DNA of 64,000 nucleotides from Dendrobates tinctorius (taxonomy: Eukaryota). The notes under the pieces were generated by a model, which worked only from the letters and a program-made list of their open reading frames with translations, was not told where the DNA came from and ran no database searches. Positions 1 through 64,000 of the stretch are shown in pieces. Within the stretch, counting starts at the first letter, position 1, and each line of letters starts with the position of its first letter. Made by a program: the position numbers and the translations under genes. The DNA is taken from the NCBI RefSeq assembly GCF_039654945.1, contig NW_027361737.1:5642001-5706000 (forward strand). The letters run 5' to 3'.

Positions 1-389
1 GGATCTCCACCAAAGTGTAGAGGAGGCGGCAGATGAGGTCCGGAACCAGGTACATAACTGACAGCCTGGTGAGTCGTCATGGTAGTTGTTGCCTGGGTAG
101 GTGTAGATGCAGCTAGAACTGCAGTTTGTCTAGATAGGTATTCACTTTCTGTACGTAGGATAAGATCTTATTCTGTTGGTCCTTCTAGTGGGGGGTCTCC
201 TGGTATAGATCAAAGATGGAGGACACCTGAGAGCCAGCGGATTTCATGGCCTGAGCAAACTGTAACTGACTGCGTGGTTGAACCACTGTGTCGTGGCCCA
301 AGGAAAGCCTGGAGGGGCTTAACTAGGTGCCTCACCAAGTCCAACCAAGGATACACGGCGGCTAACGACACTATGATCCATGCTGGATT

Positions 390-1277
390 GTGACAGATAA
401 AAGCACATGTAACCTTTTTTTTCCCTTTAAGCTGTTTGCTTAAAGTTAGTTTTGCCCCCGGTGGCCATTAGGGTCATTATACAGTGGTGTCTTTAGTTCT
501 AGTTTTGCCCCCGGTGGTGGCTAGTATTATTACACGGGAATCACTAGCAGGTGTGATGGCTGGCTCTTGCCTATAAAGGAGAGTCAGGTGGTCTCACTCA
601 CTGTTGATGATATTGGTCATTTCCAACCATCCTTGGTGGAGGAAGGAGCTAGAGAAGAGTTCCTTGCAGCTCAGTCAGAGTCCTGGTGTAGAAGGAGCAA
701 CAGTGAGGAGTTCCTTGCAGCTCTGACAAAGCTTTGGTGAAGTAGCAGCTATACAGGAGGAAAGCTGCACTCAGGTGCAGGACTCAGTTTTGCTCTGTTG
801 CTATTGCTCCCAGCAACAAAGTGTTTTTTCCCTGTTTGTAACTTTCCTTATGTGTTTTAGTGCAGTGGTGGGATTAGTTTCTGCACCGTCCAATTCAATA
901 GAAAGGGATAGGTGCAGGGCAAGCTAGGGTTTTAGGTATCCTGCTCATCGCCAGGTGCGGAACCTGCCTAGGGACCGTCAGGAGTGTAGAGACACTTACT
1001 CAGGGGAGTGCAGGACGTCTCCACATCCCCGTTCCCTATTGCAGGGCCCTCCATTGTATTGGCTTCCCTGGTGCTTCCCTTATCTCTGTAAATTCGCCCT
1101 GCTGGAGGCGGTGTATCCAGATACACGTGTAACTATTGAAATTCGCCTGCTGGAAGTGGTGTATCTGGCTGCACATTTCATTGTTTAAATTCGCCCTGCT
1201 GGAGGCGGTGTATACAGGGTCACGGGTGTCATAGAAATTCGCCCTGCTGGAGGCGGAGTATCCAGTCACCCGTGACA
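390..1277. mobile_element. LTR-like repeat remnant ending ...CCCGTGACA, with four internal AAATTCGCCCTGCTGGAGGCGG-type repeats (1089-1262)
   Basis: CA terminus and internal duplications; left boundary and TSD not resolved. Confidence 0.4.
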
Positions 1278-1755
1278 TCACAGAGACAAAGGAGGTGGAA
1301 CCAAATGCTACACCAGGACAGACCTCGGGTACATGGCTGCTGACCTCCAAGGGACTGGGCAAGCCCCGACAGGCTCGGCTGGAACAGTAGCTGGCACAAC
1401 TGACACATTGACTCATACTGGAGGACACAACAGGTATCTTTGTATGCAAGTACCGGCGGGTACGGCTGATGGACAAGCATATTTAAACAAATGTTCTAAT
1501 GTAACAAAATTGGCAAAAGCCGAGGGGGTGAATACTTTCGCAAGCCACTGTGTGCTGCTGTCAATTAACTCAGTGTCCACTATGATCAAAGACAAGCAGG
1601 CTGGCTGACAATCACAACATTTCTTGATATATAGAGGAAAGTGAATATTGCCTCTTCTTTTGCTGACGAACATTAAAAAAATTGGTTTTGTGTGACCAGA
1701 GCACCTTTGATTATGCCCCAGGTTAGGTTATGCTTGTAAATTTGAGTTGATCTTC

Positions 1756-2432
1756 TGTCACGGGGTTACTGCGACAGTGTGGAGCCAGAAGACCACAGCG
1801 TTTGATTGCTCCTACTCCGGCGCTGAGAAGAAGCACTTCTCCTTCTTTTTAAATGTGCTCATTTCTTCTGGCAGAGCAGGGGTTAATCGGCCATGTTGGA
1901 AATCCCTACGTTACAGCTAAGCTCAGATAGCCACTCCCTTCCCCTTTATAATCTGGGCTCTGTTACAAATCCTTGTCAGAGTTAGCATTTGCAGCATGGC
2001 TAATGGTGGGAGAGTTCATATGAGTAGGAGAGTTACCGTAGAGGAGTTATTAGTGACTGTTGCTTCGTTTGTGCTCATGGTAATTCCTAATCCTTCTCTA
2101 TTTTGATTTATTCCCATACCTTCACACCTTGGTGCATTCCTCTGTTACATATGAGTGAATATTTTGAATGCCTGGAGTTTTCTATTAACCCTTGTTTGTG
2201 TTGACCTATTTGTCAGGTTTGTGTACTATGATGCACAGTAGCACTCCCTCTTTCCTGGGTGGGGGAAGAGAACAGACGGAGGGCTAACTCAGGAGATAAG
2301 GCAAGGCTGGAGGTCCCGGCATCTTTACCTTCAGAAGTATCCCGGGGAGCAGGGCCAGCTAGGGCTCCCCCTGATGTTAGGGACAGGGAAGGAGCCCCTG
2401 GTCCCAGGTCACCCAACAGATGTGTCGTTACA
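1756..2432. mobile_element. Solo LTR
   Basis: TGTCAC...GTTACA termini; 5-bp TSD TCTTC at 1751-1755 and 2433-2437. Confidence 0.85.
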
Positions 2433-2942
2433 TCTTCATTATTATTATTGACCTTGTGTTTTTTTTAATCAGAAACTCATTTATGGATCTCTTCAGATTG
2501 CAAGTAATGTTTAATAGTCCAGAAATGTTCTTTGTTACTTATGTAGTTCATAGTTCATACATAATAAGACTACATAATGTGTTCTATATTAATAGGTGCA
2601 TGGCAGCATCAGCCTCCTATGTCACACGTTCCTCTTATCAAGACTTTGATATGAATCATATATAATATGACCTTGTGCTACTTTGAGAAAGTCAAGTAAA
2701 GCAACTAAGCCATTCCATTTATCTTGTTGGAAAACCCTTTCTTATACTAGTGAACCTTTTTCTGTGCCATCACAAATACTTAAGTAACTATGGCTGGAGA
2801 ACTATTGGAACCATTAGTTGGATTGGGTTTCAGGTTGACTTATACTGTGTTGGTAGATTTATTTTTTGGTCTCAAAGTCTATTGATTTTCTTCATTTGTG
2901 CTCACTGATCACCAGCTAACCTCCTTACACCCTTACCACTGT

Positions 2943-3437
2943 ATTATTATTATTATTTATTTCTATAGCACCATTGATTCCATGGTGCTGTGCATGAGAA
3001 GGGGTAACATACAAAGTACAGATATCACTTACAGTAAACAAACTAACAATCACAGACTGATATAGAGGGGAGAGAGGACCCTGCCCTTTCGGGCTTACAT
3101 TCTACAGGATGGTGAGGAAGGGGACAGTAGGTTGGGGGGTTGCAGAAGTTCCAGTGATGGTGAGGCGGTAGCTCCAGTAGTGGTGAGGAGGCAGCGGGGA
3201 TCATTGCAGGCTGTAAGCTTTCCTGAAGAGATGGGTTTTCAGGTTCCGCCTGAAGGAGCTGATTGTGGTTGATAGTCGGATGTTTTGGGGCAAAGAATTC
3301 CAGAGAATGGGGGCTATTCGGGAGAAGTCTTGGAGGCGGTTGGGTGAGGAGCGAATAAGTGTGGAAGAGAGAAGGAGGTCTTGAGAGGACCGGAGATTAC
3401 ATGAGGGAAGGTATCGGGAGATTAGTTCAGAGACATA
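2943..3437 (-). mobile_element. L2/CR1-group LINE 3' fragment
   Basis: (ATT)n tail followed by TTTATTTCTATAGCACCATT, typical of L2 3' ends read antisense. Confidence 0.6.
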
Positions 3438-3525
3438 TGTGGGCTGTAGTGCAAAACAGGGAATTTTTCAAATACTGCATTTTTATGAGTTTCTAGATGG
3501 TGACCCTATTGACCATCACCGTGGG

Positions 3526-4322
3526 CAGGGGCGTAACTACCATGGTTGCAGCAGTCACCACTGCGATAGGGCCCCGGGGAGTCAGGGGCCCGGCAGGTCA
3601 GACCATGATGTCTCCCAACCATCCTGATTCTTGCGGGACAGTCCCATCTTTTCTGTGCGCACAGGACCTGTGATGAGGTCACAGGCGGGGAGGAGTCAGG
3701 GGTCACATGATCAGGGGCCTCGGTTTGTGCAGGACTCTGCTGTGCTGGTTGTCATAGTGCTGGATGAGGTAAAGTTTCTGTGTGGGGTCAGGAGGGGTTT
3801 ACAGTGTGGATGTAGCAGAGCTGTATGTGTACAAGGTGTATGGAGCAGAGCCGTGTGTGTGTACAAGGTCTACGGAGCAGAGCCGTTTGTGTGTACAAGG
3901 TGTACGGAGCAGAGCCGTGTGTGTGTACAAGGTGTATGGAGCAGAGTCGTGTGTGTAGAAGGTGTATGGAGCAGAGCCGTGTGTGTACGAGGTGTGCAGA
4001 GCAGAGCCTGTGTGTATGAGGTGTACGGAGAGGAGCTGCGTGTGTACAAGGTGTACGGAGCGGAGCTGTGTGTGTACGAGGTGTACGGAGCTGAGCCGTG
4101 TGTGTACGGAGCAGAGCAGACCCGCGCGTGTATGAGGTGTACGGAGCGTAGCCGCACGTGTACAAGGTGTACGGAGCGTAGCCGGGTGTGTACGAGGTGT
4201 ACGGAGAGGAGCCATGCGTGTACGAGGTGTATGGAGCGGAGATGTGCGTGTATTTTGGCATGGGGAGGGGGCCCCATTTGAAAGTTTGCACCGGGGCCCA
4301 TAACTTTGTGGTTATGCCACTG
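3526..4322. mobile_element. Non-autonomous hAT element carrying a minisatellite
   Basis: CAGGGGCGTAAC...GTTATGCCACTG termini; perfect 8-bp TSD ACCGTGGG at 3518-3525 and 4323-4330. Confidence 0.85.
3805..4250. repeat. ~28-32-bp minisatellite (GTGTACAAGGTGTACGGAGCAGAGCCGTGT)n
   Basis: Directly visible tandem units. Confidence 0.9.
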
Positions 4323-4848
4323 ACCGTGGGTACAGTCTCAACTCCTTACATAATACAAATTCACTAGGTGATTATTTATATTCTCACCTTTAATATGATA
4401 GACTGATGAGGTTAATCTTTTACTTTGGTGCAATGTGCATTGATCAGTTTTTGATGACTCGTACATAAACGTCTCACTCCCACTCAAACAAACAATTCAT
4501 AACTTACCTATGACTGAAAATTAAACAGTAGCCACCTATTTTACCCATAAATCAATAGTACGTACAAATTTAAGGAATTTTGTAATATATCATATTAGAG
4601 AAATATACTTCCTTCCCCACATATCAGTTACTTCTTGTCTCCTGATCGCTGATCGTTCATTGCAAAAGTTGCTCAAATCTGTCATCAGTGAGAAATAAAA
4701 TGACACCACAAGTCTATGGAGACGGGATGGTGGACAATGTGGAATTGTTATCTGAAGATGTAGTTACACTTTAAAGATTTACTTTCCTGCTTCGGTCGTG
4801 CCCCAAAAGATTCTGTTTACTTACGTTGTGGCTTCAGATGTTCAAGTA

Positions 4849-6172
4849 CGGTGGATATAAAAAGTCTACACACCCGACTGAAAAGAACATTTTTTTGTCA
4901 TGTAAAAAATCATACCAAGAAGAATAATTTCAGAACTTTTTCCATCTTGAATTTCACCTATAATCCGTATAATCCAATTAAAAAATATATTGAAAATTTT
5001 GTGTTGGTATCAGTCTATCAGTATAGCACATCTAGAACTGGCAATCTTTGCCCACTCTTCCTTGCAGTAGCGCTCCAAATCTGTCAGATTGCGAGGTTAT
5101 CCTTTTCAGAACAACCCACAGATTTTCATTTAGATTCAGATCTGCTTTTGACTGGGTCATTCTTTTGTTGATTTGAACATTTGCTTAGGGTCGTTGTCTT
5201 GCTGAAAGGTGAAATTCACCTTCAGATTTTTAGCACAGGTCTGAAGGTTTTGTTGCAAAATTGACTGATATTTGGAACTGTTCATAATTACCTCTACCTT
5301 AACTAAAGCCCCAGTTCTAGCTGTCAAAAAATAGCCCCAAAGTATAACGCTGCCTCCAACTTGCTACACTGAGGGTATGATGCTCTGTTAGTGAAGTGCA
5401 GTGTTGGCTTTTATATCAAACATACCTTTTGGAATTATTATCTAAAAGTTCTACCCTAGTCTCATCAGACCATTGCACGCTTTCTCACATGTTTTTGGCA
5501 CACTTGATGTAGGTTTTGGCAAAACATAGCCAGGTTTGGTTGTTTTTCTTAGTAGGAAAAAGTTTTCGTCTTGCCACCCTGCCCCACAGGCCAGACATAT
5601 GAAGAATACAGTGCAGTGCGCAACCAGCAATTGGCAGAAATTCATGTAGCTCCCTTTAATTTTACAGTAGGCCTCCCATACCAGTTTTCTTCTTGTGTTT
5701 TGAGGGGTGTCCAGTGTTATTTAATGTCACTTTTGTGCCAAATTTAAGCCACTTCTTGATCACCATCTTAACAGTGTTCCATGGTGTATCTAATGCCTTT
5801 TTTGTACCCTTCTCATGACAATGAGATCTGTTTGCCATGTTGTATATTGTATACAGGTTATGGCTTTTGCAGTAAAATACAACTAATATTTAAAAAATCC
5901 TACTAGGACAGTTAAACTTTCTATGAAGTTAATCCGAATCACTGGAAATGATGGCAGCTGTGTACTGACTACTATGTAGCTTGAGTTTACATGTGGTTGG
6001 CTAATTCTGAACATAGCCACATGCTCAAGTATAAGAGGATGTGAACACTTATGCAACCATAACATTTTAGTACGTTTATTTCCCATCTTAAAATGATTTC
6101 TATTTGTTTTTCAGTGGATTTATACAGATTATGGTTAACACTAAAAGGTGTGTAGGGTTTTTATATCCACTA
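4849..6172 (-). mobile_element. Degenerate Tc1/mariner DNA transposon
   Basis: TIRs CGGTGGATATAAAAAGTCTACACACC / GGTGTGTAGGGTTTTTATATCCACTA flanked by TA; decayed transposase-like sequence on the minus strand. Confidence 0.75.
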
Positions 6173-6189
6173 TATACAGTAGTAAGGAC

Positions 6190-6901
6190 CATGTTTTCCT
6201 CTAGGCACCGAAGGTACAAAGAGTGAGTGGGAGATGAGCCTATCTTCTGCAGTGTCATTTGCTGCTTAGCTTATTAGCAGAAGCCTCTAGATCCTTGTAA
6301 TCTGCCTCCCAGCCATCTCTCGCTGGGGCTGGGAGGCTCCGCCGGCATTTCCTCAAAGCCCGGGGCCCCCGCAGCTCCATTGCTGTGATGCAGTTGCCTC
6401 CGGGAAAATGGCCGCTGGGTCGGCGCATGCTCAGATTCAGATCTTGGCAACGAGATCTCGTCTTGATATCCCGTCTCCCAAGATTTCGGGACGAGATCTG
6501 AATCTGAGCATGCGCCGCCCCCAGCGGCCATTTTCCCGGAGGCCACCGCATTACAGCAATGGAGCTGCGGGGGCCTCCGGACTTTGCAGAAATGCTGGCG
6601 GAGCCCCCCACGCTGCTCAAAGAGCCACTGGCGGATCCCACCATGCTGCACAAAGAGCCTCTGCCTCCGCCGCCCCCCAGCACAGAGAGCCGCACAGAGC
6701 ACCGCTACCGCAAGGAGGTAATAGAGATACTTCATTTACACCTTCCCGGTGAGGCGCCCCCTCACCGCGTCATCCGGACGACTCCTCCACACCGCCCAAT
6801 AAGATGACACCCGGTGTATAAGAAGACTCCCGACTTTTAAGAAGATTTTATATTTTAACTGGAAAAATTGGGGGTCATCTTACACGTCGGAAAATACGGT
6901 A
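6190..6901. mobile_element. Non-autonomous DNA transposon fragment (pogo/Tigger-like end) with a GC-rich internal palindrome (~6330-6610)
   Basis: Inverted repeats of GCAGCTCCATTGCT and CCGGGAAAATGG; terminus CGGAAAATACGG+TA. Confidence 0.55.
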
Positions 6902-7963
6902 TTTTAATTATATTGTTTTATTTTATATATAGGTAATTATCACATTGCGTCACAGTAGAAAATAGAAAATAATGCATATATTATCATTTTATAGTATTAC
7001 ATAACCAGTGTAACCACTGAATTGAAGATTTAACATGTTAATCAAAGCAGTTACATCCAAGCCTTTTCTTTGTACCTTTGTATTGACTTGTTGAAATGAA
7101 TTTGCAGCTGTGACACATATTTTTTTAACACAAAAACCCAGAGCGCTTTGGCCATGATTTTCGAGTTTTGTGAATGCAGTCTAAGTCATTTGGTTGACAA
7201 CTGACTAAACACATAATGACCATGACCAATGTTTTTATGCCAATCTATTGAATGAAATTCAAACATATTTTTTAAATTCATGTTGCAGTTTTCATTAATC
7301 TAAAACATTACATTGCCGATCTGTTATTTTTTAAAATTATAAAAGAGAACGCTGAAATACATAAAAAAATAAAAATGTTCTTCCAAACCTCTTTTATGTG
7401 GTGCAAAATTCCTACTAATCAGAAGTTGATTGAAAAGAGTATGACATTGAAATCCAGAACTGTCTGGTTTTGTGCTCACTCACACCAGCATATACATCGG
7501 ACGAGTGCTATCGGATAGCACTCGGACCAATGTTACTCAATGCCTCAGTGCTGATGACCAATTTTTTTCATACACAATCTGTCACTCAGTTCGGATGCCA
7601 TTCATGTATTCAAGTGTGTGGGTGCGTTGAAAACGTTGGACTGCACTCGGATGACAGTTTCTGTGGACTCACAGAATGGAGAAGATGGAGAAATTTTGTT
7701 CTCCATCTTCTCCTCACTCCTCTCATCCGAGAGAATCGGATCACACTAAGCTGACATTTGGCTCGAACTCTGATCAGAGTGTTATTTTGGTAAAATATTT
7801 GGGAGCACAGAGCGACACAGCTATTCAATTTAGAAAATGTTACGGTAATTTTGCATAAAAATATTCCAAAATAATACCTTTGTGAAAGCAACATCAACTT
7901 TCCATGGAGCTCTAGAGATAATATTGTCACATATTCATTCTGTGAATAAGGAACTCCTTTACC

Positions 7964-8124
7964 AGTGTCCTGTGTGCTTGAGTAGAATATTAACAGGGTT
8001 ATTAGTTGTCATGACAAATTATTACCCTGAACATTATCTCATAGATTTTTTAGTCTAAGGATGTGCATCATATAAATGGTGAGGTCACCATAAAACGACA
8101 CAAAGTAGTCGTACCTTCGAGGGA
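7964..8124 (+). promoter_or_regulatory. TM4SF4 copy A proximal promoter: HNF1-like site (7982-7994) and TATA box (8071-8076)
   Basis: AGTAGAATATTAACAG is identical upstream of both paralogues; its reverse complement contains GTTAATATTCTAC, close to the albumin HNF1 site; TATAAA ~100 nt before the ATG. Confidence 0.6.
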
Positions 8125-8172
8125 TTACACTAGGCTGAATTCTCACAACCAACAGTGAAGAAGTAACCAAAG

Positions 8173-8346
8173 ATGTGTTCAGGAGGCTGTGCAAAGTGCT
8201 TGGGCATCACCCTCATCCCTCTCGCTATTCTTTCTGTTTTGGCAAATATTTTGCTTTTTTTCCCAGCTGGTAAAGTTGCAGAGAGCAATGATCATATCAC
8301 AAAAGAAGTCTTTTACCTTGGAGGACTCTTGGGTTCTGGTGTTCTG
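8173..8346 (+). CDS. TM4SF4: TM4SF4 copy A, coding exon 1 (174 nt)
   Basis: MCSGGCAKCLG...LANILLFFP...GGLLGSGVL, L6-family N-terminus; GTGAGT donor at 8347. Confidence 0.95.
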
Positions 8347-8964
8347 GTGAGTGCACAACCTTAGTGTGTGTTAATTCTCACATTTTTCTGGGCCTTTGTT
8401 CATTATCATCTGCTTAATATTAATTCTCCTGAGAATATCCTAAAAAATGGTAATATACATATACAGATTAGCGTACATAACATCCTCCAAACATTAGTAA
8501 CCATTGTTTTCTCGTTTTAGTTTTTTCTTTTTGCTGGAAATTTGGATAAAAATTACCTTCAGCCAACATTATTGGGGCTAAAATGAACAATTGAAATTGG
8601 ATATTAAAGATTAGAATATTAAAGAGCCAGACGGCTCGCAGTACTAACTACTCCTTAGATGAATTACCCATAAAAGTTACAATCCTCATAATCAGCCTCG
8701 GCTCCTTCCGTTAAAAAATAGATACATTTTATTAATATGGATGTTGGCCAAAGTTCCCAATGAATTTTTCAGATGTTTGGAAACTGTCCTTAAATAGGTA
8801 CATTTTTTTAGTCATTGATTTTATAGAGATTAGTATATAACATACTGGTATATATATATTTTAAGCCTTAACCTCTACATGCCATGGCCAATTTTCATTC
8901 TTGCACTTTCATTTCTCCTGTCCTTTCTTCCAAGAGTCATAACTTTTTTCCATCACCACATGAA

Positions 8965-9519
8965 TAGTGATGAGCGAATGTGCTCGGACAAGGTATTATC
9001 CGAGCATGCTTGGGTGCTAGGCGAGCGTCTTCAGCATGCGCAAATAATGTGTTCAAATCCCCGCGGCTGCACGTCTCACAAACAAGCAATCATAGTATCA
9101 TAGTAACATAGTTAGCAAGGCCAAAAAAAGACCTTTGTCCTTCCAGTTCCGCCAATATTCCGTAAGAATAAATCCCCAGATCTACGTCCTTCTAAAGAAC
9201 CTAACACTGTAAGATACAATATTGTTACACTCCAGGAAGACATCCAAGTTTCTCTTGAACCCCTGGACTGAGTTCGCCATCACCACCTCCTCAGGCAGGG
9301 AATTCCAGATTCTCACTGCCCTAACAGTAAAGAATCCTCTTCTGTGTTGGTGGAAAAACCTTCTCTCCTCCAGACGCAGAGAATGCCCCCTAAATCCCTT
9401 CATGTTTTGCGGCTATCCAACAGCCACAGGAACATATTTTTCGAGCACACTGAAGACATTCGGTTAGCACCCGAGCATGCTCGCATAGCATGTTATCGGA
9501 GCACATTCGCTCATCACTA
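8965..9519. mobile_element. Palindromic MITE (TAGTGATGAGCGA... family) interrupted by an antisense CR1 3' fragment (~9090-9390)
   Basis: TAGTGATGAGCGAATGTGCTC / GAGCACATTCGCTCATCACTA inverted ends; CATAGTAACATAG tail; ORF 9182-9403 FFTVRAVRIWNSLP is CR1 RT C-terminus. Confidence 0.75.
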
Positions 9520-10606
9520 CTTATGAAGACTTGTAGTTTGGAATGACATCATTCATTTTTTGATAGAAGCTACTGGAAATGGGAATAAATTCCAATTGCT
9601 GCAAAATGGTGAAAACAAACAATTTTACCATTGTAATTTTCTGTTTTTATAGCAGTCATTTTGCTGTAAAAGTGACTTGAAAACATGATGCTTCCGGTCA
9701 GTATGATTACGGCGATACCAAACTTGTATAGTTTTTTATTCATGTAGTGAAGAAAATGTCAAAGCATGTAGAAATAAAATTGCTTTGTGTTGCTATTTCC
9801 AGAGATTTGTACCTTTTTTTTTTTTTCTCGTTTTTCCATCAATGAAGCTGTGTGGGCTTTTTTTTTGTATGGCAACTCAAAGTTTTTATTTGCACCATTT
9901 TAGTCTGCATACAATGCTTATGCTTCATTTTCTTGCCTTTTTATGGGACAGTGACCGAAAAATGGCAATTCTGGTGTTTTAATTTTAATTTTTCTTTGCT
10001 TTACAGAATTTACCATGCAAGTCAGTTCCAGCGATACCAAATATGCTTGTTTTTATTTTTCCCTTCTTAATCGAGTTAAAGGAGGGTTAGTCATATGAAT
10101 GGTTTTCTTGTTTTTTTTAGATTAAAACAAAAATATAGTTGAAATAAATGTGATAGATCACATATTCTATATACTTCAATGGTCTTTTATTGCATTTTAT
10201 AATGAAATTGATGTGGGCTGAGCTTCATAGGACCAAAGTAGAAGTAACGAGGACTATGGCAACCTGAGATCATGGGTGCAGGGGTATAGGAGCTATTGCA
10301 GGCTTGCTCTGGCAAGAAATCTATTTAAATGCCGCAGTTAGTGATTGACAGCTGCATCTACATGATTAAACCACAACTCTCAAAGCTAGCTTTGGTTGTG
10401 GTTACAGGCACATGACGGCTGTATGATCCCAACTCCACATAAGCGGACTCAGGGGAGGACTTACTGCTTATTCTACAGTATGTTCTCCAAGTGGTTAATT
10501 ACACCCCACATACAAAAAGGTTTTTTTATAGGTAGTTGAAGATCTGGTTTGGAGCCATCTAAGTTGTACTACCAGCATTGCTAAGCTGGAGTCATTTATA
10601 CCCTTA

Positions 10607-10784
10607 GGCCGGGGTCACACTTGCGAGTGCAATGCGAGAAACTCGCGTGAGTCTCTCGCCTCAATACCCGACACTCCCACCGGCGGTTCAAACGCTGGTC
10701 CCGAGTGCCGGCGGCAGTGCCGGGTATCGATGAGAGAGACTCACGCGAGTTTCTCGCATTCCACTCGCAAGTCTAACCCCGGCC
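10607..10784. mobile_element. Harbinger/PIF-like MITE
   Basis: GGCCGGGGTCACACTTGCGAGTG inverted termini; TTA on both sides. Confidence 0.8.
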
Positions 10785-10787
10785 TTA

Positions 10788-11003
10788 GAACTCATACTCA
10801 CTTGTGAGAGACTCGCACGATTCTCGTGTGAGTCTCTCGCATGAAAACCTGGCACTGCCGCCGGCACTCGGACTGGAGCGTGCAGCTACAAGTATTTCTA
10901 TGCAGCCGCACGCTCCGGTCCCAGTGCCGGCAGCAGTGCCAGGCTTTCATGCGAGAGACTCACACAAGAATCGTGCGAGTCTCTCGCAAGTGAGTATGAG
11001 CCC
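10788..11003. mobile_element. Second related Harbinger-like MITE abutting the first
   Basis: CTCATACTCACTTG / CAAGTGAGTATGAG inverted termini; TTA on both sides. Confidence 0.75.
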
Positions 11004-11954
11004 TTAGACTCATATTCCTGGGTGTCAAAATATTATTGTCTTTTCACCCAAATAACTGTGCTAGATCTTGTATTTTGCAAGTTGGGTTGTATTTGTGCCA
11101 TTTTGAGGTACGTATAACTATTACCCAGCTTTCATTAACTCTTTATAGGGAGAAAAACAGCAAGTGTTTATAACATTTGAAATTGTATGGCATAACAATA
11201 AGTTTTTACTTTATTCTGAGGATCAGTGCGATTTTGGTTTTATTACTTTTGTACAATAAATACACTTTTTTTCCCAGATTAAACCTTTGAGTAACCGAGA
11301 TTTTAGGTTTCTTTTTAAACTTTTTTTCTAATTTTAATCAGTTAACTTCTTTATTTTATTTTATTTTTTACAATGTTTATCTCCCAACTTGACTTGACTT
11401 GAGACTTGATAATTTGATGCTTTGATTACATAGGTAATAAACTTGACAGTATCATATCCCCTACTGCTGCCTGTGACAGAGCCCAGTAGGCTTTGGTATA
11501 GGACAAACATGGATTGTTAGGTAAATTGCAATACCAATGAATTGGCATGCCATAATTGAGCTGCAATGGGCTCATGGGCTGCCATAGGAAGCGCACTGTA
11601 TCTGACGCTTCATGCGCCACAGTCAGTCATATGAGAGGTTCAGCTGTTGGGATCTGTGTATACTGTATATTGCTCGTGCTCCTGTAGTAACCGTGCGATC
11701 ACCATAATGTACATAGCAGTCACGGAGAACTAATAACCATGTAGTGTTAAGAGGTTAATAATGAGTTAAGTACTTTTGTATGTATGCACTTTACATCTCC
11801 ATAACAAGCATTTAATATGTATGTCATGGAGCAAGTCTGAGCCCAGCCCAGACAAGGCAGATGCTGGCTGTGTTACATAGCCGGCATCTCTGTCTAAGAG
11901 CAGCAACCAGAATTACTGCCAGTGGCTGCTGTTAACCACTTACATGCCATTGTC

Positions 11955-12942
11955 AGTCTCACACCATCCTTATTGAAAAAATGACTAAGTATGGAATGGG
12001 CAAAGCAACTGTTAGGTGGATTCATATCTGGCTTAGTGACCAGACCAGAGTGGTTGTAAATGGCTGCACATCCAGTAGGAAGAATGTCTCAAGTGGGGTA
12101 CCACAGGGCTCTGTCCTGGGCCCTATATTGTTCAACATCTTTATCAATGATTTAGATAGCTAATACTAGAGAAGAGAGAGAGGATTCAAAAAGATATAAA
12201 TAAACTGGAGCAGTGGGCAGCAACTAACAGAATGGTTTTTAACAGGGAAAAATGCAAAGTACTACATCTGGGCTATAAAAATGAAAAAAATATATACAGG
12301 ATGGGAGGAATAGGGCTAAGCAACAGCACATGTGAAAAAGACTTGGGTATACTAATAGATCACAGACTGAATATGAGTAAACAGTGTGATGCAGCATCAA
12401 AAAAGGCAAATGCAATTCTGGTATGTATTAACAGAAGCATACAGTCTAGATCACATGAAGTCATTATTGCCCTCTACTCCTCTTTGGTCAGACCTCATCT
12501 GGAATACTGTGTCCAGTTTTGGGCACCACATTTTAAAAAAGACATCAACAAACTGGAGCAAGTTCAGAGAAGAGTGACCAGAATGGTGACCAGTCTGCAA
12601 ATCATGTCCTATGAGGAACGGTTACAGGATTTGGGAATTTTTAGCTTGCAAAAAAGAGGAGACTTATAACTGCCTGCAAATATCTCAAGGGCTGTCACAT
12701 TGTAGAAGGATCATCTTTTTTTATAATTTGCACAAGGAAAGACTTGAAGCAATGGGATGAAACTGAATGAGAGGAGACACAGATTAGATATTAGAAAGAA
12801 CTTTTTGACAGTGAGGGTGATCAATTAGTGGAACAGGCTGCCACGAGAGGTGGGATGATTTAGTGAATCCTGCATTGAGCAGGTGGTTGGACCAGATGAC
12901 CCAGGAGGTCCCTTCCAACTCTACCATTGTATGATTCTATGA
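11955..12942 (+). mobile_element. 5'-truncated CR1 LINE (RT C-terminus and 3' UTR), disrupted
   Basis: [32 protein letters not shown] and RPHLEYCVQFW motifs; ATGATTCTATGATT tail. Confidence 0.9.
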
Positions 12943-15057
12943 TTGGTGGCTGCACAAATGGGTGTTTGTTCAGGCACTTATCGGCCCACTCATGATGTGA
13001 TTGCAGGATGCTAATGTTTTGCCAAAGCAGCTGAGGGGTTGGCTTAAGGCCCCCGTTGCTGCAGTATCCATTCTTCTGTGAAATTCATTTACAGGCTACG
13101 CTTCATAGGAGACCATGATTTTTACTATATACTGGGGTATATCTGTATATGGTACAAGTGGTCAAATCATTGCAGTTTCAAGTCTGTTATTGGGAATAAA
13201 AATAAAAGTGAAAAGTAAAAAATGAAGCATAAAAGTTCAAATTACCCCTTTTGCCAGTGAAAAATAAAGAAATGCAAAATATAGTATGTAGTATGCACAC
13301 CAAATGGTATCAATGAAAACACCAGCTCACCACACAAAAACAAAGCCTTCACACAGCGCCATTGACAGAAAAATTAAAAAAAAAACTAATGGGTCTCAGA
13401 AAGTGGCGACTAAAACCACATTTCTTATTTGTCTTACAAACTTCAGAATTTTTAAGTCACGAAAATAGTAAAAAGAATATCTAGTTTTGTCATCTCTATT
13501 ATTGTACTGATTTTTATTGTACAATTAATGCCAAAAATAATGACATTTTAAAAACAATGTCGGAATTGCATTTTCTTCCACTATTTTGCCATTTTTACAT
13601 ACATTGTAAAATGAATTGTACCCTAACTTGTTCTACAAAAAAAAATCCCTCATACGTCAGTGTCGCCAGAAAATAAACGCTATGGGAGTGGAGGAAAAAA
13701 AGAGAAAATGCGAAAATGTCTGCATCCTTAAAGGCTGTGTGTCCATGAGAAAAAAACAATTGAGAGGTTTGTCACCGATCCGCAGGAGAATGCAATATAT
13801 GTACATTTTATCTCTGATTTACATTGCAAAGGATGAAATCCATGGTGTGAAAGAACTGATATGCTAAGGATGCAGTGTGTTAACAAGTCCTTACATGTCT
13901 TTTTACCGTAGTAATTGGTATATATTAGCTCAATCAGTAGTAAACTAGTCTTTGTGCAGTGGGATGTTTGGGTGGTGGGCACATGCAAAAACAACTTTGT
14001 AGTAATGGTGATCCAAATGTAGAGCAACACCTACAGATGTGTGCATCATCATGTAACTAGGTGATTGCTGCAAAAGCCACTGAACATATATTTCCATTGA
14101 CTTATTAAGCTGAATTTACTCCAAAATTTGGTTTCAAATCCCCTGTACCACCTCACCAAACGACTACACTGAGGAAGAGTTGGAATGAAGTGGTCAAAGT
14201 GGATTTTGCTCTCTTCAAAGTCTGTAAAGATAAGTAAATTTGCTGAGACACTGTTCGATTCTTTCACGCTATTTTCCCCGATGAAGCTGTTTTCATAGCG
14301 ATACTCGTGGGGTTTCTCCTTACACACTCCATTTTGTCCATGTTTCATCTCTATGGACCCTTGTGAGTTTTCACTAGCGATGTCCTGGACATTGCCTTAT
14401 ATAATCTGACCCATGTTATTTGGGTCCTAATAGGTTTTATTCCTTTACTGATCGCATCCCTCCAAATACCATGCACCTTTTCCTTTTGCATTCTATTATT
14501 CGATCTACCTGACATTTATAGTTTAGGTTGCATGGACCCTGTCCTTTATTGTAGTGATCACCTTACCAATGGCATTACAGTAGGTTCCCCCGCCCCAAAC
14601 AATTGGGTCTCTATTTCTTCAGGTAATATGGTATGATAATGTATGTGTCATTTGGTTAGAGGGGGACATTTATTCCTTATATATATTTTGGAGTATTTGT
14701 GTACACTAGACCTATAGCATTTGCCTTGTCTATTGTAGACCAGTCCCAGGGGTTATTTATTTTTGGTATCATCTGGTTTTAAATGTTATTATATGAGTGT
14801 ACTCTATGATGTTCAATAAAGATATATCTTTTATATTTATTATTAGGTGTGCGCATCACGTATATATCTTGTCTTCCCCCTCTCCTTTTATAAATTTTTT
14901 GATACTGTACATGATGAAACGCCCTCGTCTTACTACTTTTGCAATTGGTGGTGCACCCTCCTTTGCTTACGTACCTGTTCGGCTGTCTTAGGCAGCACCG
15001 TAGATCTTGAGTGGATATGCAGTATTTTAGCTAATCTGAAACAGTCGCATTTAATTT

Positions 15058-16290
15058 CTCTTAAAGGGATCCCTGGTATGGAAGTCAGGGCAATTGCCTT
15101 CAAATGCTCTGGTACTGACCCCAGGCCTTGTTAGGACTGGCGGAATGCACCAAATAATAAAATAATAGTAGGTGCGTTCGCAGCCCGGGGTCCACCATGC
15201 AGAGGTGGTACACTGCTGCTAAGTCATGGCGGAAGAATTAAGTGGTGTGAAACCAGACACATGTGGGTTACGTCACCCAATGTGAACAGGGCGAACTCTG
15301 TTACTGCACAGAGCCGCACCACCGCTGAAAGTAGATACCGGAGCCTGTTAACTCACAGAGCTCGGCCAAAAGAGCGCACTGTGTACGACCACAGAACTCT
15401 ACCCCAAGGACACGGGGTTAGAGTCCTTATAGGGCCACTGAACGCGTGGCGTCGCTGCCGCAAGCGCCGCTATAGACGCTGGCTATGGAGCACGTGCACT
15501 GAGGCGTGCCGAGTCCCTGGTGAGGCCAGATGCCTGACTCAACCTCAGACCTACCTAAGCCTGGGCGCTAGCAGGCTAGGCTGCACAACACATGCATACC
15601 AAGGGTAGGGGTTTCTTAATGAGTCATTCACCAGAGACATTCATACGTGCATACATCACTCACTCCACATAGTCTGTAAATACAGTCTATACTAGCGCAT
15701 GGGCGAGCCACCATGCAAACCTTTTATAGCCACGGGCGTCCGGGACCTTCCTGGCTTCTCGGATGGGCCAATCCGAACACGAGCAGGACCTGAGCACGTG
15801 ACCCTCGATCTCCAATGGGAGATCACTCCACGGGCATGCTAAGTGGCCCGACATGAGGACTTAGTCCCTGGAGAATCTCGCTGCTGAGCAGCATGCATTG
15901 TCATAGCTGTGCCAGAGGTGGCAGCAGCAAGCAAACCCAGGGAGTTGGCCTGGGCAGAGTGCCGGGACCGACGAATCTGCTGAGCAGGCTCTACTGCGGC
16001 TGAAGAAGAATGGGAGACTGCTGGGTGCAAGGCTCTGGATTCCTGCTGTGCAGTGGCAGGAACCCGATGCCTAACAGGCCTCTCTTTAAAGGGTTCTCCG
16101 GTATGGAAGTTAGGGTAAATCCCTCAGCGCTCTGATTCTCACGTCAGGCTTCTATTAAAGGGATCCTTGGAACGGAAGTGAGGGCAAATCCACTCAGAGC
16201 TCTGGTTCTGACACCAGGCCTCTCTTAAAGGGATCCCCAGTATGGAAGTTAGGACCATTCCACTCAGCACTCTGGTTCTGACTCCAGGCT
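15058..16290. repeat. ~69-bp tandem repeat (TTAAAGGGATCC...GGAAGT...CTCTGGTTCTGAC..CAGGC) split by a solo LTR
   Basis: One unit before 15129 and three units after 16076. Confidence 0.75.
15129..16076. mobile_element. Solo LTR
   Basis: TGTTAGG...CCTAACA termini; 5-bp TSD GGCCT at 15124-15128 and 16077-16081. Confidence 0.85.
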
Positions 16291-16512
16291 GATGGGATGA
16301 TGTGGGATATTAGTGGTAGTTGTCCGGTGGCTCTGGCTGATGGGATGATGTGGGATATTAGGAGTAGTAGTCCAGTGGCTCTGGCTGACGGGATAATGTG
16401 GGATATTATGGGTAGTGGGTAGTAGTCCAGTGGCTCTGGCTGATGGGATGATGTGGGATATTATGGGTAGTAGTCCGGTAGCTCTGGCTGACTGGATGAT
16501 GTGGGATATTAT
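16287..16512. repeat. ~45-bp tandem repeat (GGCTCTGGCTGATGGGATGATGTGGGATATTA...)
   Basis: About five visible units. Confidence 0.8.
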
Positions 16513-16579
16513 AGTGAATGTGGCTATGCAGAATGGGCGGGGCTCTACACTCAGCTTTATATATATATATATATGTAGA

Positions 16580-16653
16580 TATAATCATTATAATTTGTTA
16601 TAACCAACCGTCGTTATTTACTATGCCCGGGCAGCGCCGGGCTATTCAGCTAG
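16580..16653 (+). mobile_element. Helitron-like 3' terminus
   Basis: GC hairpin CCCGGGCAGCGCCGGG followed by CTAG|T; same end seen inverted at 26788. Confidence 0.6.
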
Positions 16654-16822
16654 TCATATATAAAATATGGATAGTCAGACAGGTGTAATGACTGTAAATG
16701 TAATGAATCCAAATTTTAGGAGCTTAGTTTAGGGACCATTTCAAGTGGCATGACACTTGATAAGCAAGGAGAAGCTTATAGTTGCAATTATGTTGTATAT
16801 ATCCTTTTGATTGGTTGCTTAA

Positions 16823-17271
16823 AGGGTATCTGTCACCCCTTTTTTGAGATATCATATAATGATATCATTCAATTGTGTGTCACATAAGGATTCTCTTAGT
16901 ACTTTTGCTTCCCCCTGACCCCGCACCTTTCATGCATAAATACCTTTTTTATATCGGTTCAGATGTATGTAAACTGCCGCGGTCCGGTCCGATGGGCGGG
17001 GCTTATTCACCTGCTCCCCCCCTCCCTGTCTTGCTCTATGCATTTCTTCTTGTGTAGAGCAAAACAGGGAGGGGAGGAGCAGGTGAAAAAGCCCCGCCCA
17101 TTGGACCGGACCGCAGCAGTTTACATACATCTGAACCGATATAAAAAAAGGTATTTATGCATGAAAGGTGCGGGGTCAGGGGGAAGCAAAAGTACTAAGA
17201 GAATCATTATGTGAAACACAATTGAATGATATCATTATAGGAGAACTCAAAAACGGGGTGACAGATTCCCT
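16823..17271. mobile_element. Kolobok/T2-type MITE, near-perfect ~450-bp palindrome
   Basis: TTAA|AGGGTATCTGTCACCCC ... GGGGTGACAGATTCCCT|TTAA; the two halves are reverse complements. Confidence 0.85.
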
Positions 17272-17830
17272 TTAAGTGATCACCTACTTGCTGGATTAGT
17301 AGGGGGCCAACTGCTGGAACCCCAACAAATCCTAAGAATGTTGCCCTAAAAATGCCTGTGGTAGCCTTTTCTAGTTTTTGAATAGCCTTTTCTAGTTTTT
17401 GAATATCTCATCATCCTTATTTTTTGACATTTGGAAATTACCGATAAACCATGTCAATAGCGAGGTATACTTTTTAGGGTGTACTAAATAAATGAAAAGC
17501 TCAATGCCCCTTGTTGTCATAGGTTTAGTTTTTTACAGGAGCCACGATGGATCCCACCATTGACTTACAATAGTTTGGCCAGGTTTCCATTCACTTTTAG
17601 TGTCATAAGGGTAGCAGGGTACATCATTCTAGCCTTCTAAGAAGGTTTAGGTTTCAAAGAAATCAAAGAAGGTTTAGGTTTCTTTGTGTGATGGCTGAAG
17701 AATTAAAATGCATAAATGTGGTCAGTTCATCTATGAGAATGCAAATTCTCTGAGCCACTTAATCTGAAATACACAGTAGGATAAAATGGACAATAATAAG
17801 GAATATGGTTTTCTTTTTTCATTTATGTAG

Positions 17831-17920
17831 ATGATTTTTCCAGCTCTAGTGTTTCTGGGTATGAAGAACAATGACTGCTGCGGATGCTGTGGTAATGAAA
17901 GTTGTGGAAAGAGATTTGCT
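17831..17920 (+). CDS. TM4SF4: TM4SF4 copy A, exon 2 (90 nt)
   Basis: AG|MIFPALVFLGMKNNDCCGCCGNESCGKRFA|GTAAGT. Confidence 0.95.
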
Positions 17921-18297
17921 GTAAGTATTCATATGGGAGCAAGAGATATTACTGTAGAGTATGAAACAATGGCATGGCAAAGCATAGGATAAAGGGAGAG
18001 ACAATGGACAAGATTCATAAGAAAAAGGAACTTCTCACTGCATGTTATGCCCACAAAGGTAAGTCCTTGTCACTTGTGTAATGGCTGCTCTGGATTCCTC
18101 GCTGGCTCCGAGTCAAATCATGTCAACTATTTATAAAATCCAGCTCTACATAAAACCAACTCTTTTATTTGAAAGAATTAAAATAGGTACGAAAGTGCAT
18201 GTCTACGATTAACGCGGTAACGCTCGAAACGCGTAAATAAAGAGGTTGATTTTATGGAGTGCCGGATTTTAACGTGCTGCATTCCTGTGCCTTTTTA

Positions 18298-18993
<696 letters not shown>

Positions 18994-19213
18994 TAGATGG
19001 CAAGTTTTTTAAGGAAATGACCCAACATGGAAGCAGAAAAAAATTCTGCCAAATGATGATAGATCTGCTACATACCCTGCACTGATTCTCCCTCTCTACA
19101 TTTCATTTTTTTTTTGATTCAAGACCACATAAAGTTCTGTACATCATGGCTAGTCAGGGGCAAACATGCAATGTTAATTTTAGCTTGCAAGTAATTGTTG
19201 CTTTTTATTCCAG

Positions 19214-19350
19214 ATGTTTTCTTCGATCATATTTGCTGCCATTGGATTTGCTGGAGCTGCGTATAACTTCATTATTTCTGCAGTTGCTATAAATAAGGGG
19301 CCAATATGTTACACAGAAAACAATACTTGGGAATATCCTTTCAGTGATGG
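19214..19350 (+). CDS. TM4SF4: TM4SF4 copy A, exon 3 (137 nt)
   Basis: CAG|MFSSIIFAAIGFAGAAYNFIISAVAINKGPICYTENNTWEYPFSDG|GTATGT. Confidence 0.95.
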
Positions 19351-20245
19351 GTATGTGTAAATTATTGTAAAAAAAAAATAATCTAAGGCTATCGTGTCAT
19401 TTAGGCAGTTATGTTTTTCCATTTACTAACCCACAATGCATTCTCAACACCTAAGCTTTTTTCTGAATACCAGTTTTTTCTCTGTGTCTTTCTGTAATTC
19501 AGTGTGATACTTAACAAGTCAGTTTAGATACATCACATGGCATACAGGAATAGCAATATTGCGAAACGTCAGCCCAAATTGCTAATTGTTAGGCCCTGTT
19601 CACACAAGTTTTTGAATTAGCATATGTGAAAATAGGCAATTTTTTATATATCTTATTAGATTTTCTCTCCTATTGAATCAATCTTTCACTCTCATAATTG
19701 TAAGCAAAATCCAATGATCATAGTGGGTATATAATAATAATAAATAGAAAATACTAGAACTTCACACCCACAATAAGTGCAGACAGGGAAGGCCAACTGT
19801 AATATTGAGATAATAAACAAAGAACAAACACAGTCATAAGGTCACAATAAAACTAAAGAATTTATTGATACATAAAATACATACAGACAGACATATGCAA
19901 GTGGGGGCTAGAAGATGAAAGGGTTATTCAAACCGCATGTGTGAGGCCCAGGGTAGGTTGGTAGGAAGGCAGAAAAATAATAGTATCATGGCATAAGAAT
20001 CATATATGCACAGTGGCAAAGTGAAAATAAATTACAGGTACAAGGCATCATCAAACAGTGCAAGTAACCGGCACAGAAGCCATATGTGCATAATAGCACA
20101 GAAGAGCCTGACAAGAATGAGAATCAACAATGCCTAAATATGGCCATAGAGTCAGGTGCATAAAGAACAAGTAGATGTGCTTAAAAAAACACAAGAGTTC
20201 AAGTACCTGTAAATAGAGTAGCCGCCTTCCTCCACATCCCACCCG

Positions 20246-20281
20246 CCCCGACGCGCGTTTCGGCGTGCCTTTATCAAGGGG
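20246..20281 (-). ncRNA. Minimal type-I hammerhead ribozyme, U3-A8 core variant
   Basis: Minus strand reads CCCC-UUGAUAA-A-GGC AC GCC-GAAA-C GCGC G-UC-GGGG: stems I, II and III with a GUC cleavage triplet. Confidence 0.75.
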
Positions 20282-21019
20282 CATAAGATACTAGGCATAG
20301 AGATGGTCCTTAAATACCCCCGGACCCGGAAGCCACCATTACCGCCGCGCGGCCGTCCGGTGACGTCACGAACGCGAGGACGCGCTCATGCGGGCAGCCG
20401 AGATCAGAGTCACGCGGGCCCCACGTGACCCGGAAGTCGGCGCACCGCTGAGCTGCGAGCCAGCGACTCGCGTCAGCAGAGGACAGACGCATTGGAATGG
20501 AAGGTCAGGACGCGCCATGGCCAGTACTGGCAGAAGGATGGGCAGACACCGGGAACATATAAACCATATAAAACCTACAACAACAAACATTGTGTATGGA
20601 TGAAAGGTGCCATATAATACTGGAAATAGGATTATAAAATATAACACATTTGACAAAAGGGGAGAAAAAGGTATATCGTTCCACAATATAGCCTTAGACA
20701 AGGCTGATAATGATTTCCATACGGGGTACCATAACATACCCAAAGACATGCATACACAGTCCATAGAGATGGAAATAACAACCCCAGAATATACACAATG
20801 TAAGAGAAACAACCCCAAAATATAGTATAAGTGTACATGCATATGGCCAAGAGGACATATAAGCAAATATACAGTGATATAATTTTAGTAGGCAGCAATA
20901 CATGTATCCAATTGTACATACAGTAAAGACATATTATTGTCAAACATCAAAGTATAAATACACAAAATTGTACAAGGAACCAAGATACATGATACATGAT
21001 CCATATGCAAAACTATATA

Positions 21020-22240
21020 CACTCACTGGCCACTTTATTAGGTACACCATGCTAGTAAGGGGTTGGAACCCCTTTTGCCTTCAGAACTGCCTCAATTCTT
21101 CGTGGCAGAGATTCAACAAGGTGCTGGAAGCATTCCTCAGAGATTTTGGACCATATTGACATGATGGCATCACACAGTTGGCGCAGATTTGTCGGCTGCA
21201 CATCCCTGATGCGAATCTCCCGTTCCACCACATCCCAAAGATGCTCTATTGGATTGAGATCTGGTGACTGAGGAGGCCATTTGAGTACAGTAAACTCATT
21301 GTCATGTTCAAGAAACCAATCTGAGATGATTCGAGCTTTATGACATGGCGCATTATCCTGCTGAAAGTAGCCATCAGATGTTGGGTACATTGTGGTCATA
21401 AAGGGATGGACATGGTCAGCAACAATACTCAGGTAGGCTGTGGCGTTGCAACGATGCTCAATTGGTACCAAGGGGCCCAAAGAGTGCCCAGAAAAAATTC
21501 CCCACACCATGACACCACCACCACCAGCCTGAACCGTTGATACAAGGCAGGATGGATCCATGCTTTCATGTTGTTTACGCCAAATTCTGACCCTACCATC
21601 CCAATGTCGCAGCAGAAATCGAGACTCATCAGACCAGGCAACGTTTTTCCAATCTTCTACTGTCCAATTTCGATGAGCTTGTGCAAATTTTAGCCTCAGT
21701 TTCCTGTTCTTAGCTGAGAGGAGTGGTACCCAGTGTGGTCTTCTGCTGCTGTAGCCCATCTGCCTCAAAGTTCGACGCACTGTGCGTTCAGAGATGCTCT
21801 TCTGCCTACCTTGGTTGTAACGGGTGGCAATTTGAGTCACTGTTGCCTTTCTATCAGCTCGAACCAGTCTGCCCATTCTCCTCTGACCTCTGGCATCAAC
21901 ATGGCATTTCCGGCCACAGAACTGCCGCTCACTGGATTTTTTTTCTTTTTCAGACCATTCTCTGTAAACCCTAGAGATGGTTGTGCGTGAAAATCCCAGT
22001 AGATCAGCAGTTTCTGAAATTCTCAGACCAGCCCTTCTGGCACCAACAATCATGCCACGTTCAAAGGCACTCAAATCACCTTTCTTCCCCATACTGATGC
22101 TCGGTTTGAACTGCAGGAGATTGTCTTGACCATGTCTACATGCCTAAATGCACTGAGTTGCCGCCATGTGATTGGCTGATTAGAAATTAAGTCTTAACAC
22201 ACAGTTGGACAGGTGTACCTAATAAAGTGGCCAGTGAGTG
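21020..22240 (-). mobile_element. Full-length Tc1-family transposon of the DD36E (Incomer) type, nested in the Penelope 3' region
   Basis: Perfect 29-bp TIRs CACTCACTGGCCACTTTATTAGGTACACC; TA TSD; 1221 bp. Confidence 0.93.
21052..22092 (-). CDS. Intact DD36E Tc1 transposase, 346 aa
   Basis: N-terminal HTH; [16 protein letters not shown] and [11 protein letters not shown] motifs; 36 residues between the second D and E. Confidence 0.93.
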
Positions 22241-22473
22241 TACATATATACACCCCCCAAAAAAGAAATTGTTGGAAACACAAGGGGGTTATTTTGACGG
22301 CTGTAGATGTAAGGAGCAATGTCATGTCAGTAACCGGCGTTGAGCGTCCATAGATATGACCAGACACGGGGAACAGTGCTCAGGAAAAAAACACCTAAAA
22401 CATAACAAAAAACATATTAAAACCATATAAAATAAATGCATGCGGGAGAAAAACCAACACAGTGAAACGGCGA

Positions 22474-25400
22474 CTAAAGAAATGGCGAGAAGCTGAGGTT
22501 CTCATTAAGTCCTAGTGGTTGGACAGTATCAAGAGTCCAAATCCATCTACTCTCTAGCTGACCAAGACGTTTGGACAGATTTCCACCTCTAATATTGATG
22601 TCCAAGACATCAATTCCCCGTACACGTAAAAGATCACTGTTACATTGATGGAACAGCTTGAAGTGTTTGGGAATAGTTTTGAGGGTGGTTGTTTCATCGT
22701 GACCGTTGGTGGCCTGGATACCCAAAACGTGTTCTCTAATTCGGACTTTAAGTTGTCTAGTTGTCATCCCCACATAGATTAAACCACATGGGCAAATGGC
22801 AAAATAGACAACGTATCTAGTGGTACACGTAATCCGTTTTTTAATTCTGAAATTTTTAGTACCACCAGAATTGAAAAAATCATCACATCTATCCACGTTA
22901 GGGCAAGCCACACAGCGGCCACAAGGAAAGCAACCACCCCCAAAAGAAGCGGTATCCAGAAACGTTTGTGGCTGTGACCCCACGTGGTGACTCCTAGTCA
23001 GGAGATCACGTAGGTTCTTAGCACGTCTAAAAGTGATCATTGGACGTTGAGGCAGAAATTTCTTAATTATAGGATCTACTTGTAGAATAGGCCATGCCCT
23101 TGTTAATGCGGCCCGAACACGATCTGAGCATGGATGATACCTAGTGATGAATCTACATTGATTCTCACCCTCAGGTGACCTAACCTGTTTTTGATATAGA
23201 AGATGGTTACGATTAGAGTACTTGGCCCTATGATAGGCCTTCTTAATAATCCTCCTACTATACCCACGCTCCAGGAAGCGTAGCCTTAATTCCTCCGCCC
23301 GCCTTTCAAAATCTACGTCCGACGAACACAACCGTCTCAAGCGAAGAAACTGACCTATCGGTATGGATGCTATCATATGGTGTGGGTGGCAGGATGAGGC
23401 GTGTAATAGTGTGTTAGTAGAAGTTGGCTTACGGAAAATGTCCGTATTAACATTGCCACTCGTGTCTTTAAAGATGGAGACATCCAAAAAGTTAATTTTA
23501 GTACTATCCCATTCACAGGTCAAGGAGATATTCAATTCACTACTATTGAGGCACTCAATAAATTGCACAAGGTCGATGGACGTGCCTTGCCAGACGAACA
23601 GGATGTCGTCGATATACCGCGTCCAAAAGGGGACACGGTCTATCGACACCATCCGGTCCGACTGGAAGAGGTCCCTCTCCCACAGCCCCAGGAACAGGTT
23701 AGCATAGGCCGGCGCAAAGGCCGCGCCCATGGCTGTCCCCTGGAGCTGCAGGAAAAAGGACCCCTTAAACACAAAGAAATTGTGCGTGAGGGTGAATTCA
23801 AGCAGTTCCAGCAAGAGTCCCTTCAGACCACTCGACAAATTAGAGGTTTGAAGAAAAAACCGCACCGCGGCAATGCCATCTTTATGTCTGATATTCGTAT
23901 ATAGGGATTCTACATCCGCTGAAACTAGCAAGGATTCACCCTCAAGGCATAGGCCATCGACCTTGCGCAAAAGTTCCCCTGTATCCTTCAAATAGGAAGG
24001 GAGAGTAATAACAAGGGGCTGGAGGTGGAAATCGATCCAACGATTGACGTGCTCCAAGAAGTTACCCCTCCCTGACACAATAGGCCGACCAGGTGGCGAT
24101 CTCAGATCCTTATGGACCTTCGGCAATAAATAGAATGTGGCCACTGTGGGCTCACTAATCAGTAGTGCCGAAGCCAGCTCCTTGGTGATAATGCCATCCC
24201 GTGTTGCCCTATTAATGATACTCTCCAATTGATTAGAATATGCGCAAAGGGGATTATACGTCAGTTTTTTATAGCAAATGCTATTGTTCAACTGGCGATA
24301 AGCTTCCTTCTCATATAACTTAGTTGGCCACAGGACGACATTACCATCTTTATCGGCCGGCTTCAGCACCACATCCGGAAGATTCTGAAAATATCTAAGT
24401 CTAGCACGTTCCTCCCTGGTCAAATTATCATCCCTAATAAATTTAGGGATCTGAGAGAGTTCACGAGTCACCACCTGAACGAAAAGGTCAACACTAGTGC
24501 AAGTAGCCAGGGGGGGAAACTTCTTGGATCGTGGACGGATAGATGGGGGATCTTACCTCCCTCATGTTCCACCGCCAGCTCCTCCAAGGCTCTCAGGGCC
24601 TTTTGTTCCTCCTCTGTGGGGAAAAGAACATTGTTAACATCATTAAAGAAATGCCTCTTTAGCAGTAGTGACCTGGCAAACACGTTTAAATCCTTAATAG
24701 TGGCAAAAGTATTGAATTCCGGAGTAGGTGAGAATGAGAAACCCCTACCCAAAAGAGACAGGTCGGAGGGGGATAATATATAATGACTAAGGTTAATTAC
24801 CCTATTATCCCTTTTATCAAAGCCAGTTTGATGACCGTGTTGCCTTCTATAGGGGTGGTATGAATGGTCCCTCAGGCGTGCTGTACTAGAAGAAGTAGAC
24901 AGATCCGACTGTCCACTTGTAGATGTAAGTGAAGTATTAGATGGTATACGAGGTAGATTTGGGTAGGCTTTCTTCCATAAATAGACTTTATTGCTCTGAT
25001 AGTCCTTTACATCCCTGTTATATTTAGAGAATTGAGTCTCCTGGATTTTCTTAGCGAGACCATCAAGGGATTTCTCCAACTCATTATTAAATTGTTGCAA
25101 CTTCTCCTTAGGACAATCATTATCCAGACCTATTTGTGTGTCATCAATAAGTTTATCCAGTTCACTAATATTCGTGCTATTCAAATTAATCAAAAGCTGC
25201 ATAAGAATAAAGGAGCAGCCATTACAGGCTTCCTCCCATTTCTTAACAAATACATCATCTTCTACGGGGAAGGTAGGAGTTACACGAATCCTTAGCCCTC
25301 TAGAAATCATTTTATTCGAAAGATATTTCTCTAAAAACATTTTATTCCACCAAAGCCTAGAACGTCTGATTACTGAATTCTTAATAGTCATCAGCCTTTC

Positions 25401-25502
25401 GTCAAAACCAGAGCCGCCAATCAACTGTGTACCAGCTCCACCGGCACTGAAAGTCTGATCCATTTGGTTGAGCCATATTTTCTCTTTGGCTCGGTAGTCC
25501 AT
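22474..25502 (-). pseudogene. Penelope RT/GIY-YIG polyprotein with a single frameshift at ~24545-24549
   Basis: PADK, LPKVHK...PPGRPIVS, DVESLYTNI, GTAMGAAFAPAYANLF, RYIDD; CxxCxxC knuckle; CPCGLIYVGMTTR...RIREH; ORFs 24468-25667 and 22474-24474 join if one C is added. Confidence 0.9.
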
Positions 25503-26240
25503 TTCATTGGATGGAACACCTGTGCATAACACAGCAAGATATACATATAAGCAAAATCCAATGATCATAGTGGGTATATAATAATAATAAATAGAAAATA
25601 CTAGAACTTCACACCCACAATAAGTGCAGACAGGGAAGACCAACTGTAATATTGAGATAATAAACAAAGAACAAACACAGTCATAAGGTCACAATAAAAC
25701 TAAAGAATTTATTGATACATAAAATACATACAGACAGACAAATGCAAGTGGGGGCTAGAAGATGAAAGGGTTATTCAAACCGCATGTGTGAGGCCCAGGG
25801 TAGATTGGTAGGAAGGCAGAAAAATAATAGTATCATATAATAGTATCATGGCATAAGAATCATATATGCACAGTGGCAAAGTGAAAATAAATCACAGGTA
25901 CAAGGCATCATCAAACAGTGCAAGTAACCAGCACAGAAGCCATATGTGCATAATAGCACAGAAGAGCCTGACAAGAATGAGAATCAACAAGGCCTAAATA
26001 TGGCCATAGAGTCAGGTGCATAAAGAACAAGTAGATGTGCTTAAAAAAACACAAGAGTTCAAGTACCTGTAAATAGAGTAGCCGCCTTCCTCCACGTCCC
26101 ACCTGCCCCGACGCACGTTTCGACTTTACTTTTAAGTTACTTTTTATGGCGATGATGATTGCATTGCTATATGTGAATGTTACATGCAATTTTTATCTAA
26201 ACACTTATTGATAACAATTATATATCATTTATTTTTTTAG

Positions 26241-26457
26241 GGATTATTTAAAAAATCATACCTTATGGGAGAACTGTAAAATATACCAACCCGATAAGAG
26301 TAAGCTTAACACGGAAATCATCATCACCTGGAATTTGACCCTCTTCTGCATCCTCCTAATATTGGGTCTGGCGCAAGGTGTTCTCTGTGCAATCCAAGCT
26401 GTCAATGGTCTAATTGGGACAATCTGCGGGGACTGCAAGTGCTGCGGATGCTGTGGA
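26241..26457 (+). CDS. TM4SF4: TM4SF4 copy A, exon 4 (217 nt)
   Basis: TAG|G DYLKNHTLWENC...WNLTLFCILL...LCAIQAVNGLIGTICGDCKCCGCCG|GTAAGT; phase matches exon 3. Confidence 0.95.
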
Positions 26458-26787
26458 GTAAGTTGAAACCCTACAATTATTTCCATGGTTAGAAAAGGTA
26501 TCTCGAAGCAAAAAACATGATATGTGATGGCAATAAGGTTTTTTTTGCTCATGGTCTAAAAATATAGCACCATACGTTTTTGTGTCCAAAAATAGTATTG
26601 GAATCATACGATGAAAAATATGAAGCATGTTTTACCAAAGGGAAGGATTAGGACAACCACACTAAGAACATGTATGATGCACAGCTGCAGCCAGGTACGG
26701 ACTGAGGCTAAAATTCAGCCCTGGCATTTGAAGTCACACAGTCCATGGTGTCCCCATCCCCAAGCACCAAAAGGGATATATTACTAA

Positions 26788-27860
26788 CTAGCTGAAGAGC
26801 CCGGCGTTGCCTGGGCATAGTAACCAACTGTGGGTAGTTATAACAAATTATAATGATTATATTGCACATAAAAACCATACATCTAATCCTATCCTGTGTG
26901 ATACTGACTGCTGAGCCGTGTATCTAATCCTATTCTGTGCGATACTGTCTGCTGAGCTGTGTATCTAATACTATTCTGTGTGATACTGTGTGCTGAGCTG
27001 GTATCTAATCCTATCCTGTGTGATACTGACTGCTGAGCCGTGTATCTAATCCTATCCTGTGTGATACTGACTGCTGAGCCGTGTATCTAATCCTATCCTG
27101 TGTGATACTGACTGCTGAGCCGTGTATCTAATCCTATCCTGTGTGATACTGACTGCTGAGCCGTGTATCAAATCCTATCCTGTGTGATACTGGGCTCCCC
27201 CTGCAGTCTGTGTCAGAGGGTGGTCTGGCACGGTAATAAATTGTGTTATTTGCAGCTTTACAGAAGGATGATAACATCATAGAAATGATAAGAATAATAG
27301 GCCTCAGTTACCACAACTGTCTACAAAGAAAACTGTTGCTGATAGCAACCAATCACAGCTCATTTTTCATCTTTTAAACAGCTCTGGGACAGCGGGGCGA
27401 GTTTTGAGTGGCGACTTTTGTGTTTCAACTTTTATGTGGCGAGGTTGGTGTATGTGTGGTGAAAGGTGTGCTGAGGATGGTATAGGTGTTGAAGCACGTG
27501 GTAGTGTGTGGCGCATTTTGTGTGTATGTTCATATCCCTGTGTGTGATGAGTATCCCATGTCAGGGCCCCACCTTAGCAACTATACGGTATATACTATTT
27601 GGCGCCATCGCTCTCATTCTTTAAGTCCCCCTTGTTCACATCTGGCAGCTGTCAATTTGCCTCCAACACATTTCCTTTCACTTTTTCCCCATTATGTAGA
27701 TAGAGGTAAAATTGTTTGGTGAATTGGAACGCGCGGGGTTAAAATTTCGCCTCACAACATAGCCTAAGACGCTCTCGGGGTCCAGACGTGTGACTGTGCA
27801 AAATGTTGTGGCTGTAGCTGCGACGGTGCGGATGCCAATCCCGGACATACACACATATAT
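26788..27860 (-). mobile_element. Non-autonomous Helitron-like element
   Basis: CTAG and GC hairpin 3' end on the minus strand at 26788; carries a minisatellite; right boundary approximate. Confidence 0.55.
26881..27192. repeat. 41-bp minisatellite (GTATCTAATCCTATCCTGTGTGATACTGACTGCTGAGCCGT)n, ~7.5 copies
   Basis: Direct tandem units without spacers. Confidence 0.92.
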
Positions 27861-28367
27861 CATATGCTGGCCAGCAGCGATGCGTGCTGGCCAGCAGGAG
27901 ACCAACGATCAAAAAAATGTCCAGGCCATTCAAGCACGATCAGCGATACCCGGCAGGGAGGCCGGTCACTGACAAGTGTCACAGCGATCTCGCTGGTGAG
28001 ATCGCTGTTGCGTCACAGGGGCTTAAGAATGTAACAGACAAGGCGGCCCACAACCAGAAAGGCCCTTCTGGCATTGCCACAATTGCCAGATGGCCAGTCC
28101 TGCCCTGGCTACAGCTCTCACTTTCACAGTCAGCGCAGGCATCAAGTAAAGTGTTTTAGGCTACAAACCCACGATGAGTATTTATTACGCTTTTGATGCT
28201 GTGTATTTTTGCTGTGGCTAAAACAAAGTACTAACAAAGTGATACAATTTATAGAAATCTCGTGCCCTCTGTGCTTTTTTACGCTGTGTAAACTGACCTG
28301 CGGTACGTGTTTCCAATCCGCAGCATGTCAATTTCTCTTGCGGGTACGCAGTCTCCCCATAGACTTG

Positions 28368-31300
28368 TGGGTCGCCCTCCCAGGGCTGTGGGATACTCGG
28401 TACCGGGCAGGTGTCAGGGGGACGTGCTGCGGTGGCGGTGACCCGGTCCGTGGCCCTGGGCGCCCAATAAAATGGTGGTGGTTTAATGTAATAGTTTATA
28501 TGGATAGTTCGTGACGCCACCTGTGGTGTTCGGCAAGTGTAGTGTTAAGCCAACGCTGCGTGCAGATCTGCTGGGACTGATGGCATAGTGCAGCAAAGAC
28601 GGTGTAGCTCCCCACAGGTGGAGCTGTAGTCCCAGGGCAGTGTAGGTGTGCTGTTGGAGGAGAGGTGCGAGCAGTGTGGATGTTGGCACCCAGATGTAGC
28701 GGTGCTGAAGGTGTGAACGCACAAATGATTGGAGGACACCAGGGCTTGCAGTTTCAAAGCTTTACTCACAGTTCGTGGTACACACTGGTGCCTGCCTCCG
28801 TGCCGTGTCCTCCGGGGCAGAGACCCAGCCAACCTCCAGGCAAGATAGGATTCTCCCCTGCCAACACTCCGCCAATGAGTGCCTTCCTGAATGACTCCTC
28901 CAATGCGCTTTTAATGGTGAAGCACTCCAGTACTTAGTTACCCTGGAATGCCTCCTGACAGATGTTCCTAGAACCTCACTTGTGTGACAGACAGCTGTAG
29001 CCTGCTCGGGGACCTCCTGGATCCCGGCTCTCTATTCGTGTTGCTGTTGTGTCCCAAGTCTTAGATGGGAGTAGTGCATTTACAGCCAGCTACTCCACCG
29101 GTGTCTGATGCAGAACCATAAGTGTCCATACAACCTCGGGGACCAGGCCCCGGCCTTGCGCTGAGAACCTATAGGCAGGGTTTCTCTCTCAACCCACGTC
29201 TCCTCTCTGTTCTCTTCTCCTTCATTCCGTACTTGTCTTTCTCACTTTTATGGAAGTGCAGGTTACAGTTCTACATCTCTCTCTTTCTCTCTCCTTTCCC
29301 ATGCCAGCTGGCTCAGATCACTGAGGCAGCTGCAGCACTCTTTCTTCCCAGACCAGTCCTCAGACTCTCCTGACTGACTGTCTTCCTCTCCCAGCCTCCC
29401 CGGCTGACTGACCTCTTCTCTCTCACTCTCCTGAGAGACTGAGCCGTAATTCTACACTTTCCCACTCTTTTATATCTTTCTCCACCCACCTCCCAGCACA
29501 TCTCGTGTTACGAAGCAAGGACCCACGAAAGGTGCTCTGCTACCCTCTGAGCTAAGAGCCGCAATGTGGCCCTGCTGAACTATCCTGTGTGTGGGGTGCA
29601 GGTGTTGGAGTGTGGCAAGGAGTTCCCACCTTACCTGGATGGTGGGGCACTACACCTTAGGAGAAGGTGTAGTACCTCTGTGGCGACTGAGCCTCAGGGG
29701 TGCCACATACCCCCCCGTTAAACACAGCACATCCGCGGGCTGCAAGGTAAACAAAGTTGGCAGCAAAGAAACATACAAAAATTTTGTAATGCAGAACAAA
29801 CTTTTCTTATACTAAACTTCCTAGTATAGGAGGTACTCATTCTTGAACGTTATCAACAATTCTTATCTAACTATCTAAAATTTTTAATTCTAAGCGCAGT
29901 TCTCAATTCAAAGTGCTATTCTTCTGTAACACATTTTCTCTTACTCTGTCAATTTACTCTTCTAGATGCAAGACGCTGACCGCATATACCTGGTCCGTCA
30001 CCTGTCACTTTCAATTCTTTATTCACATTGCTCATCTCTATATCAGACATTCCTAATTTTCCTATAAAAGCCATTTCTCTGTTACTAATATTCTTATAAA
30101 ACACATTATCAAATACTTTTCAATATAACATTTAAAAGATTCTTGTAAGTGCTGGACACCGCTCGCAGCCGGGATTTCTTGCAGTGTCCTTTGAGGTAGA
30201 CATCATTCTTCGAAAAGTGTCTATGCAAAATACTATCTGCGCAAAGTGTCTTTATGTAAAACATTATCTTTGCAAAGTGTTCTATGTAAAACCAAGAGAG
30301 AGCACCTAAAGAGGTGCAAACTATTTACAATAAAGTTTTGGATCATACAGCGTCCATGATCTCCTCAGTTCTAATCAGAAAACAACGCTGCCAATCAAAA
30401 ACTAGGCAACCATGATGAAAAATAGAAAAAATAGAAAAAGGCACAACTGGTGCAAACAAACCCTCCTGGGTAGCGAGATTTGTAGAATTTCTTTTGAGAC
30501 TAATGGTGGTCCCCTCCTGGGGTTCTGGAACTGGAACCGTTACCAGATGTAGTGTCTTCTTCTTGATTCTGGTTTCTGGCTAACCGCATGTATTCTGCCT
30601 CTTCAGGGATAAGGTTGACAGCTGCCTGTGCGGATACTGTGGTAGCTAATGAGTCTGTTGCTTGGGGCTCTTCAGGGGTTGCAGCCTGGATCTCTGCTGT
30701 CAGCGATTTGGCCAGAGCAGCAGCGGGTACTGATAGATGCTGTTCCGCGATTGCAGGGGGTATCACAGCAAATGATACTACGGCCGGCGGTTGCGGGTAT
30801 AAGGCAATTCGGTGGCCACCCGCGGATGTCGGACCGTTTCTGTCTGCGGGTGCGGCTCCCAACACCAGGATCATAGCAGGAGCAGTCATCATACCTGCTA
30901 CCTCCCGGGGCTGTTCCTGCTCCTGCGGCGGCACTGGATCGCGAATGATGGCAGTCGCAACCCCCAGGGTTGTCTGTTGTACGGCCGGTAGCTGCATCCG
31001 TCCCGGCTTAGGGCCAGGACAGGCCGGCAGGAGCCTGCACGGCCACGCCGGCTTCGGGCTGGGACTCCACTCCCGTCCCACAATCTCCGGGACTCTCATG
31101 TATCTTCTCCTGGCAGGCCACATCCCATGACAGCACCGACCTGGATGCAGCGGCGGGCGCTGTAAAAGGTACCGGAGCGGCGGTACGCTCCGCGAGCACT
31201 GCCTGGGGGAGGGCGGCTTCTCACCGCCATTTTCTTCTGGCCTCCGCGCTCCTTCCTTCATGGCGTTCTGGCATTCTTCCTGCCTCGGCCCCTTTCCCGC

Positions 31301-32873
31301 CACTGGCTTCTTCTGCCCCTCCTTCCGGGGGCGGCGTCTTCTTCCAGCGCCTCCATACCAAGCCAGTATACGAACCCCTCGGGGGGTGGGCCATGTAGCT
31401 GTCACATAATAATTCAGGCAGGGAAGGCCCAATACTCTTCGCGGTCTTTTCTTAGGACCTCCCATCTCTTCACGCCCTTCTTCTCCACACCAGCGGCCAT
31501 TTCTAATGTCCATTTTGCAGTCTATCAAATTAGGTCTTCTACACATTTTCAAATATTCAAAGTCCAATAAACTTCAGGTGCACAGAACCCGATGGTATCG
31601 GGTCTCATCATCCTGTTCGTGATGCCAAAATTGGGTCGCCCTCCCAGGGCTGTGGGATACTCGGTACCGGGCCGGTGTCAGGGGGACGTGCTGCGGTGGC
31701 GGTGACCCGGTCCGTGGTCCTGGGCGCCCAATAAAATGGTGGTGGTTTAATGTAATAATTTATATGGATAGTTCGTGATGCCACCTGTCGTGTTCGGCAA
31801 GTGTGGTGTTAAGCCAACGCTGCGTGCAGATCCGCTGGGACTGATGGCATAGTGCAGCAAAGATGGTGTAGCTCCCCACAGGTGGAGCTGTAGTCCCAGG
31901 GCAGTGTAGGTGCACTGTTGGAGGAGAGGTGCGAGCAGTGTGGATGCTGGCACCCAGATGTAGCGGTGCTGAAGGTGTGAACGCACAAATGATTGGAGGA
32001 CACCAGGGCAAGATAGGATTCTCCCCTGCCAACACTCCGCCAACGAGTGCCTTCCTGAACGACTCCTCCAATGCGCTTTTAATGGTGAAGCACTCCAGTA
32101 CTTAGTTACCCTGGAATGTCTCCTGCCAGATGTTCCTAGAACCTCACTTGTATGACAGACAGCTGTAGCCTGCTCGGTGACCTCCTGGATCCCGGCTCTC
32201 TATTCGTGTTGCTGTTGTGTCCCAAGTCTTGGATGGGAGTAGTGCATTTACAGCCAGCTACTCCACAGGTGTCTGATGCAGAACCATAAGTGTCCATACA
32301 ACCTCGGGGACCGGGCCCCGGCCTTGCGCTGAGAACCTATAGGCAGGGTTCCTCTCTCAACCCACGTCTCCTCTCTGTTCTCTTCTCCTTCGTTCCATAC
32401 TTGTCTTTCTCTCTCTTATGGAAGTGCAGGTTACAGTTCTACATCTCTCTTTCTCTCTCCATTTCTGTGCCAGCTGGCTCAGATCACTGAGGCAGCTGCA
32501 GCACTCTTTCTTCCCAGACGAGTCCTCAGACTCTCCTGACTGACTGTCTTCCTCTCCCAGCCTCCCCGGCTGACTGACCTCTTCTCTCTCACTTTCCTGA
32601 GAGACTGAGCCGTAATTCTACACTTTCCCACTCTTTTATATCTAACTCCACCCACCTCCCAGCACATCTCATGTTACGAAGCAAGGACCCACGAAAGGTG
32701 CTCTGCTACCCTCTGAGCTAAGAGCCGCAATGTGGCCCTGCTGAACTATCCTGTGTGTGGGGTGCAGGTGTTGGAGTGTGGCAAAGAGTTCCCACCTTGC
32801 CTGGATGGTAGGGCACTACACCTTAGGAGAAGGTGCAGTACCTCTGTGGCGACTGAGCCTCAGGGACGCCACA
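28368..32873 (-). mobile_element. Non-autonomous LTR retrotransposon (5' LTR 31632-32873, 3' LTR 28368-29707)
   Basis: TG...CA LTRs; 4-bp TSD CTTG at 28364-28367 and 32874-32877; tRNA-Ser-type PBS 31610-31627; PPT 29708-29717; no pol. Confidence 0.9.
30500..31567 (-). CDS. Orphan Pro/Ala/Arg-rich ORF in the LTR element interior; no recognisable domain
   Basis: 355-aa open frame starting just after the PBS, in element orientation. Confidence 0.35.
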   Translation of the reverse strand: MDFEYLKMCRRPNLIDCKMDIRNGRWCGEEGREEMGGPKKRPRRVLGLPCLNYYVTATWPTPRGVRILAWYGGAGRRRRPRKEGQKKPVAGKGPRQEECQNAMKEGARRPEENGGEKPPSPRQCSRSVPPLRYLLQRPPLHPGRCCHGMWPARRRYMRVPEIVGREWSPSPKPAWPCRLLPACPGPKPGRMQLPAVQQTTLGVATAIIRDPVPPQEQEQPREVAGMMTAPAMILVLGAAPADRNGPTSAGGHRIALYPQPPAVVSFAVIPPAIAEQHLSVPAAALAKSLTAEIQAATPEEPQATDSLATTVSAQAAVNLIPEEAEYMRLARNQNQEEDTTSGNGSSSRTPGGDHH

Positions 32874-32908
32874 CTTGCATTAGTTGCGGAAAATCCGCAA
32901 GTAAAAAG

Positions 32909-34228
32909 TATCGTGGTAATGAATTTAAATACCTCGGAATATGGGTATCAATGCCTATATCTAGATTTCTCGAATTAAACCTGGATCCTTTATTAGTTAA
33001 ACTTAAAGCCAAGATGACAGCATGGTGTAAACTAGTATTGTCAATAGTAGGGAGGACGAACCTACTTAAAATGATAATGATGCCTCAGTTGGTGTATATT
33101 CTCCATAATACCCCGGTGTGGATCCCAAAGAGAAGATTTTATAAAATTAATACTATTTTTAGGGAACTAATTTGGGGGAAAAAACAAGCAAAACTTAAAC
33201 TGGAAGTGCTCCAAAGGGGGAAGGAGGGCTGGCGGCACCAAACCCATGGATATACTTTATAGCAACGCAAGGGCAGCACTTCAGAGGTTGGCAAGAGGAG
33301 GGAAATTTAAATGTTATGGGAAAAATTTTGGCCCAACTGACCAATAAAAAAATATTAATACAGAGTCTGGAGGCGGGATGCTTTGTGAGTCATGGAAAAG
33401 GACTACCTACTTTTAGGTTAATGCATAAAATATGGCAAAATATTAAGAGTCTCAGAGGAATTGGGGAATTGACGACATACACGCCTATTTGGGATAATGC
33501 AAGCCTATCAGAACTGTGTAAATTGAAGGATTTTGGTGATTGGGAGAGGAAAGGATTGCAATATATGTGGCAGTTACTGGAGGGGACGGAAATCAAGCCA
33601 TTTTCTGTATTAAAAGAGGAGTTTGGGCTCTCGAGCAGCGGGGAGTTTCGATACCTCGGTCTCAGGCATGCATTCCAGGCACAGAAACATATGACACATA
33701 TGACGGTACAAAAAGATGTTGTGTTGGATTATGTGTGCGCATCTGGGGGTACGAGGGGAGTTATTTCCACCATTTACCGGGACCTATTGTACTCCCACAT
33801 GATTAGGTTTCCCCTAAAGGCAAAAGCTAAATGGGAGAGGGAAGTGGGACAGATAGAAGATGAAATATGGGACACTATATTAGAATATATACCCAAACTT
33901 TCATTGAGTGAACCGGGTAGGATATCGCAGCTGTACATCATACATAGAACGTATAAAACCCCGGAACTTATGGAAAAAATGGGCCTGAGGGACAATGCGG
34001 AATGTCCAAGATGTAGAGTTGAGCCCGCGGGAATGTTACACATGCTCTGGTCCTGCCCAAGACTCTCTTCATATTGGGGGGAGGTTATTGAACAAATTGA
34101 GAAGATATACCAATGTGGAGTGGGAAGGGACCCCATAACGTGTGTGTTGGGGTATGTGGAGGAAGTGTCTGTGGGAAATGCATATAAGCCAATTATAGCA
34201 AAACTTTTATATGTTGCCCGTAAACCAT
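32909..34228 (+). mobile_element. LINE-1 ORF2 C-terminal fragment, frameshifted
   Basis: FKYLGI, LSIVGRTNLLKMIMMPQLVY and zinc knuckle CPRC...HMLWSCP. Confidence 0.88.
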
Positions 34229-34606
34229 AGTCTTCTCCAACAGATGGTATATTACATTAGAAGCATTGCTTATCTCTGCAATACAGAAGGCACACATCTA
34301 CAACAGTTTCACTGCACTCATGGAAAAAATATCATTCACACCGACTATGCTAAACATGAGCCACACTGGTTTCCGTAAGTATGGAACCTATACTTCATGG
34401 CCTGTCCCACCAACTCATGTCAACTGGGAAATCTGGACTTCAGATTCGTTGGTTGCGTTTAATGCCTCAGAGAACGACTTGTAGCTGAACCATTGATCGT
34501 GCTTCATAAATGGTCTTGTCCTACATGTGCCCTTAAAGCTGCATATTTTATTGAATTGTACAGCACTTAAGGTTGATGTATTAACTTTTTCTATTCTTGT
34601 TCACAG

Positions 34607-34624
34607 AATGATGGACCCGTTTAA
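34607..34624 (+). CDS. TM4SF4: TM4SF4 copy A, terminal coding exon 5 (NDGPV*)
   Basis: Polypyrimidine tract plus CAG acceptor; matches the xDGPV* C-terminus of TM4SF4. Confidence 0.9.
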   Translation, partial: NDGPV

Positions 34625-34730
34625 CGTAATTATATTTCATCACTCCCCTCAAAAAATGTGACCCACCAAAAGGAAGACGAATGGAGAGTTCAGATAACTT
34701 TGACTGTACTTTCTTTTGTAAAAAAAAAAA

Positions 34731-34770
34731 AATAAAGATAAAAAAAGTAAAACTTTATAAAACGAATAAA
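34731..34770 (+). terminator. Candidate polyadenylation signals of copy A (AATAAA at 34731 and 34765)
   Basis: Two AATAAA hexamers 100-150 nt after the stop codon. Confidence 0.55.
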
Positions 34771-37074
34771 TCACAAGTGTATGATCCACATCATATTTAA
34801 TACTCAGTCATTCATAGCAAGGGATGTAAAGTTGTTTGTAAAATGGGTTTTGCCATTGGCATTGCTGGCTGCAACTTGGATTATTTTTCTACTACAGAAC
34901 TTGTATTTCAGGAACCCTCAAAGTGAATGAGCGGCTGGATAACAAAAAGCTGTGAGCATTTCTCTTAGTGCAAAAGCCATTTTTTACTGGCGTACCTGCT
35001 CTTGTAATAAATATGGGTCCAACTAGGGACAAATCACAACACTCAGGCAGATTTACTGAACAGACGTGAACCACTGAACAGATGTGTGCCATTTTACTGC
35101 AAAACAGCACAAATTTATGGAGGAATACAGCAAGTATTCTGGTCAGAAAGAGACAAAATATAAACAGATCATGTCACTGAATAATTCAAAAAATTTGATT
35201 CACAGAATTATCAAAGCCTATAATTCTCTGGAAAATATCTGTGTACCACATTTTGAGCTCTGTAACGCAAATAATAGCCTTTTTAATATCCAACTGACTT
35301 CAACCTAACTGGCTAGTGGGAAATAGTTGGTAACCAGAAGTAACCCACAGTGTATTTAACATAATATTTAACTGCAGTATAAAACTTTGTAGGCTACTTA
35401 AATTTTGTAAACGGTCTAAAAATTATCCCTTTTGAGGGGAGTATGTGCATGCATTGCTGCTTTTTATTGGCAGGCAGTATAAATAGGAGAAGCCATGGCA
35501 TTTTCACATGGTTGGATGCAAAAATTATTCTTGTTTGTATGGTAAAAAGAGCTTTGTACTTTGCTAAATGAAGAAGTGATAGCTTTTTCATAAGCTGTCC
35601 AAAAATTATCCCTTTAATCAGGAAGCCAAAACAGGTACACTGTTTTGAATGTAAAGCTGTAATGATCTCTCAACTACAAGTGAAAGAATAATATAATTTT
35701 GGGCAGTCTGCAACTGATTTGCTAATCATAAAATGATTTTGCTTTTTACGAAGTCTTCCAAAAATTATCCCCTATTTTCTGGAGACAAAAATTTCTTAAC
35801 AAATTTTGAAAATTATTTACGGATCAAGTTTAAAGAATTTTAGTTTGATAATTATGTAAAATTATTAATCTATCACAATCCTGATTAGGGTGCTGCTAGG
35901 AAAATTCAACCCAAATGCATTCACAATAATATTTAATTTCCTGCAAAATTAGAAAGAAGGTGAGTTTGTTGTACTGAAACATTTCTGTGGGTAATATGAT
36001 AAATTTTGATGTTGAAAAAATGTTGCATTTTGTGCCCAAACCTGCCATTTGGTACAATAAATAACGGCGGATAGGGATCTTCCATTGAGCCTGAGAGTAC
36101 ACAATTTTTTTTGCAAAAGGCAATGCTATCCAGATGGTCTGACATCAATTGTGGTGAACTTGGACATGTGGGAGTACAGTTTCCATGTAATTGGATGTTT
36201 GAACACATTTCTTGGGCACACAAAATGAGAACTGAAGCTACAATGGAAGTAGAAGAGGAAGTGTATGGAAAGCACTAGGTGAATATGATGATGGGATGAT
36301 GATAACAACAAGGCACTGCTTGTGGGTGCACTTTGGTTACAAGAGAGATGATGACGAGGAGAGGAAGGAGGGCAGCTTGGGCGTTGTTCATCTTGCTGGT
36401 CAGATTGCTTTCTCCACATGAGTAAATTATGCTATTTCATGTGCTGACCGAGTGATTGAAGTTGCTATTTGATGTGTAACAGGATGTACCTGCCTTATTT
36501 TCCAGCAGCACAGCCTGTCCAATGTAGTAGATTGGTCTTCCAGCAATATGAAAAAAAAATTCCCACACATGAGAAGCCTGCACATATGACTCACCACCAC
36601 CGTGACTAGACCTTTCGAACAATCCAATCTGCATTACCTACCCCAGAGCAGACCACAGAAAAAGCTGATTTGGCCTCATAGGATGTTTTTGATGCACATT
36701 GCATGTGCAGTGTATCATCTATGCAGCAACCTCCTCCTCTTATGGCCTCAATTCCTCATCACCCTCCCTAGTTCCCAGGTTTTGCCTTTTTCTATCAAAA
36801 TTCTGTGTGCTCTGAGCTCCTATCCCTACACAGTACAGGCATAATATGGCAATCTTTGGCCAGCCCCTATGTTTCCTACTGCCTGTGATAGCCCCTGATT
36901 GACTGTGCCACACAATGTTATCGGATTTTTACAGAGCATTATGGGAAAGCCCGTGCTACTGCTCCTGATGCCATTAGCTTGATCACCGAGTATGTAGTAT
37001 GTGTGAATTGATGCCGGCATTTTTTTTTTGCTGATTCTCACAGAATTGCAGGTTGTTCGAATTTGCAAGGAACC

Positions 37075-38378
37075 TCAGACTTTATACAATGGAGACAGAT
37101 GGGGCAGGATCTTGGAACAGATGGTCAGGATCATGAGACTGATGGGGCAGGATAACGGGACAGATGGGGAAAGATCATGGGACAGATGGGGCAGGATGGG
37201 GGTGTCATATGGGGCAGAATGGATACTCATGAGGGCAGGATGGGAGAACATATGGCTGGAGTCAGGAATGAGATACACGGGGCTAGGACGTAGGATATTA
37301 TTACCATAGGGGCTAATTAAGGGATATTATTACTGCAGTGATGTATTTATTTTATTTTTTTGAGGACACTGTTTTAAATGGAGGGGCAGTCCTGTTACTG
37401 TGCAGAGCGACTAAAAAATTAAGTAATGTGTTCTGCAAGCGGAGCTCTAGATAACTTTCCTGTTATTTCCTGCAGAGATGAGCCCTGGTTGGAAGACGTG
37501 ATGGCGGTCTGTGCTGGATGAAGATGAAAAGCGAAGATGAAGGACTTCACCTAGAGCCGTCACTGGTGAGTCAGTGTGTTACCTGTACACTGACACTATA
37601 CACTATATACAGAGTGCCTGTGTACAATGTCACCAGTGATCACTGTATTAACTGTGCACTGACACTATACACTATATACTGAGCTCCTGTGTACAATGTC
37701 ACCGGTGATCACTGTATTACCTTTACACTGACACTATATACAGAGCTCCTGTGTATATTGTCACTGGTGATCACTGTATTACCTGTACACGGACACTGCA
37801 TACTAAGTACAGATCTCCTGAGTATAATGGCACTTATGGTGATAGTATTGTGTTTTTTTATTAATGATCAATATTGTAGTATTCAGTCACCATGTGGTGG
37901 TAATATGTGGTCTGGACATGGTGTGGCTGTATTTGTTCCTTGTATGTGGTATTATAGGTCACTATGTGGTGGTAATATGGTGTGTGGTCATGGTGCGGTG
38001 GTATTTGTCCCTTTGGATGTGATATTATTGGTCATTTTAAAAATAAATAGAAATATACCTAAATTGTATTGCATATTTTAACAAATTTTTAATAGGTTAG
38101 AGTACAGTAGGGCCCAGTCAAAAGAGTCTACCTTGTCATTGTGGCAGATTAAAAAAATCTTTTGGCCAAAACAAGAGCTGCTGGCTATATGTGTGATCTG
38201 GTGATGGGAACTGTTAATGTGTGATTGGTGAGAAGTGGAGTTTTTCTAAGAGAGAGCGGTGGGACTGTGGACAGTTCGAGGGGTGGAGGCGGGGCTGGGG
38301 TGGAGCCTGGGTGGAGTCTCAAGGGGGCCCCAAAAATTTTGCCAGTATGGGGCCCCAAAATTCCTAGTGGCAGCCCTG
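37075..38378. mobile_element. Non-autonomous hAT-like fragment with internal tandem repeats (~37550-37800)
   Basis: Right terminus CCTAGTGGCAGCCCTG; repeated TCACTGTATTACCTGTACACTGACACT units. Confidence 0.5.
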
Positions 38379-38871
38379 ACTGTACTGGTAAATGTGCCAA
38401 AGTGTAGTTAATGTAGTTGCCCAATATACTGTATCTTTTTATGGTAAGTATTCATATATGAGGAACTATAAGAGGTGAGATCTCTAAGCAGAACTTTTAC
38501 GTTGGTTCTGGGTATATTGACATATTGTAGTAACGTGGAGACACAAATCTGCATGATTACTACACAGCAAAAAAAGCGACGTCTAATTAGATATTGTAGG
38601 TATCGTTGTTTTGCCACAACTGATGTCACTATTTGGGAAGCAAAAGGACCTATTTCATAATGTGACCACAATTGTGGCAAAGTCACGACTAGAAAAGCAT
38701 AAAACACCATTGTTATTTTCGAAGGCTTTTGCATTGTTGAAATAGCTGAGGTTTCCATGGCATACTGGGAGTTGTAATTTTCATAACCACTGGAGAGCCA
38801 CAGGTTGGAGAACATAGGCTTAGCACAGCACTGTAAATATTTACCAATCATATACTAGATTTTTTCTGTTA

Positions 38872-41076
38872 CCCTTAGCGACAGCTGATACGCCTTTTAA
38901 CGGCGGTATTTAACTGTACTAAAACCCCAGCGCCGCTAATTCACGGCGCTGTGGAGAAAGTGAATAGCGCCCCCAGTGTCGGATTTTCTCCAGGGTCTCG
39001 GTTGCCGGGGGTAGCCGAGACCCCAGAGAACAAGAATCGGTTGTTTTTTTACCGACCCCGCTTTTGCGATCGCCGTTATTAACCCTATAAGCCACGATTG
39101 TGCATTAAATTTCTCTTTCCTGTGATGTGATCGCATATCAGAGGAGAGAGAAAGAGGGTCCCTGATCCCTCCCGTTACCTCTCCGTGGTCCTCTGTCCCC
39201 TCCTGGTGGTCCCGCGTCCCGCCGGCATCCTCCGGTGGGCGCCGCCATCTTGGATCCGGAGAAAATGGCGGGCACAAGCGCAGTGCGCCCGCCAGGAATC
39301 TGCAGGCTCCGGCTGGCAGATTCCATTCATTCATTTTAATCACAATGATAAATTATCATCGTGATCAAAATAAACAAAATAGTACATAATCCCCCCGTTT
39401 ATCACCCCCTTAGTTAGGCCAACATAACAAAATATAGAAAATATTTTTTTTTTCAGTTTTCCATTAGGGTTAGGGCTAGGGTAAGGGCTAGGGTTAGGGC
39501 TAGGGTTAGCGTTGGACTAGGGTTAGGGTTAGGGCGAACTAGAATTAGGGTTAGAATTAGGATTAGGGATTAGGGTTGGGATTAGGGTTAGGGGTGTGTT
39601 TGGGTTAGGGTTGGAGCAAGAATTGAGGGGTTTCCACTATTTACCAACTTTGGGGGTCTAAAAAAATCACTTTTGTGGAAATAAAAAAGACTTTATTTTC
39701 ACGGCTCTGCGTTTATAAACTTCTGTGAAGCACTTGAAGGTTCAAAGTGCTCACCACACATCTAGATAAGTTCCTTAATGGCTCTAGTTTCCAAAATGTG
39801 GTCACTTGTTGGAGGTTTCCACTGTTTAGGCCCATCAGGGGCTCTGCAAACGCAACATAATGCCCGCAGACCATTCCATCAAAGTCTGCATTCCAAAATG
39901 GCACTCCTTCCCTTCCAAGCTTTCCCATGCGCCCAAACAGTGGTTCCCCCCCACATAAGGGGTATCAGCGCACTCAGGACAAATCGCACAATAACTGTGG
40001 GGGTATGATTTCTCCTGTTACCCTTGTAAAAAAAAATTGGGGGGCAAAAAGATCATTTTTGTGGAAAAAAAAATGGATTTCTTATTTTCACGGCTCTACG
40101 TTATAAACTTCTGTGAAGCACTTGAAGGTTCAAAGTGCTCACCACACATCGATATAAGTTCCTTAATGGGTCTAGTTTCCAAAATGGGGTCACTTGTTGG
40201 AGGTTTCCACTGTTTAGGCACATTAAGGGCTCTCCGAACGCAACATGGCATCCGATCTCAATTCCAGCCAATTCTGCATTGAAAAAGTCAAACGGCGCTC
40301 CATCCCTTGTGAGTTCTGCCGTGTGCTGAAAAAGTGGTTTACCCCCACATATGGGGTATCAGCGTATTCAGTAGAAAATGTACAACAAATTTTGTGGTTG
40401 ATTTTCTCTTTTAACATTAGTGAAAATAAAAAAATTGGTTCTGAAGTAAATTTTTTGCAAAAAAAGTTAAATGTTAATTTTTTCCTTCCACATTGCTTTA
40501 GTTCCTGTGAAGCACTTAAAGGGTTAATACATTTCTTGAATGTGGTTTTGAGCACCTTGAGGGGTCTAGTTTTTAGAATGGTGCCACTTTTGGGTATTTT
40601 CTGTCATGTACACCCCTCAAAATGACTTTAAATATGATGTGGTCCCTAAAAAAAATGGTTTTGTAAATTTTGTTGTAAAAATGAGAAATCGCTGGTCAAC
40701 TTTTAACCCTTATAACTTCCTAACAAAAAAATTTTGCTTCCAAAATTGTGGTGATGTAAAGTAGACATGTGGGAAATGTTATTTATTAAGAAATTCGTGC
40801 GACACATCTCTGATTTAAGGGCATAAAAATTTAAAGTTTTAAAATTGCAAAATTTTCTAAATTTTCGCCATGTTTCCGTTTTTTTCATAAATAAACACAA
40901 GACTTATCGAAGAAATTTTACCACTAACATGAAGTACAATATGTCACGAAAAAACAATCTCAGAATCAGCAGGATCCATTAAAGCGTTCCAGAGTTATAA
41001 CCTCATAAAGGGACAGTGGTCAGAATTGTAAAAATTGACCTGGTCATTAAGCTGCAAACTGGCTGTCGCTAAGGGG
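38872..41076. mobile_element. Non-autonomous piggyBac-like element
   Basis: TIRs CCCTTAGCGACAGC / GCTGTCGCTAAGGG with degenerate TTAA flanks; internal ~365-bp duplication. Confidence 0.7.
39464..39615 (+). repeat. Degenerate telomere-like (TTAGGG)n array
   Basis: TTAGGG, CTAGGG and TTAGAA hexamers. Confidence 0.85.
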
Positions 41077-44000
41077 ATAATGAGCCTCCCAATAATAAGA
41101 AGTTGATAATTATGGATCATGTAAACAAAAACAAACAATGATATGAAGCACTTCCTCATAAAAATTGTAATACTGATTTTATACATGAATCCAACTCCAG
41201 ACTTTACGTGCCTCTACGTAACTACGTAACACATACTAACAATGCTACTGTATACATAGCTTCTAGAGATGGGAATATCTGTTTAATCTATCGCCTATCA
41301 AAAAAATTGGTGATTTCTTGCTGATCTTTGGGGATTCAACCTCACCATCAATCCAAGAACTGGTCTTTGTAGTGTCTTGTTGGCTTTAAAAAGTATAAAA
41401 GCTATTGTATCTCCAGTAGTCCATACAGAATGAATAAAGCTGTGGTGCACATGATTGACCACCATTCCATTCAGACGGGGCTCTGCAGAGCATATTCTTA
41501 GGATTTGTGAGTGTCCCAATGATTAGACCTCCTTGGATCAGCAAGTTTTCACCATTCCCATGGACCTTTTAAAATGATCTTGACAGCAGATTCATTCTAC
41601 TCAAACGAACAACAGGCAACATCAATTAAACCTTGGCTGCATAGTGTTTTACTCTGAAATGCTGTAGACAGCCGGGGACCATGTATCTCTGGTGACTAGT
41701 CCAAGGAGCAGGTCTCCAGCTTCTTCTGGTCCTGCTCCCATAGATTGACATGTCTCTTGCTATACACTTGGGGTGAACAATATTGTTGGTCTAAGGGCCA
41801 TATTGTCACACTGAACCAATCCAGGGGTCGCACTAAGAATAAAAGAGAGTGTTACTTTCTGTGACCTTTATGGCATATCAATAGTGTATAACATAAATTC
41901 TACTTACAGGTCTTTTACCTCCACCAGTAAGCGCTCTATGACTGTGCGCCTATAGAGATGGGCGAACCCGAACAGTAAAGTTCGGTGTCTATATCAAATA
42001 CCTACTGTTCGGGCACGGACATTGATCATGGACTTCACCAGGAAGTGTTTGTCACACTGTCATGTGCATGACAGCGCAGCAAACACAGCTTCTGATCGGC
42101 GGTGAAACCATTCCCGCCGGTCGGAGAGCTGCGGTTACCATTCTGTCAAAAGATAGCATGAGCGCTTCAGCTGTGATCAGAGGTATAAAGTTTACCTCCG
42201 GTCACTGGTGTCAGCGGATGGGACTACTGCTCCCATCATCTGACACCTGCTGCCGCTAATAACAGCAAGTGCAGGACCAGCTGATGGGTGTATTCATTAG
42301 CCGGGTCCTTCGCTGTAAATAATTTTTTTTTTAAATGGCGTGGGTTCCGCTGTATTTTTGATAACCAGCCAGGCAAAACTCACAGCTGTCAGCTTCAACA
42401 AGGCTGGTTATCAAGAATAAAGTGGTCCCCACGCTGTTTTTTAAAAATTATTTAAATAGTTTTAAAAAACGGCGTGGTGTCCCTCCCATTTTTGACAACC
42501 AGCCTTGCTAAAGCAGACAGCTGGGGCTGGTATTCTCAGGCTGGTAAGGGGCAATGGATATTGGCCCCCCAGCCTAAAAATAGCAGCCCGCAGCTGCCCA
42601 GAAAAGGCACATCTATTAGATGTGCCAATTCTGGCACCTTGCCCTGCTCTTCCCAATTGCCCTGTAGTGGTGGCAAGTGGGGTTAATATTTGTGGAGTTG
42701 ATGTCACCTTTGCATTGTCAGGTGACATCAAGCCATAGGTTTAGCAATGGAGAGGCGTCTATAAGACACCTATCCATTACTTATCCTGTAGTGGTATGGT
42801 AAATAAAGACACAACCAGAATAAAGTCCTTTATTAGAAATAAAACAAAACACAGTTTTACTTTTTTATTTAAAAATAACAAACACAGTTGTACTCACCTA
42901 ATGCCTAATTCCACCACCGAAGCCTTTGTTCTCCTGTAATAAGCCCAAAATAAAAAAACAACAATATCCCTCACCTATCCATCATTTTGTCCCATGCCGT
43001 AATCCATGTCTGGAGGATAAACAGTTTTCAACCTAGACGGTGCCAAGATGCGAACGTCTAGGCTGAGAACCACTGGTGACTGAACTGCTGTGAGAGCAGC
43101 CTCAGTGACCGGCAGTGACATCATGGAGGTTACTGCAGGTCACTGAGACTGCGTTCCCTGCTAGGCTGAACTGCCATGACCTCGGTGAGATCCCTGCTAG
43201 CACCATGAGAGTTTTTCTCACGGTGCTAGCGGGGATCTCACCGAGGTCACGGCGGGAAAGTTTTTGTTGAGCTTTTGACGCTGCCTATTGTCTCTGCATC
43301 AAAAATGGGGCATCTTAGGGTATATTCACACGTCGAGTATTTGGATGCAGAAAATTCGGCACCATTTCTGCATCTCTTGGAAGGAAAAACGCAATAGACA
43401 ATGCATGCATTACGTTTTTCACCTGAGTTTTTGTTCAGCATTGATGGCTTTTTGTAGCTTAAAGCTAGTTAAAAAAAAGGAAAAAAATCTTACATAAGAA
43501 GATAGATAGATAAAGAGATAGATAGATAGATAAGTAGCAAAAAAACAGGGAAACAGCACATGAAGTAAAAAAAAGTGAACTTTAATGCCCAGTGGCTTGG
43601 CAGCGCTACGTTTTCATCCCCGTATTTTTGTTACTTATCCTGCTATGCCAATTGAACACTGGTTGGGGAAGTGTGCACTTTAATAAGGTATTGCTTTGGT
43701 GCCGTTCCATTTTTTTCTTGATAGATAGATATCCCGCAGACATATAATTTCGTAACCCCATGACACATTAGTACCAGGAGTGTGGAACTTATTGTGCATC
43801 TATTAACCTAATAAATAAATGAAAAAAACTATGTGGTTCCTCCCATTTTTTTGGGGCCAAAAAAGGTAAAGCAGACAGCCCGCAGCTGCCCTAGATGTGG
43901 AGCATTACATTAGATGCACCAATTCTGACGCTTCGCCTTCGCTCTTTCCGATTGCTCTGATGCGTTGGCAATCAGGGTAATGGGGCTTGGGGTTGATGTC

Positions 44001-45416
44001 AGCTGTAAATTGGCCAAAAACATAGGAAAAGTAAAGGGATCAGGCATGCTGCTGGGCAACCCAATAGTATACACATCTTCTCTCCATCCATAATTCAAAA
44101 TATTTATTAGCTAAGTCTACGTAAAAGTGTAAGTTGGTTACTTGAATGCAACAGAGCAGATAATAAGGAGACAGTGGTACTTAACCAACACTATTTATTT
44201 GACTAACGTAAAAAGTAAAATCTATTTCTAAGTGTGTGTGTATATATATATATATGCAAGTAATCATTATTTTGCTGGTAACAGTAACAGGGTCAATACA
44301 GTATATTATGACACAGCAATGCGACTAAATACAATATCTATGCAATGTTCTATTGCATACACCGTTCTTGTTATCTAGCAGTTTAAAAGAGAAAAAAGGA
44401 ATAGGCCACAAACAGGGGATCACCCAAAGCAGGGAATAGCTTAAAATAAATCAAGTTTTATTGGACACAAGAAGACAAGTACAAAACATTTAAAAACATT
44501 AAAAATAGTCACGCATGTGACATATGAACAGATAGCGCTAGGCTCATAATAGGGCCAACCACCTGAAGCTGAACACTCCACACTATAATGGTTTTAAATA
44601 CACACCCATGTTCCATATAAACAGCATACCATGATGTGCTGGGCATAAAGCATCTACGGAATAAACTCAGTGCCTATACAGAAAATGAGAAATAAATTCC
44701 TACGTAAATATATGTGCATTGAATGTTGGTTCAAACCTCTATATAGCAAAGCTCATATTGGTAGCTTGGGGTCACTGCACAACAGGGGACATGTAAAGTA
44801 TAACCACATAGAAATATTTAGAAATAAACATGTTACCAAGGGCAGCTTACCCATATACAATGCATAGGTTGCAGAAAATCATAGGCTTAAATAGCCAACC
44901 TATAATTAAGAGAGTCCTGAAAGACAGACATTAGACACTGTAGCGCACAATGTGGCCTAGCAATTATGGGCACATGAGGATAAGGTATGGGCTAAAATAG
45001 CCACCTGAGAAAAATAATAACACAGATTAGCGTTATCCGTGAAAGGAGCCTGTGTGGAGTGGAGCCAGGCAGAACAGGGACCCGACGCGTATCACCACCC
45101 TAAATGACTGTTAATGCCTTTGTGTCTCAACTTCACAGGCTTTGCTCTCAGTACTAGGCCCGTCCCCATTGTAGTCTCTAAAAAGACCTCTAATTGTTTC
45201 ATTGGCCCTAGCGGAAGTCACAGGTATTACCTGTTAGACCGCAAGTCCTAGATATGCGAGTCACTGGGTATACAGTGTGCTCGTCGCACTGGCCATCTTC
45301 ACTCCCTGAAGCATGGCCACAGCCCACACCCTGTACCGTATGTCTATGCTGGAAGTAACGGCCCACAGGAATGGTCCTCTGCTACAGCTGGATCGTCTCC
45401 CGAGCCTGTTTCAGAT

Positions 45417-45510
45417 CATAGAATCATAGAATCGTAGAGTTGGAAGGGACCTCCTGGGCCATCTGGTCCAACCCCCTGCTCAAAGCAGGATTCGCTAAAT
45501 CATCCCAGTC
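45417..45510 (-). mobile_element. CR1 3'-end fragment
   Basis: CATAGAATCATAGAATC tail; reverse complement of the CR1 end at ~12870-12940. Confidence 0.7.
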
Positions 45511-46521
45511 AGATGTCTGGTCACGATCTTCTGCTGGCGCTGCTTACGGAACCTCTACTGTCGCAGGATATGAATCTTTTACTGGCACTGTGTTTACAGA
45601 TATTCTACTGGTACTGCTTATGGATCTTCTACTGACACGGGGTATGAATCTTCCGCAAAGCTCAGGCCTTCTCTGGCATCTGATCGCTATGGAAACTTCT
45701 GTGGTGATGGCGGTTGTCAGCCCACCTAGCAGCCAGGTGACCTGTCCTGGTACAGGATCTGGTCCCAACTGCCTCTTCTTGGCCCAGCCAGGCCTTTTAT
45801 GATTAGTAACTGTGACACAGGAGTCACCTTCCTGGTGTTGTCATCACACTCTACCTGCGAGAGCATAGGTTCCCACTATTAGGTTCCTACTACTGTAATT
45901 CTTCCTTTACTTTCACTTTTGCCTTGACCAGCAAATGACGGTGTTTTCTTGCAGTTACTCAGCTAGGCAACAACACTACTCATCTTCTCTCTTGTCCACT
46001 TCCTTACAAAAGTAGGCCCTAGAGCAACTGATATCCCTGCTGCATCGGTAGTTATGGCTAAATGTGGGAGGTGCTTTTTTGCCACAATATGCTTACTACT
46101 AGTGATGAGCAAGTTTACTCGTTACTCGAGATTCCCTGAGCATGCTCGGATAATCTCCGAGTATTTGGATGTGCTCGGAGACTTAGTTTCTGTCGCCGTA
46201 GCTGCATGATTTGCGGCTGCTAGACAACCTGAATACATGTTGGGATTTCCAAACAAACAGGCAATCCCCATGTCTTTTTACATCAATTAAGGAATTTCCT
46301 TTTAAAACCGTGTGGGGGCATCACAACACAGAACTAGACCCCAATCAGAGGACCATAAAACATCCGGACTCCTTATCTATGAACTGGTCCAATGTTTATA
46401 TTTATGTTTCTCCCTCTCCCATATTGATAGTTCTGCTTCACGTCACTTGTCTTATCTATTGCATTTTTTCTAGGCTGTATTGTGCATAAATATGTGACTC
46501 TTCAGATTTTGTATTAGTCTA

Positions 46522-46558
46522 GCCTGATGAAGAGACCTGAGTAGTCTCGAAAGCTTGC
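46522..46558 (+). ncRNA. Hammerhead-like motif, probably a Penelope remnant
   Basis: CTGATGA-A-GAGAC CTGAGTA GTCTC-GAAA-GCTT; canonical core and 5-bp stem II, but weak stems I and III. Confidence 0.5.
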
Positions 46559-46858
46559 AATGTGTTACCATCTTTTCAGTTAGCCATTAAAAGGTATCAA
46601 CTACTGAGGACTCTCAATCCTGAATATTTTTCTATCTACTGGCTAACACGGTACAAAGATATACATCTTCCCTGTTTTACAGACAGAAACTCACAAGTGT
46701 GAAATGATTGTCAGGTCCATGTTGAATATTTTAATTTATTGATATTCAAGATAACATAAACTACCATTATCCAACAATCAAAAAAACAGAATCAACATCA
46801 TTGTTATTTGACTTTCATCAGAGAGTGAGAGAACAACCCCTCACATTGTCCAACCAAT

Positions 46859-47123
46859 AGTTAATCATTAGAAGAGGTAAAGGTAAGAGAAGGTTGTGTA
46901 TGTTGAAATTTTGGGCTGAAACATGGGAGGTATTTTAATATCTGTATCAGTGCGAGAAAGCCCGATCAGTGAAAGTATCCTGTTCCTCCAAGTAGAATAT
47001 TAACAGAGTACATAAGTCGTCATGGCAAAATTTAAGGTTGTCACATGTGTAATGTATTTAACGGAATTCCGTTGACTGTGGTCATACAAATGACTGGGTC
47101 ACTGTGAGATCACTTCGAGGGGA
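46859..47123 (+). promoter_or_regulatory. TM4SF4 copy B promoter: HNF1 sites (GTTAATCATTAG at 46860; GTAGAATATTAAC at 46992) and TACAAA at the TATA-equivalent position (47085)
   Basis: Match to HNF1 consensus; colinear motifs shared with the copy A promoter. Confidence 0.6.
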
Positions 47124-47204
47124 GCATCAGACCAGCCAGGATTATTCTAATACTTCTATCACAAGACACTCCAGTAACGAGAAGAACATTTCTCCATTGC
47201 CAGC

Positions 47205-47378
47205 ATGTGCTCTGGGGGTTGTGCAAAGTGTCTGGGCATTGCTCTGATTCCATTAGCTATCCTGTGTATTCTTGCAAACATCCTGCTGTTTTTTCCTGGA
47301 GGGAAGGTTGCAGAGAGCAATGGGCACATCTCAGATGAAGTCTGGTACTTTGGTGGAATATTGGGATCTGGGGTTCTG
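47205..47378 (+). CDS. TM4SF4: TM4SF4 copy B, coding exon 1 (174 nt)
   Basis: MCSGGCAKCLG...FFPGGKV...EVWYFGGILGSGVL|GTGAGT. Confidence 0.95.
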
Positions 47379-49071
47379 GTGAGTAATAGCTCTTTTGATA
47401 TTTAGAAATAAGTCCCATATTTATTTGTCTATGCTACCTTAAAGGGATTGTCTATGATACGTTAAAGATATTATCACCTATTCCCTAGCCAGCTGAATTC
47501 GTAGGGTCCAACTGCTGGGAACTCAACCGATTAGCTGAACAAGGCACTATTTTCCCCTTTCAAATGGAGCAGCAGCATGCATACTCGACAGCTGCTCCAA
47601 TCATTCTCATAGAAAATGAATGGAGTGACCATCGAGCATGCGCACTGCCAATCCATTCTAAACCGGTTCGTACAGGTCCCACCAGTCCGATCCACACAAT
47701 CGTCAAGTTATCACCGATATTATCAAACTTCTTTTCACCTGACAACTTTATTATGACCACAAATTATGTATACACATGTTTTGCTTCTGATCTAGTAGTC
47801 AGGTGCAAAATAGAAGTGACCAGCAACAATAATTTTTGTAATTAAAAAATAACATTTATTAGATAAAGAATAATAGATTAAAATTTCAGAAAAAGGTGTT
47901 GAAATAGGAGATACAGGAATAAATAATCAATATGTAGCAGTCTGGTATATAATGTTCATAAATTTATATTCCCCAAATCTTTTTATCAATCTTATAATTA
48001 AAAAAATAGCGGATTTTTAAAACAGCCCAAATTATGGTATAGAACATTCCAAAGCTAGGAATTGATTTCAATTATTTTTAAGTAAAGCACTTTCACACTT
48101 AAATATGTAAATATATGCACATTAATCTCTCACTAGAAGGTCGGTGATTTTTTTTTTGTATTATATATTGTGAGGTAGCGCTGTCATTCAGGGTTGGGGG
48201 GACACTCGCTTGGCAGCGAATAAGTCACATCCAGCACGGGTTTTCATAAAGCAGTATAATCCATGCGGTTTATTTCAGCTTCATAAACCATCACAGCAAC
48301 AGAAAACAGCATACAGTCAGCATTGCCTCCATTACAGAGTCCAGCTCTGTTATCCTTGCATCACACAAGATGTGCACTGTTCAATGCGCAGGCTTTTTAG
48401 CCACCAAGTTATCTTACCCACGTCAGGGTTGCCTCGTGCTGTTTCACCATGCTGCACGTTTATTCCCTCCAGGGAACTAACAGGCACATATCGCCATTAC
48501 ACACAGCGTCCACATGTGCCGTCAGGCAGGAAGCCCTATGTCAGCGGGACCTTCCTCTCTGGACCAATCGGGTCCCTGCATTCACCCACATGTGACCAGA
48601 CCTCAGGTACCTTATATGGTCCATAACCACACCCACAGGTGATCACATGGCTATGACCTCACCCAAGGTCCTATTGCAGACAATCACACACACAGGCTTC
48701 CCTGACACATTGTAACAGAACGTACTAGTCAGCAGTACCTCTGCTGATCATTATGATCTTTCAGTATCCTACCCCTATCAGGGCAGTGGAAATGTTTATA
48801 CGGCTGTCCTGGGACACCCACACAGCACCCCCTAGTGGACACAGCGGTCACTGCACCACATACCTCCCCCCTATGTTCAAACCTGTGGGGTTGAACACAC
48901 AGCATAACCCCCGGCTCTTGAGACTGGGCACTCACTACACCTTGCCCACCAGGTCGAGAGAACGTCTCCATTTGTCATACGGCCTCATCTCTACGTTAGG
49001 CCTCCCCCGCTCCCAGCGGTCATAATACCGGTCATTGTCTTTGACCCCCCAGTCACGGTTTGTCTGCGTCA

Positions 49072-50664
49072 TCAGACACTCTCTAGTCTCCACCTGTCTG
49101 CAGTATGCTTCGTCACCTGATCTCTCACTGACCGTCTCTTTCGGTTGGTGCGGTCATAAGTCTTAGTAGAGTCTGCTGTCTGGTCTGAGTCTGACTCAGT
49201 CAGCGTCTCACAGGAAATATGGTCTTTCAACGTCATCCTGCCAGTCGAACTACCCCTTGCTGACACTCTTCTGCCATCTGCCCTGTCACTTCTTGGAGGA
49301 ACCGTTCGGGTCCTTACATCTTGGGTTGGAGGCGGCTGCCACCTGGTATTCTTTATTTCTTTATTAATTCGCCGACGGTCCAGCCTCAACTGCTCAATTT
49401 CTTGCAGGTACTCCACTTGATACTCCACGAGCATCCGAAATTCTCTCAGGCTTTCCACGGAGCCAACCACCATGATGGAAATCCTATCCACTTCCCTGGA
49501 TACCTGGTCATCATCAGGAGGGATCCTCACCCTCACCACACCGGAGATATTCACAAGGTCTTGCATTACCTTCCCGGACCTTCCAATGATTCTCCCAATC
49601 AGAGTTTTGGGTACCAGAACCACATCTTTCCTCAAACCCAACCGATCCATAGCCTCTCTTGCTATCTCTAGGCGTCGAGCAGCCTTCATATTACTCTGCC
49701 TAACCAATTGTTTGACACGTAGACACTGCAAATGCATCTCTTTCAGGACAGCTACTCGGTTTGATGTATCTTCCCTGGCTGATACTATCACCAGCTGCCG
49801 AGTCTCAGGTGCCCAGTGCACCTCACATGCTTTGACCGCCTCTTTGAAAGCCTCATGTACCCCTTCCTCCGCACAGGCTTCTTGCATGTTTTCGGGTACC
49901 TCGATCACAGATTTGAAGGTCGTGGTCTTGCTCTCTTCCTGGACAGAAGACTCTGGCTTTACCACGGACACTTCCCTCACTACAGTTGACCCGACCAGGT
50001 GACTGTCTTCTTCGGCTCTTTGCTCACCAACTTCAGGAGATTTTATCTCTTCACGAGCCTTTGCCAAGATAGGTACCGGCAGTTCCTTCTTGTTATCACT
50101 CGGACCCAGCTGCTGCACATCTCCGTCCAAGCTCTTCTCCCGCAGAAGACCTTCTACTACTCCTCTGAGTTCCTCAATCTCTTCCTTAAGGCTCTTGTTC
50201 ACACTTTGCCAGGTGGACAGGTGACCTCTGAGCTCCAAGACTTCTTTCTCGAGCCCCTCCACCTTGTGCTCGGCCAATTGTCTCAAGATTCTCTCTTGTT
50301 TGACATGTTCTTCCACTGTCTCTTTTATTAGTTGTATCTCCTGATCTTGTTCTCTTTTGGCCAGCACGTGTCGCACCACTAATTCTTTAACTATATCGTC
50401 AAAGGGCACCACTGAGTCAGTCCTATCAGTCGAGTGAACCCCCCGGTTACCCTCTGACTGTGTTTCTATTCCTGTTATCCTCTCGATCAGGTTACCACCA
50501 GTCCTGTCATGAGTTTCAGTCAGCACAGCATTAGATTCTGTCCTAGTGGTGGCCACTGGCAATAACACGTCACAGTCACACCACACCGTACGGTGAACCC
50601 CCAAGACACTCTCTATCCGTGTGTCAGCTCCGCTCTTTTTGTTTACCACACCATTCTCATTCAC
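49072..50664 (-). CDS. Chimeric coiled-coil + FXR1-derived KH0/KH2 RNA-binding protein (retroelement-borne, intronless)
   Basis: VPENMQEAC...HEAFKEAVKAC...PETRQLVIVSA...EMHL, VPKTLIGRIIGRSGKVMQDLVNISGVVRVRI, YLQEIEQLRLDR and SDQTAD...TNRKRRS align with FXR1; ORF opens at GTG and has no ATG until residue 260. Confidence 0.85.
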   Translation of the reverse strand: MNENGVVNKKSGADTRIESVLGVHRTVWCDCDVLLPVATTRTESNAVLTETHDRTGGNLIERITGIETQSEGNRGVHSTDRTDSVVPFDDIVKELVVRHVLAKREQDQEIQLIKETVEEHVKQERILRQLAEHKVEGLEKEVLELRGHLSTWQSVNKSLKEEIEELRGVVEGLLREKSLDGDVQQLGPSDNKKELPVPILAKAREEIKSPEVGEQRAEEDSHLVGSTVVREVSVVKPESSVQEESKTTTFKSVIEVPENMQEACAEEGVHEAFKEAVKACEVHWAPETRQLVIVSAREDTSNRVAVLKEMHLQCLRVKQLVRQSNMKAARRLEIAREAMDRLGLRKDVVLVPKTLIGRIIGRSGKVMQDLVNISGVVRVRIPPDDDQVSREVDRISIMVVGSVESLREFRMLVEYQVEYLQEIEQLRLDRRRINKEIKNTRWQPPPTQDVRTRTVPPRSDRADGRRVSARGSSTGRMTLKDHISCETLTESDSDQTADSTKTYDRTNRKRRSVRDQVTKHTADRWRLESV

Positions 50665-51361
50665 ACTGTGGAACTGACATCAGGTCAGTAAATTCGTCTG
50701 ACGCAATTCTTTCTCCGGTCGCCCTTATGTCTGGCCTGTCCACGTTAGGAGGCGTCAGCGTCTCAGTGTCTGCTAGCCCTACAGTAGAAACATCTCTATC
50801 CTCCTGCCCCACATCTTTAAACATGACAAAGTCCCGGCGCCTCTCAAAGGTATGCACTAAGTTTGGTGGCCTACTACCACCTTGGCACTCCCCCTTTGTC
50901 ATCTCAATTAGGACTCTGTCCACCTTATAATTCACAATGACCCCGTGGAGGCAGCGAACTCTGACGTTTTTCTCGGTCAGAGCTAAAATGAGCAGAGTTC
51001 CTTTGAGAGTCACCTGACTCTTTGAGTCCAGCCTACCAGGGACTCCTTCCCGATGCAGCATCACGTTACACACCTGCAGCCCATCGTCACTATCCGGAAA
51101 GGATATCCCACATTCTGACCAAGTCATACACACACACTGCGGTACTCCAGATGTACCCACTGAGTCATCTAGCGCTGTCATTTCTTCAAACTTGGCCCTT
51201 TTCTGGACCACCACCCCACTTTGGGTTGCCGCCCCCTCCTGGGACTCCACCCCTTTATGGGTTACCGCGCCAATTTGGGACTTCACCCCCTTTTGTGCTA
51301 CTACCCCGATTTGGGTCACCGCCCCCTTTTGGGACTCCACTCCCTTTCGGGATCTCCCCAT
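50657..51361 (-). CDS. Upstream ORF: 6-aa repeats plus degenerate Gypsy retropepsin
   Basis: ATG at 51361 in a strong context (GACATGG); LDSKSQVTL, VRVRCLHG and RRDF resemble LDSGSxVTL, VxCIHG and LGRDF. Confidence 0.6.
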   Translation of the reverse strand: MGRSRKGVESQKGAVTQIGVVAQKGVKSQIGAVTHKGVESQEGAATQSGVVVQKRAKFEEMTALDDSVGTSGVPQCVCMTWSECGISFPDSDDGLQVCNVMLHREGVPGRLDSKSQVTLKGTLLILALTEKNVRVRCLHGVIVNYKVDRVLIEMTKGECQGGSRPPNLVHTFERRRDFVMFKDVGQEDRDVSTVGLADTETLTPPNVDRPDIRATGERIASDEFTDLMSVPQCE

Positions 51362-54344
51362 GTCTGTTATACCGGTCTTCTCAGACCACAGTTCACACCA
51401 CAGTTTGTGTCTCTTACGATACCACACAAGTCTTTGTTGGCACCACCACAGCTCCTGCTGTCACCGATCACCGGCTGCTGTTCACACACAGCTGCTGGTG
51501 TCACTGCAGCTCCTGCTGCGCCGTCTTCGTGGACCCGCTGATCCACCGGAAGCCGCTTGTCCCCTTCGTAACCCCGCCGGGTTACCGGAAGCCGCTTGTC
51601 ACCCTCGAAGATAAAAGAAACCACAAAAGCGCGCCCATAGGGCCTTACCAGTGCAGGTATAATGGGTATAAAGAAATAATACAGGGTACTCACCCTTAAT
51701 AGTTGTGTAAAGCCACAACTACTGTATCCGCTTAGTCACATGCAATAACGCTGCAGCAGGATGGTACCAATGCTGAAAGAGGAGATCCCAAAAAAAGAAA
51801 AACACCAGGTCCCTGTGCTGCGAGATCTTCGTGACCCCACTGAGCCACAGCAAGCACCTTCAGGTTTTGCAGAGGAAAAAAGGAAAAACACATGCAGGAA
51901 AAAACTCCAAAAAACTCACGTATCCTGTCTGTGCACTATTCAGGACGTACCGTCTCCGCCTGAGACCGTCCAACACACAGGGCACACCGGGTGCTATTCA
52001 GGGAGCCGACCCTCCTCCCAGGGTCTCCCAACACACCGGCCTCACCAGGTCCAAGGTCATATCACGTGTTCCAGGGATCCAATTCCTCTCTCAGAACCTC
52101 CCAACACTGACCCTCCAGGACCTTGCTCACTGATCCAGGTCAGTACAACAACGAACACCTGTCGTTACCTGTGTCGGCCACACAGGTCCTCGGGTACCTC
52201 TTATCCGCAGAGGCACCCTAGCAATCACCCGTCTCTTCCACTGAGCTGCTGTCAGTGTACGGCTTTCACAATAGTCAGCCCTCCTGGCTCAGCGTTGCCA
52301 GCACTGCAACATGTGCTGTTGGAACTGCAGCCCTTAGCAACAAAGTATTTTTTTTTTTTTGGCAGTCCTTTTCCGTTGCCCCCAGCAACAAGGCTCCTAT
52401 ATTGCCCTTAGCAATTCTCCACCATTTGTGAGGTAGCGCTGTCATTCAGGGTTGGGGGGACACTCGCTTGGCAGCGAATAAGTCACATCCAGCACGGGTT
52501 TTCATAAAGCAGTATAATCCATGCGGTTTATTTCAGCTTCATAAACCATCACAGCAACAGAAAACAGCATACAGTCAGCATTGCGTCCATTACAGAGTTC
52601 AGCTCTGTTATCCTTGCATCACACAAGATGTGCACTGTTCAATGCGCAGGCTTTCTAGCCACCAAGTTATCTTACCCACGTCAGGGTTGCCTCGTGCTGT
52701 TTCACCATGCTGCACGTTTATTCCCTCCAGGGAACTAACAGGCACATATCGCCATTACACACAGCGTCCACATGTGCTGTCAGGCAGGAAGCCCTATGTC
52801 AGCGGGACCTTCCTCTCTGGACCAATCGGGTCCCTGCATTCAACCACATGTGACCAGACCTCAGGTACCTTATATGGTCCATAACCACACCCACAGGTGA
52901 TCACATGGCTATGACCTCACCCAAGGTCCTATTGCAGACAATCACACACACAGGCTTCCCTGACACATTGTAACAGGACGTACTAGTCAGCAGTACCTCT
53001 GCTGATCATTATGATCTTTCAGTATCCTACCCCTATCAGGGCAGTGGAAATGTTTATACGGCTGTCCTGGGACACCCACACAGCACCCCCTAGCGGACAC
53101 AGCGGTCACTGCACCACAATATGTATTGAAATGTCAGATGATATGTCACCAGGGATCTAATAGGAATAAAATGTACAATATGAAGCTATTTATTTTTACC
53201 TTCAATCAAGGCTCACATAGAGTAATTTGACGCAGATTGTCTCCAAAATGCACATTAAAAAAGCTTGCTATTCCCTGCATGCTCTTCCTTTTCATTTCAT
53301 TGAAAGATTAACGAGTTTTTTTTTTTTTTTTTTAAACCTTGCAATGGTAAAAAGCAGTGATACATCCCTTCATCGAATCTGCTCCAAATTTGACAGTCAA
53401 TTCAAAAGGCAGCAAAAAAACTATAGAAAAAATTGCTTCAAAACCTCCTAAAATGGCTTTAAAATATTATTTAGGAATAGCAATTGGTTCCACTAAAGCA
53501 GCATTCCCTGAAGTGGATTACTCTTGAAAAACTTGGCTTATTGTCACCTCCAAAAACAGATGACTATATCCCTACAGACTAGGTCAGGGCTTGTGTTTTT
53601 ATCTCTATTCTAAAGAGATGAGCAAAAGTTTCCTATACACTTTAAATAAATTTGTCCAAACTTGCCAAATCCTACCGGAGCTGCAAAAGTGGCCAGGCCC
53701 TGCACCTAACATAAACTAATGAAGTCAGATGGTATATGCGCTTACATAATATTGGGAATAGGGATTTTTATCCTGATGAGGCCTTTTATCCCATTTACAA
53801 AATAGAGCCAAAGATCAGATTCCTGACAGCTATATTGTTTGTTCTGTATGAGGCTGCTGAGAAAGGCGAGTGCAGCGCTGTGCAGCCTGAAAGGGAAGGA
53901 ATGGAGCAGCAGTCGCACATGCGCACTGCCACTCCACTCTTACAGGGATAAAATTTCCCCATTCTACTGATCGGTACTTATCCCAGCAGTTGGACACCCA
54001 TCAATCAACTTGGGAATAAGTGACAACTTGTTTTCACAGGTCAACCTCAAAGAATTAACTAGACTGCCTCCACTCAGGAACCTGTTTTCTATGCACTGAC
54101 AAGTCATCGTAGAGGTGATCCCTACCTAGAAGGATTCACCTTTGATTGAGAAAAATTTAATATACTTCCCATACAGTGCCGGATGCAGGAGAAATGAAAA
54201 GATGCATCGAGGTTACTGATTGGTTGTTATAGCTAAGGGTGGAGAAGCTTGACCAGCAGCAATCAGTTGATTACTTTTGGCTTGTTTGGGTTTATACATA
54301 GCAATTATTACTACATTCCAAACAGGAATACAGTCATATGTACA

Positions 54345-55130
54345 GTTACATTTTGGAAGAAGGTCCTGTGGACTGATGAAACAAAGATTGAGTTGTTTGG
54401 TCATACAAAAAGGCGTTCTGCATGGAGGCTAAAAAACACAGCATTCCAAGAAAAACACTTGCTACCCACAGTAAAATTTGGTGGAGGTTCCATCATGCTT
54501 TGGGGCTGTGTGGCCAATGCCAGCACCGGGAATCTTGTTAAAGTAGAGGGTCACATGGATTCAACTCCGTATCAGCAGATTCTTGACAATAATGTGCAAG
54601 AATCAGTGAAGAAGTTGAAGTTACGCAGGGGATGGATATTTCAGCAAGACAATGATCCAAAACACCGCTCCAAATCTACTCAGTCATTCATGCAGAGGAA
54701 CAATTACAATGTTCTGGAATGGCCATCCCAGTCCCCAGACCTGAATATCATTGAACATCTGTGGGATGATTTGAAGCGGGTTGTCCATGCTCGGCGACCA
54801 TCAAACTTAACTGAACTGGACTTGTTTTGTAAACAGGAATGGTCACAAATACCTTCATCCAGGATCCAGGAACTCATTAATAGCTACAGGAAGCGACTAG
54901 AGGCTGTTATTTTTGTTGAGGTGCCCATACTTTTGCACCGGTCAAATTTTGTTTAAATGCAGATTGCACATTTTCTGTTAGTACAATAAACCTCATTTGA
55001 ATCCAGAAATATAACTGAGTCCTTCAGTTATTAGATATATGAAACTGAAATAGCTGTTGCAAAAACCAAAATTGTTATAAAGAAAAAAGGTTAACATTAA
55101 TAGGGGTGCCCAAACTTTAACATATCACTG
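54345..55130 (+). mobile_element. 5'-truncated Tc1 (DD34E) element
   Basis: [31 protein letters not shown]; right terminus ...ATATCACTG+TA. Confidence 0.88.
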
Positions 55131-57444
55131 TATATTGTTGCAGTAACAGCTTCCTTAATGATCATAATAGCCTACTGGATCGGATCTTTGACCTACAGTA
55201 ACATGATCATGGGGAAAACCTCTGTCTAGCTGCCCCTGCCCCAACAGGGTCCAACCATCATAATGGGTAAGGAAAGCATTAGCTAACATTAAATAAGAAC
55301 TTTTTTTAAGCAAACCCATGTTTCATCATAAAGGTCATCCAAAGTAAGCATCCAAATTTCTGTACCATCAGCGAAAATTCTCAGGTCATTTTGCCCAGTA
55401 GTAACGACCTCTTCTGTATGTATTTGAGGTTATTGACCTTGCCTATATGTTGAGAAGACACAGGTAAAAAGCCTGAAGTGGGGAATAGTTATAAATGTTT
55501 TCAATACTGCACATTTTTAACAAGAAATATAGGCAGGATCATGCAAATTTTGGGGTTTATTTTTCCAGTACTTCTATCTACATTGCTACTGGCGGTGTGG
55601 CACGTTCACTACAGCTATAGTTACCAAACAACAAGTAATATTCATTTTATGCAGAACAGATTCTGTAAGAAGTAGATATCTAGATATACTGAATATAGTT
55701 CTCAAACAGCAGAAGCAAAATGACAACATAGGAATACAATATCTCATGTGATAATTTGTCTGTTTTAGTCTTTTTTAATCAATTATTTTTAATTAGATAT
55801 TTTAAGAGGAGATGGAACCGATCAGCACATGGAATGATGCAGCATATAACAGGGTAACAGCCGTGGGTGGAGCGGAGTACTAATATTCACAATAATAACC
55901 CCCCAAATCTTTGTTATAGCTGTTATCAACTACCACTATAAAAACATTTGTAAACGCAAGGGCGCCCCCTTCTTTTATGAACAGTACCCCTAACACATCC
56001 CTTCTGCATCAGGCACAAGGCTTCTTACCCTGAGGGGACGCAGAACAGTCCCTTGAGCTGCACAACGGTGCACAGCAGTCCCGGTAGCAGTCCCGGTAGT
56101 CCGTGAACATCAATGGTGCTCCGGGCCATCTCCTGATGGCTGTTCTTCTTCGCCAGCAGTAGGGCACCCCAATGCTCTGGGGCACCAGGATGTCTTGCAG
56201 TCCCTGGGCCATGAGTGCTCACTCTCTCCATAGTAGTTCTGCTATAGGAGCACAACAAACGCCCCCCAAAAATTTTCCTCAGGTCCTGTGGACCGTCATG
56301 GACTATTCAGATGAGCGCTGCAGGGTTCCATACCCTGGGGGAATGTGGGGATATAAACATGCACTAGAAGGGGAAGAGGGGGCCATGGAGGATTCCACGG
56401 CGCGCGTCCTGCGCCGTATCTTCACTTGGGAAGCAGGCCTTGGCATGGGCCGAAGAGAACTCCACCGCCGCATCTCCAAATGGCGGAAAAGCCTCAGGGG
56501 CAGAGGGGTCCTTAATTGCCCCTGCATGTGGGTCAACACCTCCTCTGGAGGGCCCGGCGGCCCCAGAGGATACCCAGCAGGAGCATGGGTGGTCTTGAGC
56601 CCCTGCTGAAGGACAGCATCGGGGCCCAGCAGTCCACCACTGGTGGCGGTGGGGGTGCACTCATCTCTGGCGATGTGGTGGTTCCGCTCCATTCGGCCCC
56701 AAGCTCCTGTAGATCTAGCCGCAGGTGGGGTGCCGGGGATGTTGGCCGGTGAGAGGCGGAGAGGGGAAGCTGAGGCCTGATAGAGCGGAGGGCAGTCGGC
56801 CCCGCATAGGCCGCAGATCCATCGGGAGCCGGGAACACAGGATGAGAGGAGGCCAGGAGGGAAGGCCGAGGGCCGGTGTCGGGGCCCTTGGGCCTGTCTC
56901 TCGCAGAGGGCGGGTGGGTGGGAACTTCTTCCAGCACCGCAGCTCCCTTCAGGCCGATCCGCCACTCTTCCAGGCTCGGCTGGTCTTCGCTGCTCCTCCG
57001 CAGCTCCTGATCCCGTCATCTAGTGTCTGCTACTGTTCTTCATCCTGCCGTGTGGCAGGACCAGCCTCCAGGCCCTATGGTTCCGCAGGGGGGTCAACAA
57101 CAGTTCCTCCAGCGGCTGCTCTGACACAGCCTGGGCCGCGGGCGAGCGCTGCTCCGTTTTCTCCTCCGGCTCCAGCTCCGCGAGTCCGGCTGTCGGGGAC
57201 TACATCTGCTGCAGATCTCCAGGATGGGTGAGTGCTTGCTGCACTGGCAACTGCTTCCTGCTCTCGCTGTAGTCTTTCACTGTGGAGGAGTGCCCAGCTT
57301 TCCAGCAGCAGCACCCAGCTTTCCTAGCAGTGTTCCAGGGACAGGCTCGGCTTAGCTGCCCCTGATAGTCCAATGTGGCAGCAAACTCCTGCGATTCTTT
57401 CAGGCGCTTATATGCCACAGCCATTTCTGCAAAGTACTTTTCGT

Positions 57445-58228
57445 TCAATGTTTCTAGCAGCTATTTTACCATGATGGCCTGCTGCACAAAGTCTCCTCTT
57501 AACAGTTGTTGTAGAGATGTGTCTGCTGCTAGAACTCTGTGTGGCATTGACCTGATCTCTAAGCTGAGCTGCTGTTAACCTGCGATTTCTGAGGCTGGTG
57601 ACTCGGATGAACTTATCCTCCGCAGCAGAGGTGACTCTTGGTCTTCCTTTCCTGGGGCGGTCCTCATGTGAGATAGTTTCTTTGTAGTGCTTGATGGTTT
57701 TTGCCACTGCACTTGGGGACACTTTCAAAGTTTTCCCAATTTTTCAGACTGACTGACCTTCATTTCTTAAAGTAATGATGGCCACTCATTTTTCTTTACT
57801 TAGCTGCTTTTTTCTTGCCATAATACAAATTCTAACAGTCTATTCAGTAGGACTATCAACTGTGTATCCACCAGACTTCTGCACAACACAACTGATGGTC
57901 CCAACCCCATTTATAAGGCAAGAAATCCCACTTATTAAACCTGACAGGGCACACCTGTGAAGTGAAAACCATTTCCGGTGACTACCTCTTGAAGCTCATC
58001 AAGAGAATGCCAAAAGTGTGCAAAGCAGTAATCAAAGCAAAAGGTGGCTACTTTGAAGAACCTAGAAAATAAGACATATTTTCAGTTGTTTCACACTTTT
58101 TCGTTAATTATGTAATTCCACATGTGTTAATTCATAGTTTTGATGCCTTCAGAGTGAATCTACAATTTTCATGGGAAAATAAAGAAAACTCTTTGAATGA
58201 GAAGGTGTGTCCAAACTTTTGGTCTGCA

Positions 58229-58231
<3 letters not shown>
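57445..58231 (-). mobile_element. Tc1 5' fragment
   Basis: ORF 57408-57728 (RKGRPRVTS...ISTTTVKRRL); terminus GTCCAAACTTTTGGTCTGCACTG+TA. Confidence 0.8.

Positions 58232-58297
<66 letters not shown>
58232..58297. repeat. (TA)n(CA)n microsatellite between two Tc1 ends
   Basis: Directly visible; followed by another Tc1-like end (CAGGTGCTTCTCACAAAATTAGAATATCATC). Confidence 0.9.
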
Positions 58298-58948
58298 GGT
58301 GCTTCTCACAAAATTAGAATATCATCAAAAAGTTAATTTATTTCAGCTCTTCAATACTAAAAGTGAAACTCACAGATTATATAGAATCATTACAGAGTGA
58401 TCTATTTCAAGTGTTCATTTCTGTTAATGTTGATGATTATGGCTTACAGCCAATGAAAACCCAAAAGTCATTATCTCAGTAAATTAAAATACATTATTAC
58501 ACCATGGAGAGAAGAGGGCACCGACCTCCGAAATGGAGAGAGCAGCAGAGCAGAGGCCCCGTTAGGTGTAATATAACTACATTAGAAATACGTGGCCACA
58601 TTTACTATGGGGGTGAAGGTCTCTTTAAAAGCAATTACACTCTTATATACTGAAATGTAACGTCTAGATCTTGAAGGATTATTGTCCTTGACCCTGAGGT
58701 GTTACCCCCGTGCATTCATCTTATAATCTACAGCTCAACCTTCCTTCCTAGTTCTTCCCTGACAATACTTTCCATAATAAAATAAAAGTTTTCAAAGTGT
58801 GATGTTGCTGCCATACAGTATATTCTGAACATTTTCCTTAATGAAAGTGAAAAAAATGAACTTTTATCAAAGTATCTGTTTTGTTACATTTTGCACCGTA
58901 TCATTAATTCACAATTACTATGGTAAATGTCGAATGATCCCTTTTTAG

Positions 58949-59038
58949 ATGGTGTTCCCGGCTCTTGTATTTCTTGGATTAAAGAACAATGACTGCTGTG
59001 GATGTTGTGGAAATGAGAAATGTGGAAGGAGATTTGCT
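58949..59038 (+). CDS. TM4SF4: TM4SF4 copy B, exon 2 (90 nt)
   Basis: TAG|MVFPALVFLGLKNNDCCGCCGNEKCGRRFA|GTAAGA. Confidence 0.95.
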
Positions 59039-59199
59039 GTAAGAAAAAAATTATTGTTTAAATGTCATCTAAAAATTAATGGAAATCTAACAATCCAACT
59101 TGGTGATTTTTATCAATACGTGTTCTGTGTAAATATACCCTTTTATCCCTTTCTTGCTCCGTGATATACCATTACATCATGGAGCAGGTGGGGGTGTAT

Positions 59200-59414
59200 G
59201 GCCGGGGTCACACTTACAAATGTGATGCGAGAAACTCACATGAGTCTCTCACATCAATACCCGACACTGCCGCCGGCACTGACCGGAGTATGCGGCTGTA
59301 TGTATTTCTGTGCGGCTGAACGATCCGGTCCCAATTGCCGGCAGCAGAGCAGGGTATTGATGTGAGAGACTCGCGCAAGTTTCTCGCATCACACTCGCAA
59401 ATGTGACCCCGGCC
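59200..59414. mobile_element. Harbinger-like MITE, same family as 10607-10784
   Basis: GGCCGGGGTCACA / TGTGACCCCGGCC termini; TAT on both sides. Confidence 0.8.
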
Positions 59415-59646
59415 TATGGAGGAGGGTCAGGAGTTGAGCCCAGTCTCCCCAGGACAGGTGCCAGCTGTATTATACAGCTGACATCTGCCTCCAAAAGTAG
59501 AGAGTACTAGCTCAGATTGCTGCTGTTAAACCACTTAATTGATGCTGCCAATCTCTGATCATGATCCTGGTGCAGAGTCCTGCTGGAGGACTTGTTCCTC
59601 TGAAACACAGCTACAGTTTACTATGTACTGGAATACTGAACTGTTA

Positions 59647-59952
59647 GGCTATGTGCACACACTGCGGAATCACCTGCGGGTTTTTCCCCGCGGAACCACA
59701 GGTAAAGTGACCTGCAGTTTTCCTGTGGTTTGGCCCTGCGGTTTCACACCTCTACTATGTTAAAGGTGTGAAACCGCAGATGAATCCGCAGAAACAATTG
59801 ACATGCTGCGGTTTACGCGCGGAAAAAAACGCAGCGTGAGCACTGCGGCTTTGAAAACCCATAGGGTTACATGGTACTGTACCATGTCTGCGGAACTGCT
59901 GCGGTTCTGCAGGGTCAAGACCGCAGCGGAACCGCAGCCTGTGCACATAGCC
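59647..59952. mobile_element. Harbinger-like MITE
   Basis: GGCTATGTGCAC / GTGCACATAGCC termini; TTA TSD. Confidence 0.8.
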
Positions 59953-61108
59953 TTACAGTGTAGAATTCAGGGAAGAAATATAATAAAAAAGTGTTATTTT
60001 TTAATGGGAATCCATACCAGGTTTTTTTTTGTACCCCATCTGAGAGCAGCATGATGTAGGGGCAGAAGCACTGATTCCAGTGATTTGGCACTTACTGAGC
60101 TGCTTGTTATTATTTTGGTAAGTCATTGTTTTATCTGCTGTAAATCTAGCAGTTCTCTGAATGCTGTGCTCTGTATAACACTGCCCACAGAAGTGATTGG
60201 CAGCTTTCTGGCCAGAGTACATAGAAAGCTGCCAATCAGTGGAGGGGGTGGGGTTATACAGCACTCATGAATATGCCTGACTACTTGGCATTAGACCTCT
60301 GCTGATAAAACAGTGATTTTATCAAAATTACAATAAGTAGCCTAGTAAGTGACATATCTCTGGAATCAGAGTCTCTACATTATGCTGTTTTCACATGGCT
60401 AAAACCTGGTCACTGATTCCCTTAAAGAATATTATTAAACTATCAAACAAGTTGGAATTGCCTTTCTTTTCTCCATCCAAATATAAAGAAATAAAAAAAT
60501 AAATAAAAATAAACATTCTGTATCTCTACATCTGTAAAAGAGCAATCTCTCAATACATGCATCTATTTAACCAATTTAACCAGTAGAGGTGGTATGATCA
60601 GACCATGTCCCTGCATGGTCAGACTCAGCCATTACACAGTACACAGCAGGGGCACATGTATAAGATTATCTCAGCACAGGAACATTTTATTTCATCACAT
60701 CCTAATCTGGAACTTATTATTAGACCAATATCTAGTGAATAGAATGAACTTTTGTTTGTGGGAAACCCCCTTAATATACTTATATGCATACTATGGAGAG
60801 CTTCGATTATCAGCTATGGGAAAGAATAAAGAATTACAGAGGGTCACCCTTGTAGAAGACAACCCAATAAACATTATCATCATGTGTGAAACCTCTGAGA
60901 CACCCCGCTAACATTGCTGTGTTATAGGGTTGTTTTTCTGAAAGAGGATCAGTATGGAGAAGATATATGAGAATTGTAGAAAAGTTTCACATTTACGCAT
61001 GATCCTTATATGCATTGTAAGTTAGTAACAAAAGTTTCTGCATCCAGAGCTCATTGTAATGCGGACGTGATGCTCACTTTGTTGTCTCTCTGTTTATTGC
61101 TTTTGAAG

Positions 61109-61245
61109 ATGTTGTCCTCTATACTGTTTGCCGCCATTGGATTTGTTGGCGCTGGCTACAGCTTTATCATCTCCATAGTCGGAATACATAACGGTCCAAA
61201 GTGTGATGTAGGCTTTGGAAACTGGACATATGCTTTTGAAGGGGG
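61109..61245 (+). CDS. TM4SF4: TM4SF4 copy B, exon 3 (137 nt); exons 4-5 lie outside the window
   Basis: AAG|MLSSILFAAIGFVGAGYSFIISIVGIHNGPKCDVGFGNWTYAFEGG|GTAAGT. Confidence 0.93.
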
Positions 61246-62385
61246 GTAAGTACATAGAGTAGGTCCTAAGTACGGTACATCATATACACCCTAAAGGGGG
61301 CAGAATTATAGTGATTAGCTATACATGAACAGTAAATCTAATGAACAAACTAAACACACCAGAAACATGTCAGCCATAATCTCATCTACTGTATTTACAT
61401 CCATTACATGCAGTATTCCCCATTTCATCTACTATTAGACCAAAGTATGGCAGGGAATGCACCTGCAGGACCATAGGGAAGGGTCCCTCCAACCTTGTGT
61501 AGCCTGTGAGTGGGATAATTAGGGATGTGAGCACTCTTTCTTCAAAGTCCAAAAAATACAGAACTTATTTGTTTTTCTCACTTATTTAGCACCATTAATT
61601 TCCAACAGTGCTTTATAGACCTCATCAATTAAAATAAAAAAATGTCAGGATAAATGCTTGTTTATAGCTGTGAAGGAGTTAACGCCAGGATATTCTTCAG
61701 TGGTCTAAGACAGTTAATAGGTTAATGTCATCATACCTGGTGGGCTAGTATAATCAGGGATTTAATACCAAAATTCCTGGGAATCTAAGGTAGTAAACAG
61801 GTTAATTAAAGGATTCCTTGTGGGTGATGGGATTGGAGGGGATAACGAAAGGATAGGAGATAAATGTATGATTGCTTGGGATCTAGCCATTAGGGTCCCC
61901 ATTGACTGCAAGAAAAAGGCTTCCAAAGTCTCCTGTGTGAATGAATGGGTAACTGCAGGAATACTTCTCAAATGACTATTTATAGAGACAGTGGCACTTA
62001 TGAACCCCATCGCTAAAAAAGACCCATGGAAAAGAATAGAGTAGTGGTTACTCATGTACCAATCACTTTGTTCACACAGGGAACTAGAGTACCTCAGTTT
62101 CCATCATTGGCCAGGGTCAGAAAGGTAGTTTTAGACCCCAAACAATGATTTATTTACCTGCTTATGTGATACCACATTTATTTTAAGGTCCTTGTTAAGT
62201 GGTTAATGTTCCACAATGGGTTTAATTGGATACTTGCCTCCCTAAACTTCAGCATTGTCCTGGCTGCACTGGGAGGCTGAACACTGATTGTTCTGGTTCC
62301 TGGTGGATGGAGTGAATTTCACATCTGTATGATTGGGTGGAACAATTCCTCTCAATGAACTGTCTGATCATTCTTAAAGTGAACC

Positions 62386-63386
62386 TGTGGCACCCTGCAT
62401 CTTTATCGCCACAAAAGGGTTAAATATGTACTGTTTTGTATGTGTTTTGTGAGCAATTGGAGTTATGCTTTCTCTGCTACAGTCCACAACACACAAACAC
62501 AATTTGCCTCACTCCTTCACTTGTCTGAAGCTGAGAGCTTTGCAGACATACCCTAACTGGGAGGGGGAGGGGCCGTGTTGTTGTTCTCAGTGTGAAGAAG
62601 AAGAAGGGAAGATGTAGAACATCTTGGAGGCCATGATGACATGTGGCTCATCCAGGAGTGAGAGCTAAGAAGCAGGGAACCAACCCCTAGACCATCCATG
62701 CTTTCAGAGCAGGGTGATAAGCTGAGAGACTGCATGGGATTATACAACCAGCAGAAAAGTGTTTTCCCTCAGAAATACTGCAATAACCTAGGATCAGTGA
62801 AGGATAGTGCAAGTGGGTACTTGAACTGCTTCACAAAGGATTCAAACTGCAAGTTGCTGAAGGTGAAATACACAGTGAGTAGAGGCAATACTAGGAAGCC
62901 CTAAACTCCAGAAAGCCTTGGTCCCAGAAGGGATTAGAATAGCAGGAAGTTACACTGAGTCACAGCAGGGAACGATAACTCCCATTCTCCAGAGCAGACT
63001 GTAACCTGGTGAGAGTTGTAATATCTCCTCTGAACTGCACCTGAACTTCAGTAAATGATTAAGTGACTTTCCTTGTCTCCTGCCTTATTACTCCGTGCCT
63101 TCTACTTGCATCACAATCTCTGGGGGTCTGCCCTGGTTGGAGAGGGTTTTAACTTCTGCACTGCCATCACCATCTACTCCCCCAGGGATCTTCTGCAGTG
63201 CCGGCAATACTACAGTCAAACACTCCAACTGGCGTCACAAATCACTACATAAACTTTATCCCCATCCAATTCTACCCCTTTTACATGACCACCTGGTGCC
63301 ACGGACCGGGTCACCGCCACTGTGACATCTCCCATTGAAGTTAATGGGCTCGGTACAGAGTATCCCACGGCCACTCGGGCGCATCA
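62386..63386 (+). mobile_element. Solo LTR related to the 28368-32873 family, inserted into the end of a T2 MITE
   Basis: TGTGGC...CATCA termini; 4-bp TSD AACC at 62382-62385 and 63387-63390; shares ACGGACCGGGTCACCGCCAC with the reverse complement of that LTR. Confidence 0.8.
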
Positions 63387-63905
63387 AACCTGTCAGCACA
63401 ATTTTGCTAAGTAGCCTACAGGCAATGTCAGGTTGGTGCTGTAACCTGATTAAAATGATACACGGTGTGATTAAATCTGTCTTGTGGTTCTTGTGTAATC
63501 AGTGATAGAAGTTTTCAGTTAATGAGATGCCCGTGCTCTGGGGCGGGACTGTAGGCAGGGCCTTATCATCCTGCTCTAAGCCAGAGAAACCAAGGAAAGA
63601 CCTTCCAAAAGACCCACCCCGAAGCACAAACATGTTCCTCATCATAGAGACAGACTGTTTATGCTTTGGGGTGACCTGTGGGCAGGTCTTTCCTTGGTTT
63701 ATCTGGCTTAGAGCAGGAAGATAAGACTCTGCCTACAGTCACGCCCCGGAGCATGGGCATCTCATTAATTGAACACTTCTAACACTGATTACACAAGAAC
63801 CACCAGACAGATTTCTTCATCCCAGGTATCATTTTAATCAGTTTAACAGCAGCAACCTCTCAGTTTATGTACATTACTTAGCAAAATCCTGCTAACAGGT
63901 TCACT
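63387..63905. mobile_element. Palindromic Kolobok/T2-type MITE; its left end TTAA|AGTGAACC (62374-62385) is displaced by the solo LTR
   Basis: AACCTGTCAGCA / TGCTAACAGGTTCACT inverted ends; internal arms are reverse complementary. Confidence 0.7.
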
Positions 63906-64000
63906 ATAAACGGGAGACCTGAGGTGCTCTGCACGGGAGCGCACTTTTCGAGAGCAGATATGTCTTTTGTGCTATGCGGCTGCACAGATTAGACAGAAAA

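What the first reader, a model, noticed from the sequence alone, without database searches (positions are those of the whole stretch)
48169..53118. Young LTR retrotransposon that has replaced pol with a captured fragile-X family (FXR1) RNA-binding gene
Seen: all cis signals are intact (692-bp LTRs with ~7 differences, ATAT TSD, tRNA-Ala-type PBS, PPT), yet the 3.57-kb interior has no RT, RNase H or integrase. Its longest ORF (530 codons) carries an intronless block that aligns with FXR1 KH0, KH2, the post-KH2 helix and the SDQTAD..TNRRRRS segment of the FXR1 tail. The protein is strongly diverged from FXR1 but still open, while the LTRs are nearly identical. Inference: the capture is old, the cargo has been kept open by selection, and the element was still being mobilised in trans recently. 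Established: FMR1/FXR proteins bind RNA, oligomerise, enter RNA granules and are linked to Argonaute/piRNA silencing in Drosophila. Hypothesis: a mobile family using a host-derived FXR mimic as an anti-silencing factor or as an RNA chaperone/packaging protein.
Basis: partly seen in the sequence, partly recalled or inferred. Interest (0 to 1): 0.95.

Follow-up and report, generated by a model that had tools for sequence, protein, structure and literature searches.

The report
LTR retroelement carrying captured FXR1 gene
A poison-frog mobile element has lost its own replication genes and instead carries an intron-free, rearranged copy of the host RNA-binding gene FXR1. Selection has kept this gene readable in a family of such elements that has jumped for tens of millions of years.

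Summary
Window 48169-53118 is a minus-strand LTR element. It has 692-bp LTRs with 7 mismatches, an ATAT target-site duplication, a TGGTGGAGA primer-binding site, a purine tract and no room for pol.

Its 530-codon ORF has an FMRP-type KH0 domain, one KH domain with an intact GXXG loop and the post-KH helix. On trees it sits inside the FXR1 clade, apart from FMR1 and FXR2. It is collinear with exons 5 (part) to 14 of the 83-kb, 17-exon Dendrobates tinctorius FXR1 gene, without introns, Agenet domains or KH1.

It belongs to a family:
- Nine further copies in D. tinctorius, Ranitomeya imitator, R. variabilis and Anomaloglossus baeobatrachus each lie between their own LTR pair (95-99.9% identical).
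- Eight of the nine have matching 4-bp duplications that differ between loci, and the flanks are unrelated.
- At least 17 paralogs are annotated in D. tinctorius.
- ORFs of 700-1000 codons stay open although subfamilies differ by dS 0.2-1.6. dN/dS is 0.18-0.40 on the KH block.

The window copy is decayed, with three frame breaks relative to intact relatives. New here: conserved tandem leader hairpins with compensatory changes, and a 92-residue predicted helix. The protein's function and the helper element are unknown. I found no description in the searched literature.

The parts
53119..53122 (.). Target-site duplication ATAT, on the 5' side of the minus-strand element
52427..53118 (-). 5' LTR, 692 bp, TG..CA ends
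   Evidence: 7 mismatches to the other LTR, K2P 0.0102
52406..52424 (-). Primer-binding-site-like TGGTGGAGAATTGCTAAGG, 2 nt after the LTR
   Evidence: The same TGGTG.. position is found in all 10 elements. The tRNA-Ala assignment is from memory only.
51525..51863 (-). Leader with three 37-nt units (51827-51863, 51564-51600, 51525-51561). Each forms a 7-bp hairpin with an RGYG tetraloop. This is a candidate packaging or dimerisation signal.
   Evidence: 100% of cells paired in 17 distinct units from 10 elements, and 3 pairs with compensatory double changes. No Rfam match.
51196..51347 (-). 18-nt tandem repeats coding QKGxxx hexapeptides at the start of the ORF
   Evidence: The repeats are shared with Dendrobates, Ranitomeya and Anomaloglossus copies.
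50657..51427 (-). First ORF piece (256 codons): QKG repeats plus a degenerate retropepsin-like module (about 50783-51100). It is joined to the next piece in intact relatives.
   Evidence: The protease assignment is inconclusive.
50670..50675 (-). Frame break 1, relative to P0019 and P0004
49072..50664 (-). 530-codon ORF: disordered N-terminal part, long helix, FXR1-derived KH0, KH and helix, then a basic tail
50128..50403 (-). Residues 88-179: a single 92-residue helix (pLDDT above 90), a candidate coiled coil. It is not FXR1-derived.
   Evidence: The Anomaloglossus copies have no alignable counterpart.
49675..49929 (-). KH0 domain (residues 246-330)
   Evidence: Pfam KH_9 E=9e-15. Foldseek to FMRP KH0: rmsd 1.2-1.5 A over 74-80 aligned columns, 42-44% identity.
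49348..49632 (-). Single KH domain (KH2-type, GRSG loop) plus the post-KH helix (residues 345-439). KH1 is missing between KH0 and this domain.
49093..49135 (-). Frame break 2, near the end of the 530-codon ORF
48941..48962 (-). Frame break 3
48729..48971 (-). Last ORF piece (80 codons). It is homologous to the C-termini of P0002 and P0004 and runs across the purine tract into the 3' LTR.
48861..48896 (-). Polypurine tract AGGGGGGAGGTA (48861-48872) with the conserved upstream box GTTCAACCCCACA (48884-48896)
   Evidence: The box and tract are conserved in the dendrobatid copies. The Anomaloglossus copies have purine runs with a degenerate or absent box.
48169..48860 (-). 3' LTR, 692 bp
48165..48168 (.). 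Target-site duplication ATAT, on the 3' side

Best explanation
This is one slightly decayed copy, about 2 million years old, of a non-autonomous LTR retroelement family of poison frogs and their relatives (Dendrobatoidea).

Shown:
- An ancestor of the family took up a spliced FXR1 mRNA fragment, running from mid exon 5 to at least exon 14. The fragment has no Agenet domains.
- It sits downstream of a short element-derived reading frame, in the place where an autonomous element would carry its replication genes.
- The dendrobatid lineage later lost exactly one KH unit (KH1). Its copies also carry a long helical segment upstream of KH0 that has no alignable counterpart in the Anomaloglossus copies.
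- Copies keep inserting with 4-bp duplications.
- The lineages that give rise to new copies keep the ORF open, with dN/dS well below 1.

Inferred:
- Reverse transcriptase, integrase and particle proteins come in trans from an unidentified autonomous partner, probably a class I endogenous retrovirus.
- The conserved tandem leader hairpins are the RNA signal that this partner recognises.
- The FXR1-derived protein works for the element itself. It would be an oligomeric RNA-binding factor (helix, KH0, KH and basic tail, a layout like LINE-1 ORF1p or a nucleocapsid). It would bind the element's own transcript and favour its stability, translation or entry into the helper's particles.
- That role would explain why copies without a working ORF leave few descendants.
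For: Element anatomy and recent insertion.

FXR1 origin:
- Pfam and PDB hits.
- BLASTP against D. tinctorius FXR1, E=2e-42.
- Trees, with P0024 identified as FXR1.
- Host gene exon map against the intronless cargo.

Family and mobility:
- All 9 other loci have LTR pairs 95.4-99.9% identical, interiors of 3.0-3.9 kb and unrelated flanks. Eight of the nine have matching 4-bp duplications that differ between loci. The ninth, L005, has a truncated 3' LTR match, so its duplication could not be read.
- A chance extra copy lies at L007:1-1596, open over 532 codons.
- At least 17 paralogs are annotated in D. tinctorius.
- The family is present in both Aromobatidae and Dendrobatidae.

Selection:
- dN/dS over the whole ORF is 0.26-0.50. 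On the KH0-KH-helix block it is 0.18-0.40, with upper 95% limits at or below 0.59.
- dN/dS is 0.46 even for a young pair with dS 0.05.
- A neutral simulation gives about 1 stop per 1% divergence, and 0.6% of ORFs stay open at 5% divergence.

RNA-binding competence:
- The GXXG loop is kept in every copy.
- The KH0 and KH folds are predicted at pLDDT of about 90 and match FMRP structures.

Oligomerisation candidate: a 92-residue helix with pLDDT above 90.

Cis signal: leader hairpins with covariation. The covariation score exceeded all 500 shuffles, and every 'slid' control scored much lower. The hairpins are found only in family leaders within about 370 kb of frog DNA.
Against: - No autonomous partner was found, and no RT-bearing element shares the LTR ends, PBS or hairpins.
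- The class of the element is inferred only from the 4-bp duplication, the 2-nt PBS spacer and a weak protease resemblance (Asp_protease_2 E=0.05, RVP E=0.18).
- No expression, RNA-binding or mobilisation data exist here.
- The window copy carries three frame breaks although its LTRs are 99% identical. If the breaks predate insertion, the protein can be supplied in trans, which weakens a strict cis-preference argument.
- Purifying selection shows that the protein matters to whatever makes new copies. It does not show what the protein does.
- The pairwise dN/dS values come from copies chosen through annotated proteins, which biases the sample toward open ORFs.
Confidence: 0.6

Rival explanations
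1. Anti-silencing decoy. The protein mimics host FXR1, FMRP or FXR2. It keeps the KH0 region and KH2 but lacks the Agenet readers. It would act as a dominant negative, or would sequester partners of small-RNA or translational control, and so relieve repression of the element or its helper in the germline.
For: The captured part keeps KH0 and the segment after it. From published work on FMRP as I recall it, that segment lies in the region mapped for FXR-family homo- and heteromerisation. The Agenet domains are cleanly excluded in all copies. The purifying selection fits this reading as well as it fits the main one.
Against: The protein is only 33-50% identical to FXR1, while host FXR1 is 96-99% conserved among frogs. 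A mimic that must dock on conserved host partners would be expected to stay closer to its model. KH1 was lost and a new helix is present, which looks like re-engineering rather than mimicry. No interaction data exist.
Confidence: 0.2
2. Transduced gene of a replication-defective exogenous retrovirus, analogous to viral oncogene capture. It would have been carried by a helper virus and endogenised repeatedly, so the ORF was selected during infectious spread rather than during intragenomic retrotransposition.
For: The architecture (element-derived N-terminal frame fused to an intronless host gene, replication genes missing) is that of transducing retroviruses. dS between subfamilies (0.7-1.6) is several times what host DNA would accumulate in about 36 million years at 2.5e-9 per site per year (rate and date from PMC11152451). 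That points to many error-prone replication cycles.
Against: Persistence across two frog families, with many germline copies of different ages and several coexisting subfamilies in one genome, is typical of intragenomic amplification. No env gene and no helper virus were seen.
Confidence: 0.12
3. Host-serving gene family. The FXR1-like genes would be kept by selection on the frog, for example as germline RNA regulators, and the LTR element would only be the vehicle that duplicated them.
For: The NCBI pipeline annotates them as protein-coding genes. dN/dS is below 1.
Against: Every copy examined still has both LTRs, and nine of the ten have readable target-site duplications. LTR ages range from about 0.2 to 9 million years, and the sites are unrelated. 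Selection on the host would act on fixed orthologous loci, not on a turnover of new insertions. The window copy and others are decaying in place.
Confidence: 0.06
4. Neutral passenger. The FXR1 fragment is inert cargo that is still open only by chance.
For: The window copy is frame-broken. Close pairs give dN/dS up to 0.7 by NG86 and 0.96 by YN00.
Against: ORFs of 700-1000 codons are open in at least 10 copies across lineages that differ by dS 0.2-1.6. Simulation gives no open ORFs at 10% neutral divergence or more. The confidence intervals for dN/dS on the KH block exclude 1.
Confidence: 0.02

Closest known systems
Replication-defective transducing retroviruses (gag-onc type capture of a spliced host gene)
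   Same: An intronless host coding sequence sits between LTRs, fused behind an element-derived reading frame. Replication genes are missing, so a helper is needed.
   Different: Here the captured gene is an RNA-binding protein, not a growth regulator. The element is a germline multi-copy family kept for more than about 36 million years in two frog families, under purifying selection, rather than a short-lived somatic or tumour virus. No helper is known.
Non-autonomous LTR elements mobilised in trans (mouse ETn/MusD, VL30; plant LARD and TRIM)
   Same: LTRs, PBS, PPT and a leader signal are retained. There is no pol. Insertions are young, which implies trans-mobilisation.
   Different: As far as I recall, those elements carry no conserved protein-coding gene of host origin. 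This family keeps a 700-1000-codon ORF under selection.
Host-gene capture by transposons with retained selection (plant KI-MULEs with a ULP1-like protease; gene fragments in maize Bs1 and other plant LTR retrotransposons)
   Same: A host gene was taken up by a mobile element, amplified with it, and in the KI-MULE case evolves under purifying selection.
   Different: Those cases are in plants, and mostly involve DNA transposons or non-functional fragments. I found no vertebrate LTR-element counterpart in the literature searched.
LINE-1 ORF1p
   Same: The layout is similar: a long coiled coil, an RNA-binding domain and a basic C-terminal part. ORF1p is an element-encoded RNA chaperone that coats its own transcript.
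   Different: There is no homology, since the domain here is KH rather than RRM. The oligomeric state and cis-binding of the frog protein are untested. This is a functional analogy only.
FXR1 (host gene; D. tinctorius P0183, locus L010)
   Same: KH0, KH2 with its GXXG loop, the post-KH2 helix and part of the tail are collinear with FXR1. On trees the cargo lies inside the FXR1 clade.
   Different: There are no Agenet/Tudor domains, no KH1 in dendrobatid copies and no introns. Identity is 33-50%. New N-terminal modules are present, and the gene is embedded in an LTR element.
GACG hairpin pair of the MLV-type packaging signal
   Same: Tandem short hairpins with a conserved G-rich tetraloop lie in the leader downstream of the PBS.
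   Different: The loops are GGCG, AGCG or AGTG rather than GACG. There are 1-6 copies of a 39-nt unit. No family in Rfam's library of 4227, which as I recall includes the gammaretroviral encapsidation signal, came near its threshold. The resemblance is recalled from memory, not tested.

Membership tests
LTR retroelement (provirus-like structure) | Two near-identical direct LTRs with TG..CA ends | tested here: met
   692 bp, 7 mismatches. The same structure is found in 9 related loci.
LTR retroelement (provirus-like structure) | Target-site duplication | tested here: met
   ATAT at both flanks. The other copies have ATAC, GTAC, GCAC, GCAT, ATAG, ATAT (twice) and TACT/TACC, which matches at 3 of 4 bases. 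L005 could not be read.
LTR retroelement (provirus-like structure) | PBS after the 5' LTR and a purine tract before the 3' LTR | tested here: met
   TGGTGGAGA.. lies 2 nt after the LTR, and AGGGGGGAGGTA abuts the 3' LTR. The tRNA identity was not testable.
LTR retroelement (provirus-like structure) | gag, pro and pol genes (autonomy) | tested here: not met
   No RT, RNase H, integrase or capsid domain was found. The interior is filled by the leader and the FXR1-type ORF. The element is therefore non-autonomous.
Retropepsin (retroviral protease) in the N-terminal module | D-T/S-G active-site motif and an I-I-G-R-D-like flap motif | tested here: inconclusive
   LVDSGG and IIGRD are present in the Ranitomeya copies. 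The window has the degenerate forms RLDSKS and ERRRD.
Retropepsin (retroviral protease) in the N-terminal module | Significant profile or fold match | tested here: not met
   The best Pfam hits are Asp_protease_2 E=0.05 and RVP E=0.18, both below cut-off. The profile search against PDB found nothing. The AF2 model has pLDDT 50. hhalign against a Ty3/gypsy protease gave probability 0.1.
FMR1/FXR1/FXR2 protein family | Tandem Agenet/Tudor domains at the N-terminus | tested here: not met
   They are absent from all element copies. Homology starts at about FXR1 residue 113-124, in mid exon 5.
FMR1/FXR1/FXR2 protein family | KH0 domain | tested here: met
   Pfam KH_9 E=9e-15, above cut-off. Foldseek rmsd 1.2-1.5 A to FMRP KH0.
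FMR1/FXR1/FXR2 protein family | KH1 and KH2 in tandem | tested here: not met
   The window and all dendrobatid copies lack one KH unit, about FXR1 residues 215-274. The Anomaloglossus copies keep both.
FMR1/FXR1/FXR2 protein family | KH2 with a GXXG loop and the following conserved helix (FXMRP1_C_core) | tested here: met
   The loop is GRSG in the window and GR[LFS]G in the other dendrobatid copies (GRNG in Anomaloglossus). The helix at residues 403-439 has pLDDT of about 90. PF12235 hits are found in relatives.
FMR1/FXR1/FXR2 protein family | Descent from FXR1 rather than FMR1 or FXR2 | tested here: met
   Trees (SH-aLRT 97-99). P0024 is FXR1. The position within FXR1 is unresolved.
Processed (mRNA-derived) gene copy | Contiguous coding sequence where the parent gene has introns | tested here: met
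   In L010, host exons 5-14 are spread over about 9 kb and the whole gene spans 83 kb. The element ORFs are uninterrupted.
Gammaretroviral core encapsidation signal (Rfam) | Match to the covariance model | tested here: not met
   The Rfam scan of the whole element found nothing near threshold.

The most novel reading that the evidence does not exclude
A vertebrate retroelement lineage has replaced its own structural RNA-binding function with a re-engineered host gene. In this reading, the FXR1-derived protein (helix, KH0, one KH domain and a basic tail) is the element's own RNP or packaging protein. It would recognise the tandem leader hairpins. This host-derived 'surrogate Gag/ORF1p' would have kept a pol-less family mobile for more than about 36 million years across Dendrobatoidea.
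Probability: 0.3. Interest if true: 0.9.

Novelty: new variant of a known kind. Interest (0 to 1): 0.8.

Why it matters
Host-gene capture by retroviruses is known from short-lived oncogenic viruses. Capture by transposons is known mainly from plants. This case is different. A vertebrate germline LTR family has carried a captured RNA-binding gene through many rounds of copying, remodelled it and kept it under selection.

If the protein serves the element, it shows that a mobile element can recruit a host translational or RNA-granule regulator as its own accessory or structural factor. It would also give a natural experiment on which parts of the fragile-X protein family suffice for RNA handling.

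There is a practical point too. These copies are annotated in frog genomes as 'FXR1-like', 'FMR1 homolog' or 'restin homolog' genes. They can mislead gene-family and expression studies.

Tried and rejected
Search for the autonomous partner:
- A word-index protein search with the protease-like module found only the family itself.
- Motif scans of all fetched DNA for the PPT/LTR junction, the LTR/PBS junction and the leader hairpin found only family copies.
- The second LTR element in L004 is an unrelated Ty3/gypsy element.
- Exact-pattern scans of the metagenome and viral collections with the hairpin found nothing.

Protease identity of the N-terminal module: Pfam at relaxed thresholds, a profile search against PDB, an AF2 model and hhalign against a gypsy protease were all inconclusive. 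I did not send the low-confidence model to the fold search.

Gag remnant: a Gag_p30 hit (E=0.001-0.009) appears only in the window subfamily, at residues 15-58, and not in other subfamilies. I treat it as chance. The leader ORFs have no Pfam hit.

KH1 loss as exon-8 skipping: host exon 8 covers residues 211-266, while the deletion is about 215-274 (60 residues, one KH unit). The boundaries are offset, and the Anomaloglossus copies retain KH1. A later internal deletion between the two similar KH units is more likely than capture of a skipped mRNA.

Timing the capture within frog FXR1: host FXR1 is too conserved to resolve this.

Exon maps from Xenopus FXR1: the two look-ups found no record.

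Family outside Dendrobatoidea: among the named hits of the exhaustive search, none was from outside. A KH1-less sturgeon hit is a partial FMR1 gene model.

The consensus lines that the alignment tools print automatically were ignored.


Full report
**What is at the coordinates**

Window 48169-53118 is bounded by two 692-bp direct repeats, 48169-48860 and 52427-53118. They differ at 7 positions and have no indel. The K2P distance is 0.0102. Both begin TG and end CA, and ATAT flanks both sides.

The coding content and the cis signals show that the element lies on the minus strand. The right-hand repeat is the 5' LTR. It is followed, after two bases, by TGGTGGAGAATTGC.., a primer-binding-site-like sequence. 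The left-hand repeat is preceded by AGGGGGGAGGTA. The window contains no N and no second copy.

At the rate used for Dendrobates tinctorius LTR dating (2.5e-9 per site per year; PMC11152451), the LTR divergence corresponds to about 2 million years.

**The ORF**

The 530-codon ORF (49072-50664, minus strand) matches Pfam KH_9 (FMRP KH0) at E=9e-15 and KH_1 at E=5e-7. Both are above their curated cut-offs. It also matches FMRP chains in the PDB at E=5e-15.

An AlphaFold model built on a family alignment shows:
- a disordered N-terminus;
- one 92-residue helix (88-179, pLDDT above 90);
- KH0 (250-330);
- one KH domain (345-401);
- a 37-residue helix (403-439);
- a disordered basic tail.

Foldseek places the model on FMRP KH1-KH2 and on FMRP KH0. 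For KH0 the rmsd is 1.2-1.5 A over 74-80 aligned columns, at 42-44% identity. No RT, RNase H, integrase or capsid domain is present. The interior is fully accounted for by an 850-nt leader plus sequence homologous to the family protein.

**Which host gene, and how it was taken up**

The best canonical relative in an exhaustive search of 1.84 billion representative proteins is P0024. P0024 is 98-99% identical to FXR1 of D. tinctorius, Anomaloglossus and other frogs.

In two trees the element proteins form one clade (SH-aLRT 97-98) inside the FXR1 clade (97-99). They lie apart from FMR1 and FXR2. Their position within FXR1 is unresolved because host FXR1 is nearly invariant.

I fetched the D. 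tinctorius FXR1 gene (L010, 83 kb) and mapped its 17 exons. The element ORFs are uninterrupted. They are collinear with FXR1 from about residue 113-124, which is the middle of exon 5, just after the Agenet domains. The collinearity runs through KH0, KH2 and the helix, into the exon-14 tail. The cargo therefore came from spliced mRNA.

All dendrobatid copies lack about FXR1 residues 215-274, which is one KH unit (KH1). The boundaries are offset from exon 8 (residues 211-266), and the Anomaloglossus copies keep KH1. I therefore read this as a later internal deletion between the two similar KH units.

The GXXG loop of the remaining KH domain is intact in every copy.

**A family, not a single accident**

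Homologs of the ORF occur only in dendrobatoid frogs among the hits I could name. These are D. tinctorius, Ranitomeya imitator, R. variabilis and Anomaloglossus baeobatrachus (Aromobatidae). D. tinctorius alone has at least 17 annotated paralogs on different scaffolds.

I fetched nine loci. In each, the intronless ORF lies between its own LTR pair (95.4-99.9% identical), with an interior of 3.0-3.9 kb. Eight of the nine have matching 4-bp duplications: ATAT twice, ATAC, GTAC, GCAC, GCAT and ATAG, plus TACT/TACC, which matches at 3 of 4 bases. At the ninth (L005) the 3' LTR match is truncated, so its duplication could not be read. All have a TGGTG.. site two bases after the LTR. The dendrobatid copies share a conserved ..GTTCAACCCCACA..AGGGGGGAGGTA tract. 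The 300-bp flanks share no similarity between loci.

A tenth related copy turned up by chance at L007:1-1596.

LTR sequences differ strongly between subfamilies. Several subfamilies coexist in D. tinctorius. The window's closest relatives are the P0001, P0002, P0003 and P0019 group of D. tinctorius, at 74-75% identity to the 530-residue ORF.

**Architecture of the full ORF**

Intact relatives encode 700-1000 residues, in this order:
- a variable run of QKGxxx hexapeptides, from 18-nt tandem repeats;
- one or two modules with retropepsin-like motifs (LVDSGG and IIGRD in Ranitomeya; degenerate in the window);
- a linker;
- the long helix (no alignable counterpart in Anomaloglossus);
- the FXR1-derived block;
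- a tail that reads across the purine tract into the 3' LTR.

The protease assignment did not pass any test. The best Pfam E-values are 0.05 and 0.18, the profile search of the PDB found nothing, and the model has pLDDT 50. I leave it as inconclusive.

The window copy is cut into four frames relative to P0019, P0002 and P0004. The breaks lie at about 50670-50675, 49093-49135 and 48941-48962. The 530-codon ORF is simply the largest surviving piece.

**Selection**

Pairwise dN/dS over the whole ORF is 0.26-0.50 between subfamilies. On the KH0-KH-helix block it is 0.18-0.40, with bootstrap upper limits at or below 0.59. A young pair (dS 0.05) gives 0.46. Close pairs approach 0.6-0.9, as expected if copies drift after insertion.

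In a neutral simulation of an 895-codon ORF, about one stop arises per 1% divergence, and only 0.6% of ORFs stay open at 5%. Yet lineages that differ by dS 0.2-1.6 keep ORFs of 700-1000 codons. The protein is therefore required by whatever produces new copies.

The sample was drawn through annotated proteins, so the share of intact copies is not known. The two unbiased copies are one open (L007:1-1596) and one broken (the window).

**A conserved leader structure**

The most conserved nucleotides between distant copies are a 39-nt unit in the leader, repeated 1-6 times. In the window the units lie at 51525-51561, 51564-51600 and 51827-51863.

Each unit forms a 7-bp hairpin with an RGYG tetraloop. 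Across 17 distinct units from ten elements, every cell of the stem is a standard pair. Three pairs change on both sides (GC/AU, GC/AU/GU, AU/CG). The covariation score exceeds all 500 shuffles, and all slid controls score much lower.

The motif occurs nowhere else in about 370 kb of fetched frog DNA. It matches no Rfam family. Its position and form recall, from memory, the GACG hairpin pair of MLV-type packaging signals. I propose it as the signal by which a helper recognises the RNA. This is an inference.

**Mechanism and rivals**

Shown:
- a pol-less LTR family;
- cargo derived from FXR1 mRNA;
- repeated recent insertion;
- purifying selection on the cargo;
- a conserved structured leader.

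Inferred:
- trans-mobilisation by an unidentified class I-like endogenous retrovirus (4-bp duplications, 2-nt PBS spacer; ERV1 elements are the youngest LTR class in D. tinctorius, PMC11152451);
- a role for the protein as an oligomeric RNA-binding factor acting on the element's own RNA.

Rivals:
- a decoy of host FXR proteins that relieves silencing;
- a transduced gene of a defective exogenous retrovirus. The very high dS relative to the host rate is unexplained and fits this or many error-prone cycles;
- a host-serving gene family;
- a neutral passenger, which the data reject.

**Known or new**

Full-text searches for FXR1 or KH capture by LTR elements, for poison-frog transposable elements and for anuran endogenous retroviruses found no description of this family. 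The kind of event, host-gene transduction by a retroelement, is known. A long-lived vertebrate germline family that maintains a remodelled RNA-binding gene is, as far as I can tell, a new variant.

Noticed in passing
window 51525-51863 (minus strand); L001:9350-9822, L002:9411-9525, L006:8726-8840, L008:8264-8392 and others: Tandem 39-nt leader units, each a 7-bp hairpin with an RGYG tetraloop. They show compensatory changes and vary in copy number (1-6) between elements. NCBI gene models of one subfamily (P0008, P0013) translate through them.
   Followed up: yes
all element pairs, set against the host rate quoted in PMC11152451: Synonymous divergence between subfamilies (0.7-1.6) is several times what host DNA should accumulate since the dendrobatid ancestor. 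This implies a much higher substitution rate in the element lineage, or an older origin.
   Followed up: partly
L008:8663-11968: In one Anomaloglossus copy the protease-like ORF and the FXR1-like ORF are in the same frame, separated by a single stop codon (9857-9859). This could be a simple nonsense mutation or a read-through arrangement.
   Followed up: no
P0008 and P0013 (D. tinctorius subfamily; L003): This subfamily carries two tandem copies of the protease-like module. The window subfamily and P0004 carry one.
   Followed up: partly
window 21052-22092 (-), 54249-54956 (+), 22474-24474 (-): Tc1/mariner-type transposase ORFs (HTH_Tnp_Tc3_2 plus DDE_3; DDE_3 alone) and an ORF with a weak RVT_1 match. 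The window is transposon-rich.
   Followed up: partly
window 47606-47659 and 53887-53940: A 54-nt direct repeat (74% identical) lies on either side of the element, about 0.5-0.8 kb outside the LTRs. The element may have landed inside another repeat.
   Followed up: no
L004:15590-21280: A full-length Ty3/gypsy element on the minus strand, with a 1431-codon gag-pro-pol ORF and LTRs 99.9% identical. It is unrelated to the FXR1 family.
   Followed up: partly
L001:15846-22688 and L001:5615-7648: Long satellite arrays (42-nt and about 69-nt periods) lie next to the element.
   Followed up: no
protein records P0005, P0009, P0018, P0003, P0021, P0023, P0026, P0029: Public annotation names element-borne ORFs 'restin homolog', 'fragile X messenger ribonucleoprotein 1 homolog' or 'FXR1-like'. 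These are transposon genes, not orthologs.
   Followed up: yes
window 49072-50664, residues 15-58; P0019 residues 191-233: A weak Gag_p30 match (E=0.001-0.009) appears only in the window's subfamily. It is probably chance.
   Followed up: yes

Follow-up and report, generated by a model that had tools for sequence, protein, structure and literature searches.

What is a shortened piece of the host gene FXR1 doing inside a mobile element in a frog intron, and has it been kept for something that its protein does? The question is raised by a stretch of 64,000 nucleotides from Dendrobates tinctorius (the window, to which all coordinates refer), in which positions 49345-49929 of the minus strand form one open frame. 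A first-pass annotation made from the sequence alone had read this frame as captured FXR1 with an altered set of domains, resembling a streamlined or dominant-negative partner of the host FXR proteins. We compared it with related copies and with host references recovered from this frog, which cover exons 5-14 of FXR1 and portions of both FMR1 and FXR2.

The element and its setting

The frame belongs to an LTR element that lies antisense to an L6/TM4SF-family gene, between its first exon and the next exon matched, at 61085-61243 (Table 1). The related copies fall into subfamilies that succeed one another in the order K (KH1 kept, five copies found), O2, O1, M and Y, the young subfamily that includes the window copy. 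A pair of LTRs with TG...CA ends, a target-site duplication, a primer-binding site, presumably of the tRNA-Ala type, and a polypurine tract are all present; the LTR-adjoining primer-binding site recurs at 6/6 young, 1/4 M and 2/4 O2 loci. No Pfam family for reverse transcriptase or integrase was matched in five frames of the window or in an uninterrupted sibling ORF, and Pfam recognised no Gag capsid in the element. It is a non-autonomous, helper-dependent LTR retrotransposon. Searches for an autonomous helper based on the protease returned only family members among the scored matches, with none in the protein database, and at each of the 20 protease-like loci inspected the match was to the ORF of the family itself and not to a helper.

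Judged from siblings, the family has a single ORF of about 880 codons that joins the repeats, the decayed retropepsin, the coiled coil and the FXR part. The active-site motif of the protease is altered in the window copy and is D-S-G in older relatives. Pfam gave no match to the protease remnant, and the protease domain of a relative matched retropepsin clusters at 0.95 in the ESM Atlas. For the origin of the upstream coil, Pfam returned generic coils and the ESM Atlas matches were all below 0.85. Further subfamilies (L124-L143, P0009-P0011) have the D-S-G protease motif with a cysteine-rich stretch before it, and by eye P0009 has two protease-like remnants.

In the window copy the family ORF is broken by frameshifts at codons 248, 767 and 822, the first of them upstream of the FXR part, and this copy cannot make the family protein. 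The ORF is uninterrupted in five of the 29 young copies (L014, the tandem twin of L013, being excluded). Any function therefore belongs to the family and not to the window copy, whose LTR pair gives an age of about 2 My when a rate of 2.5e-9 per site per year is applied. L013 and L014 are two young copies in tandem, about 4.3 kb apart.

Table 1. Features of the element and the adjoining host exon, in window coordinates
Feature	Position	Strand	Remarks
LTR element, 4,950 bp	48169-53118	minus	in a host intron
5' LTR, 692 nt	52427-53118	minus	TG...CA; 685/692 identity with 3' LTR
3' LTR, 692 nt	48169-48860	minus	
Target-site duplication, 4 bp	48165-48168; second copy 53119-53122		flanking sequence
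Primer-binding site	52411-52424	minus	2 nt inward of 5' LTR
Polypurine tract	48861-48872	minus	precedes 3' LTR
Tandem repeats, 18-nt unit, at start of family ORF	51209-51357	minus	ATG at 51361
Decayed retroviral-type aspartic protease	50801-51082	minus	aligned to relative P0010
Coiled-coil region ahead of FXR1 part	50134-50400	minus	in-frame fusion; net dN/dS 0.39
FXR1 KH0 and coiled coil 1	49675-49929	minus	Pfam KH_9, E 9e-15; host N202 kept
KH1 deletion junction	49648-49674	minus	break between 49657 and 49656; 180 nt, in frame
FXR1 KH2	49444-49623	minus	Pfam KH, E 5e-7; GxxG loop 49573-49584; M in place of host I304
Coiled coil 2 / NES-bearing helix	49354-49431	minus	NES anchor L369 is R
FXR1 disordered-tail remnant (exons 12-14)	49150-49353	minus	RG stretch and RGG box deleted; DNA alignment to host
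Host L6/TM4SF-family gene, first exon	47205-47390	plus	PF05805 search

What is kept of FXR1

The annotation had proposed that KH0 and the GxxG loop of KH2 are kept, and both were recovered, the loop reading GRSG. It had also put the loss of KH1 at about 60 residues. Measured against this frog's own FXR1, the interval from the end of exon 7 to a KH2 anchor has shrunk from the host's 216 nt to 36 nt, so that exactly 60 residues (180 nt) are missing. The RGG box is likewise absent, the FXR part containing no RGG and one RG against two RGG and nine RG in the host. The homology extends beyond 49345 to about 49150, with an exon 14 motif at 49171-49197.

Two of the proposals need amending. Neither Agenet, Tudor_FRX1 nor the FXR C-terminal family is matched by Pfam in the window frame, whereas a fish FXR1 scores all of them; however, every lineage seen starts inside exon 5, so the Agenet repeats were most likely never captured rather than lost. 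The NES-like helix is present but its NES consensus is damaged in this subfamily: the anchor at host L369 (NES position after PMC5358978) is R in 27/29 copies of Y and hydrophobic in 15/15 copies of M and 6/6 of O1. Among the features of the FXR/FMR1 family the element thus has KH0, and has no tandem Agenet/Tudor, KH1-KH2 tandem or RGG box.

Capture and loss of KH1

The element is contiguous over the host exon junctions 5-14, with the introns removed. The captured part begins inside exon 5, past the second Agenet repeat, and can be traced into exon 14. In a DNA tree with 21 copies the elements form one clade (support 98) that is sister to the frog FXR1 (support 100), in keeping with the first reading of the frame as captured FXR1, and the KH1-bearing copies branch first; a tree with named frog proteins has the same topology, with a support of 100. 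FMR1 and FXR2 are ruled out as the source by the tree. The family derives from one capture of spliced FXR1 mRNA without the Agenet repeats. The FXR2 gene is present in this frog (L033), with exons 7-9 intact and GT-AG borders. To our knowledge, Xenopus has no FXR2 gene.

Set against the exon boundaries, the deletion opens about 9 nt inside exon 8 and closes 18 nt inside exon 9. Skipping of exon 8 was considered as its cause and rejected, since the exon measures 171 nt and the deletion 180 nt; moreover, the two codons with which host exon 8 begins survive in one old copy, which places the break inside the exon and excludes skipping. A template switch at microhomology, suspected at first, is not supported, as none of 1,260 in-frame 9-mers reached 8/9 identity and a near-repeat lies at offset 181, in a check that used the host sequence and not the element of the time of the deletion.

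In 62 loci, picked by similarity rather than at random, the junction interval is 36 nt in 49 and 19-35 nt in eight, while five keep KH1 (185-216 nt); O2 has lost a further 9 nt at the junction. That the deletion might be private to the window copy is contradicted by 40/40 scored siblings, which match over the whole stretch, and by the 23-base junction pattern of the young subfamily, which has 345 exact matches in the genome against none for a reversed control. KH1 is still present in five older copies and in two proteins of Anomaloglossus, so its loss followed a single capture. Of the other losses, the RGG region was first taken up and later cut, an early cut of at least 24 nt at the RGG box being common to all 12 aligned copies; the exon-12 RG stretch is still found in K and is gone from the KH1-less lineages, and Y has lost more of the tail. 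The GxxG loop of KH1 is dead in K and in Anomaloglossus, and the node that bears on whether the loop died before KH1 was deleted has a support of 41. Taken together, these comparisons support losses that were staged and heritable.

Copies, ages and distribution

The DNA searches returned 2,921 and 4,428 candidates, 40 of each being scored, so all totals are lower bounds. Ages estimated from LTR pairs, which are rough, are 0.6-3.9 My for Y (six copies, with LTR pairs 0.3-2% apart), 7.5 and 14 My for M, 23 My for O1 and 26 and 30 My for O2, at the rate used in bioRxiv 10.1101/2023.11.06.565769. Young copies are dispersed despite the lack of reverse transcriptase and integrase, and amplification has continued. 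In one case (L039) a KH1-less copy is inserted within an old KH1-bearing copy.

Proteins without KH1 are named from D. tinctorius, Ranitomeya imitator and R. variabilis. KH1 is present in two proteins from Anomaloglossus, which fall in the captured clade, and this makes the capture older than the deletion; on this sequence evidence the capture is likely to be common to both frog families. These two (P0018 and P0020, from Anomaloglossus baeobatrachus) are annotated as FXR1-like, with a dead KH1 loop and an intact KH2 loop, and by eye have a short N-terminal flank like that of K.

Selection on the captured part

Pairwise dN and dS were calculated on real copies, and the diversity within subfamilies was subtracted to give net values. 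The core test used 12 of 29 Y, 12 of 15 M, six O1, five O2 and five K copies, with L070 and three fragments excluded; the values below come from a simple counting method on small samples, with dS near saturation in deep pairs. In comparisons between subfamilies the 195 codons of the core give a net dN/dS of 0.18-0.29 (upper bootstrap bounds 0.29-0.42), against 0.49-0.67 within subfamilies. Differences at the three codon positions are flat within subfamilies (0.076/0.066/0.081) and heaviest at the third position between them (0.212/0.156/0.376). Neutral decay of the FXR1 piece since its origin is contradicted by these ratios.

The constraint is not spread evenly. Between Y and M (10 and 15 copies), net dN/dS is 0.19 for KH0, 0.29 for KH2 and 0.09 for coil 2 (codons 660-695), and the upstream coil has a confidence interval of 0.16-0.93 around its value in Table 1. 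The linker gives 0.44, the disordered tail 0.73 (CI 0.45-1.19) and the far tail 2.11. Purifying selection is confined to KH0, KH2 and the coils, and is absent from the disordered tail. For KH1, K against the host gives 0.43, a point value without an interval.

Individual residues follow the same pattern. Both glycines of the KH2 loop are found in 28/29, 12/15, 5/6 and 3/5 copies of the four KH1-less subfamilies, 48/55 in all, against 0/5 in K. The host N202 is kept in 55/60 copies, and the positions of V361, L351 and I304 are mostly hydrophobic in the KH1-less subfamilies. K has lost both GxxG loops and has T at I304 in 5/5 copies, yet its net dN/dS is still 0.19-0.25, so RNA binding appears to have been dispensable in K. 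Five in-frame indels are common to M and Y. The young copies are about 60% identical to host fxr1 DNA, with a net dS above 1, and their protein is about 35% identical to host FXR1 over 62 shared codons.

Predicted structure

AlphaFold2, run with an alignment of eight rows, predicts that the module folds (pLDDT 88.7, pTM 0.61), though the domain orientation in the model is uncertain and the confidence is partly borrowed, because the alignment included a real FXR1 and because FMRP structures are known to the method. The KH0 of the model matches FMRP KH0 structures at 1.1-1.4 A over 75 residues. The deletion is predicted to join the last helix of KH0 to the stub of the last helix of KH1, giving a single helix of 42 residues, which in the model would lead into KH2 and coil 2.

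A sister family with a myosin tail

In a sister family (L112-L123, L144-L155) a stretch of non-muscle myosin II tail, about 230 codons long, takes the place of the entire FXR1 part. The two families share the LTRs (at about 73% identity), the repeats, the remnant of the protease, the coil and the tail. This family has at least 136 copies without the FXR1 part, and its spread indicates that the FXR1 module is not essential for mobilisation. The myosin cargo has no demonstrated constraint; its net dN/dS is 0.60 (CI 0.35-1.13) with flat codon positions, and it serves as a near-neutral control of low power.

Discussion

The idea of a streamlined partner of host FXR proteins has stood in part. The parts that are retained are exactly those under purifying selection, including the two coils that human FXR1 needs to dimerise; on the other hand the NES consensus is damaged in the young subfamily, the window copy is broken and a sister family has spread without FXR1. 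The explanation we favour, as plausible though short of probable, is that the element's protein acts in cis as an FXR1 mimic, binding its own RNA and joining host FXR assemblies through its coils. Intact copies would be translated in the germ line, KH2 and the basic tail would hold the element's own transcript, and the two coils would pair with FXR1 or FMR1 or with themselves. The transcript might then be shielded from FXR-linked repression, or be brought to granules where it could be packaged into the particles of a helper Gypsy element. Loss of KH1, the RG stretch and the RGG box would put an end to broad binding of host mRNAs and so lower the cost. To judge from the domains, the element seems to have retained the surfaces for assembly together with a single RNA cleft, and to have shed the parts that bind host mRNAs broadly.

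What is reported of the host proteins is in keeping with some of these steps. In human FXR1 both coils are needed for dimers and networks, the Tudor pair is not strictly needed, and a point mutation in either KH1 or KH2 abolishes the network (PMC10635158). The KH2 cleft has been modelled to bind UBAP2L and a viral peptide, but the binding of UBAP2L to human FXR1 was mapped with both KH domains present, so KH2 alone may not suffice (available sections of PMC10897489). [quoted passage not shown] A role of vertebrate FXR proteins in transposon control would follow by analogy with fly FMRP and is not established.

The same constrained coils would also suit a dominant-negative acting in trans, which pairs with FXR1 or FMR1 but has no KH1, RG, RGG or Tudor, breaks FXR networks and so relieves repression for all elements in the cell. 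The human KH1 mutation G266E alone breaks the network (PMC10635158), the KH1 loop was already dead in both KH1-bearing lineages, K stayed constrained after losing both loops, and the myosin-swapped family behaves as a free rider. However, if the benefit were purely shared, broken copies would be expected to take over the master lineages, whereas constraint lasted through four successive subfamilies, roughly 25-30 My, and the KH2 loop was kept in all the successful ones. Constraint along successive master lineages implies that intact copies out-replicated broken ones, which favours the mimic acting in cis; we consider the dominant-negative unlikely, if a serious contender. Contact with the host could also be dispensed with altogether, the module being an oligomerising, RNA-binding scaffold that replaces Gag function and has no meaningful dealings with host FXR proteins. 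The lack of a recognisable Gag capsid, the extra coil fused upstream, the replacement of the cargo by another self-assembling coiled coil and the low identity of the young subfamily to host FXR1 would all fit. Against this, the myosin cargo is without demonstrated constraint, so that not any coil does the same job, and the FXR1 positions relevant to interfaces are conserved; such a scaffold seems to us rather unlikely.

It would be simpler if the piece were a processed fragment that hitch-hikes, with only an open frame being kept to stabilise the RNA. The five in-frame indels of M and Y fit selection for an open frame, and few young copies are uninterrupted. But the constraint differs by domain, with 0.09-0.29 over the folded core and 0.73 over the tail, and the predicted fold is preserved, neither of which an open frame alone predicts; passive cargo is very unlikely and is largely refuted. 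Anti-silencing at the level of RNA, in the manner of Drosophila TART, would mean that host fxr1 is knocked down by antisense piRNAs which the captured piece supplies. Capture of host genes by transposons has a precedent (PMC13534243), and the many copies could feed piRNAs. The DNA identity to fxr1 is however low and the synonymous sites have diverged freely, which places selection on the protein and not on a nucleotide match, and makes this reading extremely improbable.

Compared with FXR1 itself, the element has in common KH0, KH2 with its GxxG loop, both coiled coils and a remnant of the tail. It differs in lacking the Agenet repeats, KH1, the RG stretch and the RGG box, in the loss of the NES anchor in the young subfamily, and in that the FXR part is joined to a dead protease and to a coil foreign to FXR1, and is encoded by a mobile element. 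Defective transducing retroviruses such as v-erbA are helper-dependent LTR genomes in which a spliced host mRNA was fused in frame to what remained of viral genes and later trimmed, and v-erbA is a dominant-negative of its host protein. Unlike these, the frog element has no envelope or infection; it has been inherited through the germ line for tens of My in many copies and was not selected in tumours. We take it to resemble the Gmr1-like Ty3/Gypsy LTR retrotransposons, with which it shares TG...CA LTRs, a 4-bp duplication, the style of primer site and polypurine tract and a retropepsin remnant, but beyond that remnant it has no pol and so lacks their reverse transcriptase and their integrase, which in that clade is located upstream of the reverse transcriptase. 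LTR-mediated retrocopies and Pack-type captures likewise carry an intron-less host fragment, between LTRs as here. Their cargo usually decays, whereas that of the element is constrained and is now the main coding content of the family. Drosophila telomeric elements with fragments of nxf2, piwi or aub (PMC13534243) are alike in retaining a captured host gene linked to transposon control; those captures act via piRNAs and a nucleotide match, while the present one is in frame, selected as protein and found in a vertebrate LTR element.

No report of FXR1 capture by an LTR retrotransposon in frogs was found in the literature searched; repeat libraries lay outside that scope, and the family may be catalogued there unnamed. 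The main text of two poison-frog genome papers makes no mention of FXR1 or fragile X. It is possible, although doubtful, that an FXR1 mimic selected for at least 30 My, a host RNA-granule protein domesticated in the reverse sense by LTR elements of poison frogs, co-opts or disables the germ-line FXR1/FMRP network, that this is the first protein-level counter-defence of its kind in a vertebrate retrotransposon, and that it contributes to the LTR expansion of the giant genomes of these frogs. Non-autonomous elements are expected to lose coding capacity, and here selection on a host-derived protein has lasted over five subfamilies at the least. Dated intermediates in the trimming of FXR1 are present in the genome, and the subfamily series amounts to a deletion scan made by nature, which singles out KH0, KH2 and both coils. 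This makes testable in a vertebrate whether FXR1 and FMRP restrain germ-line retrotransposons, and which of their surfaces matter. The family further accounts for the spurious gene models labelled 'FXR1-like', 'FMR1 homolog' or 'myosin-9-like' in annotations of dendrobatids.

Neighbouring sequences

A second L6/TM4SF-family gene lies upstream in tandem on the plus strand (8173-8355, 19160-19360 and 26185-26439). The window also contains a full-length Tc1-type transposase ORF of 346 codons (21052-22092, minus strand), a weak GIY-YIG match (22474-23730, minus strand) and a second DDE fragment (54495-54956, plus strand).
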